Below are positions 1 through 40,601 of a stretch of DNA of 40,601 nt, in pieces. Source of the stretch: a virus. Taxonomy: Duplodnaviria > Caudoviricetes. The notes under the pieces were generated by a model. That model was not told the DNA's origin. It saw nothing but the letters and a program-made list of their open reading frames with translations, and searched no databases. Both the position numbers and the translations under genes were made by a program. The stretch spans positions 1-40,601 of the IMG/VR virus record IMGVR_UViG_3300037462_000913. The stretch is one strand, 5' to 3'. The first letter of the stretch is position 1. Each line of letters starts with the position of its first letter.

Positions 1-198
1 TTACGGGTCCTTCACGGGCGGGTTTAACGGGGCGTTCAAAGGGGGTTCTATGCCCTGCTTCTCAAGCCACTCACGCAGCTCGTCCCAGATCTCGGCCGGG
101 CCGAACTGGCGGTAGCCGAGGACGCCCTCGAGGCGGCGACGGAGGTCTTCGGGGACGGTCTTCGGCCAGACCATCGGCTGGTCATTCGCAGGCGGCAT
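1..198 (-). CDS. hypothetical protein (start uncertain, 198 or 174)
   Basis: 3' part of ORF 1..327 is protein-like; the upstream part overlaps the nuclease gene. Confidence 0.55.
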   Translation of the reverse strand: MPPANDQPMVWPKTVPEDLRRRLEGVLGYRQFGPAEIWDELREWLEKQGIEPPLNAPLNPPVKDP

Positions 199-511
199 AG
201 TGGCCCCCGGAATACTTTGGCCAGTCCTGCGCATGGCCCTGAGAGACGAGCGTGCAGGATGGGTCCGAGCCATCGGGAAGGGTGCAGTGAACGACAGGGC
301 GACCGTATCGGTCGACGTCCAGGACATCGCAGGTCAGCCGGTCGCGGCCGATGATCTGGCGCAGGGCGCGGGTCGCGGCCGGGCCACCGGGTTCATCCCG
401 TTCTGGCGCATCGATCCCCCAGAGCCGGTAGCGCTGGCCGTCAAGCTTCAGCGTGTCGCCATCCACGACCAGAGCACCGGTCAGGGTCAGGATCAGGGAA
501 AGAAGATTCAA
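182..511 (-). CDS. thermonuclease (SNase-like) with N-terminal signal/TM segment
   Basis: VDGDTL, RLWGIDAPE and DRYGR motifs; hydrophobic N-terminus. Confidence 0.88.
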   Translation of the reverse strand: MNLLSLILTLTGALVVDGDTLKLDGQRYRLWGIDAPERDEPGGPAATRALRQIIGRDRLTCDVLDVDRYGRPVVHCTLPDGSDPSCTLVSQGHAQDWPKYSGGHYAACE

Positions 512-774
512 TCGTTCTGGCCGATCAGGTAATCATGCCGGGGCCCAATCTGCATGGTCTTGATCAGGTGGCCGACTGCCTCTTCTGGGCTTGCCCCCTC
601 TTCTTCGATTTCTGGACGACCCTCGCCCAACCTGACGCTAGGAGCATCAAGGTTGCCAATTTGCGCAGTCCAGCTCCCATCATTGTTGCTGAACAGAGCG
701 AACTCGCGGTTCCCTTTCTTCTGGGCGCGGGCATCGTGAATCAGCGAGGCAAGGTCAGTGATTTCTTGGGCCAT
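508..774 (-). CDS. hypothetical protein
   Basis: AGGA RBS, ATGA overlap with the nuclease gene. Confidence 0.7.
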   Translation of the reverse strand: MAQEITDLASLIHDARAQKKGNREFALFSNNDGSWTAQIGNLDAPSVRLGEGRPEIEEEGASPEEAVGHLIKTMQIGPRHDYLIGQND

Positions 775-841
775 GGCAGCGGTCCTTTTGGCAGCGGACG
801 GTCCGGTGAGGATACCGGTTACCGCCCTCCTGCGCCACCCT

Positions 842-1651
842 TCAAACCGGCCAATTCGAGATGATCAGCTCGCCCCGGCTGGCCTCCTCAACCGTCTTCT
901 TCGACCCCACCGAATAGGTCGTCCGGACCTCGGTCAGGTGGAACCGGGCGAAGATCTGGCGGACGTCGGGGTGGTCGTTCAGGGACAGGAGGAACCGGCC
1001 CTTCAGCCGCCCGAGCTGCTCGGCCATGTCCTCGAATCGGGCGCGGGTGAAGAGGCCGGGCCCATAGTCGCCCTCGTTTCCGTAGTAGGGCGGGTCGAGG
1101 TAGAAGAGCGTGCCTGGACGGTCCAGCCGGTCGATGAAGGCGGCATAGTCCAGGTTCATGACGGTGACGCCGGACAGGCGCGTGTGCAGGGCCTCCAGGT
1201 CCGGCTCCAGCGTCGTCAGGTTGAACCTCGCCGGGCGCTCGGTCGCCACGCCAAAGTTGCGCCCGCTGATCTTGCCGCCGAATGCCAGGCGCTGAAGGTA
1301 GAGGAAGCGCGCCGCCCGTTGCAGGTCGGTCAGGGTCTCAGGGGCGACGGCGACCAGGCGGTCGAAGTTGGCCTGGGTCGTGATCTGGAATCGGAGGAGA
1401 TCGAGGAAGGCGACGTAGTGCTCCTGAAGCATCCGGAACAGGGTGTAGACCTCGCGGTGCCGGTCATTGATGAACTCGGCCCGTGGACGTCGTGTCCGCC
1501 GCAGGAAGATGCCGCCCATGCCGACGAAGGGCTCGGCATAGGTGTCGTGGGTGTCGCGGTCGATGATGGCGCAGAGGCGCTTGGCCAGGTTGCGCTTGCC
1601 GCCGAGGTAGGGGGCAATCGGGCGGATCGGGTGAACGTCCAGCTGGGGCAT
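842..1651 (-). CDS. dam: D12-class N6-adenine DNA methyltransferase (Dam-like) at the Mu mom position
   Basis: YLGGK, EPFVGMGG, IND and YLDPPY motifs; AAGGA RBS before ATG 1651. Confidence 0.92.
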   Translation of the reverse strand: MPQLDVHPIRPIAPYLGGKRNLAKRLCAIIDRDTHDTYAEPFVGMGGIFLRRTRRPRAEFINDRHREVYTLFRMLQEHYVAFLDLLRFQITTQANFDRLVAVAPETLTDLQRAARFLYLQRLAFGGKISGRNFGVATERPARFNLTTLEPDLEALHTRLSGVTVMNLDYAAFIDRLDRPGTLFYLDPPYYGNEGDYGPGLFTRARFEDMAEQLGRLKGRFLLSLNDHPDVRQIFARFHLTEVRTTYSVGSKKTVEEASRGELIISNWPV

Positions 1652-1753
1652 TTGGCACGATTCCTTAACGGTTCTGCCCGACCTTCCGGGGTGCGGGCGC
1701 GGCCATAAGGTTCGTCTGGTCGGCGGGGCCTTGGTGATGCGGGACCCCGTTTT

Positions 1754-1777
1754 GAAGGGGTGCTTCAACACCCCTTC
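1754..1777. promoter_or_regulatory. 9-bp perfect inverted repeat upstream of dam
   Basis: GAAGGGGTG-cttcaa-CACCCCTTC. Confidence 0.55.
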
Positions 1778-1795
1778 GAACGCCCGTGCGGGACG

Positions 1796-2152
1796 TCAGA
1801 AGTTGTCGACGATGGCGATCTTTTCGTAGCCGTCGGAAGGCATGCTTTCGGAGACGCCGGGGGACCAGGTGATGTGAAAGAGGCACAGCGCGCTTTTCCG
1901 TTCCACCGCCGTGTCGGTCGGCCCCCAGGCGTAGAAGGCGACGCCGTCGGCAGGCGTCAGCACCTCCTGGACCCCGTTCACGATATAGGTGCCGTCGGCG
2001 ATCTGGGCGGGCTGGTTGTCGATGAAGACCGCGCCGGTCGCTGCATCCCGTGCGCTGAAGGTCACGCCCGTCGCCTCGACCAGGCTGAAGCCAAAGTCAT
2101 AGGCCAGCCAGGGACGGCGGTTGCCGGCGCGGATGGTGAAGATCTTGCTCAT
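1796..2152 (-). CDS. BppU N-terminal-like virion protein
   Basis: IRAGNRRP...Y.W...DT...F.ITW..G..E.MPSDGY pattern; true start is ATG 2152, coupled to the upstream stop. Confidence 0.65.
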   Translation of the reverse strand: MSKIFTIRAGNRRPWLAYDFGFSLVEATGVTFSARDAATGAVFIDNQPAQIADGTYIVNGVQEVLTPADGVAFYAWGPTDTAVERKSALCLFHITWSPGVSESMPSDGYEKIAIVDNF

Positions 2153-2823
2153 GCGTTCAGCTCCAGGAGCTTGCCCCTGCGGGCGGAGTTCAAAAGGGTG
2201 CCGCGTCGGGTGGCATCGGTCCGAAGCCTGCCCGCACGGGGCCGGTCCGAGGCGAAGGCCAGCCGCCCGGTCGAATAGTCCACAGGCACGCTGCCCAGGG
2301 CCGTGGCAGTACCGCTTAGCGGCAGAACCCCCGCCGCTTCGGCACGGGCCAGCGCCGCGCCCTCGGCCGTGCCTCCCAGGGGCAGCTCGCCAAAGGCCGA
2401 AGCCCTGGCCAGCGCCTGGGCCTGGGAACTTCCGCCCAGGGGCAGGGTGCCCGATGCCATGGCCGAAGCACGCGCAACCGCAGATGCCGTCCCGGTTAGC
2501 GGCAGAATGCCCGAGGCCTGGGCCGTGGCCAGCACCCGCCCGGTCGCGCTGCCTGACAGGGGCAAGGTCCCCGCTGCCTGCCCGGTCGCCCGTGCTGCAC
2601 CGGTGGCAGAACCGCCCAGTGGCAAGGTGCCGGATGCCTGGCCCTTGGCCTGCGCCCGCGCCTCGGCCGAGCCTGTCAGGGGCAGCACACCAGCCCCGGT
2701 CAGGACGGCCCCGGTGGGAGCCGCGCCGAAGAAGGCGTTCCGCGCGATCAGGCCAGCGACCGACGGCTCGGCAAAGAGCGCCGGGTCGATCGACAGGTCC
2801 GGATGCAGGCGAAGGAGCGTCAT
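2149..2823 (-). CDS. Ala/Gly-rich repeat virion protein (fibre-like)
   Basis: Seven 20-aa repeats of G(T/V)LPLxG(S/T)A. Confidence 0.7.
   Translation of the reverse strand: MTLLRLHPDLSIDPALFAEPSVAGLIARNAFFGAAPTGAVLTGAGVLPLTGSAEARAQAKGQASGTLPLGGSATGAARATGQAAGTLPLSGSATGRVLATAQASGILPLTGTASAVARASAMASGTLPLGGSSQAQALARASAFGELPLGGTAEGAALARAEAAGVLPLSGTATALGSVPVDYSTGRLAFASDRPRAGRLRTDATRRGTLLNSARRGKLLELNA
2296..2693 (-). repeat. degenerate 60-bp tandem coding repeat, 7 copies
   Basis: GxLPLxG recurs every 20 aa; ggcag/ggcaag recurs every 60 bp. Confidence 0.85.
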
Positions 2824-2826
2824 GAC

Positions 2827-3660
2827 CTACCCGTGCGAGATCTTGCCCTGGCCAGCAACAGCCCCGGTGCTGGTCGTTGCGCACAGGATCGCGATCATCA
2901 GGCAACTGTCGTTCTGGATCTCTGGCGCGCCGTCCTGCCAGGTCAGCGTGACCGGGTTGTTGGCCAGACCGAAGGCCTTGGCCGTGCGCTGCCGGGTGCA
3001 AGTGAAACCGAAGTTCCCCGCCGTCCCGGTCGAGGCGCTGAGCGTGACGCTGTTGATCGCCCCGATCTTGCGCCCCTGTTTTGCCGTCGGGATAAACGGG
3101 ATCAGCGGGATGAACCGCCCGGCCCGCAAGCTGCCGCCGACCGCGACCACGTTCAGGTTGCCTGTCGTGGCGTCGTCATAGGTGACGGCAATCGTCGCGT
3201 TCGAGGCCGTCGCACCCCCGTCGGTGTAGACCTCCAGAAACCATTGCAGGTCGCTGAAGTCGGCCGCGCCGCGACGTTCGGCCGGAAGACCAATCGTGTT
3301 CAGGTCAAGCCCGGTAATGTTCTGGGCGGTTGTCACGTTCAGGACCAGACCGCCCATGTGGGCGACCCGGTCGTGGATCTCGAACCCGCCGCCCGTGTTG
3401 CCAGAGTTCAGCACTATCCACGGCAGATAGGATGTGGCAGGCGAGGTCTGGCTGGCGAAGTCGATGGCTCCCAGTGTCGCCTCGGTCGGGACTTCCGGCG
3501 TCGTTCCGGGGATGGCCGCTTGCGCAGGCTGGCCCGCTGCGCGCCACATGCTGGCCAGCTGCCCGGCGGTCTGGTTCGCGATGCTGGTCTTGTTCACCAC
3601 GAAGCGGGAACTGTTGTTGGCCATGGCATTGAAAAGTGCGTCGAGCGTGCTGATCGTCAT
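2827..3660 (-). CDS. putative virion accessory structural protein
   Basis: Thr/Ala/Gly-rich beta protein in the distal tail module; GGAGG RBS. Confidence 0.65.
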   Translation of the reverse strand: MTISTLDALFNAMANNSSRFVVNKTSIANQTAGQLASMWRAAGQPAQAAIPGTTPEVPTEATLGAIDFASQTSPATSYLPWIVLNSGNTGGGFEIHDRVAHMGGLVLNVTTAQNITGLDLNTIGLPAERRGAADFSDLQWFLEVYTDGGATASNATIAVTYDDATTGNLNVVAVGGSLRAGRFIPLIPFIPTAKQGRKIGAINSVTLSASTGTAGNFGFTCTRQRTAKAFGLANNPVTLTWQDGAPEIQNDSCLMIAILCATTSTGAVAGQGKISHG

Positions 3661-3830
3661 GCCGCTGCCTCCAGGTATTTCGGATCAAAGCCGCCCGCGT
3701 CATCGGGCAGGATGCAGACGATCTGGCCGTCGGGATGGGTCACGATCTCGATGATCTCGTAGACTGCGGGAAAGCTTTCGGTGAAGGGGTCCAGCACGCG
3801 CACCTTCTGGCCGACAGACGGGATCAGCAT
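3657..3830 (-). CDS. 57-aa hypothetical protein (below the ORF-track cutoff)
   Basis: MLIPSVGQKVRVLDPFTESFPAVYEIIEIVTHPDGQIVCILPDDAGGFDPKYLEAAA; fills the gap with TGATG/ATGA overlaps. Confidence 0.75.
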   Translation of the reverse strand: MLIPSVGQKVRVLDPFTESFPAVYEIIEIVTHPDGQIVCILPDDAGGFDPKYLEAAA

Positions 3831-4231
3831 CACGCACCCCCTGCGGTCAGGGTGAAGGCCGTGACGCTGACCTGTTGGCCAAGGGCAAGGACGGGGTTGT
3901 CGATCGTCATGTCGCCCCCGCCGCCGGTCGCGGTCACGGTGCCCTGGACGTGACAGGTAGCACCCTGCTTGATCCGGAAGTGTGCGGCGGTCCCGGCGGC
4001 GTCGGCGGCCATGTCCTGCCAGGTGCCCGACAGGGCCTTGGACCCGCCCGAGGCCGCAGCCATGAAATCGGCAGGCAGGGCCATCGAGGCGAGGAGCGTG
4101 CCCGTGTCGGCAGCCGCGCAGCTGGCGGGCGGAGCGCCGGTGCGCAGCTCCAGCACGGGCGAGGCCCCGATCGCGGTTTCCATCGCGTCGAGGGCGGCGT
4201 TTCGAACAGCGGTTGAGAACTGGAAGGCCAT
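3830..4231 (-). CDS. virion structural protein
   Basis: MAFQFSTAVRNAALD...GTAAHFRI...QGTV type of phage structural protein; AGGA RBS before ATG 4231. Confidence 0.7.
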   Translation of the reverse strand: MAFQFSTAVRNAALDAMETAIGASPVLELRTGAPPASCAAADTGTLLASMALPADFMAAASGGSKALSGTWQDMAADAAGTAAHFRIKQGATCHVQGTVTATGGGGDMTIDNPVLALGQQVSVTAFTLTAGGA

Positions 4232-4233
4232 GG

Positions 4234-4845
4234 TCAGAGGTCCTGTTGCAAAAGGCGGCTCAGCGCCTGGGTGAAGGTGTCCTGGATGGTGAAAAGCTCG
4301 TCCTGGTCGCGAGCCAGGGCGACGGCGTTCAGGGCGATTTGGCGGGGCCGTTCCGTGGCCGCACCGATGGATTTGAAGGCCCCGCTCAGATGCAGCCAGA
4401 TTTGCGCCAGCTGCCAAGGCGTCGGGGCGGTCACGCCGATCTCGTTCGCGATCAGGGGATAGTCGGCCAGGTCTTTCGGTTCACCCGACTCTTCGGCCTC
4501 ACGCACGTAGGCCAGCGCCTCGGCCCGCTTTTCCAGATAGAGCGCATCCTGCCCGGTGATGTCGGTATAGAACCGGCGGCGGAAGGCATCGGTCGCGGCG
4601 TTGATCCGGTCCACTGCATCCAAGCGCGCGCGGGCCAACTGCGCCGCAGCGAAGGCTTCCGGGTCCGGCGTCGGGTCCGGCGTCAGGTCGACGCGCTCTA
4701 CCCAGACACCATCCTGCCAGCGCAAGCGCGGCAGATCGGCAGTGGTGAACGGCGCGGTCAGGGGCACGGCACCCTCGGGCAGTGTGCGGCGGATGCCGCC
4801 TCCGGTCGGAATGCCGTCCGGCCCGATGATGGCGAAGGCAATCAT
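4234..4845 (-). CDS. putative tail fibre assembly/chaperone protein
   Basis: ATG 4845 overlaps the tail-tip stop; Q.ALY.EK..EA...YPLIA.EIG pattern typical of post-fibre genes. Confidence 0.6.
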   Translation of the reverse strand: MIAFAIIGPDGIPTGGGIRRTLPEGAVPLTAPFTTADLPRLRWQDGVWVERVDLTPDPTPDPEAFAAAQLARARLDAVDRINAATDAFRRRFYTDITGQDALYLEKRAEALAYVREAEESGEPKDLADYPLIANEIGVTAPTPWQLAQIWLHLSGAFKSIGAATERPRQIALNAVALARDQDELFTIQDTFTQALSRLLQQDL

Positions 4846-7181
4846 TTGGTCACCCGAGCGACGGTCAGATAGATGTTGCGCAGCCACTGGTATGATCCCG
4901 CGCCCGATGTCGGGCGGGTGATCACGATCAGGCGGTACTCGAAATCCTGATAGGTCCCGCGCACACCTCCCTCGCCTGTGCGCTGGTCCCATACATCGTC
5001 TGAACCAGCGATCGAGCCCGCCTTTTGCCAGACGGACACCTGCTCCCATGCCGTGAAGGCCCGGCCCAGCTCGCGGAACCGGCGCTGCAACTCGATCCGG
5101 TAATCGTCGGTCACAAAGGTCGCCAGGCGCGCCTCGAACTGGATGCCCCGGTTCCAGATCAGCCCCGGCCCGACAGCCCCCATGTCCAGCGTGGCAACGA
5201 CCGTGCCGTTTGGCGTGGAATCCCGGGTGAAAGGGCCAAGGGCGATGGTCTGGAACTGTTCGGTCACCGCGAGATCCGCGATGTCCGGCGCGGTGATCAG
5301 CGCGGCGGGCGTGGTCGCGGCGGTCCAGGCGGTCCAGTCGGTCGGGCGGTCGCAGACGGGCTTTGTGCGGGTCTGATAGGCGGTCGATGCGACCAGGCCA
5401 TCGCTGACCACCAGCTTGCCCGCGGCGACATTGTCGGTCGACCCGCTGCTGACGACGACGCCGGTCGCGGTCAGCCGGGTTTCATACATCACCGCCCGGA
5501 CGTCCGGCAGGTCAGGCTCCCAGGTCAGCTCCAGCCCTGGGCGGCGCGGGGCCGAGGCAGCGTCCGTGATCGAAACGCCGGTGACCGCAAACCCCTCCAG
5601 CAACTGAGGCGGCGGCTGCACCACAGCGCGCGAGGCAAACGCCGGCGGCGTGGGGGCCGAGCTCACATAGTCGGCGGGGTCACGCTCGCGCAGCGCAATC
5701 GTCTGCTGGACGGTGAAGACCTGATCGACGACTTCGCCCACTTCGAAGACCTTGGCGCTGTAGCCGTTCGCGGAACTGGTCCAGGCGATGGCATCCAGGG
5801 GTTCCAGGATCGCCGCGTCGGGCGGCAGGGTGTGGCCGTGGCGCAGAAAGCGGCGTTCCTCGCGGATCATCGCTTCCATCAGGCGGCGCACTTGCGCGCC
5901 GTAGGGCACCGTCGGAAAGGCAAGGTCGGCCACCAGGCGCTGGCCCTGGTCCTCTGCCTCCCAGGTCGCGTTGTACAGCGGCGGGGCTTCCTTCGGTTCC
6001 CACAGCATGCCGGGTTCGGGGTAGCTCGCGGTGACCCCGTTGAAGCTGGAGGTGAAGCCGGGGAAGGGTGTCAGGTCGCGCGCCTCGGTCGTCAGGATGT
6101 CGCCGTCGGTGATCGACAGGACCGACAAGCCCGGCCCGCCCACGCGGATCTTCCAGATGCCGCCGACTTCTGCGATCTGTCCGGAACAGGCCTTCAGAAG
6201 CTCGGCGATGATGTCGGCGGGTTCGTCGTCGACCGACACCTCGAAGCCCGCGCGGTACTGCCGTTCCGTCCCGCCCGCGCCGTTGTCGACCAGCACGTCG
6301 CAGGCGTTCATCGCAGCGAACCAGCTGGCCAGCGGCAAGTCCTCGGCCGGGATGCCGCCGCCCCAGACAAAGCCCTCAGGCGTCTCGATTCCGCGCAGGA
6401 TGTTGTAGATCGCGACGACCGGGTTCGTCGTCGGTTCCCAGGTCGCCTTGTTGGCCCAGCGGTGCGCGCCCGAGCCTCCGACTGTCGTGTCCTTGCGCGG
6501 GTCATATAGCGGAATGCCCACGACCTCGAACAGGACCGTCGGGAAGGCGTTGTACTTCTCGCGGTTGAAAAGGAAGGTCACGATGGCGTAGCACAGCCCC
6601 GTGCCCACCATGTCGGCCGACCAGGGCCGTTCCGGATAGCTGCCGTACTTGGCCAGCAGCATCGGGTCGGCCACGGTTTGGCTGCCGTTGTAGTATTTCA
6701 CCCAGGCATGTCCGGTGTAGATGCCGGAGTTCACGGTCGGGCCATAGTCCGGGTGCGCACCGCCCAGGGTCACCCGCTCGCCGTTGATGATGACGCCCGA
6801 CAGCGCCTGTCCGGGGATGAAGCCCAGCTCGATCACTTCGGTCAGATAGGCGTTCGGCGTCTTGCCTGCCGTGCCATGGCTCATCGGTGGGTTGTTGCGC
6901 TTGCCTGCGGTGGCATAGCTCATCAGCACGAAAGAGCAGGGGTTGATCCCGCCATTCTGTGCGACCTCGGTCCGGATGCCGGGGGTCTTGGGCTTCGGCG
7001 CCAGGGCCTGCATCAAGGCTGAGGCCGCGACCGAAATCAGGATGCGACCGATCACCTGGGCGATGATCGAGCCAGAGGTGAAGAAGGCCCCGATGGCGGC
7101 AAAGACCGCCCCAGCCTGGGCGGGCCGGGCAGACAGGGACAGGTTCAGGACGACCAGAAGGGCGAAGACCAGGCCGCGCAT
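4842..7181 (-). CDS. tail tip / host-specificity protein (J-like)
   Basis: YDPRKD...G.HR.....WE.T.NP motif, Phage-tail_3-like core, variable C-terminus. Confidence 0.88.
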   Translation of the reverse strand: MRGLVFALLVVLNLSLSARPAQAGAVFAAIGAFFTSGSIIAQVIGRILISVAASALMQALAPKPKTPGIRTEVAQNGGINPCSFVLMSYATAGKRNNPPMSHGTAGKTPNAYLTEVIELGFIPGQALSGVIINGERVTLGGAHPDYGPTVNSGIYTGHAWVKYYNGSQTVADPMLLAKYGSYPERPWSADMVGTGLCYAIVTFLFNREKYNAFPTVLFEVVGIPLYDPRKDTTVGGSGAHRWANKATWEPTTNPVVAIYNILRGIETPEGFVWGGGIPAEDLPLASWFAAMNACDVLVDNGAGGTERQYRAGFEVSVDDEPADIIAELLKACSGQIAEVGGIWKIRVGGPGLSVLSITDGDILTTEARDLTPFPGFTSSFNGVTASYPEPGMLWEPKEAPPLYNATWEAEDQGQRLVADLAFPTVPYGAQVRRLMEAMIREERRFLRHGHTLPPDAAILEPLDAIAWTSSANGYSAKVFEVGEVVDQVFTVQQTIALRERDPADYVSSAPTPPAFASRAVVQPPPQLLEGFAVTGVSITDAASAPRRPGLELTWEPDLPDVRAVMYETRLTATGVVVSSGSTDNVAAGKLVVSDGLVASTAYQTRTKPVCDRPTDWTAWTAATTPAALITAPDIADLAVTEQFQTIALGPFTRDSTPNGTVVATLDMGAVGPGLIWNRGIQFEARLATFVTDDYRIELQRRFRELGRAFTAWEQVSVWQKAGSIAGSDDVWDQRTGEGGVRGTYQDFEYRLIVITRPTSGAGSYQWLRNIYLTVARVTK

Positions 7182-7594
7182 CACGGCACACTCCAGGTCG
7201 CCACTGCCGCCGCTCGGGGCAGATGGCCCAGACCGGCGGGCGAAAGGCAGGCCAGGGTTTCACCGGCGACGATCCCAAGGGCCATGCCATCCGGCACTTC
7301 GATCAGCGCCAGATCGCCCACCTGGGCCATGGCAGGGTGAATGCGCTGAAACAGCTTGTCCGCGATCTCGATGTGGCTTTCAAAGCCAGCCGCCCTCAGT
7401 CGCTTCAAGCCGGATTTAAGGTCGGTGTAGGTACCGCGGAACGGCGCGGCAGGGTCGTATCCAGTCATCGCCCGGACCGCTCCGGCGGCGAACAGCGCGC
7501 AGTCCTGGCTACCCATACGGAACGCGACGGGCGTGATCTCGGCAAGGTACGCGCTAAGCCTTGGATTCCAGTCGGGCAAACGGTGCGGGGTCAT
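7181..7594 (-). CDS. NlpC/P60-like tail assembly protein (DUF6950-like)
   Basis: RLPDW..RL, F..G..DCALFAA, AQVGDLA. Confidence 0.82.
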   Translation of the reverse strand: MTPHRLPDWNPRLSAYLAEITPVAFRMGSQDCALFAAGAVRAMTGYDPAAPFRGTYTDLKSGLKRLRAAGFESHIEIADKLFQRIHPAMAQVGDLALIEVPDGMALGIVAGETLACLSPAGLGHLPRAAAVATWSVP

Positions 7595-7597
7595 CCT

Positions 7598-8341
7598 CTA
7601 CCTCCGCAACAGACCGCCAAGCCCACCGGCTGGCAGGGTTGGGGGCTGCGGGGCAGGGGCTGGCTGCGGCGGCGGGGCAATACCGCCCGGCAGCGCCAGG
7701 ATCGGCCCGAGGAGGCCGCCGCCGCCGCTGCCGCCGCCACCGCCCTTCATCTCGCCCCACCAGACGTCGACCTTCCCGGAAACATCGGCATACTTCCGGA
7801 ACCGGTCGCCGCCGCGCAGCTGCTGGGTCGCGTCCGAGGCTTTCAAGGTCAGCGTCCGGGTCAGCAGCCGCGCGGACGAGGCAGCGACGACCTCGCAGGT
7901 CGCCTCTCCCGGCGTGCCGGTTTCCTTGACCTCGACCTCGTCGACAAAGCCCTTCCACAGCCGGTGCGGCTCGGCGACCAGCGACCCGTCCAGGGGCGAA
8001 AACAGCGCGCGGTGGATCTCGATCGGGGCAAAGCGGCTGTCGTAGGTCCGGATCAGGTCGGCCACGACGGTCGAGATCGGCGACAGGACCATCCGCTGCA
8101 TCCGGACGCCGAGGCCGCTTTGATATTTGATCGGCGGGATTTCCATGATCCCGCCTGCCCCGGCATAGGCGCGCGTCCCGCCGTTGATCGTGAAGTCACG
8201 GTCGTAGGCCCCTGTCCAAAGGCCCAGCGTCTCGGGGTCGCCGGTCGTGCGGTTGCGCGCCGCGACCCAGATCAGGATGCGGACGACGACGGCGGACCGG
8301 GTCTGAAGCGCGGCAAGCGTGGGGGCGTCATAGCTGCGCAT
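7598..8341 (-). CDS. minor tail protein (gpL-like) with Gly/Pro-rich C-terminal extension
   Basis: Position; SDATQQLR.GDRF.KY and WWG motifs. Confidence 0.75.
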   Translation of the reverse strand: MRSYDAPTLAALQTRSAVVVRILIWVAARNRTTGDPETLGLWTGAYDRDFTINGGTRAYAGAGGIMEIPPIKYQSGLGVRMQRMVLSPISTVVADLIRTYDSRFAPIEIHRALFSPLDGSLVAEPHRLWKGFVDEVEVKETGTPGEATCEVVAASSARLLTRTLTLKASDATQQLRGGDRFRKYADVSGKVDVWWGEMKGGGGGSGGGGLLGPILALPGGIAPPPQPAPAPQPPTLPAGGLGGLLRR

Positions 8342-8344
8342 CGG

Positions 8345-9001
8345 TTACCTCAGCGTCTGGACCCAGTCGAAGGACATTCCTTCGGACAGGGTGCTGAAGC
8401 GGACGGCTTCCTCGATCGATCCGGGCATGGCGACGGCCTTGCAGTAGGCTTTCTTCAGCTGAACGCTGGCCCCCGCCACGGCACCGGGGCGGATCGCGGG
8501 GATCACCTCGAACAAGGGGGTCTGTCCTGCGCCGCTCGCGGTCACGGTCGTCGTCACGATCCGGTGCAGGGCTTGCAGACCCGATCCATAGGCAAAGGAC
8601 AGATGGTCCCCGGCCGACAGCACGTAACCCGCAGGCAGGCCCGCCAGCGACAGCTCTCGCGCGTCCCCACCAAGCGCCAGGATCGTCACGGCCGAGGCCC
8701 CAAGGATCGCGCCCTGCGGGTCGAGGCGCGGGTTCGTCCGGTGCCGGTCATAGATCAGGAAACTGTGCTGCGCCCCGCCTCGCACAAGCTCGATCAGCAC
8801 TTCCGGCCGCCCAGCCTCGGCGCGGGTCAATCGGCCCAGCGTCATCCGGCCCTGCCAGAGGCGCTCGCCCACGTCGGCGGTCAGGACCTCGCCCTTGCCG
8901 TTGCGCGACATCACGACCTGCTCCGGCAGGTGGAACGACAGGCTGGAGATCGGCAGGATGTCGGCGAAATCTGCCAGGGCCAGGGGATAGGTCAGGGGCA
9001 T
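8345..9001 (-). CDS. distal tail (Dit-like) protein
   Basis: Immediately follows the tape measure gene with TGATG overlap. Confidence 0.7.
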   Translation of the reverse strand: MPLTYPLALADFADILPISSLSFHLPEQVVMSRNGKGEVLTADVGERLWQGRMTLGRLTRAEAGRPEVLIELVRGGAQHSFLIYDRHRTNPRLDPQGAILGASAVTILALGGDARELSLAGLPAGYVLSAGDHLSFAYGSGLQALHRIVTTTVTASGAGQTPLFEVIPAIRPGAVAGASVQLKKAYCKAVAMPGSIEEAVRFSTLSEGMSFDWVQTLR

Positions 9002-11133
9002 CAGCCAGTTCTCCTGGGGTCGCTTGACACGCGGCGCACCGATGCTGGCAGGGCCTCGCGGTCATAATCGCGCAGCGCTTCCTGGACGGCCCTCCGCGCC
9101 AGGGTCTGGATCTCGCGGTCGCCACGCGCACCCGCGAGGCTGACGTTGATCTCCATTCGCCCGCCCTCGCCCCGTGCGGGCAGGCGGCGATTATAGGCCC
9201 CGACATAGCCGCCGGTGGCATAGCCAGGGATGCGCCCGCCGGCGTTGATCGCCTCCAGAAGGTGGCGGTTCTTGGCGGTGGCGGCGGCGTTCACGACATA
9301 TTCGCCGTTCGAGAGCATGGTCGGGATGCTGTCAGAGGTGCCGGTGCCCGGTCCGTAGACCAGGCCGCCCTCGGCCTTTCCGCCAAAGATCAGCGCGCCG
9401 ATACCTTTGCCACCAAAAAGCCCGCCCAGAGGCCCGCCGCCGAACAGAGCCGCCTGGATCACCGCCTTGGCCAGGCTGACGATGATCTGCTTCAGGACAT
9501 CGTTCAGGCTTTCGCCCTTGACGATCAGCGATTCCAGCGCGCCTTCCAGGGTAGAGCCGAAGAACTCCTGCATCTGGTTGGCCGCTTCCATCGCGGCGCG
9601 TTCCCGCTCGCGGACGGCGATCAGCTCTTCGACCTTCTTCTTCTCTTCGTCAGTCGCACCGGCCAGGGCCTTTCGGTGCTGCAGCATCTCCTTCTGGATC
9701 GGGTCCTGGACGCGCAGCGCCTCGATCTCGCCCTCCAGCCCGGCGATCAGCTCTTGCAGCGCATCCGCCTCGGCCTGCGCCGCCGAAGCACCGCCGCCAC
9801 CCCCACCACCACCGCCGCCGCCGCCTCCGGCAGGTGATCTGACCGAAGACAGCCGGGCAGCGATTGCCTCGCGGCGTCTGTACTCGCCCGCAGATCGCGT
9901 CTCCAGGCGCTGCGAACCGCGCTCATCATCGCCGAGGGTGGCAAAATCGAAGTCTGCCGATCCCAGGGTCGCGACGATCCCCTGCGCGAGTCCAAGAAGG
10001 GCGCGGGCCGTTGGAAATGCTGCGGCGAAGGCTGCAACCAAACGGCTGCCGTCCGCAGAGGCAAGCGTGCCCACGATCGAGGCTGCAGCGCTGTTCAGGT
10101 CAACGGCAACCGTCTCGGTCTTCTCAACATCACCGGTAAGCCCCTGCTGTTCGCCCCGCACCCGAGTCAGCGTCAGGATCATCTCGGTCAAGGGTGCAAT
10201 GACAGCATCCTCGGCAGCCGAGATTTCGCCGGAAGCCATCGCAACTTCGATGAACTTCGCGCGTAGCGCCTCGGCGGCTGCGATCTGCTGGTCCAGGGTC
10301 CCGGCATTGTCCAGGTCCTGGAAAGCCTTCAGGACAGAGTTGATTTCCTTACGGGCATCACGGGACCAGACACTGAGGTCGAAGAGCTCAGCAAGGTTGG
10401 CTTGGTTGCCCACTCCGAACTCAGGACCGTCGAAGATACCGATCTGGGATTGCAGGTCCTGCGAAGCTTGCCGCGCAGCTCGCTGCGTCTCTCGCATCTC
10501 GAGCTCGGCCATGTCCGTCAGAAGTTTGCGGATCTCGGCGCTGGTCTCGCCGAACTCCCCGCGCAGCTCGGCCGTGGACATCCTCGCAAGCTTGATCGCC
10601 TTGACATAGCGGTCGGCCTGCGAGGACAGGTCAGCCACACTCTCTTCGAAACTCTTTGTGTCTTCCGCCGCCCCCGTCAGCCACTGAACCGTTTCGGCCC
10701 CGGCATAAATGATCCCCAGAGTTACCAGGTTCAGCGGGTTCAGAAGCTGCGTGAAGGCCGCACCCAGCATGCCGACCGCCCCGGCCGCGCCCATCGGGCC
10801 GATCACCTGGGTGATCTGGGTGCCCTGCTGGATGGCGAGCTGCAGCGGGTTCTGCCCGGCGGCGAGCATCATGCCGATGTCGTTGAACTGGGCGACCAGG
10901 TTGCCGGTCGCTCCGGCGGCCTGTGAATTGGCGCGGGCGACCTCCTGGCTGGCCTGGGCGTTCCGGCGCTTGGCAGCGGCCTCGGCATCGGCAGCCCCGG
11001 CGGCGGTGCGTGAGGTTCGGGTCTGTGCCTCGGTCGCCTGGGTGACCTGGCCGACCCCGCGTGCGGTGTCCTGCAGCGCGGCCTTGGCCTGCGCGGCGTC
11101 CAGTCGCATCTGCGCTGTCAGGACAAGGGTCAA
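9001..11133 (-). CDS. tail tape measure protein (TTG start)
   Basis: QFNDIGMMLAAGQNP..LAIQQG.QI and GPGTGTSDSIP.MLSNGEYVVNA motifs; GGAG RBS before TTG 11133. Confidence 0.92.
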   Translation of the reverse strand: MTLVLTAQMRLDAAQAKAALQDTARGVGQVTQATEAQTRTSRTAAGAADAEAAAKRRNAQASQEVARANSQAAGATGNLVAQFNDIGMMLAAGQNPLQLAIQQGTQITQVIGPMGAAGAVGMLGAAFTQLLNPLNLVTLGIIYAGAETVQWLTGAAEDTKSFEESVADLSSQADRYVKAIKLARMSTAELRGEFGETSAEIRKLLTDMAELEMRETQRAARQASQDLQSQIGIFDGPEFGVGNQANLAELFDLSVWSRDARKEINSVLKAFQDLDNAGTLDQQIAAAEALRAKFIEVAMASGEISAAEDAVIAPLTEMILTLTRVRGEQQGLTGDVEKTETVAVDLNSAAASIVGTLASADGSRLVAAFAAAFPTARALLGLAQGIVATLGSADFDFATLGDDERGSQRLETRSAGEYRRREAIAARLSSVRSPAGGGGGGGGGGGGGASAAQAEADALQELIAGLEGEIEALRVQDPIQKEMLQHRKALAGATDEEKKKVEELIAVRERERAAMEAANQMQEFFGSTLEGALESLIVKGESLNDVLKQIIVSLAKAVIQAALFGGGPLGGLFGGKGIGALIFGGKAEGGLVYGPGTGTSDSIPTMLSNGEYVVNAAATAKNRHLLEAINAGGRIPGYATGGYVGAYNRRLPARGEGGRMEINVSLAGARGDREIQTLARRAVQEALRDYDREALPASVRRVSSDPRRTG

Positions 11134-11495
11134 CCGTCGAACTCCATTCCGTCGGGGTCCAGCGCCCCGGCTTCGATCACTTGCAGCTCGGCGAAGAGGT
11201 CGGGCGTCACGGCCACCTCGGCCATGCGCCAAGCAGCTTCGACGCGGGCGTAGTCCAGGCCCGACCGACGCACCGACCCGTCACCGGGGCTGATGTACTG
11301 CCACTGCGTCTGGACGCGCAGGAAGGCAGAGACAGCGGGGACGTTCTCGGGCCAGACACTTTCGGTTTCCTCGTCCTCGTCCTCTTCCAGGATCAGCCCG
11401 AACCGCAGGGCGTCATCCTCGGCTTCGTCCCCCCTGCGGCCGTGGCGGGCCAGCGTGCCTTTGGCCCAGGCGCGCCCGGCCCATTTCAGTTTCCC
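11130..11495 (-). CDS. DUF1799-like C-terminal part of the frameshifted tail chaperone (gpGT analogue), no own start
   Basis: Open -1 frame: ...VWPENVPAVSAFLRVQTQW...GLDY...FAELQVIEAGAL. Confidence 0.85.
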   Translation of the reverse strand, partial: GKLKWAGRAWAKGTLARHGRRGDEAEDDALRFGLILEEDEDEETESVWPENVPAVSAFLRVQTQWQYISPGDGSVRRSGLDYARVEAAWRMAEVAVTPDLFAELQVIEAGALDPDGMEFDG

Positions 11496-11818
11496 AGTCG
11501 GCCCTTCGCCATCGCGGCCGTATAGGCCCGCACAAGCGCCAGACGGACAAAGGGCAGCGCGATCAGCTGCTCGGTCAGCTGGTCCGAATGCTCGATGGGC
11601 TGGCCGTTTTCGTCGACCACGTCCTCGAACCGGACGCAGATCGCGCGCAGGTAGGACTCGGTCCCCTCGGCGGTCATCACGTCATGCAGCGCCAGCGTTT
11701 CGGCCGGGACGACACGGAAGCGGCACTTCAGCACCTCGTCGCGGTGCCCGCCGTCGATCGGGACCGGGATCGAGACCTTGTGGGTGAACTCGGGGTTCTT
11801 CTGCAGTTTGAAAGCCAT
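11486..11818 (-). CDS. tail assembly chaperone (gpG analogue)
   Basis: Between tail tube and tape measure; ends in GRLGN at the slippery site. Confidence 0.85.
   Translation of the reverse strand: MAFKLQKNPEFTHKVSIPVPIDGGHRDEVLKCRFRVVPAETLALHDVMTAEGTESYLRAICVRFEDVVDENGQPIEHSDQLTEQLIALPFVRLALVRAYTAAMAKGRLGN
11489..11495 (-). promoter_or_regulatory. -1 programmed frameshift slippery heptamer G-GGA-AAC
   Basis: XXXYYYZ heptamer directly before the chaperone stop codon. Confidence 0.85.
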
Positions 11819-11864
11819 GGCAGCCTCTTTCAGGGTTGGCCGGGGGCAGGGTTGCCCTCGGGTC

Positions 11865-12803
11865 TTAAGTCAGGGTCAGCGTCCACTGGTCGTTGCCGGT
11901 GACCGGCAGGGGCATCAGGGACAGCGGCGTCTCCATGATGTCCTGGGCGTTCTCGATGCCGGTCGGGCGCTGCATCTGCGCGGCGGGGGCGTTCAGCGTG
12001 GCAATGTTGCCCGCGCCGGTCCCGTGGACCAGGTTCACCGCGACGGGCGTGGCATTCGCGGCCAGGACGAAGGGGTTGAAGTCCGCCAGCGGCATGGTCT
12101 CCACCTGGGTGGCGATCATGTCCTCGCGCTGGGTGATCAGGATTTCCTCCTTGCCAACCAGGAAGCGCGGCTCGACCTTGTTCTTCAGGTCCAGGCTGAA
12201 GGTCCGCATGACCATCGCCACGCCGTTGATCGTGAAGACCGGCGTGAAGGTCGACGACACGATGCGCGGCTTCTGGAACGGCGTCAGCGTCGGGTTTGTG
12301 GTCGTCGCGTCCGAGGGCTGGGCGAAGAGGCCGGTGAACTCAAACTCGATGTAAGGGATGCCCTGGGCGTTGACCGTGAACTTGGCCGTGCCGCGCACCC
12401 CCAGCGCCTGGAAGAGGATGCCGTCGACGTAAAGTTTCAGGGTGCCCGACTCGTGGTTGTCGGTGATCGGGTTGTAGACGACCGACACCCCGGCGTTGAC
12501 CACCTGGGCGCAGGCGCAGGCGCGCAGCAAGGGGCCCCAGGCCGGGGCAGTGCCCGCCGTGCCGGAGGGCGCGAGCTCGACCTTGAACTTGAACTTTGCG
12601 TGCAGCTCGTTCGGGATCGTGCCCTGCGGCCCGAGGTAGGGCAGATCGAGATCACGGTTGACGTCCGTCCCCTCCATCGGCTGGAACGTCACCTCGGTCG
12701 CCAGGATCGCGTTCGCCGCCGGGGTGGGCGCGGCATCGACCCCGTAGGTCGTCTCGATCTTGAAGAGGAAGATCTTCTTCCGCCATTTCTTCGCGGCTGC
12801 CAT
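11865..12803 (-). CDS. tail tube protein
   Basis: K.ETTYG.D, SGTAGTAP.WGPLLRAC, P..GND motifs. Confidence 0.88.
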   Translation of the reverse strand: MAAAKKWRKKIFLFKIETTYGVDAAPTPAANAILATEVTFQPMEGTDVNRDLDLPYLGPQGTIPNELHAKFKFKVELAPSGTAGTAPAWGPLLRACACAQVVNAGVSVVYNPITDNHESGTLKLYVDGILFQALGVRGTAKFTVNAQGIPYIEFEFTGLFAQPSDATTTNPTLTPFQKPRIVSSTFTPVFTINGVAMVMRTFSLDLKNKVEPRFLVGKEEILITQREDMIATQVETMPLADFNPFVLAANATPVAVNLVHGTGAGNIATLNAPAAQMQRPTGIENAQDIMETPLSLMPLPVTGNDQWTLTLT

Positions 12804-12804
12804 G

Positions 12805-12990
12805 TCAGGCCTCCTTGCCGGTGCGTTTCACAGGGGGCTTCACAGCCTCTTCAACCGGGGCTTCACCTGCCTCGGCGCGGCGCGCGATCTCGGCCGGGTC
12901 GGCCACGGTCGGCTCTTCGACCAGGCGCAGGGTGCCGTCCTTGTCGCGGATGTAGGAACCGCCGCCCTGGGGAAGGGTCTGGTTGGTCAT
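12805..12990 (-). CDS. small conserved phage protein
   Basis: LPQGGGSYIRDKDGTL; GAGGA RBS at ATG 12990. Confidence 0.7.
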   Translation of the reverse strand: MTNQTLPQGGGSYIRDKDGTLRLVEEPTVADPAEIARRAEAGEAPVEEAVKPPVKRTGKEA

Positions 12991-13442
12991 TGCAGGATCC
13001 TCAGCTGGTCGCCGATGGCGAAATCGAGTTGGTAGATCAGCGTGCCTGCCTGCATCCGCAGGACCTGGCCGCTGCGCAGGCGGAAGACACCGACGGGCTC
13101 TTCCGCGTCGGTCACGCCGGTGTCCGGGGCCCAGCCGCACAGCGCCGTGATGACGCCGGTGCGGACCGGCAGGTAAAGGTCGGTCGCCCGCTTGCCGACG
13201 CCGTCGACATTGCGGAACGACAGGAAGACCGAGACGATCTCTTCGATCGCTTGCGTGAAGAACCCGGTCCCGGCCTGCGCCTGCCCGCCTTGCAGCCCGG
13301 ACGAGATCACATTCGCCGCCGGGGTGGTCTGCGGGACCTTGTTCTCGGCCATCAGCTGCACAAGGCTGGCGGCACCCTCGACCCGGCCTTTCAGATCGGG
13401 CACGGACTCTTTCAGCCGGTGGATGACATCGTCCGCCAGCAT
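12987..13442 (-). CDS. tail terminator (Mu gp37-like)
   Basis: Follows gp36; AL.GW.P and L.YQLDF motifs. Confidence 0.75.
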   Translation of the reverse strand: MLADDVIHRLKESVPDLKGRVEGAASLVQLMAENKVPQTTPAANVISSGLQGGQAQAGTGFFTQAIEEIVSVFLSFRNVDGVGKRATDLYLPVRTGVITALCGWAPDTGVTDAEEPVGVFRLRSGQVLRMQAGTLIYQLDFAIGDQLRILQ

Positions 13443-13870
13443 CAGATGAACCCCGTCATGTTATCCTGGGTCAGCTGGCGGTCGCGGTCGGTGATCCGCG
13501 CGCCCGACCCGCCCACGTTCGCGGCCTCGACCCCGGCGGCCGTCAGGGCGACGACGCCCTGGGCGATGTCGCGCAGCATGGCCATGGCGAGCTTCTGGTC
13601 TGCGACGATCTTCTCGTCGGGCTGGAAGGTGTGCAGGTCGTGAAATACCAGACTGCCCGCGATCTTGACGAGGAGCGGCTGCGCTTCGGTCAGCGGCAGG
13701 GCGTACTTGCGGACCAGGTAGCCGTCGATCACCGCATCGGCATCGGCGATGGCGCGGTCGATCGCAGCCTCGTTCACCACGCCCAGCGGATGGTCGCCCC
13801 GATCGGTGAGCTGCACAAGCGTGGGCTCTCCGTAGCGGTCGATCAGCTGTTGCAGGGTGACGTAGGGCAT
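13442..13870 (-). CDS. Mu gp36-like head-tail connector (DUF1320)
   Basis: MPYVT..QLIDRYGE..L.QLTDR...AIADADA.IDGYL..KY.LPL. Confidence 0.92.
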   Translation of the reverse strand: MPYVTLQQLIDRYGEPTLVQLTDRGDHPLGVVNEAAIDRAIADADAVIDGYLVRKYALPLTEAQPLLVKIAGSLVFHDLHTFQPDEKIVADQKLAMAMLRDIAQGVVALTAAGVEAANVGGSGARITDRDRQLTQDNMTGFI

Positions 13871-13900
13871 GATGGGCTCGGCGGGTCCTCTGGTGGAAAC

Positions 13901-13975
13901 TGGTTGCGGGGGGCGGACTTGAACCGCCGACCTCGGGATTATGAGTCCCGCGCTCTACCTCTGCGCTACCCCGCA
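13901..13975 (-). tRNA. tRNA-Met (CAU) with encoded CCA
   Basis: UGCGGGG/CCCCGCA acceptor stem, CGGGA-CUCAUAA-UCCCG anticodon arm, GGCGG-UUCAAGU-CCGCC T arm, ACCA end. Confidence 0.92.
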
Positions 13976-13986
13976 AAGGGTTCGGG

Positions 13987-14424
13987 TCAGTCCTCGCCCA
14001 GGGCCAGGACGGTCAGTTGGGGGTCGCTGTTCAGAGCGGCGATCTCTTCGTGGGTCAGATCCTCGGCCGGGATGTCGACGATCTCGGGGGTGAAGTGCCG
14101 GCCGATCCGCCAGCGACCGGTAGCCGGGCCCTTCACGCGCAAGACAAAGCCGGTCGGGCGGGGGGCGTCTGGCGAGGGCGGGTTGCCGTCGGGGTCTTTC
14201 GCGTCTTCGGGCGAGGCACCGGGCCCGGTCGGCTGGATGGGGTCCACCGGCGCTGCCGCTGCTTCTGCGGCTGCCGACGCGGGCGCGCTGACAGCGCCGG
14301 TGGGGTCCTGCGCCACCTGGGGAAGTTGCTTCGCAGGATCGGGGGTGACCGGCGCAGCGGCGGCGGTCGAGGTCTTGGGGGCAGGCGCTGGGGCAGCGGC
14401 CTTGGGTTTTGGCTGGCGGGACAT
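13987..14424 (-). CDS. HI1506-like (Mu gp35-position) protein with Ala/Pro-rich N-terminus
   Basis: GRWRIGRHF...LT.EEIAAL.SDP.L.V C-terminal motif. Confidence 0.8.
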   Translation of the reverse strand: MSRQPKPKAAAPAPAPKTSTAAAAPVTPDPAKQLPQVAQDPTGAVSAPASAAAEAAAAPVDPIQPTGPGASPEDAKDPDGNPPSPDAPRPTGFVLRVKGPATGRWRIGRHFTPEIVDIPAEDLTHEEIAALNSDPQLTVLALGED

Positions 14425-14517
14425 TGGCAGTCTCCAGGTTGCGAAGGTCTGATCGAGGAAAGGGGCAGGCTTGGGTCCGGTTGGGCCCGCCCCCTCTGCT
14501 GGATCAGGCCGTCAGGC

Positions 14518-15411
14518 TCAGGCGAGCCACGGGGCGACCAGAAGCTCGGCCGTGCCCTTCCATTCGTTGGTCTCGCCACCGGTGGCGTATTCCGAGTTCA
14601 GGATCTTCCGCGCAGCGCTTTCCAGCGACGGCGGCACGACCAGAAGGTTCGGGGTCAGGCCCAGCGGGCGGCCGTAGTCGCCCTTCATGCCCATGATCGC
14701 CGCCCGGGCGGTGGCATAGGCGGCTGCGTTCAGGGTCTGCTGCGAGCCATAGGCCATCTGCCAGAAGCCGTAGCCCGTGTTCGCCCGTGCATCCGACCCG
14801 TAGATGAACTCTTTGTTCATGAAGACGTTCGGGTCGGTCAGGTTGTCCAGCGCGGTGAAGATGAAGTCCTTGCGCTTCTGCAGGATGATCGGCTTGATCG
14901 CCCGGCTGACGTCCAGCAGGAACCACGGGGTGCCCGCGCCACCGCCGGTGTTCGAGACGGTGATCGGGTTTCCGTTCTCGTCCAGGACGGGGTGGTCGGT
15001 GTCGAAGAAGAACTGGCCGTCGTAGCAGTTGGTCGCGAACCCCGCCTTCAGCGTGTCAAAGACCATGCGGTCCCACTGCGCGCCAGTCGACATGCCCATC
15101 TCGGTGAAGAGGGGCGTGTAGATCCCGAGGTTGTCGGTCTCGATGTCGTCCTTGTCGACCGACAGGGTCAGTTCCAGCGGCTTTTCCTTGATGGCGTAGT
15201 CGTGCTGCTGGAGGTTCTGCACGACGCGGGGACCGATCCATTCCCGGACGTTCGGGATCTTGCCCAGCCAGGCATACTTCTGTTCCTTCTGCGAGGCCGC
15301 GATGACGGTCGCCACCCGCAGATAGGCGGTCGAAGCCTGGGAGAGCCCGCCCTGGAAGGACGTCTTGAAGCCGACGCGAAGGCTGTCGAGGTTTGCTGCG
15401 TTTACGAGCAT
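14518..15411 (-). CDS. Mu-like major head subunit gpT
   Basis: Y.WLG..P.VREWIG.R, DIETDNLGIY.P, CYDGQ.FFDTDHP, GYGFWQMAYGS. Confidence 0.96.
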   Translation of the reverse strand: MLVNAANLDSLRVGFKTSFQGGLSQASTAYLRVATVIAASQKEQKYAWLGKIPNVREWIGPRVVQNLQQHDYAIKEKPLELTLSVDKDDIETDNLGIYTPLFTEMGMSTGAQWDRMVFDTLKAGFATNCYDGQFFFDTDHPVLDENGNPITVSNTGGGAGTPWFLLDVSRAIKPIILQKRKDFIFTALDNLTDPNVFMNKEFIYGSDARANTGYGFWQMAYGSQQTLNAAAYATARAAIMGMKGDYGRPLGLTPNLLVVPPSLESAARKILNSEYATGGETNEWKGTAELLVAPWLA

Positions 15412-15423
15412 GTCAGGGGTTCC

Positions 15424-15855
15424 TTACGAGAGCACGGCGCGGGTGAGGGCTTCGTCGAACCGGACCCAGACGCCTTGGGCGTCCACCATGTCGACGACGC
15501 CCGCCGGCGAGCGGGTGTTGGTGCCGTTCGTCCGCGCCACCGTCTGGTCGTCGACGATGTAGCAAACGGTGCCGATGTCGGCCTTGGTGATCAGGTCACC
15601 GGCGGACGAGTTGGCGAAGCGGTGGGGGCCGGTCCGGTACCGGATCGGGGTGACGCCCGCGGTGGTCGAGCTCAAGCGCTCCTGGGCCACGCCAGCGCCG
15701 AAGCAGGCCAGAGCGGTGGCGCCCTCGAGCAGATCGCCAGCGGCGTTCCGCATGAGCATGGCGCCAGCGAAGATCTGCTGGTTCAGGCCAAGGGTGCCGA
15801 CGCGATCATCGCCCTCGGCGCGCGGCGTGTTGCGGTCTTGGGTCAGGGGCGGCAT
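15424..15855 (-). CDS. head decoration / capsid cement protein
   Basis: LT.DRNTP...IT.ADIG..CYIVDDQTV...GVWV between protease and gpT. Confidence 0.8.
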   Translation of the reverse strand: MPPLTQDRNTPRAEGDDRVGTLGLNQQIFAGAMLMRNAAGDLLEGATALACFGAGVAQERLSSTTAGVTPIRYRTGPHRFANSSAGDLITKADIGTVCYIVDDQTVARTNGTNTRSPAGVVDMVDAQGVWVRFDEALTRAVLS

Positions 15856-16910
15856 CAGGCGTTCTCCTCAGCCAGGGTTTTCGCGTAGGCCTCCTGCGAG
15901 AGGCCGAGTTTCTGCGCCGCCTCGATCTGCGCCGCGTTCAGGGACACGACGCCATCCTTGGCGGGCGGCGGGGTCTGGACGGTGCCGGTGGCGGTCAGCA
16001 TCGGCATGCCGCTCACCAGCTTCTCGGCCGTCGCGGTGTCGGACATGTGCAGCGCGATCATGTCCTCGCGGTTGGTCGCGTTCACCCCGGCGCGGCGGTC
16101 GGCGATGGCCTTGTCGATGAAGGCCTCGGCCGCCTTGCGCTTGGTGTCGCTCTGGACCGCGTTCAGCTGGGTCGTCAGCTCGGTCACCTGGCTTTGCAGC
16201 GCGACCAGATCATCCTTGCCACCCTTCGCCAGGTTGGCAGCCGCGACCACCGCCTCGGGCTTGGCATCCGCCGCCAGGCCGAAGGCCACGCCGATGGTCG
16301 ACAGGGCCGACTGCATCGCGGTGTCGCCCTCGGGCTTCTTGTCCTTCAGCGCCTTGATCGCGGAAAGGATGTCGTCAGCCGACGCCCCCTCCGACAGGCC
16401 GAGCGCTTCGGCCATCTTTGCCATGGCATCCATGGGTTGCTCCTGGTTGAGGGTGACGAGGCCCTTTAGGTTCGGGCGGTTCACAAGGCTGGCCCGCAGG
16501 ATCGCGACGACCCGCTTGTCCTTGTCGTGGAGGATGACGGGAGACATCGCGCGATAGGCCTTGTCGGCCACCAGCGCGCGACCGGCGCTGGTCCATTCGA
16601 CCTTGCCCCAAATGCCGTCAGCGCGCGCCTGAAGCTCGGTGATCCAGCCACGGGCAGGGGAAGGTTCGCCCTTGCCGGATTTCAGGTCTTCGGCATGGTT
16701 CTCGTCGATCTGCAGCTTGGGCTGGCTGGCGAAGCTGGCGGCGATGATGGCGTCGGCATCGATTACATCGTAGGGCCCCCGGTTGTCTTCGGTCTGCACC
16801 TTGCCCTTCGCAGTGGGCAGCAGATGAATCCACTCCGGGGCCTCGCCGGTCTGGGCGAGGTCGAGAGCGGCCATCGTGGCCTTCTGAAGGGTGGGGGCAG
16901 CTTGCGTCAT
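15855..16910 (-). CDS. Mu-like prohead protease/scaffold (gp32, I)
   Basis: PEWIHLLP, ID.NH, PA.GWI, VEWT..G, Y...SPV, LVNRPNL. Confidence 0.93.
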   Translation of the reverse strand: MTQAAPTLQKATMAALDLAQTGEAPEWIHLLPTAKGKVQTEDNRGPYDVIDADAIIAASFASQPKLQIDENHAEDLKSGKGEPSPARGWITELQARADGIWGKVEWTSAGRALVADKAYRAMSPVILHDKDKRVVAILRASLVNRPNLKGLVTLNQEQPMDAMAKMAEALGLSEGASADDILSAIKALKDKKPEGDTAMQSALSTIGVAFGLAADAKPEAVVAAANLAKGGKDDLVALQSQVTELTTQLNAVQSDTKRKAAEAFIDKAIADRRAGVNATNREDMIALHMSDTATAEKLVSGMPMLTATGTVQTPPPAKDGVVSLNAAQIEAAQKLGLSQEAYAKTLAEENA

Positions 16911-16944
16911 GCCCCGGATCATCGCGGGATGCGACGGGGCAAAA

Positions 16945-16964
16945 CACCCACAAGGGCTTGCGGG
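16945..16964 (-). promoter_or_regulatory. late promoter activator site (copy 1)
   Basis: cacccacaagggcttgcggg identical to 26655-26674; imperfect dyad. Confidence 0.75.
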
Positions 16965-17049
16965 TCAGGGCCGGGTCAGGGTGTTTCGGGATGGGTCCAG
17001 CCTGCCCCGCGCCGGTCAGCGGGTCAAGCGCGGCGTCAGGGGTGCTGTA

Positions 17050-17535
17050 TCAAAGGGGCTCGCCCGCAGCCTCGCTCAGGTAGTCGCCGATGATGTCCAG
17101 GACCTGCACCTCGTCCTCGGCCGAGACGCCCAGGAAGGGCCGCGCCGGGATGTCGCCCCACAGGTGCGGGAAGGCCGACTTCGATCCCCCGAACTGCTGC
17201 ATGGCGGCATAGACCATGGGCGAGCCCCATTCGACCCGGTCGGGGAACGCCTCGTAGTTGATGGTCGAGGACAGGGCACCCGAGGGGCCAAACAGGGGCC
17301 GCGTGTCCAGCCGGTTGGTCCGCCGCCCGCCCTGGGCCGCGATGGTCACCGGCGACTTTGGGGCCCAGACCGACCCGTCCGGCGCGCGCCCGGAGGGGAA
17401 ACGGTCGATGGTCGATTTGACGAAATACTCGCCCAGGTGCTGCATCAACGGCAGGGGGTTTTCCAAGGCCGCCCAGACGCGCTCCAGCGCGGGAGTGATC
17501 TCGTCAGTCTGGATGATGATGGTCGGGGTGGTCAT
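17050..17535 (-). CDS. phage virion morphogenesis protein (Mu gp31/G)
   Basis: RF..G.APDG..W, YAAMQQFGG, IPARPFLG.S. Confidence 0.92.
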   Translation of the reverse strand: MTTPTIIIQTDEITPALERVWAALENPLPLMQHLGEYFVKSTIDRFPSGRAPDGSVWAPKSPVTIAAQGGRRTNRLDTRPLFGPSGALSSTINYEAFPDRVEWGSPMVYAAMQQFGGSKSAFPHLWGDIPARPFLGVSAEDEVQVLDIIGDYLSEAAGEPL

Positions 17536-17568
17536 GCGCAGGCCTCCGGTCTGGGGGCCATCGCCCGA

Positions 17569-17886
17569 TCAGGCAGCGAACTCGTAGGCCCGGACTGACG
17601 TCGCGATCCGGTAAAGGTCCGGATCGTCCTCGGCAACGCCCTGGTCAACCGCGATCCGCGTTTCAGCGTTGAAATGGTCGACAAGGATCTTCTCGGCGGC
17701 ATCAAGGCTGGGCGCTGCGCGGAAGGCCGACTGGAACGCTTCCGTCCGCTCGGCCGCAGCCTCGATGTCGAAGCCCGCCGCAATCCAGCGGTCCACCTGG
17801 GCCGCCGTGCCGAGATAGGGCACAAAGGTATAGCGACCGGATGCGTGAACCACGCGCCGCCCCCCTTCATCCCATCTGCTCTGCAT
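17569..17886 (-). CDS. putative immunity protein for the MuF-ART toxin
   Basis: GGAGG RBS; overlaps the toxin 3' end; function inferred from position only. Confidence 0.6.
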   Translation of the reverse strand: MQSRWDEGGRRVVHASGRYTFVPYLGTAAQVDRWIAAGFDIEAAAERTEAFQSAFRAAPSLDAAEKILVDHFNAETRIAVDQGVAEDDPDLYRIATSVRAYEFAA

Positions 17887-19273
17887 GTCGTGCCTCCTGA
17901 GGCAGGTCGCTCCATTTCCGGCGCGGCTCCTCGACGACTTCGAGGTACAGCACGCCGTCGCGTTCCTGCTTTGCCAAGATGGTGAACTGAAGGCCCGATG
18001 GCAAGAGGACCTCCTCTTCTTTGTCGGGGTATTGCGACAGAAGGTGAATGTCCCGTCCGCTTGTCGTGCGAATGTAGAACTGGATCGGACCGGAGAACGC
18101 CTTCTCCGGCACCCGGGAGGAGCTGGTCAGGCCTTCAAAGCTGAACCGAGTGCCGACCGGCGCGTCCCGGAAGAAGTCCGCCATCCGCGTCGTCGGCATT
18201 GGGATGCCCCTGACCGTAGTGCCGGAAAACGCAGGCAGGCGGCGCAGCGCGTTGTCGATGATCTGGACCAGCCGCAAAGCCTCGGGCTGCGCGTCGGCCC
18301 CAAGCGCCTTCTGACGAACAGCCATGTTCAAGCGCGCGTGATACGGGCCGGTGTATACGTGAATGGCGGCTGCCTCGGCCGCCGTGATCTGCGTCAGGCC
18401 TTCCGATTGCTGTCGCTGCCGCATCTCATCGATGATCTCGCCCACACGACCCACGCCGACCGCTTTCATCAGCTCGCGCACTTCGCGACCCGAGGGCCGG
18501 AAGGTGAGGGCCGTCAGATCTTCGACCAGGTTGTCGCCCAAAGGCAACGGCAGCTGCTTTGCCTTCTCTCGAACCCTCGCGACGATGTCTTGCGCCACAC
18601 TGCGCCCTGGCGCATAGGCCCAGCCCTTGTCGATGCCGACCGGCGCGCCGGTCTTCGGGTCCAGCTTCTGCCAACCATCGGGCAGCTCTTTCCCCGGCTG
18701 GCCGCCCAGGCGCTGTGCCCCCTTGAAGGTGCGGGCGCCGACGACATAGCAGCTGCAGCCCCAGCCGTTCGGCGGCGCGTGGGTGGCCCAGAACGGATGA
18801 TCGGGCGGCAGAACCAGGCCGTCCCAGCCAAGGTGAATGATGCGCGGCTCGACCGATCCGCCGTGGCGGTAGACCCAAAGGGGGAAGCCGCCCTCGATCA
18901 GCTGGGCCATTCTGCCCGCCGCGTAGCTGGTCCGCATGTTCGTCCGGTAGATGACGCGCGTCCGCCAGGCCTCGCCTGCCTTGGTGCCTTCGCCGGTCCA
19001 GCCGTGCCAGCCGCGTTCCTCGACGATTCGGCGAAAGTCGGCGCGGAACTCCTCCAGGCTGGTCCCCCGGCTGATCGCCTTGTCGACGGCCGCGGCAAGG
19101 TCGGCCAGAAGGTCGGCCTTCGTCGCCCCAGCCACCATGAAGGCGCGGTCGTGTTGCTCTTGCCAGAGGTCGTCCCACTTGGCCGTCGGCACCAGGTTGC
19201 CAAGCCGCAGGCGGAAGGCGGCGACCGCCTCCTTGAAGGGCTTGCCGAAAGTGCCGCGCAGCTCGTCAGCCAC
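17867..19273 (-). CDS. MuF (gp30) minor head protein fused to a C-terminal ADP-ribosyltransferase
   Basis: RAF.VAG, Y.TN..TSY.AGR and H...DG...P.D.PFW..H.PPNGWGC.C; C-terminus YTG..H..LN, TVRG, TSSS, EEEVLL; GTG start 19273. Confidence 0.9.
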   Translation of the reverse strand: MADELRGTFGKPFKEAVAAFRLRLGNLVPTAKWDDLWQEQHDRAFMVAGATKADLLADLAAAVDKAISRGTSLEEFRADFRRIVEERGWHGWTGEGTKAGEAWRTRVIYRTNMRTSYAAGRMAQLIEGGFPLWVYRHGGSVEPRIIHLGWDGLVLPPDHPFWATHAPPNGWGCSCYVVGARTFKGAQRLGGQPGKELPDGWQKLDPKTGAPVGIDKGWAYAPGRSVAQDIVARVREKAKQLPLPLGDNLVEDLTALTFRPSGREVRELMKAVGVGRVGEIIDEMRQRQQSEGLTQITAAEAAAIHVYTGPYHARLNMAVRQKALGADAQPEALRLVQIIDNALRRLPAFSGTTVRGIPMPTTRMADFFRDAPVGTRFSFEGLTSSSRVPEKAFSGPIQFYIRTTSGRDIHLLSQYPDKEEEVLLPSGLQFTILAKQERDGVLYLEVVEEPRRKWSDLPQEARHAEQMG

Positions 19274-20906
19274 CTTTGCCCTCGCTGTCACGCAAGGCGG
19301 CGACCCGGCCCCCGGCGTGGCCCGCCATCATCGCCTCGGCCAGGATCTGGGCAAAGTCGCTGACGTCGAGGTTCGGGTAGGCTTCCAGGAACATCTCCCG
19401 CACCTCGGCCAGGCTTCCGGCCGTCTCCATCATCGCTTCAAGCTGGCCGAGGATCTTCTCCATCATCGGGTCCAGCGCCACCGCCAGACCGTCGACCAGG
19501 GGGTCAATTTCGGACCCCGCAGGATTTGCGCTCTGAAGGGCCTTGGCGGGGGTCTCGGGCGCGGTGATACGTCCGGAAGGCTCACCCCGTTTAAAAACGC
19601 CGCTTTCGCTTTTAATTTCGGAATTCGGCGGCGGCGGCTCGGTCGCAGATGCAGCCGGACCGGTCGGGCGCATCAGTTTGGCCCCCGGTTTGGGGTCCGA
19701 CAGGTTGAACTTGTCCCTTACCTCGCCCTGGTCGATTTCCAGGCCCCGGTCGATCAGCGGCACGATCGCCGACGAGAAGGCAGCAAGGTCCTCCTGCTCG
19801 GGCTCCTCGATCTTGATCCGGGGGTAGACCTTCAGCGGGCCGAAGTTCAGCTGCATCCAGGGACGGATCAGATCCCGGTTCAGGATCGCCGCCAGCGCCC
19901 GGCCGTCGGCCGTCTGGATCGACTTCTGCACCTCGCGGTGTTCCTTGCCCGACCCCAGGCCCCCGGTCACCGCGTCGGTTGTCGCGGTCTGGCCCAGGAC
20001 ACCCTTCGACACCTGCTGGTCCAGCCAGTCGGCGCGCTTGAGGTACAGGTCGGTCGAGGCCCCGACGTTCGAAGTCTCGACAAAGTCGATGGTCATCGAT
20101 TCCGGGATGATGGCAGCGCAATCGCCCGCGATGTTCGACACCGCCCGGAAGAGGGTGTTCTTGTCGTCCTCGCTTGCCCCCGGCCCGAACTTGCCCACCC
20201 GCAGGGGCTGGCCGAAGGTCTGGGTGAAGATCGCCCAGTCGCGCTGGGTGTAGGCCTTGAACATCCAGGCCCAGGCCGCGACCCGCGCCAGGCCGGAGCG
20301 GAGGCCGAGGCCCGACTTCGCCTTGATCTGGGCGAAGATGAACTTGAAGGCGGGCAGCGGCAGCTCCTGCCCGCTGTCGCCCAGCATCAGCGGCGTGGCC
20401 AGGTTCTGCCGTTCGAAGCGGAACCAGCGCGGGTCGCGGTATTCCAGCCGGGCGGGCATCCACTGCCCCTCCGAGGTGTCCCAGAGGATCTCGGTGAAGC
20501 TGTAACCCTTGCCGATCGTGTCGAGGATGTCGAAAAGCTCGTCGGTCAGCTCGTCCCGCTTCAGCCAGGCACGAACCATCTCGGCATGACGCTCCGCCTC
20601 CGGGCTGTCATCCCCGGCCTCGACGCTGATCGGCATCTGGGTCACCGCCCGACGCCGGGTGCCAAGGACGCCCAGGTAGTGCAGGTCGCGTTCCTCAATC
20701 GTCTCGGCAAGCTCAAGGTAGCGGACCGGGTCGCCCTGGTCGGCCTCGCGCAGGATGTTCGCCAGCCGCACAGGATTCAGACCGTCGGCCGGATAGCCGG
20801 GCATCGGGTTGCGCACACCACCCAGGGTGGCGGCCGCAACCTCGGCCTTCAGGTCGGCCTTGCGGACGGGCTGGCCACGGTGATCGAGCAGCTGGGCGGT
20901 TTTCAT
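19266..20906 (-). CDS. portal protein (Mu gp29, DUF935)
   Basis: EERDLHY..VL..RR.AV, W..F.Q.FG.P.RVGK, SK.VLGQT.T, H.EV. Confidence 0.94.
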   Translation of the reverse strand: MKTAQLLDHRGQPVRKADLKAEVAAATLGGVRNPMPGYPADGLNPVRLANILREADQGDPVRYLELAETIEERDLHYLGVLGTRRRAVTQMPISVEAGDDSPEAERHAEMVRAWLKRDELTDELFDILDTIGKGYSFTEILWDTSEGQWMPARLEYRDPRWFRFERQNLATPLMLGDSGQELPLPAFKFIFAQIKAKSGLGLRSGLARVAAWAWMFKAYTQRDWAIFTQTFGQPLRVGKFGPGASEDDKNTLFRAVSNIAGDCAAIIPESMTIDFVETSNVGASTDLYLKRADWLDQQVSKGVLGQTATTDAVTGGLGSGKEHREVQKSIQTADGRALAAILNRDLIRPWMQLNFGPLKVYPRIKIEEPEQEDLAAFSSAIVPLIDRGLEIDQGEVRDKFNLSDPKPGAKLMRPTGPAASATEPPPPNSEIKSESGVFKRGEPSGRITAPETPAKALQSANPAGSEIDPLVDGLAVALDPMMEKILGQLEAMMETAGSLAEVREMFLEAYPNLDVSDFAQILAEAMMAGHAGGRVAALRDSEGKGG

Positions 20907-20910
20907 GGGG

Positions 20911-21180
20911 TCACCTTGTGGGTTTGGGCGGCGGCGGTCCGGTCGGACCTTCAGGCGGCGGCGTCCACTCTTCGGGGGTGCCCACCGCGCGCCGCTCGGT
21001 TTCGAAGCTGATGCCATACTCGCAGAAGACACGGGCCGAAGCTGGAACCTGGCGCACCCAGTAGTGCTCAAGCCAGACGCGGACTCCGTCACGCATCACC
21101 ACCGGGAACCAAGCGAAGACCAGTCGCCACTGGCCCCGGCGCTCTGTCTCTTGCTCTGGCGTCTCAGGGATCCAGCGCAT
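20911..21180 (-). CDS. hypothetical protein between terminase and portal
   Basis: TGATG coupling; W..VFAWFPV...G.RVWLE. Confidence 0.7.
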   Translation of the reverse strand: MRWIPETPEQETERRGQWRLVFAWFPVVMRDGVRVWLEHYWVRQVPASARVFCEYGISFETERRAVGTPEEWTPPPEGPTGPPPPKPTR

Positions 21181-22832
21181 CAGAACACCCCTCCCCGCAG
21201 CCGTGCCCCAAGCGGTTGCCGCCAGCGGTCTGCCTCGTCGTCCTGGTCCTGGGCCAGCGCCGACCGGCCCGGCCTGCGGTCGGACTGGACGCCCCGGTAG
21301 GAATACTCCGACCAGCGCATGCGGCTGGCCCAGTGGGCGAGCGCGAGGGCGATGGCATAGTCGCCGTGCCGCTTCTTGCCTGTCTCACCTTCGCGCAGAG
21401 CGGGGACGCGGGGGATGCCCCGGACCAGCTTGACCAAGCGCAGGTCGGACAGGTGCAGCTCGTCGGCGATCAGCGCAATGGCGTCATCCTCGAATGCGGC
21501 CTTCAGGGGCGGCATGTGCAGGCGGTACCATTCCTCGGTGAACTTCACCGCCATTATCAGGCCCGCGCCCTGCTCGTGATCCTCGCGCAGGCCGAACTTC
21601 CGGCCCATGTCCTCGGCCACGGTCCAGCCCATGCCAGTTGCGTCGAAGCCTGCGCCGATCAGCTGGGCGCGCACCGCCTCCAGCACCATGCCGACGATCA
21701 TCTTCTGCTCGTCGCCCGGCACGTTGCGCATCTCGATCGACAGCGCCTCGGTCCGTTTAAGGGCCTGTTCAATGGCCAGCAAAGACACCGTTGAAAGGTC
21801 GGAAACGCGGCCGAAGTCGAAACCGAAAGCGTACTTCACGTCACGGGGCAGCGCGGCCAGCTGATCCTTCAGGTCGGCCAGGAATTCGGCCAGAAGGGCC
21901 TGCTGGTCGAGGCGGTGGCGGTAGAGGTAATCGGCGGGCAGCTCCAGTCGCAGTACCTTGCGCTTGACCGTCATCCGCGCCTCGATCAGCGGGGCGGGCA
22001 GCCAGGCGCCGGAGGAGAGGCTCGGGACGCAGAACAGTTCCTCGTCCGCACCGTCGCCGTAGAAGTCGATGATGTCCTGCCGCCACTTCGCTTCCGCCTC
22101 GGGCGTCCAGGTCTTTCCGGTGACCAGCGCGATCCGCTGGTAAAGGCCCTCGTTCAGCGCCTGGTCGAAGTCGATGCGCAGGTGGGCGTATTTCGACCGG
22201 CCCGACAGGATGTCCTGGACCCCTTGGTTGAACGGGTTCTCGGCCCCATCATGGGTGGAGCAGACGACGACCTGGCCGCCCCACATCAGGAAGGCGAGCG
22301 CCGCCTTCAGAAGCTCTGCCAGCTGGTCGACGAAGGCTGCCTCGTCGATGATCACCACGCCCTGTTTGCCGCGCAGGCCGCGCGGGGCCGACGACAGGGC
22401 CATGATCTCGAAGCCGCTGGCGAACTTGATCCGGAAGGCGTTGATCGCCTTGTCGCCGTCGCCCTGGTCGAACAACGTCTCCTCGACGGCCGCCGCGGCG
22501 CTGTCAAAGGCGCGGGCCCACATCGCGCAGGCGTCGATGAACTCGCGCGTCATCTCGCGGCTGTAGGAGATGTACATCACGTCCATCCCGCCCGCCGCCT
22601 TCTGGCGACCAGCGCGCAGGACGGCATAGGCCGCCAGCCCCCAGGTCAGGCCGATCCGGCGCGACTTCTCGACGAACAGGACCGGGCAGGCGCTGTCCAG
22701 AAGCCCCACCGCCCGCGCCTGATAGGGCAGCAGGACGGCGGGCAGCCCATGCGCCCTCACCTCGGCCGGGATCGAGGCCATGGCGGCAGCGCGGGCTTCG
22801 GCCCAGGCCTTTTCGGTCAGGGGGGCGGTCAC
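21180..22832 (-). CDS. terL: terminase large subunit (Mu gp28)
   Basis: LLPYQ, EKSRRIG.TW, IIDEAAF, G.DFGR..D, DATGMG, HGD.AIA. Confidence 0.95.
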   Translation of the reverse strand: MTAPLTEKAWAEARAAAMASIPAEVRAHGLPAVLLPYQARAVGLLDSACPVLFVEKSRRIGLTWGLAAYAVLRAGRQKAAGGMDVMYISYSREMTREFIDACAMWARAFDSAAAAVEETLFDQGDGDKAINAFRIKFASGFEIMALSSAPRGLRGKQGVVIIDEAAFVDQLAELLKAALAFLMWGGQVVVCSTHDGAENPFNQGVQDILSGRSKYAHLRIDFDQALNEGLYQRIALVTGKTWTPEAEAKWRQDIIDFYGDGADEELFCVPSLSSGAWLPAPLIEARMTVKRKVLRLELPADYLYRHRLDQQALLAEFLADLKDQLAALPRDVKYAFGFDFGRVSDLSTVSLLAIEQALKRTEALSIEMRNVPGDEQKMIVGMVLEAVRAQLIGAGFDATGMGWTVAEDMGRKFGLREDHEQGAGLIMAVKFTEEWYRLHMPPLKAAFEDDAIALIADELHLSDLRLVKLVRGIPRVPALREGETGKKRHGDYAIALALAHWASRMRWSEYSYRGVQSDRRPGRSALAQDQDDEADRWRQPLGARLRGGVF

Positions 22833-23092
22833 TTCAAGGCCTCCAAGGCGCGAACTTGGGCCTCGGCTTCCTGTCTCGTGGCGCGCAGAAGGTCTCGCGC
22901 GGCTTCGGTGCATTCGCGTTCTGCCGACCGCAGTTTTCGTGTTGCCGACCCGGGCATGTGCCTGGCAAAGAGACCCTCGCCCTTTGCGGCATCGCGCAGT
23001 TCATCGCGCCGAAACAGCGCGGCATGCAATCGGCCCTGCCAATAAAGCAGGTCTGATTCCGTCCTGGACAGGCAGGGGCCGCCGATGATCAC
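22829..23092 (-). CDS. hypothetical protein
   Basis: GTGA coupling at both ends. Confidence 0.6.
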   Translation of the reverse strand: MIIGGPCLSRTESDLLYWQGRLHAALFRRDELRDAAKGEGLFARHMPGSATRKLRSAERECTEAARDLLRATRQEAEAQVRALEALK

Positions 23093-23349
23093 CGCTTGCC
23101 CTCCATCGCGTCCACCTTCTGGCCAAGGATCGCTGCGGCTGCCCGCGCCACCAGCGCCCAGGCACCGGACTTGCGGTGGTGGCCGGTGATCATCGTTCGG
23201 CCAGCAGCCTTGCCTTCCAGCAGGAAGTCGCCGCCCGCCTCGGACCACTCCAGCGAGTAGTCGGAGATCTCCGGCAGGTCCGCGCTCTGATTGACCAGCT
23301 TCGCGAAGCCGATCAGCCGACCGTTCAGCTTGACCTCGACCGTCAGCAT
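23089..23349 (-). CDS. hypothetical protein
   Basis: TGATG coupling to the Acb2-like gene. Confidence 0.7.
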   Translation of the reverse strand: MLTVEVKLNGRLIGFAKLVNQSADLPEISDYSLEWSEAGGDFLLEGKAAGRTMITGHHRKSGAWALVARAAAAILGQKVDAMEGKR

Positions 23350-23603
23350 CACGGCACTTCGTCAGACAGCTGCACTCGGCCCGGCTTGAAGATCGACCGG
23401 TTCACGGCCATGAAGCCCTGCTCGATCTGGGTCCGCCCGATGGCCAGCCAGCGCTTGTCGACGCCGGGCATCTCGGCCAGGTCATCGAGGTTGCGCAGAA
23501 CGATCTCCTCGACGACCTTGTTGGCGTTGACCAGTTCCACGGCCTCGGTGCTTTGCGGCTTGTAGCCTGCGACCGGCAGGCCGTCGTGTTTCGGATCGCT
23601 CAC
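23349..23603 (-). CDS. acb2: Acb2-like anti-CBASS cyclic-nucleotide sponge
   Basis: GY-x14-K and RWLAIGRTQIEQGFMAVNRSIFKP match my recollection of Acb2 ([24 protein letters not shown]). Confidence 0.82.
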   Translation of the reverse strand: MSDPKHDGLPVAGYKPQSTEAVELVNANKVVEEIVLRNLDDLAEMPGVDKRWLAIGRTQIEQGFMAVNRSIFKPGRVQLSDEVP

Positions 23604-24184
23604 TTCGTCACCCCCAGAATTTCAGCCTTGATCTGCTCGGCCGTCTCGGCGGTCAGGCCCTTGGCCTTCGCCACGGCCTCCACCGCCGCGCCCAGCTTCT
23701 CTTGCAGCTGGGCGGTCTCTTTGCTCCGCCGGGTCGAGGACAGGTTCTGCGCGCTCTGGGCGTGCTTGAAGGCCTCGGCCAGTTCCTTCAGCGCCTTGGG
23801 CTGGATGCCCTCGCTGCCGTCGCCCAGCATGTGCAGGACGACCGACTTGATCATCTCGCCGGTGATGACCGTCAGGTCGTCGGATGACTGCGCGTCGTGC
23901 TTCTGGGCCAGGACGGCGACGATCTCGCGCGTCTCTTCCAGGCGGCGGCTCAGGCGGGCCTGCCGGATCGAGTAGCGGTTGAAGCTAGAGAACGCCGGGA
24001 TCTTGAACTCCAGCTCGCCGCGATGCTCGGCCATCAGCGCCTGGCACTGGCTCACGAAGTCCGCGTAGATCTCGGTCTGGGTCCGCTCACGCGATGCAAG
24101 CTCCATTGCCGCCCAAGCGACGATGCCCTCGGCCTCTGGCGGCAGAAGGTCGAAAGAGGAGAGCCGCCCGCGCCCGGTGGCCAT
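23600..24184 (-). CDS. DUF3486 / Mu gp27 (terminase small subunit)
   Basis: GRLSSFDLLP, SSFNRY, GLTAETAE.I...ILG. Confidence 0.88.
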   Translation of the reverse strand: MATGRGRLSSFDLLPPEAEGIVAWAAMELASRERTQTEIYADFVSQCQALMAEHRGELEFKIPAFSSFNRYSIRQARLSRRLEETREIVAVLAQKHDAQSSDDLTVITGEMIKSVVLHMLGDGSEGIQPKALKELAEAFKHAQSAQNLSSTRRSKETAQLQEKLGAAVEAVAKAKGLTAETAEQIKAEILGVTK

Positions 24185-24187
24185 GGC

Positions 24188-24493
24188 TCACTCCCCCGGA
24201 CGCGAGGGGCGCTTGACGCCCTCGATCACGATGGCGCGGCGCAGGTGGCGGTGGCCCTTCTCGGTCAGCGTGGCGACGACGACGCTGCCCGGCTTGATCA
24301 GCGTGACCGCGCCCATTTCGGCCAGCCAGTCCAGCTCGCCGTGGATCCACTCGCGCGGGCGGTCGATGCCGAATCGCGCCAGCTCGTCGACCAGATAGCC
24401 GGAGTGCAGCCGCTCATCGACCTGACCGGCCAGCGCCTTCAGAATGATCAGGCGGGCGTCTTCGCGGATCAGTGTGTCCATGTCCTTCGTCAT
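24188..24493 (-). CDS. Mu gp26-like winged-helix protein
   Basis: RL.IL..L, L.WL.E.G.V, LT..G, GVKRPS. Confidence 0.85.
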   Translation of the reverse strand: MTKDMDTLIREDARLIILKALAGQVDERLHSGYLVDELARFGIDRPREWIHGELDWLAEMGAVTLIKPGSVVVATLTEKGHRHLRRAIVIEGVKRPSRPGE

Positions 24494-24834
24494 TTCCGGC
24501 CTTGCTCGATCAGAAGTTCCTGCATCCGCTCGCTGATGGCCGCGACGGGCTTCAGCCGCTCGTCTAGGCGGTCGATGTGGCCCTCCATCCGGGCCAGCGA
24601 CAGCTCCAGACGGTGCATCATGTCGGCGTTGGGCAGCCCGTCGACCCGGTCGCGCAGCCGGGCATGGGCGGCGCTCAGCTGCGCGAGCTCCCCCTTCACC
24701 GCATCAATCACAGCCGCGTTCTTCTTGGCGGGGCCAGAGAAGATGGTCCACAGGACGGTGAGGACGCTGAGAACGCTGCCCAGGCCAGCAAACCACATGA
24801 GAAGGGTGGCGACAGAGGTGTCGGCTGGCGTCAC
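24490..24834 (-). CDS. DUF2730 family protein (Mu gp25-like)
   Basis: N-terminal TM segment, coiled coil with LP....H.L.L.L. Confidence 0.78.
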   Translation of the reverse strand: MTPADTSVATLLMWFAGLGSVLSVLTVLWTIFSGPAKKNAAVIDAVKGELAQLSAAHARLRDRVDGLPNADMMHRLELSLARMEGHIDRLDERLKPVAAISERMQELLIEQGRK

Positions 24835-25343
24835 TTCTTCGCCCCCACCCACTTCGCGGCCATGTCCTTCAGGGTGTGCCCACCCATGTAAAGGCCCATG
24901 TAAAGGCCGGTGAAGGTCACCAGCTGGTCATAGGGCATCGGCGGAAGGGCGATCTTCCAGATGGCGTTGCAGACGTGCAGGATCACCACCTGCCAGGCCC
25001 ACAGCACCATGACGAAGTACATGCCCAGCGGACGCCACGCTGCCTTCCAGCCGCCCTCTTCCTGCTCGGCCATCAGAAGCGCGTTCTGGTGTTCCAGGCC
25101 CTTGGCATAGAGGGCGACCAGTTCCGGCGTCATCGGCTCGACCTGGCGCATGGCCTCGATCACCTTGCCTGGGCTGTCCACGGCAAGGCCTTCCAGGGCC
25201 TCCGGCTGCACACCGGCGCGGCCTGCGACCGCCCCCAGGACATCGGCTACGAGACCGCCGTTCTTGCCCCCCAGCTTGCCCTCCAGGACCGACCGGATGA
25301 TTGGAAAGCCCGCTTGCAGGGCGAGTGCGACAAGGGCGCTCAT
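24831..25343 (-). CDS. holin (GTA-type 3TM family-like)
   Basis: WRP motif followed by TM segments, GLYMGGHT.K. Confidence 0.7.
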   Translation of the reverse strand: MSALVALALQAGFPIIRSVLEGKLGGKNGGLVADVLGAVAGRAGVQPEALEGLAVDSPGKVIEAMRQVEPMTPELVALYAKGLEHQNALLMAEQEEGGWKAAWRPLGMYFVMVLWAWQVVILHVCNAIWKIALPPMPYDQLVTFTGLYMGLYMGGHTLKDMAAKWVGAKK

Positions 25344-25672
25344 GTCAGGTCTCCTCCCCGGCAGCGGTCGCTTTCCAGCCCGTTCCGGCCGAGACGAGGC
25401 ACGCCACCCCCCCCCCGGACCAGCATGGCCGTCCAGGTCGACCCATCCGCCTTTGCCGTGATCACCAGTTGACCGGCTTCACCGCGGTCGCCGACCCAGA
25501 CGATCTGCTCGTGATAGGCCTCGGACAGGTCCGAAAGCACGTCGACGTAGCCGCCGCACTGTGCGGACTGTGCATAAGCGGGTTCCGAAGCCAGACCAAG
25601 GCTCCGGACCAGAACGACCAGGCAGACCGCAAGCCAGAAGCCGGACCGGAGAAGGTTTGAAAGGGCTCTCAT
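25340..25672 (-). CDS. exported lysis-region protein, apparently frameshifted at a G10 tract
   Basis: Signal peptide and AQCG; removing one G restores ...VACLVSAGTGWKATAAGEET*. Confidence 0.7.
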   Translation of the reverse strand: MRALSNLLRSGFWLAVCLVVLVRSLGLASEPAYAQSAQCGGYVDVLSDLSEAYHEQIVWVGDRGEAGQLVITAKADGSTWTAMLVRGGGGVPRLGRNGLESDRCRGGDLT

Positions 25673-26583
25673 CAGAAGCTCCGCAGGAAGGCCGCGACAC
25701 GCGGCAGGGGGGATTGGACGGCAGCGGCGATCTGGTCGCGGTAGCGCCAGGCCAGCCACAGGGCGTAAAGGGCGGCACCGGCAAAGACTGCCTCGGTCAG
25801 CCAGGGCATCGCCTCCAGGCCCGGAATGTCGGCTGGATCAGCCACGCTGACCCCGCCCGAGGCCGCGCCGACTGCAGCGGTGGGCTTGGCCTTGCCCCGC
25901 GCATCCAGGGCGCGCTGCAGGGTGGACAGGGTGGCGCGCCCCAGGATGCCGTCTACCGTCAGGTCGTACTTCTTCTGGAACGCGCGGACGACCTTCTCGG
26001 ACAGCAGAACCTCTGACGCGCCAAGACGAAAGCCCAGGCGCTCAAAGCCATCGATGACGTTCACCAGCTCTTCAGGGGTCAACGGCAGTGCGATCTTCGC
26101 AGCACCGGGGTTCGCCAACTGCTTGATGCCCTTGTCGCTCTCATAGCGCCCGAACCGGATCAGCTGATACTCGGCCTCACGGCGGCGGACGAGGCCGGGC
26201 AGCACCTTGCCGCCACCCTTATTCCAAAGCTTCAGCTTGGCCTCGACCTGAACCCAGTTCTGCAGCATCCAGGCCTTGACCCAGCTTGCCCGGTGGATTG
26301 CGCCGGTGTTGAAATCAAAGCCGACAGCGCCGTCGAACTCGTGCTGCTTGGCCTTCGGCATCACCTTGGCCACGCGCGGCTCATAGTTCCGCCGCAAGGC
26401 CAGGGTCAGCAGCCGGTCCGATTCCTCAGCCGTGATCACCATGCCAGGGCGGACCTTGATCACGCCCGAGGCGCTGGTCAGACCGACACCGATGGTCAGG
26501 ATGCCCACGGGATCGCGGTAGGCCTTCAGGACCTCGCCTTCGTGCAGCTTCAGGTCGGCCCTGCCTTTGGCGCTGGTCTGCAT
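25672..26583 (-). CDS. endolysin: GH24 lysozyme + peptidoglycan-binding domain + C-terminal TM
   Basis: HEG....Y.D.VG..TIG.G, GL..RR..E, FQK...L.VDGI.G..T; GGAG RBS. Confidence 0.93.
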   Translation of the reverse strand: MQTSAKGRADLKLHEGEVLKAYRDPVGILTIGVGLTSASGVIKVRPGMVITAEESDRLLTLALRRNYEPRVAKVMPKAKQHEFDGAVGFDFNTGAIHRASWVKAWMLQNWVQVEAKLKLWNKGGGKVLPGLVRRREAEYQLIRFGRYESDKGIKQLANPGAAKIALPLTPEELVNVIDGFERLGFRLGASEVLLSEKVVRAFQKKYDLTVDGILGRATLSTLQRALDARGKAKPTAAVGAASGGVSVADPADIPGLEAMPWLTEAVFAGAALYALWLAWRYRDQIAAAVQSPLPRVAAFLRSF

Positions 26584-26654
26584 CGGTCTCTCCGGGAAAG
26601 GCCGGATCAACCGGCGATTGCCCGCCCAAGATGCCCTGCGGCTTCTGGGAAAAT

Positions 26655-26674
26655 CACCCACAAGGGCTTGCGGG
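26655..26674 (-). promoter_or_regulatory. late promoter activator site (copy 2, lysis operon)
   Basis: 20-bp identity with 16945-16964. Confidence 0.75.
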
Positions 26675-26753
26675 GGTGAGGCCGGAGGAAGGAGCAATCC
26701 AGTGGACTGATCCCCGGCCGAACGCACGAGCCGTGCGAGGGCCGGTCAGGGGA

Positions 26754-27122
26754 TCAGAACAACCGCGGCTGGCGCGGATCGGCCTCGGGGGCCGGGTTCA
26801 GATACTTCCGAACCGTCACGTCCGTCGTGCGCAGAATGCGGGCGATATCGGAAACGGGCAAGCCCTTTGCTTTCAGGACAGCCGCGACCCAGGGTTTGAC
26901 CAGCGGAATCCGGGCGGGCCACTCGCCGCCCTCGGCCAGCCGGGCCAGCGCTTCGGCCTTTTCGCGCCCCAGGACCTTGACGATCCGCGACCGCGCCGTC
27001 GGGTTGCGGGCGATGTAGATCTCGACGCCCCCGAATTCCTCCAGGAACTTGATCGTGTCGTCCACGCCCAGGACGCGGACGAAGGGCTCGATCTGGGCGG
27101 GCGGGCGCGGCAGGTCGGTCAT
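26754..27122 (-). CDS. Mor/C-like late transcription activator
   Basis: LG......F...FGG..IYI plus C-terminal HTH; last early gene before lysis. Confidence 0.8.
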   Translation of the reverse strand: MTDLPRPPAQIEPFVRVLGVDDTIKFLEEFGGVEIYIARNPTARSRIVKVLGREKAEALARLAEGGEWPARIPLVKPWVAAVLKAKGLPVSDIARILRTTDVTVRKYLNPAPEADPRQPRLF

Positions 27123-27370
27123 CCGAGGCTCCTGACCGTGGCATCCAGCCGACGCACCTGGTCCTCCAGGCGAAGGATCGCCTCCCGCTGCTCCAGGATC
27201 GTGTCGTGCTGCTTGGCCAGGCGTCGGGCCTGCTCCAGGGTCAGCTGGTTCCGCGTTTCGATCTCGATGGTCAGCGCCTGCTCCAGCACCGTCATCCGGT
27301 CGCACAGTGCCAGCAGCGCCATCTCCTGCGCGTGCAGGCGATTGGGGTCCTCGCCCTGCCAGCGGATCAT
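27119..27370 (-). CDS. hypothetical coiled-coil protein
   Basis: ATGA coupling on both sides. Confidence 0.65.
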   Translation of the reverse strand: MIRWQGEDPNRLHAQEMALLALCDRMTVLEQALTIEIETRNQLTLEQARRLAKQHDTILEQREAILRLEDQVRRLDATVRSLG

Positions 27371-28050
27371 GACGCGGCCTCGTAGTCGCCCGGCCGGGTC
27401 AAGCGCAGGCTGCACGGGGCGATCCAGTCAAAGCTGGTGAACGTCCCGCTCGACCACTTCGTCCAGACCACCCAGCAATAGGCCGTGGCACTGGACGGCT
27501 TGCGTACGACGAAAGCCTGTTCCTTCTCGGACCAGGTCTCGACTGCCACCTGCGGGTTGACCAGCTTGCCCTTGTGCATAACGACCCGTTCGGTGAACTG
27601 CAGGATCAGGCTCGGCCGGTGGACCGCGAACAGGTCGCGATGCCTGCTCATACTTTCAAGGAACGCAAGGCGGACGATCACGGCGACATGGTCGCTGCAC
27701 TCCAGCCCGCGCCGGATGAACTGCTCAGCCAGCCGGAAGGGCGGGTTCGTGATCGTCCAGTCGGTGCGCGCTGGCGGCGGGCCGAAGAGGTAGTCCTCGA
27801 CGGGGAAGCCCGCGCCATAGTCGTGGACATCGCTTGCTTCGACACGCCCGAAGAACTCGCGCAGCGGCCGGACCATGTGCCCACGGTTCGAGGCTGGCTC
27901 GCGGACCGACTTGTCCAAGAACGGCCCGAAGGACGGCATCAAATAGTCCATAAGAGCCCGCGTGGCCCAGGGCGGCGTCGGGAAATCGTCAAGGCTGTCA
28001 TGTGGCTCGGCCCGCTGCTGCATCACGGCCGAGGAACGGTTCTGGCTCAT
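27367..28050 (-). CDS. amino (N6A/N4C) DNA methyltransferase
   Basis: FPTP.W, EPASNRGHM (motif I variant), ITNPPF (motif IV). Confidence 0.85.
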   Translation of the reverse strand: MSQNRSSAVMQQRAEPHDSLDDFPTPPWATRALMDYLMPSFGPFLDKSVREPASNRGHMVRPLREFFGRVEASDVHDYGAGFPVEDYLFGPPPARTDWTITNPPFRLAEQFIRRGLECSDHVAVIVRLAFLESMSRHRDLFAVHRPSLILQFTERVVMHKGKLVNPQVAVETWSEKEQAFVVRKPSSATAYCWVVWTKWSSGTFTSFDWIAPCSLRLTRPGDYEAAS

Positions 28051-28313
28051 TCCTCGTCCTCCTCGCGGATCCGGCGGCGGCGCTTGCGGCCATTGCGCTG
28101 GGGGATGGACTTGACCGGAATGCAGCTGACCAGACGGTCCTCGACCAGGACATAGCGGATCCCGTCGGCCACTGTTGCAGCCGCCCCGGCCTCGATCGCC
28201 GCGTCGACCTTAAGGCCCAGCTCACGCCGCACGCTCTCGATATCGATACCTTGCACCCTCTCCAGGTGGCGCAGAACAGCGTGGTCGGTCACATAGGCGA
28301 TGGGCTTTTTCAC
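28047..28313 (-). CDS. hypothetical phage protein
   Basis: VTDHAVLR.LERV.G.D motif; GTG start coupled to GemA. Confidence 0.75.
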   Translation of the reverse strand: MKKPIAYVTDHAVLRHLERVQGIDIESVRRELGLKVDAAIEAGAAATVADGIRYVLVEDRLVSCIPVKSIPQRNGRKRRRRIREEDEE

Positions 28314-28747
28314 AGCTCGATCCCCGCCCGCGCACACATGCCCTTCAGCGCCTCGATCACCGTGGCGATCTGGCGATGGTCCTGCATGGCGTCGATGTCG
28401 AAGACGGCCGCGCCCCAGGCCTTCTCGAACCGCGCGCGGATGAAGGCATTCAGCCCCTTGGCCCCGCCCTGGGTGACGGCCCCGGCCTTGTGCAGCTTGC
28501 CCCACAGGACATGGGCGAACCGGACGTCAGCCCGCTTCGCCGCCGGGCGCTTGGCCCGGGCCTTGCCCGCATGGGGATTGAACCCGCGCTCCTTCAGAGC
28601 GGTGACCAGCTTGTTCAGGTCGCCCTCGTCCATGTCATGCATGGACTCCTTGCCGGTGACAACCAGCTGCAGATCGCGCCGGGTCTCCCCGTCGATCCCC
28701 AGCTCGCGGCAGCCGACATGGACAAGTTTCTGCAGGGCGCGGGTCAT
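28310..28747 (-). CDS. gemA: GemA / Mu gp16 family regulatory protein
   Basis: HV..RELG.D, TGK.S, L..RGF, LW..L..AG, L..FI, VIEALK. Confidence 0.9.
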   Translation of the reverse strand: MTRALQKLVHVGCRELGIDGETRRDLQLVVTGKESMHDMDEGDLNKLVTALKERGFNPHAGKARAKRPAAKRADVRFAHVLWGKLHKAGAVTQGGAKGLNAFIRARFEKAWGAAVFDIDAMQDHRQIATVIEALKGMCARAGIEL

Positions 28748-29073
28748 GGCAGTTCACCGACCACTGGGATCGGCACTAGGGGACAAAAGAACTGCCCCTT
28801 TGCGATGGTCAGGCCATCTTCACCTTCTGGGGGCCAAACGAAGAGCTGGAACTGGTGTCGGACCTCACGGCCAGGGTAGGTCCAGGCCGCAATAAACCAT
28901 CGCCAGTCGCCAGCGTACGCATAGATCGCATGGCTTTCGGAGGTTTCGATGTAGCTGAACAGATCGAGCTCGGGCAGCAGGCGGTAGAATGCTAGGTTGT
29001 GTACCAAGAGGTGCCGATAGGCCTCACGGCAGATTGCCTCCGACGCTGGCCGCCAATCCACAGGGCCGTTCAT
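28744..29073 (-). CDS. hypothetical protein (lower-GC accessory gene)
   Basis: ATGA coupling on both sides. Confidence 0.65.
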   Translation of the reverse strand: MNGPVDWRPASEAICREAYRHLLVHNLAFYRLLPELDLFSYIETSESHAIYAYAGDWRWFIAAWTYPGREVRHQFQLFVWPPEGEDGLTIAKGQFFCPLVPIPVVGELP

Positions 29074-29351
29074 TGCACCGCCCCCTTGCCCGACGCCTCC
29101 CGCTCAGCGGCGGCAGTAGAAACCAGTCGGAAACCCTCCTGAATGCCCTCCATCAGCGGCGTCCAGCAGGTGATCGCCTCGTGGAGATCGAGCGCAGAGT
29201 GGATTGTCATCGCCGCGCCAATCCCGCAGCCGATGGCGCGCAGCCGATCGTGCACGGGCATGTCTTCGGGGCGATCCTTGATCAGATCGATCACGGTCCC
29301 CGTGGCCGGGTCTACGAGCTGAAGGAATATGGTCACTTCAGGCGCGCTCAT
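29070..29351 (-). CDS. hypothetical protein
   Basis: Coupled ORF in the early operon. Confidence 0.65.
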   Translation of the reverse strand: MSAPEVTIFLQLVDPATGTVIDLIKDRPEDMPVHDRLRAIGCGIGAAMTIHSALDLHEAITCWTPLMEGIQEGFRLVSTAAAEREASGKGAVQ

Positions 29352-29737
29352 GACGCCACCCGAAGGTTAGTCGAACGCGCCCTCGCCATCGTTCGGATCA
29401 ACGGTCTCCCACCAGGTGGGCAGGGCCTTGTCCGGGTCGCCGCCGAGCCGCTGCGCGCCCCGTTCATGTCGCGCACCGGCAACGCTGCAGCCACATCTTC
29501 CCCGATGCGGCGGACGCCAGCGCTCCCAAAACGGATGATCTGGTGGCAGAACGACACCATCGAATGCCGCGTGGCTCTCGGGGCAGGAAATGGGGTCGTG
29601 GGCACGGTAGACCCACAGCGCGAACCCGCCCGTGCGAAGCTGGGCGAGACGCCGCTCCTTGAATGCTGCCCGATCCACGCCCGATTCCCTCTGCTGGCAG
29701 AGAGGATGATACCGACAAGGCTGCTCATGACGCCACC
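29346..29737. repeat. 15-bp direct repeat gctcatgacgccacc (29346-29360 and 29723-29737)
   Basis: Exact match flanking the mini-MuF gene. Confidence 0.85.
29367..29678 (-). CDS. standalone mini-MuF domain protein
   Basis: 46/86 ungapped identities (hand count) to this phage's own MuF; AGAGGGA RBS before GTG. Confidence 0.8.
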   Translation of the reverse strand: MDRAAFKERRLAQLRTGGFALWVYRAHDPISCPESHAAFDGVVLPPDHPFWERWRPPHRGRCGCSVAGARHERGAQRLGGDPDKALPTWWETVDPNDGEGAFD

Positions 29738-30021
29738 TCGCACTGAGCTTTGAAGTGCTCGATCAGCTCAACCTCAGAGGCCCCGACCAGGGCACCGTCG
29801 AACGGGCTGATCAAGGCGATGCTAAGGAATACCTTGTGCGTCAGCTTGAAGGTGAAGGGCGGAATGCCCTCGACCTCGGTCTTCTGGCCGTTCATCTCGA
29901 CCAGCCAGTCATCCGTCTCGCCGGTCCATAGGCCAGGGAGAAGATCGACGCGCTCGGCTCCTTTCGAGGTGGCCCATTCCACCAGCACGGCAAACAGTTC
30001 GGAAATCGGACGCTCGGTCAT
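29725..30021 (-). CDS. hypothetical protein
   Basis: ATG 30021 coupled to the ASCH stop. Confidence 0.7.
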   Translation of the reverse strand: MTERPISELFAVLVEWATSKGAERVDLLPGLWTGETDDWLVEMNGQKTEVEGIPPFTFKLTHKVFLSIALISPFDGALVGASEVELIEHFKAQCEVAS

Positions 30022-30428
30022 GCCGCCACCGCCATTTCCGTCTCGGCGGGGCGGGCCCACTCGATCAGAAGGCCGCGAAAACAGCCAGGAACCGTCTCCG
30101 GGTGGTTATCGCGCCAGAACGCCCACATGTCGACCGCGTCGGTGAACCCGTCGCGCAGGGCGAATGCGTCAAGGTCTCGAACCGGAACACAATCGGTGAA
30201 GATCCGGGCGATCTCGCCCTCCCGGAAGGTGATCTTGACATTCATCACCGTCAGGCAGGGCGTGTCGGGCAGGATGCGCTGGCAATGTGCGGTCCGCATG
30301 CCGGAATAAAGCTGCAGCAGCTCGCCCGGTCGGGCATGGCGGCGCAGGCCTACGGCGCGGATCGTCTGGGTCTTCAGACCCTGACGGATCGGCTCGATGA
30401 AACGCGGTTTGAAACTGTAGGCAACCAT
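30018..30428 (-). CDS. ASCH domain protein
   Basis: F...F...I..G.KTQTIR, G..LQLY.GMR, FA.RDGF. Confidence 0.85.
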   Translation of the reverse strand: MVAYSFKPRFIEPIRQGLKTQTIRAVGLRRHARPGELLQLYSGMRTAHCQRILPDTPCLTVMNVKITFREGEIARIFTDCVPVRDLDAFALRDGFTDAVDMWAFWRDNHPETVPGCFRGLLIEWARPAETEMAVAA

Positions 30429-30484
30429 GGTGTTCGTCCCCTTGTGGCAGCACCCCCGGCCCAGGCAGGGCCGGGGGCAAAGGA

Positions 30485-30751
30485 TCAGGCCTTGGGCTTG
30501 GCAGCCTTGAAGGTCATCGTGGTTGAGGCCGGGATGTCGACCGGCAGGCCGGTCTGCGGGTTCCGGCCCGTGCGGGCGGCTCGGGTCTTCATCTCGAAGG
30601 TGCCGAAGCCCTGGATGATCACCTTCTCTCCGGCGGCGGCACCGCCCCGGATCAGGTTCAGGAGGGCATCCACACAGGCGCCTGCGGCGGCTTTCGTCAT
30701 GCCCTGGGTTTCGGCCAGGTCGTCGATCAGTTTTCCTTTGGACACGGTCAT
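30485..30751 (-). CDS. hup: HU family DNA-binding protein
   Basis: V.I.GFGTF...RAAR.GRNPQTG..V.IPA....FK. Confidence 0.95.
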   Translation of the reverse strand: MTVSKGKLIDDLAETQGMTKAAAGACVDALLNLIRGGAAAGEKVIIQGFGTFEMKTRAARTGRNPQTGLPVDIPASTTMTFKAAKPKA

Positions 30752-30823
30752 GTCAGGTCTTCCTCTGGTGGCAGCGCCTCACTGGCGCGGGGTTGACCCG
30801 GCGGCGCACCGCCGGGGATGGGG

Positions 30824-30952
30824 TCACTGAACGGTCTGGGTGACCGCGATCAGCAAGGCCAGGCACAGGGCCAGCGCGGCCGCGTCCCAGCTGCGGCCGA
30901 GCAGGATGCCGAAGGCGGTGCAGGCCAGGAAGAACGCGAAGGCCTCAGCCAT
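30824..30952 (-). CDS. small two-TM membrane protein
   Basis: GGAGG RBS; hydrophobic 42 aa. Confidence 0.55.
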   Translation of the reverse strand: MAEAFAFFLACTAFGILLGRSWDAAALALCLALLIAVTQTVQ

Positions 30953-31178
30953 GATAAGCCTCCAGCGTGGCGCGTTGCGGCTGGGCCGGGTCGTTCTCTG
31001 GCCTCCAGTAGGGACGTTTGATGTCCACGCGCACATGTCAGAGAAGCGGCCCGGCAACGACCTTCACCGTTCCCTTGGCAACGGCATCTGCGACCTTCAG
31101 CCTGAGTTGGCCGTCGGGCTGGCAGACGAAGTCTGCGGGCAGGTCATGTATCCAGACAGGCAAGTACGCGTCTGCCAT
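30945..31178 (-). pseudogene. 77-codon ORF interrupted by an in-frame TGA at 31038-31040
   Basis: Frame continues after the TGA to an ...LEAYHG* end overlapping the next ATG. Confidence 0.5.
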
Positions 31179-31181
31179 GGC

Positions 31182-31835
31182 TCAGGCCTTCGCCATGTCG
31201 ATGGTCACGGGGTGCCAGGGCTGGTCGGCGCTGTCGCGGCGGTAGGCGCGGATGTAGGTCTGGGTGCCCTCGACCCGGATCGCATCGCGGATCGCCCGCA
31301 TGGCCTCTTTCCAGCGCGCGTCCTCGATTTCCAGCCGCAACAGGGTGAAGATCTCGGCCCGGTTGATCTGGCCTTCCTTGTCGGTGTTGAAGGCGCGGGT
31401 GACGATGGCCTGCAACTCGGGCCGGGCGCTGGCTGCCCATTCGTTCAGGCACTCGTCCAGCAGGGTCTTGGCGATCTGAAGCTCGGGTCCGAAGGTCAGT
31501 CGGTCTGCGACCTGGACCTGCACCTTCAGGCAGCCGTCAAAGCTGGTCAGGGTCATGTTGCCCTTCTTGCCGCCCAGGGTCGCGCCATACTGCTCGGCCA
31601 GAAGCGCCTCCAGCGCGCCAATGTCCTCGAAGGTGTGGGCCTTCAGCCGGGCGATCTGCTCGCTGGCCGCGACCATCCAGCCCATGATGCTGCGCACGGT
31701 CTGGTCGATCAGCAGGTCGGCGGGTTTGACGGTCGAGACGGGCAGGTAGCCGCCTTTGGCGTCTATGATCCGCTCGGTCCCGTCGATGGTGATGCGCCCG
31801 GTGGGGATCGGCGCGGGTTTGAACTCACTGGCCAT
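31182..31835 (-). CDS. DUF3164 family protein
   Basis: GGKKGN.TL.SFDG, FGPELQ.AK.L.DECL..W, W..AM.AI.D. Confidence 0.9.
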   Translation of the reverse strand: MASEFKPAPIPTGRITIDGTERIIDAKGGYLPVSTVKPADLLIDQTVRSIMGWMVAASEQIARLKAHTFEDIGALEALLAEQYGATLGGKKGNMTLTSFDGCLKVQVQVADRLTFGPELQIAKTLLDECLNEWAASARPELQAIVTRAFNTDKEGQINRAEIFTLLRLEIEDARWKEAMRAIRDAIRVEGTQTYIRAYRRDSADQPWHPVTIDMAKA

Positions 31836-32058
31836 CTTGGGCCTCCTTTCGGGTCAGGATCAGGGTGTCGGGCGGGGCTTCGCCCGGCGGGGTGGCGATC
31901 AGGCCCAGGGCGACCAGCGCCAGGGCCATGTCCTCGATTTCGGTGATCGACAGGCCAGTGATGCCGCGCAGGCCGTGCATGTCGATTTTTCCGACCGCGC
32001 GAGAGGCACCTTCTATCACCTGGCGCAGGGTCTTCGGGTTGTGGGGCACCTCAGCCAT
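31825..32058 (-). CDS. hypothetical protein
   Basis: GGAGG RBS, overlapping junctions. Confidence 0.7.
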   Translation of the reverse strand: MAEVPHNPKTLRQVIEGASRAVGKIDMHGLRGITGLSITEIEDMALALVALGLIATPPGEAPPDTLILTRKEAQDGQ

Positions 32059-32554
32059 TGGCACCCTCCAGCTGGCTCAGGAAGGACAGCGCTGCCTTGC
32101 GGGCCTCGGCGTCGGTCAGCTCGCCGTCGTGAAGGACCTGGATCGCCGCAAGCAGCTGCCAGGGCCTCGCCTGTCGCTCTGTCGATGCCTCCTCGTGGGC
32201 CTCCTGCACGACTTGCCGTGCTGTCTCGACCAGTTGGTCGGCCAGCATGCGGTCAGCGTTAGCGCCATAGCCGACCTTGCGGACGGCCTCATGGACAGTG
32301 GCCATGTCGCGCCCGCCCAGATAGCGACCGATCAGCGTGTAGGACGCTGTCGGATCGATTTGCCGGATCAGGTACATCAGCCGGTGCCGATGATGACTGA
32401 TGACCGCAGCCTTGCTTGGTCCGGTCAGGTCATCGACGGAAAGACCCAGAAGACGTGCATAGGCTCGGATCAACTGGCTGATCGACGGCTTGGAGGGTGG
32501 CGATTGGCGTTGCGGGCTCAACGTGTGAATTACCCCAAAAAGTGCAGGTCCCAT
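32051..32554 (-). CDS. DnaA C-terminal (domain IV)-like HTH protein
   Basis: DL.G......S..R...MYL.R....S...IGRYLGGRDMATV.EAVRKV; start ATG 32554. Confidence 0.82.
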   Translation of the reverse strand: MGPALFGVIHTLSPQRQSPPSKPSISQLIRAYARLLGLSVDDLTGPSKAAVISHHRHRLMYLIRQIDPTASYTLIGRYLGGRDMATVHEAVRKVGYGANADRMLADQLVETARQVVQEAHEEASTERQARPWQLLAAIQVLHDGELTDAEARKAALSFLSQLEGANG

Positions 32555-32928
32555 TATGCCTCTCCCTCCCCCTTGAAGACCGGGCAGCGCTGGCAGGCCC
32601 GGAACATACGAGTGCGCAGCGGATTGCCGGGGGCGAAGGTCTTGGACTTCTCCCGCCAGTCCTGGCATTCGTGGCTGGGAAGCTGCCCCAGGGCCGGGCA
32701 CTCGACCCGCCCGTCCATGAGTATGCCCCTGACCCGCTCCTCGATCCGCTCGTAGGACCCGGCATACTTCTTGCGCAGGACGGTGCTGACGACGGCAGGC
32801 GACCGGTCCAGCTGGGCTGCGACCTTCGACTGGCTGGAACGGCCGCAGGCGATGGCCAGCGCACGGATCCAGTCGGGCAAGGGCGCACCCCAGGCCTCTT
32901 CGGCCATCGCAATCATGTCGGCGCTCAT
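32554..32928 (-). CDS. HTH regulator with Cys-rich C-terminus
   Basis: SQSKVA..L.RSPAVVS.VL..KY, CP.LG, AC..CP. Confidence 0.8.
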   Translation of the reverse strand: MSADMIAMAEEAWGAPLPDWIRALAIACGRSSQSKVAAQLDRSPAVVSTVLRKKYAGSYERIEERVRGILMDGRVECPALGQLPSHECQDWREKSKTFAPGNPLRTRMFRACQRCPVFKGEGEA

Positions 32929-33473
32929 TGGCCACCCCCGATCACGATGGTCTGCTCGGTGTTGGCGTCGATTACGGCGCGGACTCGCTTTTCGCGCGGC
33001 GGACGGGGGCCGGTGTTGCGGATCAGCCGGTAGATCGGCTCGGTCCTGCCTGGGACGGCCTTCCGGGCTACGGCCAGATAGCCCGCACCAAGCAAAGCGC
33101 GGCAGTACGCTTGGGCGTTCTCCAATGAAATCGCGACGGTCTCGGTTGTCGCATGGGCCGCCAAGGTGCGTGGGCTGAAGCTCTTCATCTGCCGCATTGC
33201 GGTCCAGAGATTGTCCTCAGGCGACCGGGCGCGGACCTGCAACGCCTGCCTCGCGCTGTCCTTCACTCGCCATTGCCATGGGGCACCCTCGTCCGCCGGG
33301 ACTTCCTCCAGAAGACCGGCCTTGATCCAGGCCTGTACCCGGTTTCGGGCCCAGGTCGACGACTTGTCCATGCGCCGGGCCAGGTCTGTGTAGCCAAACT
33401 GGTCGAGCGTGCAGGCCAGGGCAAAGGCTGCCTCTGCCATCGATTCTGCGTCCTTGGTCCAATCGTGCGTCAT
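32925..33473 (-). CDS. conserved Mu-like double-HTH protein downstream of B
   Basis: NLW.AMR..K.F, Y...L..AGYL, YRLI.NTGP.PP. Confidence 0.8.
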   Translation of the reverse strand: MTHDWTKDAESMAEAAFALACTLDQFGYTDLARRMDKSSTWARNRVQAWIKAGLLEEVPADEGAPWQWRVKDSARQALQVRARSPEDNLWTAMRQMKSFSPRTLAAHATTETVAISLENAQAYCRALLGAGYLAVARKAVPGRTEPIYRLIRNTGPRPPREKRVRAVIDANTEQTIVIGGGQ

Positions 33474-34243
33474 GCCGCCCTCCCCTTCCGCGCCACGGCA
33501 GGGACAGCCCCGCGCCGCAGGACCGGCGGCTCGCCAGTGTGGAAGGCCCCGTTGCCCCAGTCGGCCAGGGTCATGCGGACCAGACCGCGCACCGCCGCGA
33601 ACTCGGCGATGGCAGCAAGGTTGGTGCTGATGTAGCGGATCGAACCCCGAGAGGCCGTCAGGACCGCCTCTCGCAGCTCGGGCACGATCTCGACGTCCCG
33701 CGCATAGACTCGCGCCAGATGCTCAACGTCCTTGATGGTGCCCGGCTCAGCCTCGACCCAGGCCAGCATGCGGCCATGAACCCGCTCCCAAGCCTGCAGC
33801 TTCTGTGGCAGCAGCTCCTCACCCATCAGGATCACCGGTGCGCCAGAGACGTCGTGCAGCTTGCGGACAGCCTCGATCGTCTTGGTCGCCAGGATGTGGT
33901 CGGCCTCGTCGATGATCAGCGGGCGGCCGGTCACGGCCAGTTCTGCGGCAGCCTGGTCGAACATGTCGGGGATCAAACGCTTCGGACGCAGCCCCAACTC
34001 GGTCACGATCATTTCCAGAAGCTTCTTCAGCCCGCCGAAAGGCAACGCCTCGACGTGGCAGGCGCTCATCGTGTTCGTGACGTAGATCCCGCCCGTGGTC
34101 TTGCCCAAACCGGCGCGCCCGAAAAAGCAGCCAAGTCCAGGAAGTCCCGGACCCCGGTTCTGGCACCGGTCTACAAGTGCCACCAGGCGCGTCACGTTCG
34201 CCAAGGGCGCGACCGTATTGTAAAGTTCCCCAGTTCCTGTCAT
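33470..34243 (-). CDS. MuB-like AAA+ transposition ATPase
   Basis: Walker A GRAGLGKT, Walker B LIIDEAD; follows the transposase. Confidence 0.93.
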   Translation of the reverse strand: MTGTGELYNTVAPLANVTRLVALVDRCQNRGPGLPGLGCFFGRAGLGKTTGGIYVTNTMSACHVEALPFGGLKKLLEMIVTELGLRPKRLIPDMFDQAAAELAVTGRPLIIDEADHILATKTIEAVRKLHDVSGAPVILMGEELLPQKLQAWERVHGRMLAWVEAEPGTIKDVEHLARVYARDVEIVPELREAVLTASRGSIRYISTNLAAIAEFAAVRGLVRMTLADWGNGAFHTGEPPVLRRGAVPAVARKGRAA

Positions 34244-34302
34244 TTTCTCTCCTGCTCACTACTCGCCGCCGTGGGGTGTTTGCCCGCCCCCGGCGGCTCC
34301 CC

Positions 34303-36444
34303 TCATCCGAAAATCGCGTCCCCGAAATCGTCCCAGAGCAGACGCTCCGACCGGTATTCCGAGGTGTTCTGGAAGACCGAGAGCCAGCGCTCTTGGTCCC
34401 GCGTGACGGGTTCACCTGCCTCCAGCTTCCGTTCGATGTCCAAGGCCCGGCGGAACCGGTCGCGTGCGGTTTCCTCGGCCGTCGCGGCAGGGGTCTTGCC
34501 TGCCCGTGCGGCGTCCAGATTGGCGACAACGCCCGCCTGAATGCGATCGAAGGTCGCCTCGTCGATCGGCGGCGACCCGCTGGGCCGGGCCGGAGCCTCG
34601 GGTAGCGCCTTGCCGAACTGTGCGCGCACTACTTTGGCCTCGACCCTGGGCACAGGCGCGGTGGACAGCGCGTCCACGGTCATCCCCAACTGCATGGCCG
34701 TCAGTGTCCGATGTGCCTCGACTTCGGCTTTCTGAGCCTTCAGCCAAGCCGACCGTGCGCGGGCATGGATGCGCGCCTCGTCCATGTCGAAGAAGCCGAC
34801 CTTCAACCGGCACGCGGCATGGCCGAGATAGGCCCCGTCCTGGGCATAGACATGGATGCCCGACCACAGATCCGCTGGGGCGAAGCGGATCACCACTCGA
34901 TGGCCCGCGAACTCTGTCAGCCAGGGCTCCCAGAACTCGTTCCCCTGGAAGCGGATCATCCCGCTCTTGGCATCGGCCCGCAGGCCCTCGGCCCCCAGCA
35001 GCCACAACCGGCGCTGCGCCTCGGTCGCCTTGCGGATCGGCGCGGTCGCATAGCTTTCGTCGAAGACCGCGTTGAAAGACCGCCCGAAGGCCACTTCTGA
35101 CCGGCGGTTCTCGCGGGCATTGTGCTCCTCGATCCCCTCGGCGACGACTTTCAGGAACTCCTCCAGCTCCACCGCGCGGCTGCCGTAGTTCTCGGGCTTC
35201 GCGTCGATCGTGTTGCCGGTGTAGGCCCCAGCCAGGCGCGGGTCCTTTGCGATGGACTGGCACATGTCCCGGAAGGCGCGCTCGATCGGCTTCGATTGGC
35301 CGCTGTAGGGCGTGGCCCAGTGGATCGTGCAGCCAAGCGCCGTGAAGAGGCCCGGAATGTCGTCTTCCTTGACCTTGAACCGGAACCGGGTGGCAGCGCC
35401 GCCGGTGATGGCCTTCGCTGCGAACTCGCGCCCGTTGTCTAGGAGGACATGCTCCGGGATGCCCCAGGCCTCGATCATGTCGCCCGCGCACAGCATGACG
35501 GCAGTCGAGTTGGGCGTCTGGTCGATCCGCCAGGCCAGGATGCGGCCCGAATAGATGTCCTGGAACGCGACCATCTGGGGCCGCGTGACAAGGCCGGGCT
35601 CGCTGCCGACGGCTGGCCAGCGGACGAAAACGTCGAACTTGTGGAAGTCGGCGTTCACCGCCTGCAAGGCCTGAAGACAGGTCTTGTCCCGGACCTGAGA
35701 GGGGAAGAGCCGCTTGACGGCATCGACGCCCTGCCGCGCCAGCACTTGGGTCACCCGGCTGACGGCCGCGTCGAGATGCCTCCGCATGGTCCGCTCGGGC
35801 AGGATGTCCAGGCCCTTCTCTTTGGCCACCCGCACGGCGCGGCGATAGCAGTCGGTGAAGGGCGGGGCTTCCAGGCGCAGATAGTCCGACTTCAGAAGCT
35901 CGACGAACTCCGGGCTGCACTCCTTGGCGCGGGGCCGCTTCTCGGCGGCGCGGTTCCGGGGCGCGAGGTAAGCCAGCCGGTCATGCACCGCGATCCCCTC
36001 GATCATGGCGAACCACGACCAGACCGTGCGCGCCCCGACCTGATCCATCTGCGCCACCTGTTCGACAGCCAGGAACCGCCCGATGCCGGGTTCCAGCGCC
36101 TCGACCTTCTGGATCACCAGAAGTCGCGCCTCGGCCTTGGATTTCACAGTCTGCGGCAGGCCCTCGTACCAGGCCCAGACCTCGTCACGGGCGCGGGCGG
36201 CAGCGGCCTTCGGGGCTACGGCCTGCTTGATCAGCGCCTGCTGGGCCCGGTTCGGGAAGAGCTTCCAGCTGTACTCCCAGCCCCCGCCCTTGCCCGCCCG
36301 ACGGCGCGCGAACTTGCTGGCTCCGCGCCAGTTCAGCCGGTCTGCCAGAGCGTCAACGCCCTGCCGGGTCTTCGGCAGGTCCGGCAGACCGCTCTCGGCG
36401 ATCTGCGCAGGCGTCCACCATTCCTGGGCGGGGGTGAGGGTCAC
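34303..36444 (-). CDS. MuA-like DDE transposase
   Basis: N-terminal Mu HTH (LP.LPKT..G), AD.H..DVFV, DNGREF, GQSKPIERAF. Confidence 0.96.
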   Translation of the reverse strand: MTLTPAQEWWTPAQIAESGLPDLPKTRQGVDALADRLNWRGASKFARRRAGKGGGWEYSWKLFPNRAQQALIKQAVAPKAAAARARDEVWAWYEGLPQTVKSKAEARLLVIQKVEALEPGIGRFLAVEQVAQMDQVGARTVWSWFAMIEGIAVHDRLAYLAPRNRAAEKRPRAKECSPEFVELLKSDYLRLEAPPFTDCYRRAVRVAKEKGLDILPERTMRRHLDAAVSRVTQVLARQGVDAVKRLFPSQVRDKTCLQALQAVNADFHKFDVFVRWPAVGSEPGLVTRPQMVAFQDIYSGRILAWRIDQTPNSTAVMLCAGDMIEAWGIPEHVLLDNGREFAAKAITGGAATRFRFKVKEDDIPGLFTALGCTIHWATPYSGQSKPIERAFRDMCQSIAKDPRLAGAYTGNTIDAKPENYGSRAVELEEFLKVVAEGIEEHNARENRRSEVAFGRSFNAVFDESYATAPIRKATEAQRRLWLLGAEGLRADAKSGMIRFQGNEFWEPWLTEFAGHRVVIRFAPADLWSGIHVYAQDGAYLGHAACRLKVGFFDMDEARIHARARSAWLKAQKAEVEAHRTLTAMQLGMTVDALSTAPVPRVEAKVVRAQFGKALPEAPARPSGSPPIDEATFDRIQAGVVANLDAARAGKTPAATAEETARDRFRRALDIERKLEAGEPVTRDQERWLSVFQNTSEYRSERLLWDDFGDAIFG

Positions 36445-37301
36445 TTTTCATCCCCCTCCGGTTCCAGGAAGTTGGCCAGCGGCTCGCCCTTGTTCTGGGC
36501 TTCCCAAACCTCGTGGCGGTACTGCATCAGGAACCGATTCTTCGCGGCCATCGGCGCCCGTGCCCAGGCCTTGGAAAGAGCCGTGAAGGCCTCTTCAGCC
36601 GGGTCCTTAACGGGGGCTTCACCGCCCGCCTCGGCCTTCGCGGCGCGGATGGCCGTGGCGACCTTCTTGCCCTCAAGCAGCGCTTCGACAGCCAGGGCCC
36701 GGAGCGGCTGATCGCCGATCTTGCCCAGCTTCTCGACCTCGCTCATCGGGATCTTGTGGCGCGCAGCTTGAAGGGCGGCACGCTCGTCGCGAGTCAGGGC
36801 GCGCCCAGCAGCGATAATCCTGCGCACCTGCGCTGGAGTGATCTGGCGGCTCTCGGCGACGAGTTCTGCAACGTGCAAATTTGCACGTTGCAGACCGTTC
36901 TTCGCGAGCGCACCGGCCACGCCACGCTTCGTCTCCGGGTGCAGCTTTTCGTATTCGTCCTGATAGACGCCAAGGAAGATGGCGTCCTGAACAGGCGTCA
37001 TTCCGGCAGTCAGGTTGCCGGTCACTTCCAGCCGTCGTGCCTCGCTGGAGCTGCAGTCCAGCACGTCGGCGCGGATCGTCTCCCGGCCCAGGCGCCGCAC
37101 AGCTTCCAGCCGGTGCGCCCCATCGATCAGGGTGTTGGTTTTGCCGAGCCGGCGCACGGTGATCGCGCCCAGGAACACGCCTTCCTCGATCACTTGCATC
37201 AGGGCTGCGACCTTAGCCTCGCTGATCGGACGCAGCCGGTCGGCCGGCACCCGGATGTCTGCAAGCGCCACTTCGCTGAAGGAAGGCATACGTTCAGCCA
37301 C
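36441..37301 (-). CDS. ParB N-terminal domain protein
   Basis: ITVR....LIDGAHRLEA...LG; YE.LHPETK.G.AG; GGAGG RBS. Confidence 0.88.
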   Translation of the reverse strand: MAERMPSFSEVALADIRVPADRLRPISEAKVAALMQVIEEGVFLGAITVRRLGKTNTLIDGAHRLEAVRRLGRETIRADVLDCSSSEARRLEVTGNLTAGMTPVQDAIFLGVYQDEYEKLHPETKRGVAGALAKNGLQRANLHVAELVAESRQITPAQVRRIIAAGRALTRDERAALQAARHKIPMSEVEKLGKIGDQPLRALAVEALLEGKKVATAIRAAKAEAGGEAPVKDPAEEAFTALSKAWARAPMAAKNRFLMQYRHEVWEAQNKGEPLANFLEPEGDEK

Positions 37302-37566
37302 GATCAGCCTCCGCCCGATAGGTAGCGACGAGGGTTTGGATCGAGAGCCGTGCTTCGGTGACGATTTGCTCGATTCTCAAGAGAGCTGAGTCAGCCTCAT
37401 CGCTGATGATTTCGAGGTGATCGGAGTTGCCCTGGGAAAGGATATCCTTGATGTCCTCATCGGACATGTGAGCTTCTCTGCAGAGGTCGCCCACGATCAG
37501 GCAAAGCTGACCGAGGGTCCAGTCCACATAGTTGAGTACCGATCGCGCGTCTTCCGGTAGGGTCAT
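37294..37566 (-). CDS. hypothetical acidic protein
   Basis: Coupled ORF, lower GC. Confidence 0.65.
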   Translation of the reverse strand: MTLPEDARSVLNYVDWTLGQLCLIVGDLCREAHMSDEDIKDILSQGNSDHLEIISDEADSALLRIEQIVTEARLSIQTLVATYRAEADRG

Positions 37567-37817
37567 TTCAGGTCAGGTGCCTTCGTCATGGTGTAGTAGA
37601 AGCAGGTGCCCACTCCGCTGGGGGCAGCCTGCCGGACGCAGGTGATTTCCGCGCTGTGGACGCGCAGCTCCGAGATGCTGGCGCTGACCGCCATCACCTT
37701 GGCCCGCCGCACGATATCCAGCGTGGTCAGCGTCTGGCCGGTCCCGAGCACCTTCAGCAACCGGCGCAGCCGGGGACTGGAAAGGCTGGCAGCATGGATC
37801 CGGCCGATCGCGCTCAT
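37563..37817 (-). CDS. winged-HTH protein
   Basis: SPRL.R.L..L....TTLDI...A.V.AV.A.ISELR; ATG 37817. Confidence 0.75.
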   Translation of the reverse strand: MSAIGRIHAASLSSPRLRRLLKVLGTGQTLTTLDIVRRAKVMAVSASISELRVHSAEITCVRQAAPSGVGTCFYYTMTKAPDLK

Positions 37818-38137
37818 TTCGCTCGTCCGCTCCGGGGGGCCAGGCCGTAGGGGTTCCAGTTGTCGGCCTCCTTCGACCGGCAGCGGCTGCACAACCGGTT
37901 GTGGATGCCCTCGCTCTGGAAGGGCTCCGTGCAGCACATGCAGGCACGGGTTTTGCGGCGTGCAGCCAGATCAGTCTCTTTCTGCCGGGTGGACGCGGTC
38001 GCGGCGGCCTGCGAAAGCGAGCTGTAGCGGCCATAGACCGCGTTGTCGGGTGTGCGAACCTCAAAGACCTCCTCGGCCTTCTGCACAACCCGCCACTTCC
38101 CAAGGCCCGGCTTGCTGAACTTCTCCATGCCCATCAC
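37814..38137 (-). CDS. zinc-finger protein
   Basis: R.CMCC...F.SEG.HNRLC..C. Confidence 0.78.
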   Translation of the reverse strand: MMGMEKFSKPGLGKWRVVQKAEEVFEVRTPDNAVYGRYSSLSQAAATASTRQKETDLAARRKTRACMCCTEPFQSEGIHNRLCSRCRSKEADNWNPYGLAPRSGRAK

Positions 38138-38367
38138 CGCCGCTCCTTCCGGGCCAGCAGCATCGTGATCCGGCCCAGCTCGTGGCTCTCGGACAAACGG
38201 GTCATCTCGGCCACCATCGCGTCACAGGCGCGGGCATAGCGGATCGTCGCATCGTCGCGCGCGATCTGGGTGGCACCGGGATCCTTCATCTGGTCCTGCG
38301 CCACCTGGGCGGCGCGATGGTGACCTACCAGCCGGGTCCAGGCCTCGGGAACAGGCGCACCGCTCAT
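38134..38367 (-). CDS. hypothetical protein
   Basis: GGAGG RBS, coupled junctions. Confidence 0.7.
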   Translation of the reverse strand: MSGAPVPEAWTRLVGHHRAAQVAQDQMKDPGATQIARDDATIRYARACDAMVAEMTRLSESHELGRITMLLARKERR

Positions 38368-38648
38368 AGCCGTCCCTCCGCGATGCCGTTCAACTGCTCC
38401 AGGATCAGGCCCAGGAACGTGGCAAGACCCGGGTCTCGGGCCAGCCGCAACAGAGTCTCGTCGGCCACCAGGCTGGCGACGGCGGCGTCCCTGGCAGCCC
38501 GGCTGTCGATGGTTGCCGAGGTGTCGAAGCTGTCAGAAATCGTGGCGCAGCGCTCGGCCTCGGCAGCGGCATGCAAAAAGCCCGCAAGCCGTGCGCGCTC
38601 TGACTGCGCGACCATGCGGCGGGTCAGGTCGATGACCGGGGCGTTCAT
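38364..38648 (-). CDS. hypothetical protein
   Basis: ATG 38648 with GGAGG RBS. Confidence 0.65.
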   Translation of the reverse strand: MNAPVIDLTRRMVAQSERARLAGFLHAAAEAERCATISDSFDTSATIDSRAARDAAVASLVADETLLRLARDPGLATFLGLILEQLNGIAEGRL

Positions 38649-39127
38649 CGCTGGCCCTCCGTCCCACACGTCTTCAAGCCGGGCACCATCGCCAAGACCT
38701 CAGCTCCGGTGAGCCAGGTGAAATCCCGCGTCAGACCCCAATCCGACCGGAACTTTTCGGCGATCGGTTCGGGATGGTGGCTGGCGATCTTGTCGACCAG
38801 GCTCAGAAGGTACCGAATGCTCTGGTCACCCGACCGCGGTCCATGGAACCCGAACACGGCATCCGGTGACACGCAGACATTTGGCATGCCCAGAAACATG
38901 GTGCAGCTCGACTTGCAGCTGCCCAGGATGCGCACCTCGGTCCTGCCCAGATCGGCAATCAGGTCGGCATAATCGTCGATGTTGCCACCGCCGTCGGACA
39001 TGATCGTCAGGCTGGTCGCGGTCTCGATCACCCAGTCGCTGTTCTTGAAGACTGGATCGTCATCGGCGGCAACGGGGCAGGTGGCTGCAGCGACCACCAG
39101 GGCCGCAAGGGTCATGCGCGCGCTCAT
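38645..39127 (-). CDS. exported ClpP/crotonase-like protein
   Basis: Signal peptide; D.GG.I, I.G.C.S.CT, VCV.P.A.FGFH.P; ATG 39127. Confidence 0.7.
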   Translation of the reverse strand: MSARMTLAALVVAAATCPVAADDDPVFKNSDWVIETATSLTIMSDGGGNIDDYADLIADLGRTEVRILGSCKSSCTMFLGMPNVCVSPDAVFGFHGPRSGDQSIRYLLSLVDKIASHHPEPIAEKFRSDWGLTRDFTWLTGAEVLAMVPGLKTCGTEGQR

Positions 39128-39540
39128 GCGACTGCCTCCCGGCGAACGAATTCTGCGAGGTTCTTGCAGATCTCCTCGCGGGCCGGTTTGTTTGCGAAAT
39201 CTACCATCCGATCCCAAACCGCCCGGTACTGCGGCCCGTTGATCAAGCCCAGAAGCTCGACTGTGGCGGTATCGGCCCGCTCCAGGTGCCACTCGCGCAC
39301 GGCAGCGCCCTCGCGGAACCGGAACGCAGCCTCGATCTCGGCCTCGGCAAAGTCCGCTTTCTCGCGGACGGCCTGGATCAGCTCCAGGTCAGTCAGCATC
39401 GCCTTGGGGGAAAGGGCGTTCATTTCGCGCCCCCCCAGGGATAGGATCACAGGGATGACGGCGAACAGGAGGGCGGCCGCAATCAGCTCGCTCTCCCATG
39501 CGTCGCCCAGCCGCCGCAGGGCAGCAAGAATCTTGGTCAT
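39124..39540 (-). CDS. hypothetical protein with N-terminal TM segment (internal start at 39423 possible)
   Basis: GGAG RBS before ATG 39540. Confidence 0.55.
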   Translation of the reverse strand: MTKILAALRRLGDAWESELIAAALLFAVIPVILSLGGREMNALSPKAMLTDLELIQAVREKADFAEAEIEAAFRFREGAAVREWHLERADTATVELLGLINGPQYRAVWDRMVDFANKPAREEICKNLAEFVRREAVA

Positions 39541-39572
39541 GGCAGGTCTCCAGGTGGTTAAGGGATGGGGCA

Positions 39573-39833
39573 TCACGCAGCCCTCCGAGCGCGCGACGAC
39601 TTCGCGCCACAGCTCGGGCGTTGGATGTCAGCAGGCCAGGCAAGGTCGGCGGGCCAGTTCGCGTCGAACCAGTCCAACATCCTCATCGCGACCCTGACGG
39701 TGCAGCCGCCGCCCTTCTTCAGATGCGACAGTTTCTTGCCGTCGCCGCTCGCGTAGGTCGAGATCGTCGACAGCTTGCGGCCATCATGGGCACAAAAGGT
39801 TTCTGCCAGTCTCAGTAGGGTAAGGGTTTCCAT
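39573..39833 (-). CDS. Cro/Ner-like regulator
   Basis: First gene divergent from the repressor; HTH plus WF..NWP.DL.WP.DI.RP. Confidence 0.8.
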   Translation of the reverse strand: METLTLLRLAETFCAHDGRKLSTISTYASGDGKKLSHLKKGGGCTVRVAMRMLDWFDANWPADLAWPADIQRPSCGAKSSRARRAA

Positions 39834-39845
39834 ACCGCCCGCCAT

Positions 39846-39920
39846 TCGGTGTTGATACCGAGCAGCTAACCGGTACGGCTACCGATAGTCAAGCGCTATT
39901 TCATTCGGTAATAATCCCGA
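39846..39920. promoter_or_regulatory. three 16-bp palindromic operators (TCGGT-N6-ACCGA) with divergent promoters
   Basis: tcggtgttgataccga 39846-61, ccggtacggctaccga 39870-85, tcggtaataatcccga 39905-20; minus-strand TTGACT at 39887-92. Confidence 0.8.
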
Positions 39921-39923
39921 GTC

Positions 39924-40601
39924 GTGGAAACCTTTGTTCAAACTTTCAGCGATCTGATTCGTGATCGCTTGGCCGAGCTTCGGTTGAACGCTTTTGCAGC
40001 GGAGAACGCGGCTGGCCTGCCGCCAGACGCCATTCGCAACGTGCTCCGGTCCGAAAAGCAGGCCGGGCCCACACTCGCCCGCACAAAGGAAATCTGTGAT
40101 GCCCTCGGCCTGGAAATAAGGATCGGAACAAAGCAGGAGATGGCTGTCCTGGACGCCCCTCCAGTCGTCGGTACTAACGATGATGGCACTGCGCCGCCTT
40201 CCGGCTTCCTGACCATCCCATGGCACGGTGCCGGACCAGGCTCAGGCAGCGCGCCTGTCGCCTTCTCGCGGGTCTGGCTGGAACGTCACCAGCTCGTGCC
40301 TGACTTTTTGCAGGCGATCCTTCCCGACCGTTACGAGATCTCGCCGCATCCGGGGGATGAGGTCGTCGCCCTCATCGACACCCGCATCGGTACCCGGTCC
40401 GGCCCTGGCCTTTGGTGTCTGCGGGAAGCTGGGCGCGTGTTGGTCGCTAGGATGACCTTCGCGGGGGACCAGGCCGTCATTCACCCCACCACACCGGACG
40501 GCCCAGCCCGAATCCTCGACGCAAGATCTACCACCCTGATGGGCCTTGTCGGCCGCGTCGTCTGGCTCGGCCAGATCGTGCCCCTGAAGGGCAAGATCTG
40601 A
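39924..40601 (+). CDS. CI-like repressor (XRE HTH + degenerate S24 domain)
   Basis: AGL..DAIRNVLR....PTL....IC.ALGL; C-terminal VGRVVW; divergent orientation. Confidence 0.85.
   Translation: METFVQTFSDLIRDRLAELRLNAFAAENAAGLPPDAIRNVLRSEKQAGPTLARTKEICDALGLEIRIGTKQEMAVLDAPPVVGTNDDGTAPPSGFLTIPWHGAGPGSGSAPVAFSRVWLERHQLVPDFLQAILPDRYEISPHPGDEVVALIDTRIGTRSGPGLWCLREAGRVLVARMTFAGDQAVIHPTTPDGPARILDARSTTLMGLVGRVVWLGQIVPLKGKI

Follow-up and report, generated by a model that had tools for sequence, protein, structure and literature searches.

A standalone MuF core with a rewired predicted zinc site in the accessory region of a Mu-like provirus, and its possible use against competing phages

A 103-aa gene of a temperate Mu-like phage, here called mini-MuF, encodes a selected, standalone and rewired MuF core, found in accessory positions and uncoupled from the lytic translation chain. 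Sequence comparison makes it a truncated member of a large family of MuF-domain proteins that are not part of the virion; the family is divergent, and most of its proteins measure 170-210 aa. We tentatively read the mini-MuF as a DNA-binding-dead MuF mimic that is expressed apart from the lytic chain and spoils a MuF-dependent step of competing Mu-like phages, and we give this reading a probability of about 0.4. The figure covers expression in the lysogen, loss of DNA binding, competition for a partner site and harm to rival phages, which were inferred jointly.

The phage and its virion MuF

The window, i.e., the whole stretch of 40,601 nt that was analysed, is the complete provirus record of a temperate Mu-like phage, assigned by its transposase, transposition protein, Mu portal and GemA. 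Most of its minus-strand genes begin on the stop of the preceding gene, and the window and L083 are identical over 20,309 nt. The following features are relevant to the head region and to the accessory site:

17867..19291, minus strand: gene of the virion MuF-ART (474 aa), immediately following the portal gene (core matched by the mini-MuF, 18647-18934)
about 17957-18394, minus strand: ART domain of the MuF-ART, with R/STS-like/ExE motifs
17569..17886, minus strand: 105-aa gene after the MuF-ART, candidate ART immunity gene from its place
17532..17870, minus strand: second bridge frame (see below), which runs over the candidate immunity gene for 112 codons and joins the stop of MuF to the start of the gpG-like gene
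28310..28747, minus strand: gemA (PF06252), downstream anchor of the variable accessory site
30018..30428, minus strand: 136-aa gene (phrog_8581), upstream anchor of the accessory site

The accessory site (28744-30021, minus strand) between gemA and the 136-aa gene, which we take to be ASCH-like, is variable: L001 and L084 carry other genes there. Accessory-site genes of 98, 93 and 109 aa gave no Pfam, PHROG or PADLOC match. The ART tail of the virion protein matches PF01129 (E 5.6e-7) and PF03496 (E 1.4e-6). The 105-aa gene behind it, which likewise has no match in Pfam, PHROG or PADLOC, has a homologue of similar length after the ART MuF in all three ART carriers seen; a related gene comes after the ART MuF of L131. 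MuF polymorphic toxins with downstream immunity genes are described in the available part of PMC5576092, and the MuF-ART with its 105-aa gene fits that scheme. The mini-MuF differs from it, being devoid of a toxin domain, not downstream of a toxin and not tied to one toxin type; the place of an immunity protein directly after the toxin is filled by 17569-17886 and not by the mini-MuF.

The mini-MuF is a conserved gene

29367..29678, minus strand: mini-MuF gene, 103 aa, GTG start, MuF core only; C32-x3-H36 and C62-x-C64 form the predicted zinc site
29686..29692, minus strand: ribosome-binding site AGAGGGA, 7 nt 5' of the GTG
29723..29737, no strand assigned: 15-bp direct repeat, copy 1, ribosome site and ATGA junction
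29346..29360, no strand assigned: 15-bp direct repeat, copy 2, exact match to copy 1 at a spacing of 377 bp

The mini-MuF aligns without gaps to residues 120-215 of the phage's own MuF (nt 18647-18934) with 48/96 identities (E 2e-29). The similarity is not due to chance, the next-best tblastn match in the window having an E of 1.1. The original prediction, made from the window's letters, had counted 46/86 identities by hand (~18655-18913), which is a slightly shorter version of the same gapless alignment, and its reading of the anatomy was accurate: both motifs that it named (H...DG.VLPPDHPFW....PP....CxC and GAQRLGG) are found, the N-terminal 119 aa and the ART tail are both missing, the gene has its own ribosome-binding site, and 10.7 kb separate it from the matching MuF core among the head genes. 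The ORF stops 5 residues past the aligned core, without a C-terminal toxin domain. Three features had escaped that first description, namely the exact 15-bp repeat of ribosome site plus ATGA junction which bounds a 377-bp mini-MuF cassette, an overlapping 126-codon frame coupled to both neighbours, and a residue swap in the core.

Compared with the L001 copy, the mini-MuF differs at 8 first, 6 second and 31 third codon positions (dN 0.066, dS 0.60, dN/dS 0.11, p 1.6e-11), while the three neighbouring genes have dN/dS values of 0.11-0.21. The selection on the protein that had been suspected is thus purifying, with a ratio far from 1. Homologues with the same ends also exist: a search limited to 56-181 aa returned, out of 12 candidates, 7 clusters (90% identity) comprising 17 sequences, each of 102-103 aa. 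More divergent minis of 98-103 aa were located from DNA patterns in L175 and L178 (103-aa and 98-aa forms), and across homologues the position of the start is kept as ATG, GTG or TTG. The mini-MuF is a real, conserved gene and not a relic.

A family of MuF-domain proteins outside the virion

A profile search of 1.84 billion representatives produced 836 matches at E 0.001. Among the best 149 besides the query, 84 are 170-210 aa long, 16 are shorter, 8 measure 211-300 aa and 41 are longer; some of the short members, known as proteins without DNA context, may be fragments. A FastTree phylogeny was built on 207 core regions (273 candidates, 238 after coverage and duplicate filters, then thinning of those >80% alike), L143 and the virion MuF of L178 being left out for coverage. 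The mini-MuF falls in a 9-row clade (FastTree support 97), and 111 of the 119 short rows lie outside the subtree that holds all 88 virion rows (support 87), the other 8 lying inside; with 103 columns and long branches, the tree carries too little to establish a single origin of the short rows. Mean core identity is 40% among short rows vs 62% among virion rows.

When 116 virion cores are ordered by their identity to the mini-MuF, the own MuF comes 13th, and in none of seven pairs is the own MuF the closest match of its family member (ranks 3-75). A recent duplication of the own MuF was considered and ruled out by these ranks and the tree, together with third codon positions that are just 42% identical. 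The term "paralogue" used at first therefore holds as far as homology to the own MuF is concerned, but not in the sense of a copy of this phage's gene, as the tree indicates an old, separately evolving family. Four short proteins (P0095, P0042, P0075 and P0136) keep the virion-type motif or sit inside the virion subtree; they are possibly younger independent origins or fragments. Two virion MuFs of 713-729 aa (P0100 and P0158) have a large insertion inside the CxC motif, which resembles an intein.

The mini-MuF is a MuF homologue, yet by its features it belongs neither with the virion MuFs nor with the MuF toxins or their immunity proteins. It scores 18 bits against PF04233, below the curated cut-off of 29.6, as does L022 with 23.1; TIGR01641 matched 20/49 of the longer members at E <= 0.001, L022 reaching 23 vs a cut-off of 39.65. 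On the other side, the mini-MuF matches phrog_220 (E 1.5e-11). With the MuF1 minor head proteins (Mu gpF/gp30 and SPP1 gp7; PF04233, TIGR01641; including the "short MuF") it shares a homologous core and the predicted fold. It differs from them in being away from the portal gene (0/14 loci are directly after one), in being a second copy per phage, in lacking the N-terminal part, in scoring below the Pfam cut-off, and in being acidic, having lost His143 and Arg150 and gained a Cys. For comparison, the available part of PMC5576092 counts 614 muf genes in 611 phages. None of 13 proteins matched the catalogued defence systems (PADLOC 2023) at E 0.01, and the ESM Atlas returned only PF04233 clusters plus one unnamed cluster. 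In the literature searched, whose coverage leaves out most subscription journals, we found no description of standalone non-virion MuF copies, and the family is apparently undescribed.

Residue swap, charge and predicted fold

Residues H143, R150, H153, C179 and C181 are present in 88/88 virion rows. The short rows keep H153 (111/119), C179 (115/119) and C181 (117/119), but retain H143 in 11/119 and R150 in 8/119; at the column of P149, 97/119 short rows have a Cys, which occurs in 0/88 virion rows. In the mini-MuF itself, H143, P149 and R150 are replaced by A, C and P, and H153, C179 and C181 are kept. From this pattern we infer that the Cys replaces His143 in the zinc site. The core residues common with the virion MuF are conserved at >=90% in the family. 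The predicted pI is 4.9-6.6 in all 14 loci with DNA context vs 9.1 for the own MuF core, and is <7 in 81% of the 84 members of 170-210 aa. Since SPP1 gp7 is described as a portal-binding and DNA-binding protein (available part of PMC6316719), loss of DNA binding is a reasonable supposition, and by this analogy the mini-MuF likely no longer binds DNA.

Predicted structures are confident, with pLDDT values of 91.0 for the 103-aa mini-MuF and 96.2 for a 185-aa member. The best viral structure matches of the mini-MuF model are MuF-type, head-morphogenesis proteins. Searches of solved structures gave no clear match for the 185-aa or the 103-aa model (best Z 5.9 and 3.4), which does not make the modelled mini-MuF a new fold.

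Genomic positions and co-occurrence with virion MuF

Fourteen loci have DNA context. Nine are in the early operon (the window, L001, L084, L175, L178, L022, L174, L180 and L143), four are 3' of a repressor gene on the same strand (L141, PF00717; L181 and L108, phrog_4; and L182, whose repressor has no PHROG match and was assigned by position only), and one, L179, is among head genes, between the gpG-like and protease genes. In L108, one gene separates the repressor from the family member. Placing the gene in the "early region" was thus right for 9/14 loci and too narrow for the four that come just after a repressor gene. L179 (about 997-1755, plus strand) is a 252-aa member with a long insertion on a 5.4-kb Mu-like head-region fragment. 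The L143 member (1480-1929, minus strand; G390), directly before gemA, is without a middle stretch and the usual end, and is possibly decaying.

A virion MuF is also present in all nine elements whose completeness allowed a judgement; this count leaves out L179, L180 and L181 (15-41% fragments without one), L108, and L084 (a 3.7-kb contig). The tails of these nine virion MuFs are ART in three, weak MuF_C in two, without a Pfam match in two, unscanned in one and missing in one (262 aa, L182); the two closest minis are in carriers of ART-tailed MuF. Regulation of the MuF-ART, one of the initial proposals, is unlikely because the family is unmatched to the own MuF and occurs with ART, other or no tails. 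A toxin/immunity pairing has likewise lost ground, given the several tail types and the separate ~105-aa gene after all three ART MuFs.

Of the 401 host-family genomes, 22 yielded a match, and in 3 of the 22 a second copy lay outside the head genes (12 candidates scored per genome), while an order-wide pattern scan matched 2/401 genomes, the window's host and one other. The 6 and 77 matching records of GenBank phages have one place each and none has two; the 17 matching plasmid records also have one place each. Of 119 new loci from a DNA scan with variable gaps, just one was a family member, namely the L174 gene again, and the remainder was almost all out-of-frame noise.

A stop-free frame bridges the cargo

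29348..29728, minus strand: 126-codon bridge frame over the whole mini-MuF, with ATGA on the upstream stop and ATGA on the next start

Across the family gene, the +1 frame is stop-free in 9/9 early-operon loci vs 0/5 other loci (0 stops in 1,196 codons vs 18 in 1,019), or 7/7 vs 0/5 when three close relatives are collapsed (p 0.001). This bridge frame starts on the upstream stop in 7/9 loci and at its own ribosome site in 2/9; it ends with ATGA on the next start in 8/9 and inside the first codons of the next gene in L178. In four loci it extends over 467-585 codons, spanning an ORF6N gene and intergenic DNA, and across the ORF6N gene 0 stops are observed vs 2.7-4.4 expected from synonymous shuffles (P 0.001-0.04 each). 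Openness over the mini-MuF by itself argues little, because virion MuF cores also have few stops in this frame (9 in 800 codons, 2/8 open). Within-gene shuffles, too, leave it open in 40-100% of trials for 8/9 genes, so the case for the bridge frame rests on the end junctions and the long spans rather than on the window by itself.

The ORF6N cassette follows the MuF-like gene in L084 (990-2083), L022 (7863-8971), L174 (5973-7150) and L180; it consists of about 250 nt of intergenic DNA (with TTGACA in L084), the ORF6N gene and a gene of 66-72 aa, and the same bridge frame crosses it. ORF6N genes without a +2-frame stop over 174-189 codons are also present in L072, L033 and L042, loci collected for their virion MuF, which suggests bridge frames there too. 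In the window, L001 and L302, a bridge frame coupled at both ends also passes over the candidate immunity gene. Since ORF6N genes and the candidate ART immunity gene are also bridged, the device appears general to cargo in these phages.

The frame over the mini-MuF gives no sign of protein-level selection: its dN/dS of about 2 mirrors selection on the mini-MuF frame, and the leader peptides, compared by reading, share no sequence, so that a real protein was rejected. A programmed frameshift joining leader and mini-MuF was also discarded, as visual inspection showed no common slippery heptamer and the start codon keeps its place. Rfam gave 0 matches on 6 loci, which leaves the idea of a c4-type RNA ahead of the ORF6N genes unsupported. 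Translational coupling by ATGA overlaps is the nearest known arrangement; here, in addition, inserted cargo is traversed by a frame that has no stops and is coupled on either side. With the mini-MuF on the same strand, the bridge frame runs through the ribosome site of the cargo and could set its expression, which points to a general means by which phages with fully coupled operons could take up cargo and adjust it independently.

Translation and transcription control

29686..29705, minus strand: predicted hairpin, ribosome site paired with the pyrimidine tract just upstream
29706..29711, minus strand: TATCAT, possible -10 of an internal promoter, tentatively assigned, no canonical -35

The predicted cost of opening the ribosome site, computed on the 45 nt before the start, is 5.1-16.4 kcal/mol in the 9 early copies, 0.1-6.2 kcal/mol in the 5 other loci and, as a median, 4.2 in 32 genes of the window (early copies vs window genes, p 0.0007). 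When downstream bases are included it is 6.5 (window) and 3.4 kcal/mol (L001), values at which the advantage of the hairpin is largely gone and which are within the range of other genes. The whole leader of the mini-MuF folds no better than shuffles (z 0.93), and the same is true of three leaders overall.

L001 has TAACAT where the window has TATCAT. A consensus scan of 28000-31500 returned 0 promoters; 8/9 early copies have loose promoter-like hexamers whose ends lie 21-30 nt 5' of the start, so that a short transcript starting from them would be without the masking arm. Ribosomes travelling on the bridge frame could open the hairpin rather than block translation of the mini-MuF.

Possible function

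In the proposed mechanism, the Cys would take the place of His143 as zinc ligand, with the fold kept and the basic surface lost. The protein would be made independently of the lytic chain, together with the repressor or, in the window, from the internal promoter; on the long early mRNA, the hairpin and the bridge-frame ribosomes would hold it down, so that the phage's own heads are spared. It would then occupy the partner site of MuF (candidates are MuF itself, the portal and a host factor), and a superinfecting relative would make heads with faulty pilots or fail in DNA entry. Protection of the lysogen tends to be the role of genes that share a transcript with a repressor (lambda rexAB), and the four of 14 loci that follow a repressor on the same strand support this spoiling of competitors. 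The selection, the residue swap, the acidic charge, the non-cognate MuF pairing and the predicted masking of the ribosome sites support it as well, and a decoy or dominant-negative role, as first suggested, fits the anatomy deduced from the sequence. Its boldest form, in which the pilot protein of Mu-like phages has become a widespread anti-phage weapon, a zinc-rewired, DNA-blind poison of rival virions that is active in the lysogen and that bridge frame and hairpin silence on the lytic mRNA, seems doubtful to us.

Against the spoiling of competitors stand the 9/14 loci, the window included, that belong to the early lytic operon, a place where one would look for counter-defence genes at least as readily, as well as the position of L179 among head genes and the weakness of the window's internal promoter. 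Moreover, portal binding could reside in the N-terminal helices, which the mini-MuF is without. SPP1 offers a precedent in favour, since its virions form in the absence of gp7 but only about 25% of them are infectious (available part of PMC6316719); on the other hand, MuF is dispensable there, so the gain from spoiling might be modest. By analogy, the mini-MuF may work like Tab of the Pseudomonas prophage JBD26, which, according to the available part of PMC10884400, is expressed from the prophage and blocks the assembly of invaders. The proposed likeness is that of a small prophage protein which spoils invader virions and must be held off during the phage's own lytic cycle. As described there, the tape measure protein is the target of Tab, which anti-Tab counteracts, whereas the mini-MuF derives from the virion protein itself and its self-protection, if any, looks translational. 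We identified no anti-inhibitor gene comparable to anti-Tab.

Instead of harming rivals, the mini-MuF might serve counter-defence as an early-made decoy that soaks up a host immune sensor or protease recognising virion MuF. The early-operon location of 9/14 loci and the strong divergence of the short rows (40% mean core identity vs 62%) are in keeping with this, and L179 occupies an interval that, in Mu-like phages of Pseudomonas, we take to be the site of anti-CRISPR genes. Clustering of anti-CRISPRs in a single plasticity region is documented (available part of PMC4378225), and sensors of virion proteins exist (PMC10884400, in the part available). However, a decoy should track the own MuF, which it does not, and two invariant virion residues are lost; four loci follow a repressor, and no MuF-sensing defence was found in the literature searched. 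The balance leaves the decoy with a real but minor chance. Somewhat less probable is a new function without mimicry, in which the freed zinc-binding module serves some process of the host or the phage as its adaptor or regulator: the residue swap and charge reversal are consistent across >90 divergent members, there is a 252-aa form with an insertion, and L108 belongs to an element with a repressor and a helicase-like gene and no transposase among the ORFs scanned, but 9/9 judgeable elements also carry virion MuF, and the shared core residues remain highly conserved.

That constant presence of a virion MuF, with an ART tail in 3/9 carriers including those of the two closest minis, would suit a modulator of the own MuF acting on its dose, its loading into heads or toxin delivery. 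We consider this improbable, given the tail-less 262-aa MuF of L182, the want of cognate matching, the separate candidate immunity gene after ART MuFs, and second copies in 3 of 22 MuF-positive genomes (of 401; 12 candidates scored per genome). As for a decaying duplicate of a head gene, the internally shortened L143 (G390) and a mini-MuF GC3 of 0.72, below that of core genes, would be in line with it; for the mini-MuF it is largely refuted, with hardly any probability left, by the dN/dS, the common ends of the 17 sequences, the family-specific Cys and the position outside the virion subtree.

The function of the MuF domain, which about 35% of tailed phages encode, is called unknown in the available part of PMC5576092. 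A family that keeps the core while swapping two invariant residues marks a surface that is dispensable outside the virion, and the mini-MuF offers a confidently modelled handle of 103 aa on a fold without a solved match in the searches made. If it does block or decoy, the virion protein itself would have given rise to a protein of defence or counter-defence.

Near the end of the window (39924-40601, plus strand), a gene for a probable repressor of 225 aa, without a PHROG match at 1e-5, lies opposite a phrog_7669 gene. Just past this end in the host contig (L323, 4141-4745, minus strand), two small genes, of 96 aa and about 83-107 aa, follow the repressor, and one of them looks lipoprotein-like by eye.
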